Positions 1 to 63,907 of a stretch of DNA of 63,907 nt are shown here, in pieces (the first letter of the stretch is position 1; each line of letters begins with the position of its first letter). The notes under the pieces are model-generated. The model did not search any database. It saw nothing but the letters and a program-made list of their open reading frames with translations, and was not told where the DNA came from. Position numbers and translations under genes: made by a program. Origin of the DNA: Octopus bimaculoides (Eukaryota); NCBI RefSeq assembly GCF_001194135.2, contig NC_068993.1:49681597-49745503 (forward strand), written 5' to 3'.

Positions 1-14509: not shown

Positions 14510-14700
14510 TAGCAATCTATCTTTCTCTTTTATTCTATCTATCTAATCTACCTACCTATCTAACAATCTCTCTATCTATCTATCTGTCTGTCTGTCTATC
14601 TATCTGTACACGTATGTACGTATGGTTGTATGTATGTATGTATGTATCTATCTATCTATCTATCTATTTACCATCTATCTATTTGTCTATCTAGTTTCCC
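14510..14700. repeat. (TCTA)n/(TATG)n compound microsatellite
   Basis: Direct reading. Confidence 0.85.
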
Positions 14701-15285
14701 TTCTATCTTCCTGCATATCCACCTTTCTACCTATTGATCTTCATTCGGTGAGAAATATTCCAAAGACACTTTGCATGCAGCTCTAACGGGGGAAGAAAGG
14801 CAGAAAAAAAAAGGAGTAGAGTAATAGGAGGGAGGAGGTAGAGAAGACGCAGAAGAAGAAATGATTTAATTTAGCCATAAGTATAGTTTCTTTGTACCTG
14901 TTTGAACATTAAGGAATTCGAGCGGGAGGTAGTGGTAGCAAGGAAGTGGGAGGAATGGTTTGTGTAAGGAGTTGAATGCTTCAAGGTACCTGAGGATGTC
15001 TGTGAAGGATGTTAGTGTTCCAGATGTCTGAATTCCCAAGATTACATTTGGAGGAAGATACATCTAAAGAAATCTAAGAAAACAGAGATATGGGAGTCTT
15101 TCTCAAGACTGCCATATTTTTGACATGTAATTTTTACTGTAGTATTTTTTCTTATTTCTCAAGTTTTCCACTTTTTCTCCATTTATCCTTATTTGTCCTC
15201 CTCCTCCTCCTTATTAATTATAGACATTTTGTACTTAGTACAATTTTAGCACTGTTTTTCACAAATTCAACATAGAGAGTGCGTG

Positions 15286-15337
<52 letters not shown>

Positions 15338-16249
15338 AATCATATTATCCATGCTTTTGCATTTAAAGAATTGTGTGTGCATGCATGTACACACGCACTT
15401 ACACAAACTATTTTCATCTTTCTGTTCTACTACGTATGAAAATAGTGTTAGTATTTATAATCATGATGGTGGGGGAAGAAAAGTGGGAGATGACGAAAAA
15501 TGTGAGAAAAGAAATCACGTGGGGAAAGTAAGAAGCGGGGAGATGGGGGGAGGGATAAGAGAAGCAGAGGTTGACGACAGGAGAGGTTCATTAGAGAAAA
15601 ATGACAGAAGTGAGAATGATAACGAAGCAAATGAGAAAATGGAAGCGAGCTGAAGAAGAAGAAGAAGAAGAGAACATGAGGATAGTGAAAGGTGAGAGAA
15701 AACAAGAAAGCAATAAAAAAACGAGAGAGAGATGATGAGAATAAGGCATCTATTATAAGACTGTTTTTTATTTTTTTTCCTTCTTAAGCAGTTTCGGTAT
15801 TTACGTAGAGAGATAGAGAGATAGAAACAGAGAGGCAGACAGACAGAAAGAGAGGTACGTATAAAAAGAGAGAGAGAGAGTGATTATGTTATGAGAGAGA
15901 ATTAGGAAACCAAATTACCATTTCTTTATGATTGAATAAGTTTGAACTAATGACTTGTTGAATGGAGAGGAATAAAGTAAATCAATAAATATAAATAACA
16001 GAGAAACAAATATATCTAAAAGTGTTAGTGTTGGGGATGCATGTATGTGTGCACACACAGACACACATATATACTATGTGTGTGTGTGTGTGTATGTATA
16101 TATGTATAATGCATATATAAATATATACAAGTCTATTGTATTTTCACATATGCATGTCTATGCGTATATAATACCTAAGTATGTATGTACATATGTATAT
16201 GCGTGTGTGTGTGTATATATATATATATACATGTAAAAGTAGAACGTTG

Positions 16250-16620
16250 GAATAAGTGCTCAAAACTGCATTGGTGGATAATATATACATGTATATATGT
16301 ACACATATATAGGCAAATTGTCTTCTGTTATATGACCCCAGGAGAACCTAACCTGGTGAGCAGATTTGATACACAAAACCTAGGAGAAGCCTATTTTATG
16401 TGTGTTTGTGTTTATAGTGTGCATGTGGCTGTGTTTTATGTCTGTGTATTCTTGTCTTGACATTATGAGATGGTTCTAAAGAAGTGTTACCATTTATATC
16501 AGTGATGCCATTGGTTTCCAATCTACGTAAACATATCTGGCCATGGTATAATATCATTTTGCTTGATAATAGGTGAGAGTTGAGAACAAGAGCATATGGT
16601 TGTAGAAAATCTACCCTTAA
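16250..16620 (+). mobile_element. Diverged SINE with an RTE-like 3' tail
   Basis: CAGATTTGATACACAAAACCTAGGAGAAGCC resembles the family A core end; GGTGAGAGTTGAGAACAAGAGCATATGGTTGTAGAAAATCTACC resembles the tail also seen at ~21425-21480 and, reversed, at ~16755-16830. Confidence 0.55.
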
Positions 16621-19125
16621 ATTTTGTCTGAAAGCATGAAAAAGTAGTTAATAAAATATTGATGATGATAATGATGATATATATATATCCTTGTTGTCAT
16701 TGATTGAATATTCACTTTTCCATAGTTGCACGGGGTAGGTAATACTTGTTGAAGCAGATTTTTCTATCAGCAGATGCTCTTCCCATCACCAATTTCCAAT
16801 TGTTTTCAGGTGAAGTAATGTCTCCCTATTTCATCAAACAATGAATAGCTTAATGGCTGAGCATGTTTATGCAGAAGATTGTAAGCAAGTGAAACTGTCA
16901 ATATTAATGGTGACTGCAATTTCAATTAGCACATGCACACTAAAGACAAAGAACAGACACACTTTTATATACATCCATGTGTATGTGAAATTTGTCAATA
17001 ACCTAGCAATGACAATAAATAAAAGATAAAAATTAAGAAGTAAACAGAAGTAAAAATGCCTAAAGTTATCATGTTTGTCCATTGGTACTCAATGAAGACA
17101 ATGGCTTCAGCCATATGGCACTTCAACAGAGGACACAACCATACAGGTGACCAGAAAATCATGACTGCTTCCATCTGTACAATGCTTCTTGTATGTCTGA
17201 AGTAGTGAAAGTAGCAGTATTTTATTCTTGTAAATGTTATACATGTAGTGGTGTCATCATAAATGTTCCTCTGTCTATGGCTCACAGAAGATTCAGTCAC
17301 TAGCAATCAATGGAAACCATGAGTGACGATGCAGCACTTTCACATAAAGATGTATTCATGTGGGGAAACAAAAAACAACTTCTTCTGCCTGTGCAACATT
17401 CAATACAACATAATTGTGTATCCTTTGCTTGCAATCCACTCTATAAGCGTACCTGGTGGGCTTCTTGACCTGTTGCATAAATTCTGTAAACAAAACGTTA
17501 ATCTAAAGTAGTGTCATTTGTTTGCAGTTTTCTGCATCATCAAATGTGGGTTGTTTGTTGTTCGATAGCCTGAGGGATTGCTTCCTTGCATGGAAGAAGA
17601 TGAGGGTTGGCATCAAAAAGAGTATGTGGGCATAGAAACCCAACCCCAATGTGTCCCATCTAAACCATGCATATATATCTTAATATGCATATCACTCCAA
17701 CAGTCTTCGTAGAGCACTGCTGCCTTCAAGTCGAAAGATGCACCAGCTACTGTGTGGTGCCATGTGTCACAATGAACTTAAATCCTAATTTAACAATGTA
17801 GCCACCATATTAAAATTTATTCCATGTGTATGTTCACACACACACACACATTTATATATGGAAGGAAATGCTTCTACTTCCTTTTGATTGTATTGAAATA
17901 TATTGGAACTAAATTGAAATTTTTTCTGAAGAAGGTTAAATTTTGGAGATTGATCTTAATACATGTACATATACATATACTTTTACATATATGCACACAT
18001 GTATCTATACATACATAGGTGAAAAGCTGTTGGTGTCTAATATAATACTATCTTTTAAACTTGAATTATTATGTTGATTAAAAAAAACAAAATGCAGAAA
18101 ATATGTGTATATATTTAAAGTACAACAACATATACTTCTATTTATTTTACTGTTTGATTTCAGCACAATTTTGTTTATAGAATTTGACAATATGTTGAAG
18201 CCTTATGCCAGTCTAATCTATTGTATGTTACTAAGGCAACACTTCTGTTGTTGAGATGTTAAGCATAACTATTCAGTCATGTTATAGAAGAAATAGAAGT
18301 TGTGTTTAATATTATTGTTAATGCACTATGGAATTATACTAGAGTACTAGAAAATATTCCGATTTGTATGTCTATGTATGGACTTACACATGTATATGTG
18401 CACACTTGTGTACAGTGTGTCTCAGACTTCTTCTTTTCAACAAATTCAGGATATTAGACTGTTCTTTTGTATGTCATTGGCTTTATGCTGATTCACTTTC
18501 AGAGACAATTTTTTGACTGGCTCACTCTGTCTTGCTGCAAAACATGTTCTACATAAAGGCACAACTCATAGCTGCAAGCAGTGGCAGCACTGTAAAAATG
18601 ACAAGAGTCTTTATTAACTTTCAGTATTGAGGCTAATCTGTATGTGTACTGCTGTTAAACAAGATGAACCTACAGCAATAGCGTCTAACTTCTGGAGTTG
18701 TATGTGATCAGTATATGAATGCTATTTAATAGCAAACTCTTGTGAAAATGCCACTTTCCCTCCTATTCATTCTCATAATCCTGTTTTCCTTCTATTATTT
18801 ACCAACTAAATTAGCTAACTTACTGACAGCTAATTGCGATGTTAGAGTTCTATGTTATACAATGTCATCATGTTTTGTCATTTTACTTGTCTGCCTTTGA
18901 TAGTTTAGTCATTTCACTCTTTTTGCTTTTTGATGTATACGTGCAATAGCTGCAGTTTGGGAGCACAACTTGAATTTCTACCTTTCTTTCTCTCTTTTTC
19001 CTTTCTTTCACTTTTCCTTCCTATAATTTTTTTTTTCCTTATATCCCATTCCTATTTGATATCCCATTCTTATTTGCTCTTTTTTATAGCTGAAATAAAA
19101 ATAGAAATTAATTTCGTCTACATAG

Positions 19126-19268
19126 AAATGGTTCTCTTTTAATAACTAACTGATTTTCATTTATGTATTCATTCGCATTTTGTTTGTTTTTTTTGTTTTT
19201 TGTTTTGTTCTCTTTTATATGAATCATTATTTTCAATGACATTTCTTTCTTTTCTTTTTCAGGTAAGT
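19126..19268 (+). other. Strong 3' splice site directly abutting a perfect 5' splice site (candidate recursive splice / ratchet point)
   Basis: No AG in 19126-19260; ACTAAC at 19145-19150 and ATGAC at 19236-19240; TTTCTTTCTTTTCTTTTTCAG|GTAAGT with AG at 19261-19262. Confidence 0.65.
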
Positions 19269-19334
19269 AACTCACTAATTCAAATACACTTTATAGCTGT
19301 GATCGTCAGAAACCAATTATTCCGCCAGCAATTG
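19263..19334 (+). other. Candidate 72-nt RS/cryptic exon (or ordinary small exon)
   Basis: Ends TTG|GTAAGA (GT at 19335). It is open only in phase 0, VSNSLIQIHFIAVIVRNQLFRQQL; the other two frames hit TAA within 8 nt. Confidence 0.5.
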
Positions 19335-20094
19335 GTAAGACAAATAGAAGCATTGCTAATATTTATCTAACAAGCTTTGTGTGTTCTTAGCAAATACACT
19401 GAAATACTATTGGTATACCACATTTAATAACTTGCTGAAGAATACAACACAGCTATGGACATTTTCATGTGTCTTCAATATTCTAACATAAATATTTTTG
19501 AGGCTCGAAAACAGAAAATGGTGAGGGTGGTTGGAATTCACTATTTTTATTGTTTTTAAAATAACGTTCCTTATTTTTTCATAAACTATTTTTTATTCTT
19601 TCCCTCAGTCTGTAGCATTTTTCATTTAATCCACATTCCATGTCAATTATTTCGATTCTTGGCTAAAATTAAGAAATAGTTTCCTTTTGTTTTCTAATGT
19701 AATCATCTCTATGCCATTTCTAACACATTTACAAACGTCTGTTCCTGTATATAACAGCCATAAAATGTTTGTTTTTATAATTTTTATGTAGATTTTTTTT
19801 TCTTATATACATCTTATAGATTTTTCTTCTTCTATAACTTTATGATAGTTTGTCTGGAATTAGTAAAAAAGTTAGAGAGAGAGAGAGAGTGTGTGTGTGT
19901 TTTTGTGTGTGTATATATGTGAGAGTGTGCATACATGCCTGTGCACAGAAAGTTACACTTGCAGTTTGAAACATCTCAAGCTGGCAAATTCATTTTTTTC
20001 ATTTATAACTCAAGAATTTCATCTCCATTTAATCATTTTTCACATAGATGAAAAATGATACTTCAATTGTTCAGTGAAAAGCTGTAATCATATC

Positions 20095-20300
20095 TACGTA
20101 TATACATACATACATACATACATACATACATACATACATACATACATACATACATACATACTTACACACACACACATACATACATATGTACATAATACAT
20201 ACATACATACATACTTACACACACATGCAGACATACATACATATATACATACATACGTACATATATACATAATACATACATACATACATACATATGTATA
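20095..20300. repeat. (TACA)n microsatellite
   Basis: Direct reading. Confidence 0.95.
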
Positions 20301-20339
20301 TTTGATTGATTGATAGGCAAAAAGACAGGTAAATTCATA

Positions 20340-21400
20340 GGGAACAAATGTTTCAATTTATGGATAGATTAGTTGAGTTCTGTTTCTCTTAGAGTGAGAA
20401 CTAAATAAATCAGGTGTTGTGGGGGATATATTGAAGAGGCATGTTGTAATAACTATCCATGGCTGGTAGGCTTTGGTTGGACAAGTCCTCAAAATGTCCA
20501 GGCAACTAAATTTTGTGAGATTCAGTATTTTCAAGTCTGTGCTCATGGTCTTCAAAGGCCCTCTGAAACTGCAGAAACCAATGCTATTAAAACTCCTTTT
20601 GAACAGATGCAGTTAACAACCGAAGGAAACATTTTTAGGTAAGAATTCTAGAGGGATGATGTTCTTGGGAAGAAAGACTATGTATAATGGTTAGTATGGA
20701 TAAAGGGCATGGAAAGTTGGACACAGTGTAAATAATGAGAGAAAGAGAGAGAAGTAAGTCAGGAATGATTGACTGAAGGTGCTTTATGAAAAGATAGCTC
20801 TGAGGGACAGGGGATAGAAATTTGAATGTATTGGTAAGTGGCTTCATGCCAATTAGTCAAATGACTTTCCTTTGGACATGGTCCAGGATGTTAGGATGTG
20901 TGTGTGTGTAGTAGCAGTACCATCCTGGATGTGGGATCAGTACTCCATCATGGGTTTCTTCTGAACTTTGTAGAAGGTGAGTAATTGTTGAAGGCAGAAG
21001 TATCTTCTAGTTTTGAAGACGTAGGCCAATCCATTGATACAGTCCTTGCTATGTTGAAGATGTGCATTCACCAGAAAAGATTATCAATCATGGTGAAATC
21101 TAGCATTTGAAATGACTATGAGGATACTATTTGCAGTTTGTTAATGTATATGAGGTGGCAAAGTGCAATAATGCTTATGTGCAATAATGTTTATTTTTTA
21201 TTGTTTGTTGGGGACACGATTGGAATGATCTCTTTGAAAGATGGTTTTGAAGTTTCTATTTATCAAATCATTGCAGAATTGGCATTAGGTACCTAGGTTG
21301 CATATGGATGATGCTTGGGTATAGAAAATTAGGGAGAAGTGAACAGTGGTATTATCTGTAAAGAAGTGGGTGTTGTTCAAGATGACATCAAATCTTGTGG
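20340..21400 (-). mobile_element. Decayed CR1/L2-group LINE, RT C-terminal region
   Basis: Minus-strand peptides in the expected order: NNTHFFTDNTTV (degenerate YADD, ~21340-21385), RRYFCLQQLLTFYKVQKKPMMEY*SH (cf. LYKAQ.RP.MEYCSH, ~20930-21010) and ILDHVQRKV (~20860-20890); multiple stops and frameshifts. Confidence 0.75.
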
Positions 21401-22959
21401 TATACCTCATTAATAACGTTTGTCAGGTAAAGGGTTGGTGAAAAGAGGGGCTTCTGGTCATAGAAAATCTGCCTCAACAAATTACATCTGATCCATGGAA
21501 GAATTGAAAAGTAGATTTTGTTTCCAGTTTCAGTTATTTTGTGTAATGACAACAATAACAATAATTCAAACAAGATAGTGAAAACGTTTCATTGTGGCAA
21601 CAGAAGTGAAAGGAGAAAGAGAGAACGAGACAGATAGATGGCAGAAAGTGATATTATCACTTAATATCTAGGAATCCCTTAAGCAATTTATAAATAGATT
21701 CAATTGGCACATGCTAGTAGGAGTTCAAATTTTATAACATCCAGGGCTGGCACCATATGCTAGTGATTGCCTAGGGTGCTACAATCTGTGGGCTCCACAC
21801 AAATTCTGAACAATTTAAATTGAATCTCTTAATCCAACTAAAAACATGGATTTTTCAAAGAACATTAAAAAAGAAAACAAAGAAACAGGAAAAAAGAATT
21901 ATAATTTTTTTAAAATTTTTATCTTAGCCTTAATATGTCAGTGAAGAATGACTGTAGTTTTTTGAACAATGTTTTAGCAGTATCAGAAATTGGAATCATC
22001 ACCAGCTGAGCTACTGTACACTATATAAGATACTGCTTCTGGCTTTATTCATAAAATAGAAGGTGGAGCCCTTTGTAGGACTGGTTTATAGTATTGAATA
22101 CTCTAGCCCTAACCTTGAAAAATGATGGGGGTTTTAATTGATTTCATTAGATAAGAGTTTCCTCCGTTAAATTTTCTACTTTGTGTTCAATTCTCAATCT
22201 CTTCACTGTATCAGCACCACAAAACTGCATGTGTTGTTAAAATTGAACGATGTTCTACTGGTTTTTACAATACTCAGCGTCAGATATTATTTTCTGGTCA
22301 AGGGAGTTATTATACACAAGTCCTTGTGGCTTTAAATTATTTAAATGAAATAACAAGAAAAGATCAACTCCTTTTCAACATGCCATTCTATTTAGTAATC
22401 CAGTAAAGGTTTATAAGCTTTAAAACTTTACAGTCAAGAAGCCAACATCTCCTTCAACTCAACAACTGAGACTTTTCTGGGGTGCTATTAAAGCATTCTT
22501 ATGTGCTGATTAACCTTAGTACTTTGTATAGAATAAGCTATATTATTAGATTTATTAGGACTTGTGAGAGGGGGCAAGAGCATATCTATGACTTCTGCAG
22601 GGGTCCTAGATTTGTTGGGAGAAGTGAAGGTATTCTCCTACCAGAGACCTTGTCCAAACATTGGCAACAGATTGGACTGTACTAAAGGTACCCAATAACT
22701 AGGGGGGGGGTGTTAAACTGGATGACAGAGCAAGAACACTAGTAGGCAATCAATGAGCTTCACAGTTTGTTTTTCTAATTTCACTCACAAAGTTTAAGTC
22801 AACCTGAAGCCATGTTTGAAGACATTTGTCCAAGGTTCAATGTCATGGTATTGAATCCATGACTATGAAACAACCACACATGTATCATGCCTTTCATAGG
22901 AGTAAATCAGTATTTTATTATTTCATACAGGATGCCAGTTTAGAATCTGAGTTTTATAA

Positions 22960-23311
22960 GTTTACAGAAGTGTTGGTTAAGATATTTTAAGGAGTAGGTT
23001 GTTGGAGTTTGAGAAGTTGCTCAGAACATAGTGAGAGGGAGTCATGGAAAGTAAGAAACTGTTGAGGACAGGTGAGAATGGAAAAAGGAAGTACAGAAAT
23101 AGGTGGTGAGGAGAATGTTGTGTAAGGGTTTGAAAGTAGAGAAAGCTGGAAGAGAGAGACAGAGACAGACATAGACAGAAATAACAGAATTTTGTGTGGT
23201 AGGGAGAAAAGACAGGTTGTGTAAGATGTGGAAAATAACAGAGATTTAGAGTGATAGTGAAAGGGAAGTGAAAAAATTGAGAAAATGGAAAATAATTATT
23301 TAAATGAGTGT

Positions 23312-23353
<42 letters not shown>

Positions 23354-23630
23354 GAGGGCAGAAAAGGAGATAAAGTTGGAGACCAGGAGGAGGGTGAGTT
23401 GTGGAAAAAATTAAGGAAGATACAAAGTGAGAAGAAGGATTGGAGAATTGAGAGGAAGAACTGGATAGTGGAGAATGAATGGAGTGATAAAAGATATATA
23501 TATATATATGCATATAGGTATATATATGTGCCTGAGTGTGTGTGAGAGATGGACAGGTAGTAGTAAAAAATATATTTGATGACAGAAAAGAAAAGCATGT
23601 GGTGGGAGGGAGAACATGACAAACAGGGTA

Positions 23631-23640
<10 letters not shown>
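22960..23640. repeat. Purine-skewed low-complexity tract with (GA)n and (TA)n, followed by gap 23676-24309
   Basis: Direct reading. Confidence 0.8.
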
Positions 23641-23675
<35 letters not shown>

Positions 23676-24309
23676 NNNNNNNNNNNNNNNNNNNNNNNNN
23701 NNNNNNNNNNNNNNNNNNNNNNNNNNNNNNNNNNNNNNNNNNNNNNNNNNNNNNNNNNNNNNNNNNNNNNNNNNNNNNNNNNNNNNNNNNNNNNNNNNNN
23801 NNNNNNNNNNNNNNNNNNNNNNNNNNNNNNNNNNNNNNNNNNNNNNNNNNNNNNNNNNNNNNNNNNNNNNNNNNNNNNNNNNNNNNNNNNNNNNNNNNNN
23901 NNNNNNNNNNNNNNNNNNNNNNNNNNNNNNNNNNNNNNNNNNNNNNNNNNNNNNNNNNNNNNNNNNNNNNNNNNNNNNNNNNNNNNNNNNNNNNNNNNNN
24001 NNNNNNNNNNNNNNNNNNNNNNNNNNNNNNNNNNNNNNNNNNNNNNNNNNNNNNNNNNNNNNNNNNNNNNNNNNNNNNNNNNNNNNNNNNNNNNNNNNNN
24101 NNNNNNNNNNNNNNNNNNNNNNNNNNNNNNNNNNNNNNNNNNNNNNNNNNNNNNNNNNNNNNNNNNNNNNNNNNNNNNNNNNNNNNNNNNNNNNNNNNNN
24201 NNNNNNNNNNNNNNNNNNNNNNNNNNNNNNNNNNNNNNNNNNNNNNNNNNNNNNNNNNNNNNNNNNNNNNNNNNNNNNNNNNNNNNNNNNNNNNNNNNNN
24301 NNNNNNNNN

Positions 24310-24346
<37 letters not shown>

Positions 24347-24966
24347 CCAATATGTGTGTTGTATGTATGTAAACATGTACACGTAGTCTCTAATTAATGT
24401 TATTAACATTACTGCTACAATGATCATTATTTAATTTCCCAAATTAATTAAGTGTTGCTCACTCTTTAATCTAGTGAGATAACAATCAGTATAGCCCGGT
24501 CATTCTGATCTTTTACCCCCATCATTTGGCTGTCACTGTTAGAATCGATCCTTCCATCAAACAGTTTCACTTAAATGACTCATGCTGCCCTTGGCAAACA
24601 CTTGTTAAAAACTTTCTCATTCATCTTCATCCCCACTATTTTCATCACCCTCATCTTTTTCATCCCCATCATCATCATTATTATTCTCAATATAATCATT
24701 ATCATTATATTCATTTGGAGTTCTGGTCTGTTGCAGATATAAAATTGTTGACAGTACAGAACACGGATATAATTTTCCTGGCTTCATATTTTTTCCCATT
24801 TTTTTCTTTACCAATTTTCATTCCTCTTTCTCCTCTAATTTTTTTTTATCAGATCTTTTGCAATCTTTTTTCTTTTTTATTTCAATATTTTTTTATTTAC
24901 TCAACTTAAATTCTTTAGAAGATTCTTTCTAGATATAACACACTTTCAACATCTTTGCTTGGAGAT

Positions 24967-25024
<58 letters not shown>

Positions 25025-25390
25025 ATATATATATGTACGCACACACACGTGTTTATATATATATCATCACTGTCATCGATATCATTTTTTTTGCTTAAAA
25101 AACTATAAATATATAGGAAGTTTAATATACATAATTAACAATATCATATATGTTTTCGATTTTTATTTTTGGTTTCTTATAAAAACACATGTGCACATGA
25201 ATGTGTGTGTATACATATATGCATAGATATGCATACATACACACATCTATATACACCACAAATGCATACGCATGCATATATATATATATACACATACACG
25301 TTTCTACAAATATATACATGAATCTACATACATATATACACACACAAACATGTATATATATATATATACATACACAAACACACGTGTATA

Positions 25391-25444
<54 letters not shown>

Positions 25445-25447
<3 letters not shown>

Positions 25448-25730
25448 AAACGTGGTCAATGTCAGTAGAACAGCCTGCTTATGAAATTAGCGTGCAACTG
25501 GCTGAGCACTCTTCAGATACATGTACCCTTAATGTGGTTCACAGGAAGATTCAAATACCGCATGTGACAAGTTTGGCCCTTTGAATTTGAAGCCCTATTT
25601 ATTTTTGCCAGCTGAGTGGACTGTTGCAATGTGAAATAGTGTCTTGCTCAATAACAATACACTGCCAGAAATTGAGTTAATAACCTTATGATTGTGAGCT
25701 AAATATGCTAACCACTGAGCCATGTGCTTT
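25445..25730 (-). mobile_element. tRNA-derived SINE (family C)
   Basis: Reverse complement GCACATGGCTCAGTGGTTAGCA (box A) ... TTGAGCAAGACACTATTTCAC...CCACTCAGCTGGCAAAAAT (core-like). Confidence 0.65.
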
Positions 25731-25734
25731 TATT

Positions 25735-25794
<60 letters not shown>

Positions 25795-25824
25795 AACAGT
25801 TGAAGGAATCTGGGGTAGAAGTTG

Positions 25825-26250
25825 ACATGAGATGAGGTGGTCAAGCATGACCTTCGAACGTTGGGCCTCACAGAAGCAATGTCGAAAGACCGTGACCTCT
25901 GGAGATATGCTGTGACTGCGAAGACCCGACAAATAAAGTGAGTTTGCGGTGTATCCTACACCAGCTTCACATAACCAGCCCCAGCCCATTCAAGTATCTT
26001 GGATTGTAGGGCAACTTGCAGTGCTTGAGGAGACCTTGAGTGAAGTACATCAACAACAAATTAAACATCGAATGGAAATTGTAGATGTGATACCCGTGCC
26101 GGTGACACGTAACATGCACCATCCGGACGTGGCCGATGCCAGTACCGCCTTGACTGGCTTCTGTGCCGGTGGCATGTAAGAAGCACCAACCAATCGTGGC
26201 CATTGCCAGCCTCCCCTGGCCCTTGTGCCGGTGGCACATAAAAAGCACAC
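25825..26250 (+). mobile_element. RTE LINE 3' end (ORF C-terminus and part of the 3' UTR)
   Basis: 25825-25941 reads T*DEVVKHDLRTLGLTEAMSKDRDLWRYAVTAKTRQIK*, a typical RTE C-terminal D..L....DR..W motif. It is followed by three TGCCGGTG(A/G)CA sub-repeats and is CpG-rich relative to the flanks. Confidence 0.8.
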
Positions 26251-28994
26251 ATATAATATATGTATGTATGTGTGTGTGTGTGTGTTTGTGTGTGTGTGTA
26301 TATANNNNNNNNNNNNNNNNNNNNNNNNNNNNNNNNNNNNNNNNNNNNNNNNNNNNNNNNNNNNNNNNNNNNNNNNNNNNNNNNNNNNNNNNNNNNNNNN
26401 NNNNNNNNNNNNNNNNNNNTTGTAGATTTTAAATATTTGAGAGACAACAATGCATAAATCGTAATTTTTTTAAAAGAGCAATGAATTCTGGGTGATTAGA
26501 ATATAACGTAGCATGAATTTAGGAAGCTTAGAATGAATCTGTATATATGGGTGTATATGTGCAGGTATAATTAAAACAAAAATGAGCTAAGAGAAATAAC
26601 TCAGACTGGCCAATGGCTTATCTTTGAACAGCATAGACAAATACAGATATATCAAATACCATATGACATAAATTCTTGATTAAAAAGTAGGTTCATCCAA
26701 GAACTACCAAATAAATTGAGACATAGTAATAAAACTATGTTTTCACCTTCCAATCAAATAATGACACTCATCCAATGGAAATTTTGGCAATCCCATTTTG
26801 CTTTGTTTCTAAGAGGTTCACTTTTTATTTGTGGTATATTATTTAAAGAATTGATCAGTTAAGCCCTGAATGAATGTATCCTATCATTTACCTCTGAATA
26901 GTTTGATTTTGTTTATTTGTGCAGTACCTGTTATTATTATTGCAGCTACATAGGTGAGCCTTGCACTCGTATTGCATATATCCTTTGCAGGTTGATGGTC
27001 ACCAATCATACGAATGCATTAATGTTAGAGCAGGTTTTGAGTCTTAGGTATTTCATCATGATTTAGAGAGATTGCATTACAGATAGGTTCATTAATACAT
27101 TTAGCTGTGTATGTATGCATAGGCAGCACACTTGTATGCATTCACATGTGTGTGTGTGTGTCTGTGTGTGTGTGTTCATCCATGCATGCCTCGGTAATGT
27201 TCATAACATATTGATAGATCACCCTCAGATAGTGAGATAGCCTGTATTAAGCCGGTCTTTAAGGTTCTCTTGTGAGATATATTTAAAGATATTCTGGGCC
27301 CATTAATCACAAGTTTTATATCTGGAAGCTTTTCAATAAATAATCTCAGTTAGATAGATACCTTCCTAAAATGCCACTTGTCTCATCTTCTTGGGAAATT
27401 TCTCCAATTTCTGTGACATGTTGCTCCCACCACTTCAGTGTTGGCATACTCATTAAAGTACTTCCCTGAATAATAACCATTATATCCACAGTGTATTACC
27501 ATATTTGCTTGTCACTTTGTCACAGCCACTCTGCTCTAGATGCAACCATATTAATTAACCTGTTAGCTATTATGTGTATTATCCATTTTGCAGCTCATTT
27601 TTATATATTTTTCAAACTTAACCCTTACAACCATCAGCCTCTGTGCAAGAACAGAGATGAAGTGCTTCTTTGTTAACCCTAACAGTTGTTGCCTCAGTAA
27701 ATGTTTTGACTATTATCTTGCTAGATAATCCTCACCACCACTGTGTACTAAATACGGTGTGGTCTTAAGATTATATTCCAAACAAATTTGATTCCTCTTC
27801 AGTGATGAAGAACTTAAAGTGTTCAGGAATAAAACCCCTGTTGATGATAAGAGATGAAATTTATTAAAATACAGCTTAGATGTAAACACTAAAAAAAGCA
27901 TTCATCTCACAAGATGAGATTAATTAGTCTGAACAATTATTATCATATTAACAACTCTTCTGAGATAGTGTTATATGATAAACAGTGTTATATGATAGAT
28001 ATCGCAGCGATAATGCAATAAGTGCAGTATCACCCCCCCCCCCCACTCTCTCGTACACACGCATACACACACTGAAGTTACGGAGTAGAAGTGCAAATGA
28101 AGGAACCTTTATGTGGTCTCTCAATCTGCTTGAAATAGCAGCTGAATCTCCACAAAATCACACCAACCATCTTTAAAATACGAAGAATACATAAGATTAT
28201 GTAAATCTAGAAACTCCTGAATAGATGGAACAGTCATGGTCGGAACACACGTGATTATAAGTTTACTAAACCAGGCTGACACAGAACAGAGCAACAGTAC
28301 CTAAGCAGCAAAATTCAATCAGAAATACCAATTATTTATTATATTCTGAGATTTTAAGTTTTGTTTTGTTTCTTTTTCCATGCAACCACCCTCATTTCTC
28401 TTAATTTCTATGTTCCTTTAATTTTTCCACCTTTTCACTCTTTCTTTTCTATTTATTTTACCTCACATCCAATATCTTCCTTCTCTGGCAACCTAGACAG
28501 CTAACTTTTTTTTTCCTCTTCCTTACATTTTCATCCATCAACTAGTTTTCCCTCTATCCATTTCTCATTGATGTTCTTCTATTTCCTCCTCCTCCTTCTT
28601 CCACCTCCTCCAAAATATTTCCCTGACAATCAACTTCTAATTTCATCATCAACTAATTTCATCAACTTCCCCTTCAGCTCCTCAACCCACCATATTTTTC
28701 GCAATATTTTTTTTCTTCATAGCTGTCTTCTTTGGTCTCTGTATAGGATGGGGTGACAAAGCAACAAATTATCTGCTATTTTACTGCTTTAGATAACAGC
28801 TGGGGTACTGAGGGGCAGGGGAAAGGGATGTGGTGTGGTGTGGTGTGGTGAAATGTTTACCTCCTGCTGGCAATTTATAGTTAATAAAGTGTTTGACTTG
28901 AAAGAAATAAAAGAACACTCTTACATCACCTTTGTCACTCACCCTCCTGCTCTCAATATCCTGGCTATCAGCACTGATAACTTAGCAATGGTGG

Positions 28995-29011
28995 TGATGA
29001 TGATGATGATG

Positions 29012-29063
<52 letters not shown>

Positions 29064-29187
29064 TAGCAATAATGATGATGGTTCTTGTAAACACCACCAA
29101 TAACTAACTAAATTGGGTGGGGAGGTATATACTCTGTTTAGGTTGATACACACACACACACACACGCACGCATGCATGCACGTACAG

Positions 29188-29227
<40 letters not shown>
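28995..29227. repeat. (GAT)n(AAT)n and (CA)n microsatellites
   Basis: Direct reading. Confidence 0.95.
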
Positions 29228-29230
<3 letters not shown>

Positions 29231-32200
29231 TGGCCCATCACAGCAGAAACCTATATAGTCAATATTTACAAAGTAAATGTTGACTGCAGCTAGACATTTG
29301 CCCACCCACATGCACCTCTCTCTGTCTCGCTGTCTCTTTCTGTCTGTCTGTCTGTCTCTCTCTGTCTCTCTCTCTCTCTCACAAAGGGAGGCTGGAGCTC
29401 ACACACCACCTGCTTCCCCCCTACTGCTCATCCCCCCTGCTAATTACAGGTTCAACAGTCTGGAAAAGGTGGGAAGAGGATAGATTTATGTTAACAACTT
29501 CAGAGGGAAGATAAGCAAACTGTTGATTGGTGGTGGAGGTTTATCAGAATAGTTATGAGGTGTTGTAAGGGCTAGAATAGGGAAGGGGCCACAAGAACAG
29601 TCTCTCCCCTACCACTCACTACTCTTAAAGTTACCATTTGGTAAAGAAAATAATTTTGGCAATAAGCCAAACATTGTTTATTATTAAATGTACTTTTCCC
29701 TTTTTTATACATATATTTACTTTTCTTCTCATTTTTTTTTTGCTTTTTTTTTTCACTCCTGCCTCCACTAAGTTGTTTATGATTTCACCTATTTCAATAA
29801 CTTTTCATGCTTAAATTAATGTTTTTTTCCCCCTTTTATTATTTTTATTTATTATGGCTAGTGTATTAGAAACAAATATTCTCAAATAACTATTTTTTAC
29901 AGCTAGTTGGTGGCAACTTTTTGTTTAATCCGGATCTTTCTGAATTGATGGGCACCACTTTTCATTTATGTTTTATGTAGTGTTTTTGGTACCGAAACAC
30001 TTTCAAACTTCGTATACTTGTATATTTTGTGTGGTATAGAACAGATAAAAAATTTTGTATTCCAAGTTATTTCATGTAAAAAATTGTCGTATTCAGAAAC
30101 ATCCTTTAATCCAAGCTCACTCCTGATTAACCACAGATATGATCAGAGTCCAGCTATCCAAATTTTTTCTTTTATTTTTTTGATTTTTTAGTCATACTAT
30201 ATCCAGAACTGCATTATCTAATGTCATTTCTGTTTTTTTCTTAAGACAGTACGGTAGAATTTGAGGAAGGTTTGGCTGTTATCTTCAGTACTGGATAAAT
30301 TTTTTTCATGATATTTAATTATACTGGGTGTTATTCATTTGAACTGTTCCCTAAAATCTGTCACATCGTTCCAATATCAGAATTCATCATCATCACAAAC
30401 AACCATCACTACCACCACCACCAACACCTTAACACCACCAGCACCAGTACCACCATCAAAATGATAGTTTGGTTAGTAACATTTACTATTCTTTCACCAC
30501 CTGGTGGATGGAAATTTTTGCAATGTTGAATTTTTATTACCATCAAATATGCAGTGTAGAGCAGATCAGTTTAATCAATTATGCCCTTCCTCTCATACAA
30601 ATGTTAACTTTTCCACTAAATGGTGCTATCATTCTTAATATGTGAGTTGTCTTGACCCTGTTTTTTCTCTTTTACTGTTAGGACAGTACATATCAATATA
30701 TTTGTCTACTTATTCAACCAAAACTTTAAGCGGGATATACATTTCCTAGGATGTTCTATGTTTATACATGAAAACAATTTCATCTGAAAATTTCAAATGA
30801 GATTATAGAGCGAGTTCACTGAGAACTTAGTGTTACAGTTTATATCATATTTACATCATATAACATATCTTAGTGGGTTTAATGGTATGTTAAATCTCAG
30901 ATTTACTATTGAGAATATATAATTGTAATACTCATGATTTCACTAAAGCTATTAGCAATGTAAATGGTGTGGTTTCCACAAGTGTGGTAGTAGAGAACTT
31001 GGTGCTCTAAAGCAATATTTTGTTTTAACTAAGATTATTATACTGGCATTTGTGTATCTTTTGGCAAATTTAACTTCTAAACTTGAAATTTAAGAAACCA
31101 CTTTCATGGTTATTTACCTGAAAGTCAATATTTGGCAGTAGGTATCTATTTTGAATAAGTTGCTTCCTGGATAATTACTGAACAGAGCTTTTCAGTTCAA
31201 ATGAAGCAAATATTTCCATTCGCTAACCTCTTTTTACACTAACCTAAAAATTTGCAGTAAGTTTCTTTCCAAGTTATATCAAACAAAACTTTTAGAGATG
31301 TAGAAGGAGGGGTCCTTTTCTTCCAGATACAAGGCCTTCAAGATTTAAGGGCCAGGAGAAATATTTTTACTTGTAAGATGCTTTTTAAACCTTTATCTGA
31401 TTCAGGATATTATGAAGAGGAAAATAAGTATAAAATATAAATTCCTTGCTATATTAACTGAAACAGCAAGGAAATATAAATTCCTTGACGTTTTTGTGAA
31501 ATTCAAACCATTATAATAAGGTTGAAATTTGCCGCCAGTTCCTTGAGATACTGCTATGACATCTTGATAAATGCAAACGTGAAACAACTTTTTCAGTTTC
31601 TAAAATACTTTAAAATATAAGCTAAAATTTTTATGTAATTATCTTTCATGAAGAATAGTTTGAAATTGTCAAATAAAGTATGAAGAAATTTAAAGAAAGA
31701 TAAAATATGAATGCAACCATTTTCTGGAAAAATAGATTCTTTTTGTTGTTGCTTTTGTGGTTGTGGTTCTTGATTTTTAATTTTATTTATATGTTTTTCC
31801 TCATACAAAAAAAAAATCTTTAAATCTATTATCAAATAAAGTTATTGAATGTGAATAGAAAAACTTAGGAATGTTCTGTTAAATATAAGGTAGATATCTA
31901 TACATGGTTGGTTCATTTTTGTTGTTTTTGTGTTTAGTGATTTGCCAATAAGGAATTATATAATAAGAAAACCTGCCTTCTTAGAAAATGGGAGGTTTTC
32001 CTACATAGACTAATAAAGAATTATTCTAGCCCCAAACTAAAAGAAAAATCCTTGACTGATGATTCACGATATTGGAAATGAAGTAAATAACAAAGGGAAC
32101 TGAGTGTGATGGTGGTGTTGGTGGTATGGGAAGAACAGAAAGTATACGCCAAAATGGATAGAAAGAGGAAAGGAAGTGGAGAGAAAATAAAAATTTGTCA

Positions 32201-33062
32201 GTGTGTATTATATCTAACACAGATTCCAATCTGAATTTATACGAAGTATCTCTACGTGCATCACCACCACCGACTAACCCACCATTATCTATCCTTTTCT
32301 CATACAAACACCCGCACATGCACACTCACATACACAGGTGCACACGCATGCACATAATATTCTAAAATCTTTAAAACTGAGTGGTTAAAAAAGAAATATA
32401 TCCCATGCAAACAAGCAGTTATATAAATGCATGTAAACACCTACATGTGTATATGCATAAGTGCATTCATGCATTTGTGTGTGTTCATAGAAACATATGT
32501 AAATATAATGGTGTTTATGTTGGATATGGATGTATGTCTGTACATGCATGTGTATTTATATATATGTGTATGTCAATACATGTATGTGTATTTATTTATA
32601 TATATGTATATACATATGTGTGTAAATATGTATATAAATGTACAACATACACAAATACAGGTATATCAAATAATAAAAATGTAACACATATTCTTGATTT
32701 ATTAACATCATCTCCACCTCTGGAGAGTGTTTCACAATTAGCAAACGGTAATTGATACCACCCCTATCTGAGAAGGAGATATTATCTCAAGAATTAAAAG
32801 GTCTCTGAAGTCTGTCATTAAGGAAAATGACAGGCTTATTGCCTGGAGATAAGAGGACAATTGTGGACACATCTTTCTACCTCATGATGCATCATCAGCA
32901 TGACAATTTCTCTATGTGTGTGCATATGCATATGGCTATATATGTATATAGCCCACAGATGAGATCCAGAGATTCTCAGTATAGAAGACACTTAGCAGAT
33001 TCAAACTTAGATTCTGATGTCTTCATAGAGGATCGATAGGTAAAGAATGGCAATTATCTGTA

Positions 33063-33103
<41 letters not shown>

Positions 33104-33117
33104 ATATATATATATAT

Positions 33118-33297
33118 TTATAATGGGGGCCGGTTTATGGGGTTACCCTGGCTTTCTCGCACATAAGAGGTTTATCTTTACAGTGTATCTTCAGATCCCA
33201 AAAACTGCTGGCTAGGCCAGCAGTGCTTGAGGTCTGAAGGCTAAAGCTCTTTTGAGCGAGAAACCCAGGTAACCCCATAAACTGGCCCCCATTATAA
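33118..33297. mobile_element. 180-bp fully palindromic MITE-like element
   Basis: TTATAATGGGGGCCGGTTTATGGGGTTACCC...TTTCTCGC vs GCGAGAAACCCAGGTAACCCCATAAACTGGCCCCCATTATAA (~50-bp inverted repeat), with inner stems TTCAGATC/GGTCTGAA and ACTGCTGGC-TAG-GCCAGCAGT. Confidence 0.8.
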
Positions 33298-33332
33298 TAT
33301 TAACTGCTGTACATCTTAGAGTATGCTTCTCC

Positions 33333-33613
33333 GGCGGTCTTTCGATACTAGTACGCAACAACATCCGGTCGTTGTGCGCACGCATACTGATTATATTATC
33401 GTATAGTGTGTTTATGTGTTTAAAGTTTGAGAACTGTATGAATCTGAGGGGAGAAGGTTTGAGTTTAGTGGGCCATTCATTTCTTTTTTCTATTTAATGT
33501 TGTCTTTTCATATTTTCAAGTCATTTAAAAACAAACACACTATACAATAATGTAATCAGTATGCGTGCGCATAACAACCGGATGTTGTTGCGTACTAGTA
33601 TCGAAAGATCGCC
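33333..33613. mobile_element. 281-bp MITE/foldback with ~90-bp terminal inverted repeats
   Basis: Left arm 33333-33424 and right arm 33524-33613 are reverse complements; the outer ~80 bp differ only by five transitions. Confidence 0.85.
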
Positions 33614-35009
33614 CTCACTCTCCTTCGTTTCTTTGTTTCTTTTCTTGGGTCGTTCTTAAANNNNNNNNNNNNNNNNNNNNNNNNNNNNNNNNNNNNNNNN
33701 NNNNNNNNNNNNNNNNNNNNNNNNNNNNNNNNNNNNNNNNNNNNNNNNNNNNNNNNNNNNNNNNNNNNNNNNNNNNNNNNNNNNNNNNNNNNNNNNNNNN
33801 NNNNNNNNNNNNNNNNNNNNNNNNNNNNNNNNNNNNNNNNNNNNNNNNNNTTTCTCCTTCCTTTCTTTTTGTATTTGTTGTTGGATTGTTCGTAAAGGTT
33901 CATAAGAGAAAGTAGGAGTTGAAAGGACTTGTATTAGAAAGAGGAAATTAGATTTTATTAGGGAGAAAATGTTTACTTCTGTAGTTTTATGTATTTTATT
34001 CGTTATTAGGAAATTTTGGGAGTGAAAAAATGACGCAGTGACCTAACAAATTGTATTTAGAATATTAATTGCGATTGTTTAATCCAAGAAATTTGGAATT
34101 GTGTAAAATGTATGAATTTCAAACATCCACACACACACAGAAAATCTGCCTTTTATAGTATAGATATACATATATGTTTATATCTATGTATGTATGTCTG
34201 TTTGCATATGTGAGTACATATATACATATATGCACTTACATATGTATATAACTGTCTATAGCTATGTGTTTATATATGTGCTCATATACACACACATACA
34301 CACAAATAGATATACACTTACTCATACATGTGTGTGTGTGTATGTGTGTTTACATTACATATATTTTTACATACATTTTTATCTGTATATTTGTGTATGT
34401 AACTGCCATCATTTATTCAATATCTTCACTGTTTTGTTTATCATTATAGTTGCTATGTCCTTCTCTTCTATATAGACTTACTGCCGCAAGTGAATACCAT
34501 TTTCTAGAAAATTCAATGATGACAAAAACAAATAGATTCTGTACTCTTTGAAATTTCTGGTTAATCCCAGTAAATAACGACTCCCATTTTCTCTTCCCTT
34601 TTCTCTGTCTCCATTTTTAGTTTCAGTATCTTTAGTTTATTTTACATCTTCTGGTTTTTAATTGTGGGTTAGCCAATAATTTCCATCTAATGGTCTATTT
34701 GATAATTCCTACCTACCATTCTTGCATCTTTCACTCGTGATCTCTTTTTCTTGAAGCAATTATTTGCACATTGTCATTACCATAATTTCATTTCAACTAA
34801 CTGCATTGCTGGAATCCAATAAAGGGAACTAACTATGAATTAAGTAAGTAATCTCTTATATGATAGCCTAATAGCTATATTTTTATTTATGTATGTTACT
34901 GTTGTTTTCTTTATTCTGTTCATCGCACTTGTTTTAGATAATACGATATATGTGTATATATATGTATATATTTTCAGAGTTTATATCACACACATACACA
35001 TTTGTATAA

Positions 35010-35082
<73 letters not shown>

Positions 35083-36038
35083 CTCACCCATATGCATATA
35101 CACATACTTGTATTCTACAAAATAAAGTAGTATCTGTAACCTTTATGAGAACTTAAAAGTGATTAGTGTTCTCGATTTTGTAGACCTGAGGCCCTTAATC
35201 ACTGACTCAACAACACTGTTTGGAACTTCAACTCCCACCTCCTCATTGGCAGACAAAAATAGAACAAGAACAACAAATGTTAATTTGAGTGTAAAATAAG
35301 TTTGAAAATACTTTCTTTGTTCTAGTTAGTAACAGCCAATGAGTTTTCTAACACCAATGAATATTCCAATTTAGAAATATCAAACTATGTTTTATTTTGT
35401 TACTTTATCCTTTTTAAAATCATTTATCACCGCTTCTAAAAGAACAATGACTATTGTTGTTAGAGTGTTATGAAAGTCTCCTGGCCATGGGTTGGTTTAT
35501 ATCTTTAGAATAATAATAGAATAATAGAGTAGCTGTCATTATTATAAATATTTATCACACTTCAGCAGAGCTGAGATTAGAATAAATTTTTCAAGCTGAC
35601 TAGGATTTGATCCAAATTTATTAGGAAAAATGAATATGCATTTGCTATCATAAAAAGATTGATTGTTCAGTGATTGTTCACTAACCATCATAAACAATGA
35701 TTGTTGAATGAATTTTACTTGGAAATGTATTTGCACCAAGGAAATGAATGACTTACACCAAACTATTGAAAAAACATGCTTAAACAGTTACTAGACTTCC
35801 ATGAAATAAATCAAATAACAATTATTAAGACTCTAGTAAATATGAAAATCAGCTTCCTCCAACTCACTAATATTCATTCAAAGTTTTCTACTGTAGTTCA
35901 AAGAAGTTTTGTGTGCTTTTCAAGAAGACTAAATTCTCTTACAATTGCATTGGCAGATATTTTATGAAGCCTGTGTTCTCGTTCTCTATCCACAGAAGCA
36001 GTGCATGTCTGGTTTAAAATATGATTGTAGATGATGTT

Positions 36039-36078
<40 letters not shown>

Positions 36079-36224
36079 ACGCACACACACACACACACAC
36101 ACAGAGGTTAAATTTTAGATTTCCAGAAGAGGTACAAAAGTGATTTAGGGACAATGATTGTGAGATAGATTAGTCTTGTAATCCAGTCTATTTACTATCA
36201 AATAATTAGTCACAGACCTCATTC

Positions 36225-36586
36225 ATCATCATCATCATCGTTTAACATCCACTTTCCATGCTAGCATGGGTTGGACGATTTGACTGAGGACTGGTGAACC
36301 AGATGGCTACACCAGGCTCCAATCTGATTTGGCAGAGTTTCTACAGCTGGATGCCTTTCCTAATGCCAACCACTCAGAGAGTGTAGTGAGTGCTTTTACG
36401 TGCCATCAGCACAAAGGCCAGTCAGGAGGTACTGGCAACAGCCATGCTCGAAATGGTGTATTTTACGTGGCACCTGCACAAGGGCTAGTCCAGTGGTCCT
36501 GGCAATGAACTTGCTCGAATGTCTTTTCAAGTGCCAGAAAGGCGACGTTGGTAACGGTCACACTCAAATGGTGCTATTTACATGCC
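36225..36586 (-). mobile_element. RTE 3' UTR fragment with (GAT)n tail
   Basis: (ATC)n-GTTTAACATCCACTTTCCATGCTAGCATGGGTTGGAC... is the reverse complement of the tail at 49020-49085 and 50930-50980, and carries the TTTTACGTGCCA/TTTTACGTGGCA sub-repeats related to 26090-26250. Confidence 0.8.
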
Positions 36587-37124
36587 TTAAAATATGACAA
36601 GAACAACCATAGAAATCTTCATGGTAAATCAGCTTGATGGTGCACATTTCTCTCCCAATTATTACCTCCAGAATCTGAGCCCAGTATGACAAGATAATAA
36701 AATATCTAACGGTCATGGCATGGCTTTCTGTGATAAGGTGTTTCTTTTCTGCTTAGAGCCACATGGCTTGAGTCATTTGAAGTCTAAGAAATAAAATGCT
36801 GTTCTCTTGGGTATTTCCCCTGGTGTTCTGCAAATCTTTGTCTGTCTATCTGTCTGTCTGTCCCCTCCCACACACACACATTTTAAAATTGTATCTCAAA
36901 TTCTATTAGTAACAGTTTACTATTGTGTGCTACTATTTTCTGCTCAGTTGGAATTGATGCCCTGTTGAGCTGAGTTGAAGTCAGTCATTAAGAGAAAGTT
37001 TATATATACTTTTTCAAGATGGTAATATAGTCTGATTACAGCTCAACAAGTTTAAAAGAACGGTTGCTAACTAGACGGGACTCCTACAGCTTACAGACAT
37101 AATCTGTATCTAACTGTAGTACTT

Positions 37125-37164
<40 letters not shown>

Positions 37165-37449
37165 GGAGAGGGAGAGAGAGTGTGTTCATGATCTAGTAAG
37201 CATTAAACTGTCTTAGGCATGGAAATAGTACAGTGACAATATTCAAATTGCCAACCTATCAGCCCATGGTGGTCTTAATCCTTATTGATTAAATCAGTGT
37301 TTTAAAAAGACCTTACAAACAAAATATATATATCATACAATAATATAATGCAATATATATATATATATATATATATGTACTGCTTGTATTGTAATGGTGG
37401 ATTATCAAACTTTTGTGGTTTTTAATAACTGTTTCCAATCTAGGCACAA

Positions 37450-37590
37450 AACCAGCAATTTTTGAGGAGAAGGTGTTAGTTGATTATTACATTGATCCCA
37501 GTATTGCACTGGTACTATAGTTTATCCATCCTGGAGGGAAGAAGGACAAAGTCAACCTTGACTGCATTTGAGCCCAGATCTTAATTAAAA
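37450..37590 (-). mobile_element. Family B SINE, diverged
   Basis: ACTGGTACTATAGTTTATCCATCCTGGAGGGAAGAAGGACAAAGTCAACC is the reverse complement of the Meta-like domain. Confidence 0.6.
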
Positions 37591-38185
37591 AACAAGAAAA
37601 ATAAATAAATAAACACTATAAGACATGGTTTTTATTTTTATAGACTTAGATAATAATTATTTTTAGCCCCAGATTAACTCTAATAGAGAAGACCTATGAT
37701 CAAAGATCATCCTTTGTAAAGATGGTAGTGTTATGTGAGGATGATTTGGCTTCTTTTTCTAGGAAATTGAGCAACTGCATAGAGGCTTCCACTTTGATGT
37801 AAAATTGATGTTCATATTAGTATAAAGAATCATTTCAGAAACAAATGAATGAGGATTGGTATGAATCATGCTGAAATATGTTTAAAAATGTTATAAATAC
37901 GGCACTAAAATTTGAAGCATCACACTAGTAAGACCCTTGCAGGAACAGCACAACGTATTACATCTACCGTGTGTATGAAATAAAATGAATCATAGCAAAA
38001 TCCATTGATATATGTATTGTGCTTTTTTTTCTCTGTTGAGGTGGTCTGTGCTGTTTATGTATTGAACATTTCTTTTACATATATTTTTTTTGACTAGCCT
38101 TCTTGTCTTAGAGCAAAAGTTTGGAAGAAAAGAAACTGGCAACATAAAGAGTGTGCCTTGTAGTATCCTGCTGTTACTTTGATTA

Positions 38186-38225
<40 letters not shown>

Positions 38226-38669
38226 AGAGAGCGAGTGGTGTGTTTGATGCAAATGTATGTGTAAGCTTTTTCATTATTGTGGATATTTTTATTGCCACCT
38301 GAATTTCAGTGGTAGGAAAAAGGCCTTTTATCTTTATTAGATATTTATGCATTCAATAATTTTGTTGTGTATGAAGAGACTGGAAGATTGATAGGAAAAT
38401 TCATTGTATTTAAATAGTTTATCCAAGACAAATGTGTTTACTATGATATTTTTCCTGGCTAATATCTGAATGCAAAACCCATCCATTGAATGTAATTATA
38501 TGGCAATATTGCACCATTACTGAATAAAATTCCACCTATCACCTTTATTCTGGTTAGACAAGAGACACATGATATAGTTTGTAACATATGTTTTAGTTGG
38601 GGATATGACATAAGTTGTAATATATGATATAAGGAGCGAAGACAAAGAGTAAGATAGAGGGATAAAGTA

Positions 38670-38700
<31 letters not shown>

Positions 38701-38716
38701 GTATATATATGCAGTT

Positions 38717-38880
38717 ATGGCTGTGTGGTTAAGAAGTTTGCTTCTCAATCATATGATTTCGGCTTCAGTCCCAAGCCATGATACCTAGGGTAACTGTCTT
38801 CTACTATAGCCCTTGACCTACTAAAGCCTTGTGAGCAGATTTGGTAGACAGGAACTGAAAAGAGTCTGTCACATTATATG
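38717..38880 (+). mobile_element. Family A SINE, 5' half
   Basis: TGGCTGTGTGG...TTCAGTCCC...TGTCTTCTACTATAGCC...TTTGGTAGACAGGAACTGAAAAG. Confidence 0.8.
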
Positions 38881-39120
38881 TTTGTGCATGTGAAAGATAA
38901 TTAAATTGTGTTTCCCTTGTCTCCAAGTGTGTTTGCTTGTTGTTAAGTAACCTCACTGAAAGGAGCATTTGCTTGGAGTCCACTGCAAAAGAGTTATTTT
39001 CGCAATTTATCCAGTACCACCCTTTAACAAGCAAATGGTATTTTCCTAAACAATAGATCCACTTATTTCGGTTAGTGGCTTATTCATAAATATACCAACA
39101 CTAGTGCCGCTGAGGGTAAT

Positions 39121-39400
39121 ATTCTCTGGGAACACACAAAAGCCCTTTTCAGAGTCATTTACTTTGAATTGTTATCTCATATCTGATTAGCCTCTTATTA
39201 CATAACATGCTTCACGATTTTAGTATACATACCTTATTAGTATTTCCTCCTAAGTTCTGTATACTCTGGGAACGCATTAAAGCCCTTTTTGGGGCTACTT
39301 TATTTGAATTCTTACTATCAGGTAACTAATTTCTTGTTATTACATAACTGACTTCACAATTTGGGTATTTATAACTTATTGGGAATTCTTAAAAACAAGA
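39121..39400. repeat. Diverged two-copy tandem repeat, period 140 bp
   Basis: CTCTGGGAAC at 39124 and 39264, each followed by AAAGCCCTTT, TTTGAATT, TTATTACATAAC and CTTCAC.ATT. Confidence 0.75.
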
Positions 39401-40419
39401 TCTTGTGTAAGACAGTTCAGTATTCTCTGTAAATANNNNNNNNNNNNNNNNNNNNNNNNNNNNNNNNNNNNNNNNNNNNNNNNNNNNNNNNNNNNNNNNN
39501 NNNNNNNNNNNNNNNNNNNNNNNNNNNNNNNNNNNNNNNNNNNNNNNNNNNNNNNNNNNNNNNNNNNNNNNNNNNNNNNNNNNNNNNNNNNNNNNNNNNN
39601 NNNNNNNNNNNNNNNNNNNNNNNNNNNNNNNNNNNNNNNNNNNNNNNNNNNNNNNNNNNNNNNNNNNNNNNNNNNNNNNNNNNNNNNNNNNNNNNNNNNN
39701 NNNNNNNNNNNNNNNNNNNNNNNNNNNNNNNNNNNNNNNNNNNNNNNNNNNNNNNNNNNTATATATAAATAACAAATGCTAGTCTGAGATTCAATGAAAA
39801 ATACATATTTATCCTTTTTGAACTGGGACTGCAAATAGAAATGACAAATGCAATAAAGTAAAAAAATACATGTATCACGCACATGCACACACACACACAC
39901 ACGTTAGCTCAAAACCTGTTGTGCCCCTTATATAGTTCCTACAATAGGTGTGAGGTTATGGCGCTGGTTTATGTAGTCATGCAGTGAAATATCTTACTAC
40001 AACTGTCAATTTTTGTCTCTGAGCTTAGCCTGAAGCACTGCTTGCCCCATTTTGCCTGACTGACATAAGCATCTTTTCCACTGATACTTCATAGTAGAGT
40101 GGTTAGTGGAAGGAAGGACATCAAGTAAAATCTATTGGTCCAATGATAAAAATTTTAACCAACCGTACTACTAGCATAGGCATAAATCAGCTGTGCATCA
40201 GTGTGTGCATGTATGTGCAGGCAAGCTTGCATGCAGCAACCACATCTCTAGTTACCACATGTAAAAATAAATCACCAAACTTTGCACACTGTGTGTTTTG
40301 AACACTGTTTATAAGTTTTTGTGCTGATCCTGACCAGCGACTATTGAACCTGACCAAATCTTATTCAATGCTTTATCTAAATAGGCTTAGCTGATTTCTA
40401 TACTTTTGGTCTTTTATAT

Positions 40420-40960
<541 letters not shown>

Positions 40961-42654
40961 ACATACATAGAAAGATCGTGGGTGTAGTTAAGTTTTTAGA
41001 CAGGTTCAGTAATTGTTGGTTATTATGAAAGTCAAAAGTAAGGCTAGTAGAGTATTGGAACTTGGTAAAGCTGACCTGAGAGCACTGAGAATCTGTGAAA
41101 TCTAGTTAAGAAGATAACGTACACAGATATATTATTAAAGTAAAGCGATCTAAGTCTTATCAGAGAGTGGCATATGTGCAATAATTCATATAGAGGTTTA
41201 GCTAAGTACTGCATTTTCTGTGGAAATATGCAGGTGCACGCTTCATAAGATATCTATATGTATATGTGCATGTATGTTTGTGTGTGTGTGTGTGTGTGTT
41301 TGTGTTCGTGCATGTGTGTGAGTCAGTTTTTATACAGGTGAATATCTACATCTATTAATTTATTAAAGTGTGTACATTGACATGTATACACACACACACG
41401 TGTGTGCGTGTGCATGAATGCATGGTGTGCTATTTAAAGTAGAAGCGTGTGTTGATGCATACAGAAGTTCTTGCATCAATATGTATTGATAGAAGCACTT
41501 GCATCAGAGAGACTGAGAGAGAGAGGGTGTGAGAGATGTATGTGCAGACATTTTAAGTATGTTACTGTATGTGTACTTCATATGTAAATGTGTATGTCTT
41601 GATTCCCTTAGTATCATGTATAAACATACCAATCAGTATTAGTGCATGCTTGTCCATTGATGTGAGTGTGTGTTTGTGTGTGTGAGTGCATGTGCATGTG
41701 AGTGTGTGTGTGTGTACATGCATGTGCTTGCATGCATATTAATTCATATAGAGGCATGCTGTTCATATATCAATTTCTTCAATTTCTATGAAGATGTGTA
41801 TATGTATAAACATTGATTTACTGTTCATGTGTGCATATGTGTGTGTCTACATCTGTGTCATCTGTTCAAATGGTACTACATATAAATTTATGTCCATGCA
41901 TGTTGATTCACGTGTGTGTGTGTGTGTGTGTGTGTATAAAGTATATTTTATACGCATATATATATATATGTATATATCTATGCACATGTATATATCTATG
42001 TATACATATGTATTTGTATTTCATGTGTGTGCATGTGCATATATATGCATGTGCATGCATATTAATGTGTCCTTGCATGTTGATGTGTATATTTGAGTAT
42101 ATGTCTTGTTATTCATCTATATACATATTTATTTATTTATTTATTTATTTATTTATGTGTTTCAGCCAAGTGGCTGCGGTCATGCTGGTGCACCATGCAT
42201 GTGAAATGTGTACAGTATGTGTATACACATACACATATTTTGATATAAATGTATAGTTTTGGATAGAGGTATGTGTGTATGCTGTTTGCTCTATGCTATT
42301 TGTGCATACACATATGAAATCGAAGCAATGTGTTCTGTGTTTGTGTATTTATGTGTGTGTGTGTGTGTGTGTGCGTGTGTATGGGGATGTGTATGCTTGT
42401 GCAGTGTTCTGTGCATTTGTAGTGGCACATAACCATTTGAATTTCTACAGGAAAAGAAGCGTGTGTATTAATTTACTTAGATTTGTGTGTGTATATGAGA
42501 TTCGCTGTGTCTGCGCATGTGATTGTGTGTGTGTGTTGGAAGTGAGGAAAGATTCAAATCTCCAAATTAGACACCAAAACCATTGTCAAATTTGTATAAA
42601 ATGCCTTTTTTTTTTTTTTTGCAAAACAACTTTCCAATGATGGAATTTTTCTGA

Positions 42655-43304
42655 ACATTATTATTATTATTATTGCTATTGTTATTATTATTATTATCAT
42701 TATTATTATTATTGCTATTGTTATTATTATTATTATTATTGTTGTTCCTCTCGTTTGCATTCACTCTTTGACTATGTCATCGCGTTGGTAACTGCCGAGT
42801 GCAATCAGGTGACTTTTTCTTCTGTTTCATATAAATCTTCAGCAATTACCATCTACTTCTGTCTCTTGTTACATTTTTCACCCCCTTTCCNNNNNNNNNN
42901 CCACCTTTCTCCTCTTAACTATTAAATATCTTACACTTTTTCCACTGTTCTTTCGGTTTCTTCATTTCTTCGTTTGTTTTTGTTTTTGTTTTGTCTTTTG
43001 TTTTCTGAGTCGAATTACAATTGTTGTTGTTGTTGTTGTTATTATTCTTGTTGTTGTTGTTGTTATTACTCTTGTTGTTGTTGTTATTCTCATTCACTGG
43101 ATTATCGTTTCATTTTGTTTTTGTTTCATTTTTATCCTTTCCTCGATACACTAAAACTCTCTCTCTCACACATCTACCTCTCTCTCTCTCTCTCTCTCTC
43201 ACACACATCTACCTCTCTCTCTCACACATCTACCTCTCTCTCTCTCTCTCTCTCTCACACATCTACCTCTCTCTCTCACACATCTACCTCTCTCTCTCTC
43301 TCTC
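42655..43304. repeat. (TTA)n/(TTG)n repeats and a compound VNTR of [(CT)n-CACACATCTAC] x5
   Basis: CACATCTACC recurs five times in 43165-43290, separated by (CT)n runs of variable length; 10-N gap at 42891-42900. Confidence 0.9.
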
Positions 43305-43985
43305 CTTGCCTCAATTGCCTTCCCTTTTCCTTCCTCCTCATCCCCCCACTCACACACTTTTAAATTCTTTTACCCTTCATTCCTTCTTTCTTTCCTCCCT
43401 GCTTTTCTCCTCCTGTTATTTCCTTTCTCTTTTCTCATTCCCCATTTTCCTTCCTCTTTCCATATCCTACCTTTACCCCCTCCTTCTTTGCCTTCCTCAT
43501 CCCCTTTCTTATTTCCTTAACCTCTTTTCCCCCTTCACTCCCTGTCCCCTTCTTCCTTCTCCATCCACTTTATCACCCACCCCAGTATATATACGAAAAT
43601 ATGAATAATTATTCTTTTAATTTAGAAACATATTCAAAAGTTCTAATTCATTCACTGGAGGCAAATTTTTGAAGAAGCTTAATTAAAGACTTTTCTATCA
43701 GTTATTCCAGTATTCCACCCCCTCCTCCCTCACTATTTCCTTACATGCATACAGTCTGTGTGTGTGTGTGTGTGTGTGTATTTTATATGTGTATTATATT
43801 ATTTATTACATACACAAATACACACACACAAATACACATATTTGTGCAACATTACTGTAATCCATGGGAATGTATTTCTGTCTATGGGGGTACTAGTGAG
43901 AAATGTTGACAAAGAGCTAAGTACACTCACTCTCCTTCACTTTCTCTCTCACACACTTTCTGTCTCCGCTCTCTCTCACACACTT

Positions 43986-44019
<34 letters not shown>

Positions 44020-47000
44020 TACTTAACCACCTGGCAGCTTCCGAAAAATTAGTTAAGTTCTCGATGCATCACCATTAAGAATTGCTGTCTTCCATTGTTC
44101 TCAGCTATTGCATTTGTCATCTAACCATCTTAATATTTTATTCAGTTTTTAAATTTTTAAATCAAAAATGCAGTACATTATCCAACTGTATCACTTGACA
44201 CATTAGAATGTATTATGTATGTAGTTAGCTGGCAGTTATTGTGAGCAAGGTGGTTTCCAATGTACATCAAAGTTAAGTTCAATGATGTGTTCTCTTAAGT
44301 AAAAATATTCTTAGCAGTAAGAGATTAATTGATATACTAGAGAGTCTTTTCTATTTAGTTAATTCATGTTTGTTTGTTGGTTTTTTTAATTTTGTTTCTT
44401 ACTTACCCATTTATTCTGTTAAAATTTATTTTTCCTTTCACTTTAATGTTTTCAACTTATTTTGTATTATAAGAACCTTAAGTAAGTTTCTCAGTTCTGA
44501 TTATCAATGTCAATGAACTGACGTCAAAGAACAAAATAAATTAACACATATGCACACATGTGGACATACCCATGCACACACACACACATACACACACACT
44601 GTGTGTACATATCTGTACATGTGTTTTAGTTCACCTCTGTAGATAATGCCTTTTATAAAAGAATGAATTTCATGACTTCCCAATATCATCTATCATCAAC
44701 ATGCTATCGATGCCTGTCATTCATAATAGGCCTAAGCTATCAGTTGATCATTGAAATAACAAATGCTAATGTTGGTTTCTTACTTTATTTAACTCAAAGC
44801 CCCTAATTGTATAGATATGGTGTTATTGAATGAATCACCCGTCATACATTACTGGTACTGATGTGATTTATTCTTGATAGAACATGGTTCACACAGGCAT
44901 GATTTGAACTTGGAAATGAGATTGATCAAAATCACACTCTGAGAGACATTTAAACTACTGTTATTCTTCTACCTTTGTGATAAATAAAATTACAAAAGTT
45001 AAAAACAGATAGAATTATAAAAGATGAATAGCTTAACGAGTCATGTGGATGTCAACCAATTCTCCAATCAAAACCAAATATTTTAATGAAGGAATACATT
45101 GGATAATATGGTTTTATATATATATTATAGCTGAGTAAAAGACAGGTTGGTCATGATTGGAATATCTCTGAGCATAAATCTGGCCTGGGTCTAAATAATA
45201 TCAAATATTTTCATGAGTCCATTCTTCCACCCCCACCCCCCTCACACCTCACACCTCTTGGCTCTATATTGCCATACTCTATTCTGCTTGTGTGCCAAGT
45301 TCCACTGTGTGAAATTCTAACCAAACCAAGTCTTCAACCAATTTTTTCACATTGATCAGTGATGACCATTATTACAATGTTCCAGCACTGATGATAACGA
45401 CAGATCTATTGATAATAACATTGCATCATGGAAAAATTTTGAAATCTCAAAGCCTCTTTTAAATTCACGTCTGCCATAGAACTCTTGGATCAAATGAGAC
45501 TAAATATTTTATTGACTCCTATATGCATATCTGAACTTAATATGCAAGCTTACCAAAGACTCCTCACTTCTACAGTTTTTTCCCTGGTTATAGTGAAGAA
45601 ACTTTCCATCTTGTGGCTCCTTCTTGTAGATATAAAGGCTTGGCCACGGAGATCCAAAGTTCTATTGTTTTTAGATGGTTTAATCAGAAGAAAAGGACAA
45701 TACCTATAGTATCTGTTGGTTCTCTGATACAAAGATTGATACACTTGATGTTCAAGTATTTCAACTGTGGATGAAGCACAGATATTATCCACAATTCTTT
45801 AGAACCCAATTATTTACAGCATTCATTATAGAGAAACAAATACAAACTACATATGTGCATTGTTTCATCTCCTCTGTACATCATAAATAATTTATTCTTC
45901 ATATATTGGAAGCCCTTGAATATCATATTATTTGCTTATTTCCACCCCACCAACCCTTTTTAATATTTGGTTCTTGTCATCATTGTCAATGTTGTAGTTG
46001 GCAATGGCTCAATTTCAGCCTCTTCTCTATATGTTGTTTGCACTAAAAATAATTTTTATCTCCATATAAAAGAGGAGCTGCTGATCCGTGATAACCTTGA
46101 TTCATGTCAGATGGCTATTTCTTACTTATGGAAACTGAGTTTTCTATCTTTCAGTTCATTCATCATTATGTTTGATAGACACACCCTCGCCATAGCGTAT
46201 CACACACTAGGATCATTTGATCTGTAAATCAATATGGAAATTTCACAGAAAAATCTCTTCTCAGAACAGTGAAAATTGTTGTTGTTCAGGATTTTCTATT
46301 TAGTTGTTTTTTTTTTTATCATTACAGTGATACTAATTTGTTCTTAAATTACATAATGATCATTATCTCTTGGGAGAATTAAATTCCTACTTTTGTTGTT
46401 GCAGATATTGTTTTGTATATGCCATCATCAATAAATTTAAGTCAATAAAGGAACGTTAACATGGTCACTGAATCTGCTAAAAATAGCTGTTAAATCTCCC
46501 ACAAATCGCACCCTGCTGTCTTTTTAAAAATTGCTCTTAACTCTGACTAGAAGATCATTGATCATAGGCCTTCTTGATCATGGCTGACTTAGAATTAACC
46601 GACATCAATAGCTATAACAAGCATTATATTGGTCAGACAGTATTTGTTTGTGAAGGGCTTGAAAAGCTGATTAAGGAAATTAGTACAATGTATGAATAAA
46701 TACTATAGAAAGTGAAATACTATAGGTATTATCTAACATACTATAGCAGATAGAAATGGGAATACTATAAATAATATATAATAAAAGATTCTTTTGAAAG
46801 AATGTTTCTGGCTTATTCATAACACTTCATGGGCCTCACTACAACTACCGGTTCACATATCTGTCAGTTACCCCTTTTGCTTCTTCTATTGCTACTACAA
46901 CAACCTATACTCTTTTGAAGTCGCTAGCTGCATATCTTCTCCACCCAGATCTATATTCATCTCCTACATCTCTCCTCCTCTTGTTGGGTTTCACCTTAGT

Positions 47001-47124
47001 CTTTCATCCTCAGAACTGCAACCTTCTCAAATTTTTTCTTCAACCCATGTGTTGTAAGTATTAACTTGTAAGCATTAACTTACAAATATTAAAATTAGTC
47101 ATCAACCACATTAATTTCATCAGT

Positions 47125-47290
47125 GTGGAAATCATCATCATCATCATCATCATTTAACGTCCGTTTTCTATGCTGGCATGGGTTGGACAGCTTGACAGGA
47201 GCTGGCAAGCCAGAGAACAGCACCAAGCTCCACTGTCTGTTTTGGCATGGTTTTTATGGCTGGTTACCCTTTCTAATGCCAACCCCTTTC
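47125..47290 (-). mobile_element. RTE 3' tail fragment
   Basis: (ATC)n-ATTTAACGTCCGTTTTCTATGCTGGCATGGGTTGGACAG; same family as 36225. Confidence 0.8.
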
Positions 47291-48015
47291 AGAGGTCATA
47301 TGTGAAAATGTTTCAAATAAAAAGTTGAATTGTGTAAGGAGGTTTATTTACTTTCCAGTGGTTAATTCATGGAGAAAAGATATATTCCCTTTCTTATTTG
47401 TGTACGTATTTAAGATATCCACTTAAAACAAGGAGAAAAAATTGCAACAAATGATTTTTTTCTTTGATGAAGCAGTAAGATTATTTCAAAAATGAGATTA
47501 AGCTGTGTATAATTGTAGTTGAAATGAAATGATTGAATGAATAATGCTGTAGAGCATCAACTCACAGAGAAAGCAAAACTTGTCAAATAAATATTGAACC
47601 AAACAACTGGGCTGGATAGAGGTATCCAACGTATGGTAGACCTAACATTAGGTACTTGACTTAATACACCTGGGTCCCTGGGTAATTTTAGAAAAATTCT
47701 GTCTACTGCAAGCAATTACACCAGACCCTAGGTTCCCTACCCATTTACATTTTCCCCTGTAGACATCAAATCGCAGACTAGGCATCATCAGCTTCCTTAA
47801 TTCTATCAATCTATGAAGTCTGCAGAGTTTGTAAGCACTGCATGTCTTCATCATAATTGTATCTGGATGGTTATTGTTTTTTATTATTGCTAACATTGCC
47901 ATGTGGTATTCATTTAGGCTCTTTAAGCACTGAGTCTAAATACCACCACAGTCAAGTTTACTTTCATCTTTTTAGGGTTAATAAATAAAGTACTAGTTCT
48001 GCACTGGAGCTGACT

Positions 48016-48094
<79 letters not shown>

Positions 48095-48099
48095 AAGAA

Positions 48100-49085
48100 A
48101 TCTGTTCTTGTCAGACCTGGAGAAGCATGAGCTTCACCAAGTTTAAAAGCATCCAAGGCATACATACCGCTTTGTCGCACCAATCCTGATTTTGTGGTCA
48201 TTAACCTTTCCGTTACTGTATTTATTTTGGGGTGCTTTCTGTTTCTTTCAATTAATTTTACATATAACAAAGGATTTTGTAAAATAACTTAGTTATCATT
48301 AAGCTAGTGTTAGGGACATAAATTGTGACTCGAGTTTAGTGGAAGATTTTAATTCAAAACTAATGAAAAGACATTTGTACTACAGAGCTGGTTTCAGCCT
48401 GGTTGGTATCAAAAGGGTTAAGGATACTAAGAGTAGATGAATAGCCATACTAGTTATGCACCAAAGAGCAATCAGTGAGGTATAAAAGTTAGCAGTGAAT
48501 GATGTGATGAATTTAGCACACAAGTCGGGGTACATCAAAACTCTTTTTTCAGCTCTCTTCTATTTTTTTATAGCATTGAAAGTCATATCAGAGGAATTCA
48601 AGCTTCGCTGCCCTGGGAACTCCTGTATGCTGACAACTCAGTTCATATTGCAGGGTCTGTAAAGGAATGAAATAAGAAATTCCAGATATGATTGCAAAAC
48701 CTGTAACTGAAGAGCCTTAAAATAAACTTAACAAAAACAAAAATTTCTCCAAGTAGGAAGGAAGACAGACCCCTTATTGCCTAAGGAAAATAACTGTACT
48801 CTATTTGCAAGAAAGGCATTAGTCAAAATTCTATGTGTGCCTAGTGTAAACGCATAGAAATGGTGTGATATTACAGGCAAACTATCAGGAGGTGCACCAG
48901 AGAAATAAGTAATAAGGACATTCAGGAAATAAATGCTCTCAAATATCCAGATGCCTCTTGAGAAATAGTTGATTGCTTTTCTTACTTCGGTGACCTGATT
49001 AGCAAGATGCATTCCTCTGACCCACTGGATGCTGTCAAACTCTCCAACCCATGCCAGCATGGAAAACGGATGTAAAATCATGATG
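48100..49085 (+). mobile_element. Internally deleted RTE LINE (RT fragment plus 3' tail), interrupted by a MITE
   Basis: LILWS|LRILRVDE*, DEFSTQVGVHQ..FSSLLF..KVISEEFK..CP(W)ELLYAD with frameshifts, EIVDCFSYFGDLIS, then the tail CCAACCCATGCCAGCATGGAAAACGGATG. Confidence 0.85.
48201..48421. mobile_element. piggyBac-type non-autonomous element with TTAA target-site duplication
   Basis: TTAA (48201-48204) CCTTTCCGTTAC ... GGTATCAAAAGGG TTAA (48418-48421); removing it restores the LINE reading frame. Confidence 0.8.
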
Positions 49086-49201
49086 TGCACTTATAAATGA
49101 TATAAGTCTAGCTGATGCAGATCACCACTTGTCTCCTTGGATTCTGTTTTACCTCATATAAATACATACATGTATATGTGTTTGTATATACACACACACC
49201 T

Positions 49202-49267
<66 letters not shown>

Positions 49268-50539
49268 TACTTATATATGTCTGCACTCACATGTGCTCAG
49301 AGAAAGAGAGAGCGAGGGTGAGAGAGATTTTGTTCATATAATGGTTACAAAGCACCATTTTATTTCCTGATAGTATCTCTGAAGTGTATTTCAAATGTAC
49401 AAATAGCCTGATAGTGTTCATTCTATCAACATATCACAGCAATGATGTGCTGGGTTTGTAGGCTTGACTCTAGATACATCTTGTATAAACTCTTACACTA
49501 TGCATTACATGCAAAAGAAAAACATGGATTATTTTATTTCATATTTTTTATTATTAATATTTATTCATTTTTACTATCTTTACATAAAATATCTTCAGTA
49601 AATGCAACTTTTTCCCTCCTTTTTTTGCCAGAGAAAAAAAATCTCCTGTAATCCATTTGGAGACCAATAGATGTTAGTAAATTCTAAGCATGTCAATTCT
49701 TTTTCATTTATAAAACATCTGACTAAGCTCCATTTCTGCACATGAAAGCGCATACATACATACATACATACATACATACATACACAGACACATCCATACA
49801 AACATACAAATACAGACACATACATACATACATACATGCATGAAAATACAGGAACGTACACACATACATGCATATATGCTAAAATACATATGTATACAAA
49901 TGATAGAGACGATAAAAAAAGGGGAAAGAAAATACATTTAGGTGTGAACCTGTTAACTTATATTGATTTGGGATATGGTGACAAAGAGTTAATGTTCATA
50001 TTTTCTGAAAGAAGAAAAAAGGAAGAAAAAGCCAAAAATAGGTAAAAATACCTTTTTGACATCTTCCTTGGATGAAATATGTGTGACATCTTGTCATCTC
50101 TTATGTTTGCTTCTGACGAAGGCTCACTGTACACGATATGTATTGATATCTGCACATCGGAGAGCTGTTTGTCATGGCTATGCTGGACGTTGGTGTTCTT
50201 CTAGATAATGCATTGTTAATGCATATGCATTAATGTATGCTAGCTACTTGTTACTTACAGCTGTGCTGCCATCTATGATGGCTAACCTTTTGGATTCATA
50301 GTTGTGGCAGGTTAGGGCTGTTGTATCCCCCTAAGTGTATCTGAATCTTTCACACTCATTTCTCATACAAATATCTCTTGGGTATTAGTGTGTGCTAAAT
50401 ATTCTTCCTTTCCTCGCTTTCTCTCTGCCCCACACATATTTTCTTTTCATATAAATACACATTATACACACCCACACACGTGTGCATGTGTGTGTCTGTA
50501 TGGGTGTATAAATATTCAGAAGAGTTTGTGTTTGAATGG

Positions 50540-50802
50540 ATACATATAAATACATATTACATGTATGTATGTATGTGTGCGTATGTGTGTTTATTTACAC
50601 TGCACGCATATGAGTGTGTGTATACACACAAGTATATGTGTATATAGATACACAAATACCCATGTACACATATATGAATATACTCGTATATATATATATA
50701 TATACACACACATACACACACACACACATACACACACACACATACACACACATATATATAAGTACATATGTATAAATACATATATATACACATGCAAACA
50801 TG

Positions 50803-50836
<34 letters not shown>

Positions 50837-50839
50837 TAC

Positions 50840-50883
<44 letters not shown>

Positions 50884-50988
50884 GTATGTGAGTGTATATA
50901 TATATGTGTGTGTATGTGTATATATATATGTCCCACCCATGCTAGCATGGAAGGCGGATGTTAAATGGTGATGATGATGATATATATG

Positions 50989-51080
<92 letters not shown>

Positions 51081-51110
51081 TATATATATATATATATATA
51101 TGCATATGCA
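50540..51110. repeat. (TA)n/(CA)n microsatellite block containing a short RTE tail (50930-50980)
   Basis: Direct reading. Confidence 0.9.
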
Positions 51111-53119
51111 AGTGCATAAATACATCCACATAATAATTTGTCCTCTGCTCCTTCATTTTCTCTCTTCTGTGTCTTACTGCTACATGTACTTACACATATC
51201 TGCTGCCAATGTAAGCAAGACAAATGTATGCCCTAACTCATCTGTGCATTTTTCATTTCTACATACATATGTGCACATGCACACTCACACACTTGAAAGC
51301 TATCAATAGCAAAATAAATACACCAACCTACTTGCTGGTTATCAACAAATGCATGCTGCTTTATGCACATATGCACACAATACGCAATCATTAACAGCAT
51401 CGTCCACATAAGGACTCTTGCATATACAACAGCTATCAGCTGGGCACGCTGGTTATCAATGCTAAGAGATTTTTCCGCTCATTTTACTGCAGCATATGCA
51501 CTCACATGCACGCACTTTTCTCTCTGCGTTTGCTTTCAGTTGATCTCTGTGTAGAATCCATTATTCCTTGTGTGGCCTCTCTTTCTATCAGTGGCACTCG
51601 TCTCCAGTAACAGCAGCATTGATGCAAAGACATCCTGTCTCTGTTCAGCTTGATGCACCATATTAGCTAGCCGACCAGATAACTGATTTTTAATGTGTTC
51701 TGTATTATTTTACCAATTCTCTGATTTATTATTGATTATATCAGACAAGTGCTGAACTTTGCTGTAGACGACCTCTGACAATGTTTAATTGTCCCCAGTT
51801 GATAAAGACTGCATTAATCTTTGGCATTTCATATTCTGTATTGATTTGATTGTGTACGTACGTATGTATGTGTGTGTGTGTGTGTATGTTGTGTAAGCTT
51901 GTGTGATCATCATAATAATCAGCATATGTGTGATTCTTCTTTATTTTCTTTTTATAGTAGTGTACTCACTGTTTGATGTAACCAAACAGTATTATGGTGT
52001 TGGATGAGTATGACTGCGGTTCTACAACACCTCCTCCTTGTCTTTGTGATATAGCTTTATTGATTAAGATATCTGCTAGCATTCTTCTTCTCCCTTTTTT
52101 TTTTGTTTTTGTTTTTTGGGACTCTTTAGGGATTTCTTGTTATTTTCTTTCTTTCTTGTTGTACAGTTTGTGTCTATAAAAGAAATACATGTCCAAATCT
52201 TGGAAAGGTCATAACTAGAATGATGCATATTGTTGTTGTTATTATTTTTTCTTTTTTTTAAAGACACAAAATAGTTGTTTGGCTTTCAGTGGAAAATCTT
52301 AGCTTTCTCATCACATGTTATATATTGCAATTTAAAAATGAAGAGTAGGATTTTCTTGGATTATACCAAAAGAAGAGCAAGTCCAGGAATTAGATGCTCC
52401 ATTAAGTCCTGATTTAGCCCAGCTGTGTGAGGAGGAATTTATGGAATAATCTTGCTGAGTGGTTTAACAGAATAATTCACATAACGGGAAATTAATGATA
52501 TCTTCTGAAAAAAAAAAAGAAAAGGAAATAAAAAATATTAGCTGGGGATAAAAAAAATATTGTTCTTTTTAGTTTGCTACCAGTGTCTACAAAACTAAAA
52601 GGAACCCCATTTTGTATGTATTTATATAAATAGGTATTGCTTTATTGTGAAAACATTCTATTTTGCTGCTGTCGGAACTATTTCCATTGGAAAATATATA
52701 ATATATACATTTGTTTTTAATACATTAATTAATAATATCATGATATTGTACAATTAGTGGAGTTCAAAGAAAAAAAAAGGAACTAGAAAATCTAAATTAA
52801 GATTAAAAACTAATTAAATTAACTTTGGCGGAAAAAAGACAAAAAAAAATCTATGAAATTCTGACAAGACTCTTCACCTTCAAGTTTCTTCTATCTAATA
52901 TCGATTCTATATTTATATAGGTGTAAGACCTCAGAGTCGTCTGAGAGACAAAATGAGAATGTGACTGCCATGCATTTCTGAAGGATATTTTCACATTGTC
53001 AGTGGTGTAGAATATCTACAACTGTGAATCAAAGCTTGATTGGAGATAGTGCTCTAATTATAACAGAAAGTGATGTTGGCAACAAGTGACAAATAATTGG
53101 TAGGTGGGGGTGAGGTTTA

Positions 53120-53275
53120 GTAGAAACAATCAACCCCCAGCAAATGACTGTTTTTTATTTTTTTTGTTTCATTCACTCAGGATGAAAAGTAAATTCTACC
53201 TTAGCAGGATTTGAACTCATAATATAAGAGATGGAATAAATGCACAAGGCATTTTAGTTGACACTGTAACAATCC
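53120..53275 (-). mobile_element. Family B SINE, diverged
   Basis: GGATGAAAAGTAAATTCTACCTTAGCAGGATTTGAACTCA is the reverse complement of box B plus the Meta-like domain. Confidence 0.55.
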
Positions 53276-53364
53276 AACACATCTGTTGGTAATAATAGTG
53301 TGATGATGGTCTTGGCAGTGGTGTGCTATAAAGATATCCTGGCAGTTTTAATGACTATTCTGTT

Positions 53365-53560
53365 CTTGTTTAGTACCAGGTAAGTCCTGATCGAGCAGTT
53401 TTATAATCAGGAGCATTCAAATGTTGACTATCCTGCCTTTTATGGGTATGTAAGACTGTATTATCGAATGGTTTCTTCCCTTTTTTAAGATGGTTAGGTG
53501 TGGTCTAAGAGAAATTTGACTGCTATTTCTAGCAGATCGAATAACCAGATAGAGACTTTG
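53365..53560 (+). mobile_element. Unclassified ~200-bp interspersed repeat (family D); orientation arbitrary
   Basis: TTAG..CCAGGT.AG.CC...TGATC...CTATTTCTAGCAG pattern; related copies at ~12660-12780, ~30115-30290, ~37660-37785 and ~57955-58100 (same orientation) and ~45020-45190, ~46470-46610 and ~53975-54150 (reverse). Confidence 0.6.
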
Positions 53561-55650
53561 CAGGTACTAATATGGCAACTGGTGGTGCTGGTGGCTATGG
53601 TGGCAGTGGTAGTAACATGGTTTAATTTAGAGAAAGACAACAAATCTGCAACAGCAGTTGGTTATCAAGAGTAGCCAAAATTTTTTCTCCTCTGCAGCAC
53701 TAGTCCACTTAGTAATATGATAAACCTATTCAGCAGGGTTCTTTTTGTGTTTTTCTTGCATAGAGCTATGTCCCTTACTATCTAGTAAAAAAAAAAGCAA
53801 CTTACACCCAGCTGCAAGGGGACCAGTTTCACAATTTTAGACATCATGCCACTGGAAAGACTACTTACTCACAGGTTCACAATCAAATTGGAATCGGGTG
53901 GCAATTGTCATGGTTTAAACAACTTTCAGGTACTGAAGTCATGCTACCTTTCCCCAGAATGAGCCAGTGATGTAGCCTCTAAAGGGGTACATAACCTGCT
54001 AGAATTCCCAGCCACATCTCTTTCAAAATGCCACCTACTCCTCTTCCTAGAAAAAAAACAAACAAAAACAAAACGGAAGGACACATTGGACATCGTATAC
54101 AAAAAAAGACAGGATGGTCATGGATAGGATTAAAGGTTTGGTTGATCAGGGTGGCTTGTAATTAATGAATGAGAGCATGAACAGAAAATGCAGTGCATGT
54201 GCTAAGGAATAACAAGCCATGCACAAGTCCACCGTTGACTGCCACAATCTTTCAGCCTCAATGATTTTATAATAGTATTGCAAAAGATGTTTGGAAAGGT
54301 GTAAAACAGCAGTAAATTGTTGACTCAAGATAGATGGATGGATGGATGGATGGACGGATGGATGAATGAATGGATGGAATTTGGTAAACAACATGCTGCT
54401 ATTGGTGGAATGAAATTTCTTGAAGAAGCTGTACAACCAGTGTTTCACCCCTGTAGAACAACACCAACATGCATTTCTTGTGATTCCTATTGACAGAGAT
54501 TTACTGTTTTCCTTTTGTTCTATTTCCCCGCCCTACTTCTTGACATAGATATTTTATGAATGGTAATCTTTCCCCTGCTGTGTTTTAAATAATCAATAAT
54601 AATTAGGAGATTCCATATCAAATTACTCTGGCTAAATACACAGGCACACAAACGTACAGGCGCACATACACACAGATATATACCTGCAACATAGTTGCAT
54701 GCATATGGGTATATATGTGCTCACACATATACAAACACATATATACATGTACACAGCATACAAATATATACATAGAGGAGCTTGCAAACATATATCTGAT
54801 GCTTATTTAAATATAAGTTAGGCACACACATGCACATACATATATGTATTTCTGTTTATATTGCACTTGCATACACACTCTTGGATACACAAATATACAT
54901 TAGTATTCTACAGAAAACTGCACGTTTATGGTGATACTTTTGATAATATATATTCACATGTATGTATGTGTGTACAAAATATATACATACTTGAGCACAT
55001 ATATTTATATATATATATATATATGTGTGTGTGTATGTGTGTTTGTGTGCATATGCGTGTATGTGTTCACATAACACAAAATGTTTATTTATAAATGCTT
55101 GTTATAAGTACATATATCTATTTATATATTGATAATTTTGTTTCTCAATATATGATTCATATAACTAAACATAGATTCATTCACATTCGTAGTCACATAT
55201 GTATAAGAGGGAACTACATAACAGTGCAAAACAATCGAAAGACAAAATAACTCGATACAATGGAATCATATATAACATTTACTTAAAGCTGAACACTCCA
55301 CAAATTGTGACTCTGAGTTTCGACATCTTAAATGATTCTCAAGCAATCAGTGAAGGGAATCAAATGAATTCACATTTGTGTACGGAAAAGAAACAAAATA
55401 ATAATAAAATGAAAATGGAATAAAAACCAGGGAATATCCAAATTAACAAAAGAAAACCATGCAACAGTTCACCTGCTAGGCATTTTGGAATAGTTCAAAG
55501 GGAAATTCTGATTTATTATGATAATTCTTTTTCTTTATATATATATATATACCAAAATTATATATATGTATACATACACATACAAAAATTACTGATAATA
55601 TACACCTATGTATCTATGTAATATGTATGTGTATATAGATATATATATAC

Positions 55651-55723
<73 letters not shown>

Positions 55724-56386
55724 CTGTGATGCATATTTAAACTACAAGTAACTCTTTAGAGCTACATGTATATCATACAGGCTTGCATTTATACACATAC
55801 AGGCAGGTATATATTACACTTTCCTCTGTGTGTGTATTATATACAAATGCATAAACTCTCACATGCGCACATACACAAATACACAAGAATTGAATGTAAG
55901 TTGTTTCTGACTGAAGATGCATGCTCACACACAACTGTCAAAGCCTCTTTAAGATATATCTGATTCCAAATAAATATTTTAATTTCATTCCTATCATCAT
56001 AATGGCTACTATGACTCCATTAGTAGCAAATTGGAAAGAATCTTGTGTTGAAAAATTTTACAAAATTATATATATGTATTTACATATATATGAAATTAGT
56101 TTAAAATTTCACATTTCTCAAGAGTTTTTCCAGAGTAAAGACGTAATTGCATATACATATGTAAACCTTTGTAAGTATGTAAACGTGTATGCATATGTAT
56201 GTATGTGTGAATGTTTTGTAAATATAATTTTGAAAATGTAATTATTGTGTTGTGTCATCTTACTGTGCAGTTAATGTGAAATTTATCCTGAAAGGAATAA
56301 TGTACTTACAATGGAGTTTCTTTAATTCTTCCTCTCTTTCTCTCTCTCTCTCTCTTTCTTATCATGACTTAATATCTAATGCTCAC

Positions 56387-56421
56387 CCCAAAATCAACAG
56401 GCTTGTTCGTTGCAGTAATGT
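56387..56421 (-). CDS. Candidate small exon 4 of the minus-strand cluster (35 nt; alternative in-frame acceptor gives 65 nt, to 56451)
   Basis: CTCGTTGTTGTTCGATGCAG|ACATTACT...TTTTGGG|GTGAGC; continues the frame as (D)ITATNKPVDFG. Confidence 0.35.
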
Positions 56422-56526
56422 CTGCATCGAACAACAACGAGCTGCTAAGCTCTGCTAACATGCTGCTTTTCAGAGGGAATGAAACCTGATCCATTTTTAC
56501 ATAGTTACTGAAATTTCCTGTCTTAC

Positions 56527-56540
56527 CCACCCACTGAGAC
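56527..56540 (-). CDS. Candidate 14-nt microexon (exon 3)
   Basis: CTCTCTGTATGTCTGTTTGCCTGTCTTCTGTCAACCAG|GTCTCAGTGGGTGG|GTAAGA. Confidence 0.4.
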
Positions 56541-56761
56541 CTGGTTGACAGAAGACAGGCAAACAGACATACAGAGAGCAGGCTAGCTGAGCTGGAGTAA
56601 TGAATTGTTGGTTGGTTATTGTTGCTGTCGATGTTGGATGTTGTTGCTGTACGAAGCTATTCAGAAAGACTTGTGAAAAAGGCTCTAGGGAGAAAAAGGA
56701 AGAAATGGATGTGTGTGAGAGAGAGGGAGAGAGAGAGAGAGAGAACGTGTGTGAAAGAGAG

Positions 56762-56810
<49 letters not shown>

Positions 56811-57019
56811 CAACAGAGTTGGGGCCATTGCGACACTGAATCACTATCATTTATATATGGATAATTCTTGTTGTTGTAGCTTGAATACACACACGCACAC
56901 ACGTGCGAACACACACACACACACGTGCGAACACACACATACACAAACACACAGCAAGTTGGAAACAGAAGGGCACATTCTCAAGAGCATGTGAGAACAA
57001 ATAGAGAAATATGACTCAC

Positions 57020-57046
57020 CTCTTTTTACCTACAACGAGCAAAGCT
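57020..57046 (-). CDS. Candidate 27-nt frame-preserving microexon (exon 2), phase 2-2, ALLVVGKK
   Basis: TTGTTTGTTTGCTTTTTTTCTTCTTCTTCAG|AGCTTTGCTCGTTGTAGGTAAAAAGAG|GTGAGT; near-consensus sites, length 3n, only one of three frames open. Confidence 0.55.
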
Positions 57047-57289
57047 CTGAAGAAGAAGAAAAAAAGCAAACAAACAAACAATCAATCATGCAATAATAAT
57101 AATAATAATAATTCTTGCCTGTTGAAAGCATCTCTCCTTACATCCTCCCACCCCTACCTCAACAGTTCCACTACTATTACTACCACCACTACTACTGTCG
57201 TCATCATCATCATCATCATCATCATCCACACTATTGGCTTAACTTCATCTCATCGGCTCATTATTTTCATCAACACTGTCACCCCTTAC

Positions 57290-57331
57290 CTTGCCCCTCC
57301 CCGAACTTTGATAACTCTCCATGGTTGCTGG
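57290..57331 (-). CDS. Candidate exon 1 of the cluster (42 or 38 nt, or a first exon from ATG 57342)
   Basis: Ends AAG|GTAAGG (GT at 57289); the phase-2 frame reads QQPWRVIKVRGGA(R). The acceptor CCAG|CCAG| has a weak pyrimidine tract. Confidence 0.35.
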
Positions 57332-57416
57332 CTGGCATGCATGCATCAACAGCTCACAGAGTCACATGTGGTGTTGTTTCTATTTGGGGGAGTGAGACTA
57401 TATATTTGTGCCCGTG

Positions 57417-57457
<41 letters not shown>

Positions 57458-57530
57458 NNNNNNNNNNNNNNNNNNNNNNNNNNNNNNNNNNNNNNNNNNN
57501 NNNNNNNNNNNNNNNNNNNNNNNNNNNNNN

Positions 57531-57571
<41 letters not shown>

Positions 57572-59459
57572 ATACACTGTTAGTTTTAAGCATTCATTCA
57601 ATTATTGAAGCAGAAATATTTGTTCATTTGCCAACACACACAAATGTTCACCCAAACAGAAGAATTAAACTCTTGCATGTATATATATATATGTGACTAA
57701 ATGCAGGTACCGTATGTGAATAGAAACACACACACATACACGACATAGCTGGACACTGTTGAATTTATCATGGAAAGGAGTTAGTTTTCAGAGAGAAAGT
57801 GGGGGTAAAGAGGAGGAGAGCCTTGTCGAAGTTGTGGATAACAAATGTTACTGTGGAATTGTTTGGATAGGTGGGTGTCCTGGCATTGCTTCAACGATTG
57901 GAAACGCTGGTTCTTGGGCCTTTCGTTAGATGCATGCATGTATGTGCTTGTTGTTTAGTTCCAGGTCAGCCCCAAACCAGTGAACCTTTGGTGAAAGGCA
58001 TTCTAACCACTACGGTCTTTTCTTTTATCCAGTCATATTGTATCTAGTCCTACATTATCCAATGTGTCCAGTTTTAAGATAATAAGGAATTATTTGAGGG
58101 TTATGAAGCTTGTGTGTGTGTATGTGGGGGATTCTTGTAGACTTACAGATAGCAGAATGTCTTTTTTTATTCTGTTTTCATGGATTCAGGCATTATTATA
58201 GGTTTTGGATTTTGTCACTTTACCATGAGTTGGAGAGGCTACATAGAACCTCGTTGTAGTCCTTTATCATCAGGCTCATATTGCAACACAGAAAACCAGC
58301 CATCTTTGTTCATGTGCATATTATGTTTTTATGGTGTTGTTTTATTTTTGTTCCATAGGTGGATGCCTTTCATATCATCAACAATTTTACAACATTGAAC
58401 GGGTGCAGTTTACAACAGGACTAAATAATCCTTTCTAACTCATACCACTTGGATAAGTACATTCTATCATGCCGTTAGTATTAGGGTGTTAGTTTGCAAC
58501 AGGACTAAATACTCTCTGTCTTGTATTAGTGTTTCTATTCACCCCCTAATCCACTTGCCAATACAGCAGCTTGCAGGGTTTATATTACCATTTTTTACTT
58601 CTTCTTTCCTAAAATATAGCTATTTATTCTCTTTTTTTTTTTGTTGGGGTGGGGTTCAATAAATTTCATATTGCAATTCACTGATACATCCCCTGCCTTA
58701 CTCATGCACACACAGAAAACACATTGTGTGTATGTGAGTGGTTTTTGAAAGGATTTTCCTAATATTATTGACAAGCATTTGTCAATAATTAATAAGTAAT
58801 TTTTTAAAATCCTTTAAATATAGGAATATATTTGTTTAGCTATTTATTACAGCAAATATAATTGTTTTGCTTTTGTGTGTATATTTTGTCATGAAATATA
58901 TCAATATGTATGAGTGTATGTATATATGTGTATGCATGTGTGTTTGTGCATGTCAGTTTGTCTGTACACATGTATAGACAAACTGACATAGGAGTGTAGA
59001 AAAATGAGGGCTTCTGAAGTAGGTAAATCCCTATTTTGGTGTGTATATGTGCGTGTGCATGCGTGTACATATATGTATATTATCATAGATATTCATATCT
59101 GGGTTAATGCTAACTGGAGACAAGTCAGGACTTGATTGACTCTGGAAGGGTCACCTAGGTGAGAGTGAAAGACCCAAAACATCCAATGATTCCAGGAAAC
59201 ATCACTGATAAAATGTCCAGGAGCATCAGCTGGAAAAACAAATATCGACCTACAAACACATACACACAACGATTGTTATTCTGGGTTTGATCCTACTGCA
59301 GGGCATTTTGTACAAGCCTCTTTTACCATATTCCAATGTTGTTCCAAATTTTACAAGTAAAAATTGGGTAGAGGGAAATTACATAGAAGCCTATCATATT
59401 ATTTACATATGTCATCCAAATTTTCAGTCTTGTCACAATTTGTTGAATGCTCAGTCAGT

Positions 59460-59679
59460 TTATTTAAGCCAGCCATATCCAGCCAAAATATACTACCAAT
59501 AGTTTTATGCTCAAACTGGCCAGGTCTGGCCTCTCACACTTACCTTATAGTATTATTCTAGAAATAAACAATCATGTCATTGAAATCTCAAAGTTACAAG
59601 ATAATGCATGATTAATTCAAAGGAATATGAGTAAATAAGCATTACATTGGACAGGGTGATCTGAATGTTAAAGGGTTAA
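59460..59679. mobile_element. piggyBac-type MITE (second family), left end degraded
   Basis: Ends CTGAATGTTAAAGGG-TTAA, the same AAAGGG|TTAA terminus as 48411-48421. The interior CCATATCCAGCCAAAAT...CTCAAACTGGCCAG matches a common octopus repeat as I recall it. Confidence 0.6.
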
Positions 59680-59833
59680 TGTATGTATGTATGGATATAT
59701 TTATATATATTTTACATAAGAATTGTAAAGCATATGCCAATATATGTTATTTATTACATGGAAAAATACAAGCAAGAGAAATAATATTCTTAAGATTATA
59801 AACCTGGAAAATTACAGGACAAGTTATTACTCT

Positions 59834-60524
59834 TGGAAAAGTTCAGGACAACTTATTACATCAGGTAAAGTACAGAACAAGAAAATTTTTACTTAAAATA
59901 TTGCAGCTGAGGATAAAAATTTCAAATAAAATATTTAGATTTAGAAAATATTAGCTTTTATTAAAACTAGAAATTTTATTAGGAGTTATTACTTGTTACT
60001 TCTATAAAAAGTAAAAAATAACTCAATTAAAATGTATTTTGCACTTTAAAAAAAATTCATTTTTTTAATTATCATTTAATAATCAGAAATTTGAAAATAA
60101 GTTATAAGAAATAATAGTAGTACATTGTAAAATAAATAGAATGATACAAAAATTAGTTATATACTACAGTAAAAAATAACAACAAATTCACAGTTAATTT
60201 GCTTGAGTTATTGCCAAGTCTTCAGATTTTTAGTCTTGACCCAATGCCTATTTTTTACATAATGAATTTGCCTACCATATATACTATTCTACTTTGCATA
60301 TAATTTTAGCTATATTGGTACTTCTGGCTTTCATTTTTTAAGTATTCTAGTGTGTCAATATTTTAACAAAATGATGGTACCTTTTTTAATTATAATGTTA
60401 CTTTGATAATTGAAATCAGATAATTTTTAATATTCAAATTTTATCCTTAGCCGCAATATTTTAACTAAAAAATTTTTTGTTCTGTACTTTACCAGATGTA
60501 ATAAGTTGTCCTGAACTTTTACCA
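59834..60524. mobile_element. AT-rich foldback/MITE-like element, ~690 bp, with ~100-bp inverted arms
   Basis: AAAAGTTCAGGACAACTTATTACATC(A/T)GGTAAAGTACAGAACAA...TTAAAATATTGC(A/G)GCT(G/A)AGGATAAAA at 59837-59930 is reverse-complemented at ~60430-60520. Confidence 0.8.
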
Positions 60525-60569
60525 TGTTGGATGGTTCAGCATGAACTGATGAACCAAAGAGCTGCGCCA

Positions 60570-61000
60570 AGTTCAAACGCTTGCTGTGACATGGTTTCTA
60601 TCACTGACTGCTGTTTCTAATTCCGGCCACTTCACAGAGTGGGTTGGGTGTGTTTTGTTTTTTGTAGTACCACCACTGATAAAGGTGACCAAGTACTGCA
60701 AGACAAGACTCCTAAACTGAGTGAGGTTATAGTATTGACGGATAATAAAGTAAGATAAAGGGACAGGAGCAGGTATCTTACTTAAGAAATGACCACATGG
60801 TTTGCTCATCTCGAAAGAGAGAGAGGGAGGTGTGAGGTCAAAGATGGAATAAGATAGAACAGATATGGTGCATGGGTAGGTAAGTGCACAAGAGTGAACA
60901 TAGTATGACAGATGATTGGAGATAGGGAGTGAATTGGATGCAGAGAATGTCACTTCAATAGAGGGGAAGTGAGAGAAGGAAATAGAGTACCACAAAAGAT
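60570..61000 (-). mobile_element. Probable decayed CR1-group LINE fragment (endonuclease-RT linker)
   Basis: ORF 60573-60995 ends IIRQYYNLTQFRSLV...KWPELETAVSDRNH, resembling the linker motifs ..Y..ADW..FR.. and PW....C..A...RN; similarity judged by eye only. Confidence 0.45.
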
Positions 61001-61364
61001 TGACTGAAGAACGAGTGCTAGAAGATGGGTTATGGGGAAAGGCCTACCAGAACTTCTATTCTGCTAAGATGGATGGATCTTCTCAAGCACAGAAGTTTTG
61101 AACTTCGTACGTTAATAACTTTTTTGTATCTTCTCCTGTTCCTCTTTCCAGCATGCCTAACTGTTTATCCCTATACATTTTTTCTCACTCTGTTTTTTTT
61201 TTTTTTGTTTTTTTTGTTCTATCTCCTTTTTTCCCTCTCAAACCTTTCTGTCAAAGAGTATTGGCTCAAACGTCAAAGACTTTTGTATTCTTCCTGAGCA
61301 TCAAACTAATACACCTATCTGCTGTTCCTTCACCTGTTTTCATCTTTTGTTTTCTGTAAATTCA

Positions 61365-61409
<45 letters not shown>

Positions 61410-62082
61410 CATATATATATGTATATATATATATATATGAGTGAAGGAAACAGAAAATGGAGTTCACAAGAATCTTTATTCATCACAATGATCGTTTTGA
61501 CCTATCCTGCATTGGTCACTTCCGGGTGGGATACTGTACAACTGGTTGTGCTGCATCCATCCTCTGGTGCAGAATGCATCTCATCGGGTGTCTTGTTTTA
61601 AATAAGCTACCTCACTAAATATACTTGGTTTCACTTGGCATGTTGTTGTTACCAGTAGGTTGTTGCTACTAACAGTGTACACAAAGTCCAAATAATTACT
61701 TATGTACACATCATGATACCGAAGAGGAACATTTAAACAAACGTTAACTACACACACACACATGCATGCGCACACACGCACTCACACACAAAACTGAAGC
61801 CTTGTCATTCTATCACTACTCTGAGTTTCCTTGTTTATTCTTCACAATGACTAAAGAAAGGAAATAATAAATTCAAACTGGTGATAGGATGAACTCAGAG
61901 CTTCTAAGAAATGAGTAAACTCTTTATTTTTTTTAATGTATTCTCTACTTTTTCATTAATTTTAAAATCAAAATGCGTGCACAAAAGCATTCATACACTT
62001 GGGTATTTATATAATTGCTCACATGAAGGTCTGTATATGCGTGTTAGTAAATATTTGCATTTTGATATGTATCTCACTGCAG

Positions 62083-62124
62083 TGGCTTGTAAAATCGTGG
62101 CCGAGTATGAAAAAGTCTCTGCGA
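62083..62124 (+). CDS. Candidate symmetric 42-nt exon
   Basis: TTTTGATATGTATCTCACTGCAG|TGGCTTGT...CTCTGCGA|GTAAGT; phase 1-1 gives ACKIVAEYEKVSA and phase 0 gives WLVKSWPSMKKSLR; three CpGs in 42 nt. Confidence 0.4.
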
Positions 62125-62239
62125 GTAAGTGTGTGTGTGTGTGTGAGACTGATTGTATACATTTCTGTGTTTATGTGTCTGTGTGTGTATACATATGCAT
62201 ACATTATATATGTATATATTGCTATACTGTTTGTGTGTG

Positions 62240-62278
<39 letters not shown>

Positions 62279-62618
62279 TGTGTGTGTGTGTGAGGTTGGG
62301 AAGGGGACAGTCGCGAGAATCTTAAGTATTTTTAGGTATTCCTCACATGAAATGCATAATAAAACCCCATGCAGAGCTAGAGGCAGGTGGAGGGGGTTGG
62401 GTGATCAACAAGTGGACTTTTGGGAATTTCTGCTGAAATCACCCAGGGAGGGCTGGCAATGAAGGAAGTAGAATTAATGAGATGTCTTGGAATGGTGGAT
62501 TGTCGGCTTTAAATGCAATAGCAATCAGTTTTCTCATGATAAGCAGTGCTAGGGAGATCTGTGCAATTAAGGATTTTTGCATTTTTGAAATGAAAGAAAT
62601 AAAGAGTGAGTGAGTAAG

Positions 62619-62657
<39 letters not shown>

Positions 62658-62739
62658 CACAGACAGACAAACGCAGTTTAGACAGAGAGTGAGAGATAAT
62701 TTCTTGCATTTATTTTTAATGTTTTAAAATCTGAATTTA

Positions 62740-62767
62740 ATTTTCCTTGCTTTCATTTTCTATTTTC

Positions 62768-62807
<40 letters not shown>

Positions 62808-63175
62808 TATCATTTTCTTCCTTCATCATTTGCCAATTGTATCCTCTATCTCCCTTCTTGCTGTTGCTTTTCTTTCTTCTTTCTTCTATTTTTTTATCTT
62901 CTATCACCTTCTATCTTCTTTATCTTTTTCTTCATCTATCTTACATTTTTGCTATCTACCATCTATCTTATTCCACTCTGTTTTCTGTATTTTTCCACCT
63001 TCTTTTCTTTCTTTCTTCCTCTATAGACTACCTTCTGCTATCTCATTCTTATATCCCATTATTCATTTGCTTCTATCACCTTCTTTAATCCTCTTCTATA
63101 ATATCTGCTATCGCTCTTCACCAAATTCTTCTACTGTTCTTCATCCTCCATCACCATATTCTTCATTTTGACAGT
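62740..63175. repeat. (ATT)n followed by a pyrimidine-skewed low-complexity tract
   Basis: Direct reading; similar skewed tracts at 15450-15720, 28380-28740 and 43305-43580. Confidence 0.8.
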
Positions 63176-63769
63176 TCCATTGGGAGATATTTTGAAGATT
63201 TTGACTAATTTTTTTTCCCCACTCCTTTTAAAAATATATTAAAAATCCAACTAATAAATACTTTTTCCCTAATCATTTTACCTTTTATGTTTTTATTTAT
63301 TTTCATTATATACTGAAAAGATAACGAACACTGAACATGTCTAATTAGTTTTCAAACACCTTGTGACATTTCCAATCCCTTTCTTAATTGGTCATGGGCC
63401 AACTCATGTCAGTCTGGTTCCTGTTGCATGTTGTTTTATTATTGGAATTTGATTTTTTTTTTCTTTCCCTTTTATCACTACACACGTTAATACTCATTCA
63501 TGTGTGCATATGTATAAATGTGTGTATTTATATGTATACATATATACAATTTTATATATATATACACATGTACACATGTTGTATGTGTGTGTGTACATGT
63601 ATCAATATGCATGTGAATGTACACATGTATGTATGATTATGCATGCTCCTACTAATATAATGGAGGATGTACATACATTTTTGCATACTGACATGCACAT
63701 GCAATGCGCTTAAGATGCTTAACATGGATGTCATTGGAACACAGATGACAAATTGATAGTGTCATTAGA

Positions 63770-63890
63770 GCCATGGACAGGACACTGAACAGTTTTTGTT
63801 TCAGCTCTTGGCACTCTGAGTTCAAATCTTGCTGAAGCCAGCTTTACCTTTTATTTCTTCAGGGGTGATAATATAGCAGTTAAATATTAC
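63770..63890 (+). mobile_element. Family B SINE, partial and diverged (another partial copy at ~47915-48015)
   Basis: CTGAGTTCAAATCTTGCTGAAGCCAGCTTTACCTTTTATTTCTTCAGGGGTGATAA. Confidence 0.55.
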
Positions 63891-63907
63891 TGATAATTTC
63901 TCCTCCC

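Follow-up and report, generated by a model that had tools for sequence, protein, structure and literature searches.

A candidate recursive splice site and two same-strand companions in a 64-kb stretch of octopus DNA

The closest known kind of element to the one described in this study is the ratchet point with a cryptic RS exon found in flies, as in Ubx, kuz and Bx (Hatton 1998; Burnette 2005; Duff 2015; Joseph 2018; Pai 2018). In these cases, an acceptor and a donor are placed in tandem within a long intron and are followed by a short cryptic exon that is ended by a downstream donor (PMC8605326). The donor regenerated at the junction is generally the stronger of the two and its weakening leads to inclusion of the cryptic exon (PMC8605326). 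The ratchet core is ultraconserved, and the body of the cryptic exon, which is variable in length and measures roughly 50 nt, is poorly conserved, usually out of frame and typically interrupted by stops in all frames (PMC8605326). Thymines at positions -5 and -6 are a nearly invariant feature, shared by 196 of the 197 sites in flies (99.5%; bioRxiv 10.1101/006163). A related arrangement has been described in long neuronal genes of vertebrates (Sibley 2015; Zhang 2018, PMC6110456), where the cryptic exon is recognised by exon definition, where regenerated and downstream donors compete and where inclusion results in a poison exon. In large vertebrate genomes, matches to the motif greatly exceed the sites that are used, with about ten recursive events reported in mouse, a rare occurrence in mouse brain and a small number of fully validated vertebrate sites, of which nine were noted (PMC8797253). 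A further class concerns annotated RS exons, which start with a donor-like GTAAGT and reside in mature annotated mRNAs (Blazquez 2018, PMC6224609), and whose regenerated donor is described as repressed by the exon junction complex. Finally, the migratory locust provides a recursive site that was predicted from the fly motif in its 230-kb NPF1 intron and supported by a U2AF65 pull-down (PMC8892266). Within the searchable literature, no paper pairs recursive splicing with octopus, and cephalopod and mollusc terms appear as incidental co-mentions only, in line with a first-pass annotation of the DNA investigated here, which knew of no description in cephalopods.

The window, by which we refer to the whole 63.9-kb stretch of Octopus bimaculoides DNA that was analysed, is part of a draft animal genome rather than of a microbial one, is AT-rich (GC ~0.33) and contains on its + strand, at position 19263, a site with the anatomy of a recursive splice site that is complete and of high quality (site 1). 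Upstream of this position, a T-rich zone of 135 nt (19126-19260, 60% T) follows an AG at 19124-25 and is itself free of AG, a spacing reached by only 56 of the 7040 AG-to-AG gaps in the window. The zone harbours two branch-point candidates, a distal ACTAAC (19145-19150) located ~112 nt before the AG, which is usable only because no other AG intervenes, and a proximal ATGAC (19236-19240), whose A at 19239 precedes the AG by 22 nt. The candidate 3' splice site (19242-19262) is composed of 19 unbroken pyrimidines (19242-19260), with T at both -5 and -6, and a CAG at 19260-62; AGs preceded by at least 15 pyrimidines are found only eight times on both strands of the window. This CAG directly abuts a GTAAGT (19263-19268), the 5' splice site that could be regenerated after splicing to 19263 and that fits the U1-complementary consensus from +1 to +7. 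The same hexamer opens a candidate cryptic RS exon of 72 nt (19263-19334) that ends at a second donor, TTG/GTAAGAC (19335-19341, the slash marking the boundary), whose GTAAGA (19335-40) is weaker, with a consensus match from +1 to +5 compared to the match up to +6/+7 in GTAAGT. Each of these elements, the AG-free zone, both branch-point candidates, the pure pyrimidine tract with its abutting CAG and GTAAGT, and the second donor 72 nt further on, had been claimed in the first-pass annotation and was recovered at the same place. Site 1 occurs once in the window, with low-complexity matches as the only result of a self-BLAST of positions 18500-20100, and an exact-match scan of metagenome contigs did not yield a match. 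Two long reading frames of the window, looked up as exact sequences, were likewise not recorded elsewhere.

In its build, site 1 thus resembles the fly ratchet points, with which it shares the (Y)nCAG/GTAAGT tandem, the TT at -5/-6, the short cryptic exon and the weaker donor at its end, and its features make it a candidate member of this class. It also resembles the locust NPF1 site, likewise proposed on the basis of the fly motif and likewise from a non-model invertebrate whose introns have expanded greatly. In contrast to the fly sites, and to the locust site with its known intron and its U2AF65 pull-down (PMC8892266), the octopus sites are predicted from sequence, and they belong to a different phylum, the molluscs within the Lophotrochozoa.

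How unusual such a site is depends on the null model. Whole-window shuffles, in which Y10-AG-GTRAGT was obtained in 0 of 100 cases, are too lenient since they destroy the real pyrimidine tracts, and we have for this reason relied on a count conditional on acceptor sites and on order-3 and order-5 Markov simulations. Both strands together hold 63 strong acceptor-like sites, which, at a first-order probability of 3.2e-4 for a GTAAGT after the AG, leads to an expectation of 0.02, and site 1 is thus unusual, exceeding what chance would provide in one window. Nevertheless, if 0.02 sites per 64 kb are extrapolated to a genome size of a few Gb, the short core motif alone would arise by chance several hundred times, and a single site therefore proves little. 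It is this consideration that lends weight to the view that the elements resemble splice sites without being under selection, in non-coding DNA that is T-rich and of low complexity and where no splicing takes place. Pyrimidine tracts are plentiful, with 299 YAG sites in the window preceded by at least 70% pyrimidines, site 1 was chosen by eye, with its regularities noticed later, and searches of window frames and of the focal peptide have not provided any protein evidence. We regard such an accidental origin as unlikely, yet still as an explanation that carries appreciable weight, in light of the recurrence of the arrangement described in the following.

Contrary to the first-pass annotation, which had noticed no other YnCAG/GTAAGT outside repeats on either strand, a second CAGGTAAGT is found at 53377-53385 (+). 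It belongs to site 2, whose acceptor (53350-53379, +) combines a branch-like AATGAC, a stretch with 70% pyrimidines and a CAG at 53377-79. The site reads ttttAATGACtattctgttcttgtttagtaCCAG immediately followed by GTAAGT (53380-85), which opens a segment of 70 nt (53380-53449) that contains stops in all three frames and ends at the downstream donor TAT/GTAAGAC (53450-53456). The motif AATGAC occupies near-equivalent places in both sites, with its branch A located 24 nt before the AG in site 2 and 22 nt in site 1. An extra AG at 53372-73 (-8/-7) could compete with the acceptor of site 2, and its use would leave the six nucleotides TACCAG in the product. The positions -5/-6 are occupied by T and A, so that the fly-type TT seen in site 1 is absent. 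A third arrangement, site 3 (39319-39406, +), is weak. Its CAG/GTAACT (39319-27), which follows a stretch with 70% pyrimidines, opens an 85-nt segment at position 39322 that ends at TGT/GTAAGAC (39407-39413), and an N gap follows 24 nt after the site. Its regenerated donor is poor because of the C at +5, which reverses the order of donor strength, and, following the competition rule, the 85-nt segment would be expected to be included rather than skipped. The fly-type tandem of acceptor and donor is thus found in site 1, in site 2 with an extra AG, and in site 3 as GTAACT only, and a short candidate cryptic exon with a weaker downstream donor characterizes sites 1 and 2 (72 and 70 nt).

The three sites are exactly those retrieved from both strands with a relaxed rule, which asks for a YAG with 65% or more pyrimidines and tolerates a single mismatch in GTRAGT. 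All three reside on the + strand and none on the - strand. The number of such relaxed cores alone, three compared to an expectation of 3.1, is at the level of chance and would as such be accounted for by look-alikes. What argues against this explanation is the common build of the sites, where a pyrimidine-rich acceptor is in each case followed by a segment of 70-85 nt ending at the same GTAAGAC. This heptamer occurs only eight times in the 128 kb of both strands, five times on the + strand and three times on the - strand, and three of the five + strand copies are located 70-85 nt past the sites of the relaxed scan. Under a composite rule that requires a YAG with 70% or more pyrimidines, a GTRAGT and, 25-120 nt further downstream, a GTRAG, two canonical sites were observed, both on the + strand and none on the - strand, compared to about 0.03-0.05 expected by chance. 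In detail, the expectation is 0.027 in an analytic estimate and 0.014 and 0.046 in order-3 and order-5 Markov simulations, where two sites were reached in 0 of 700 runs, which corresponds to a Poisson P of about 4e-4 to 1e-3. Similarly, a rule derived from site 1 (GTAAGA at 72 ± 15 nt) would predict about 0.03 sites in the rest of the window, a value derived as the product of 3.1 relaxed core sites and a factor of ~0.009, whereas two were found. Since the thresholds and the regularity in the GTAAGA(C) motif and its distance were recognised post hoc, after site 1 had been picked by eye, these small P values are optimistic, and we place the true significance at roughly 1e-2 to 1e-3 and not at 1e-6. 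With this reservation, the two companion sites on the same strand plausibly strengthen a reading in terms of recursive splicing. The occurrence of several sites, putatively within one very long intron and tens of kb apart, is again reminiscent of flies, as is a cryptic exon that is mostly not frame-preserving, here exemplified by site 2. Conversely, the octopus segments are with 70-85 nt somewhat longer than the roughly 50 nt quoted for flies, and the GTAAGAC donor common to all three sites is not a described fly feature.

Other splice-like sequences are scattered over the window. Octamers AG/GTAAGT are also present at 60878-60885 (+) and 59538-59545 (-), where they are not preceded by a pyrimidine tract and are donor-like only, and AGGTRAG is found 11 times on the + strand compared to three times on the - strand. 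A U1 gene was considered as a source of the - strand ACTTACCTG and was excluded by empty Rfam and tRNA scans. At 26940-26960 (+), on the same strand as site 1, ttattattattgcagCTACATAG is followed by GTGAGC, thus placing an AG/GTGAGC 8 nt after a reasonably good acceptor, which could be a microexon-like or a degenerate ratchet arrangement. Finally, an open frame of 77 residues at 20409-20644 (+), IRCCGGYIEE...EGNIFR, stops exactly at TTTTTAG/GTAAGA (20637-44) and has the look of an exon end; it shows no Pfam match and no homologue among 5.8 billion proteins.

A shared build could also reflect descent of the units from a dispersed repeat, with high divergence among the copies, or an artefact of the assembly, with unit ends that happen to resemble splice sites. 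The window offers ample material for such an origin, as it is rich in SINE-like copies, in remnants of LINE reverse transcriptases (2330-2743 on the - strand and 48486-48659 on the + strand) and in tandem and microsatellite arrays, of which there are more than 100, besides ten N gaps, one of them next to site 3. However, self-BLAST and alignments of the three units did not reveal any similarity beyond short motifs. The units are thus not copies of a repeat, which would be alignable over their full length, their ends form neither inverted nor long direct repeats, and scans of the window did not detect any Rfam family, tRNA or tRNA-like element. Taken together, we consider an origin from repeats or misassembly as very improbable. 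The remnant at 2330-2743 (-) has 3,062 relatives in our protein search, and the best named ones originate from Argonauta hians (GAB1597266.1, 70% identity) and Octopus bimaculoides (UniRef A0A0L8GY88, 65%), so that its octopod-like character bears out the attribution of the DNA to a mollusc, which the first-pass annotation had made from the letters. One named relative is annotated as 'cadherin domain-containing protein' and is probably a gene model that has swallowed a transposon. A 242-nt unit that includes a 10-N gap (1939-1948) occurs in two copies of 100% identity at 1707-2180, and this duplication may be very recent or may have arisen as an artefact of the assembly. The unit carries a SINE-like sequence, which we take to be a common octopus SINE.

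Instead of being removed as part of a ratchet, the segments might be retained as ordinary exons, cassette, poison or non-coding, of a + strand mRNA or lncRNA, which would start with GTAAGT and thus correspond to expressed RS exons rather than to zero-length ratchets. The acceptor-donor spacing of 70-85 nt is exon-like in each segment, the stronger downstream donor of site 3 would favour inclusion, and the number of expressed RS exons in mammals may reach into the thousands (PMC8605326; PMC6224609). The 72-nt segment of site 1 would comply with such an exon since its length is a multiple of three and since it is open in frame 0, and in this frame only (VSNSLIQIHFIAVIVRNQLFRQQL), a likeness it shares with the annotated RS exons besides the GTAAGT at its start. 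The first-pass annotation had emphasized both features, which are indeed found in the sequence but carry little weight, as an open frame of this kind would occur in an estimated ~6% of cases by chance and was chosen post hoc. Its proposal of a regulated coding switch is unsupported: no protein in a collection of 5.8 billion, which includes the UniRef proteins of O. bimaculoides, has three 5-residue words in common with the frame-0 peptide of the segment and its flanks, and the segment is for this reason not a known coding exon. A reading of the 24-residue peptide as an IQ motif was dropped, since the R and G positions of the consensus are occupied by I and A. In contrast to the annotated RS exons (Blazquez 2018, PMC6224609), which are contained in mature annotated mRNAs, the peptide of the 72-nt segment is found in no known protein of the collection, and the 70-nt companion is stopped in every frame. 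The strength of GTAAGT at sites 1 and 2 further argues against inclusion, as the equivalent order of donors predicts skipping in flies (PMC8605326). We thus regard ordinary included exons as a rather improbable explanation.

The preferred reading of the sites as ratchet points relies on their location, in sense orientation, in a long intron (more than 10-40 kb), and several properties of the window bear on this assumption. A Pfam scan of 83 open frames on the + strand of the window did not provide a match. No homologue was detected among the 5.8 billion proteins, neither for stop-to-stop frames of the + strand between 1 and 30 kb, including the focal frame, nor for the most protein-like frames of the + strand between 30 and 64 kb and of the - strand. 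In total, the searched frames, each of at least 30 residues, comprise ~8,800 residues from both strands, compared to ~10,000 residues in frames of poorer composition that lay outside the selection. The 64 kb of the window are devoid of CpG-island-like regions, and the GC-richest bins coincide with SINE copies. The absence of coding exons, Pfam domains, homologues, RNA genes and CpG islands from these searches is consistent with a long intron. The ratio of observed to expected CpG is 0.28 across the window, and a transcribed gene body that is methylated in the germline could account for this strong depletion. On the + strand, T exceeds A by 4.9% after masking of simple repeats, in 23 of 31 bins of 2 kb, while G and C are about equal, and runs of eight T outnumber those of eight A by 74 to 36. 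Animal introns show this polarity of T over A on their sense strand, and the observed skew thus weakly favours transcription of the + strand. An asymmetry between AATAAA and TTTATT (79 versus 125) was discarded as a clue to the strand, since it is fully accounted for by the A/T skew. As an alternative to a host intron on the + strand, the window could be intergenic or transcribed from the - strand.

From the anatomy of site 1, its rarity, its recurrence on the same strand and the absence of detected coding exons we infer transcription of the + strand, a host intron and a plausible sequence of splicing steps. The window would be located inside a single + strand intron of an octopod gene, with a length of more than 64 kb, which would be excised in segments at recursive splice sites. 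At site 1, the acceptor, with its putative branch point near 19239, its 19-nt tract and its CAG, would together with the donor at 19335 define the 72-nt cryptic exon by exon definition, as in the described vertebrate sites. The upstream exon would subsequently be joined to position 19263, which would place it directly before GTAAGT. As the stronger of the two, this regenerated donor would then out-compete the GTAAGA at 19335, and the 72 nt would be lost with the next intron segment, leaving no trace in the mRNA. Position 53380 with its 70-nt segment, and perhaps also 39322 with its 85-nt segment, would act in a similar manner, and the resulting intron segments would measure ~20 and 14 kb, or 34 kb if site 3 were not used. 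Competition between regenerated and downstream donors, a poison-exon outcome upon inclusion, and a setting of a large genome with very long introns would all be shared with the vertebrate sites. We consider functional recursive splicing at this locus to be a serious possibility, to which we assign slightly less than even probability. It may further be proposed, as a tentative generalisation that we hold with distinctly less than even confidence, that a stereotyped cassette serves routinely to divide the giant introns of octopods into segments of 15-35 kb, consisting of a strong acceptor fused to GTAAGT, a cryptic exon of 70-85 nt and a GTAAGAC donor.

Collectively, our analysis has defined a candidate ratchet point whose implications would extend beyond the described locus. 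If its resemblance to a splice site were due to chance, it would illustrate that the motif alone is a poor predictor of usage in a large AT-rich genome. If confirmed, the site would supply a motif that can be used for genome-wide scanning, namely a ratchet point followed after about 75 nt by GTAAGAC, and confirmed sites would flag cryptic poison exons of relevance for annotation pipelines and for the interpretation of variants. Cephalopods combine very large genomes and very long introns with large nervous systems, and it is under such conditions that recursive splicing is thought to matter for accurate splicing and for proper levels of long neuronal transcripts. Documented cases of recursive splicing come from flies and vertebrates, with a predicted one in locust, and a confirmed octopus site would add the third great branch of the bilaterians, as the first case described in a mollusc or any lophotrochozoan. 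If the proposed cassette were in routine use in octopods, the mechanism would by implication date back to the bilaterian ancestor and would have been scaled up as the introns of cephalopods expanded.
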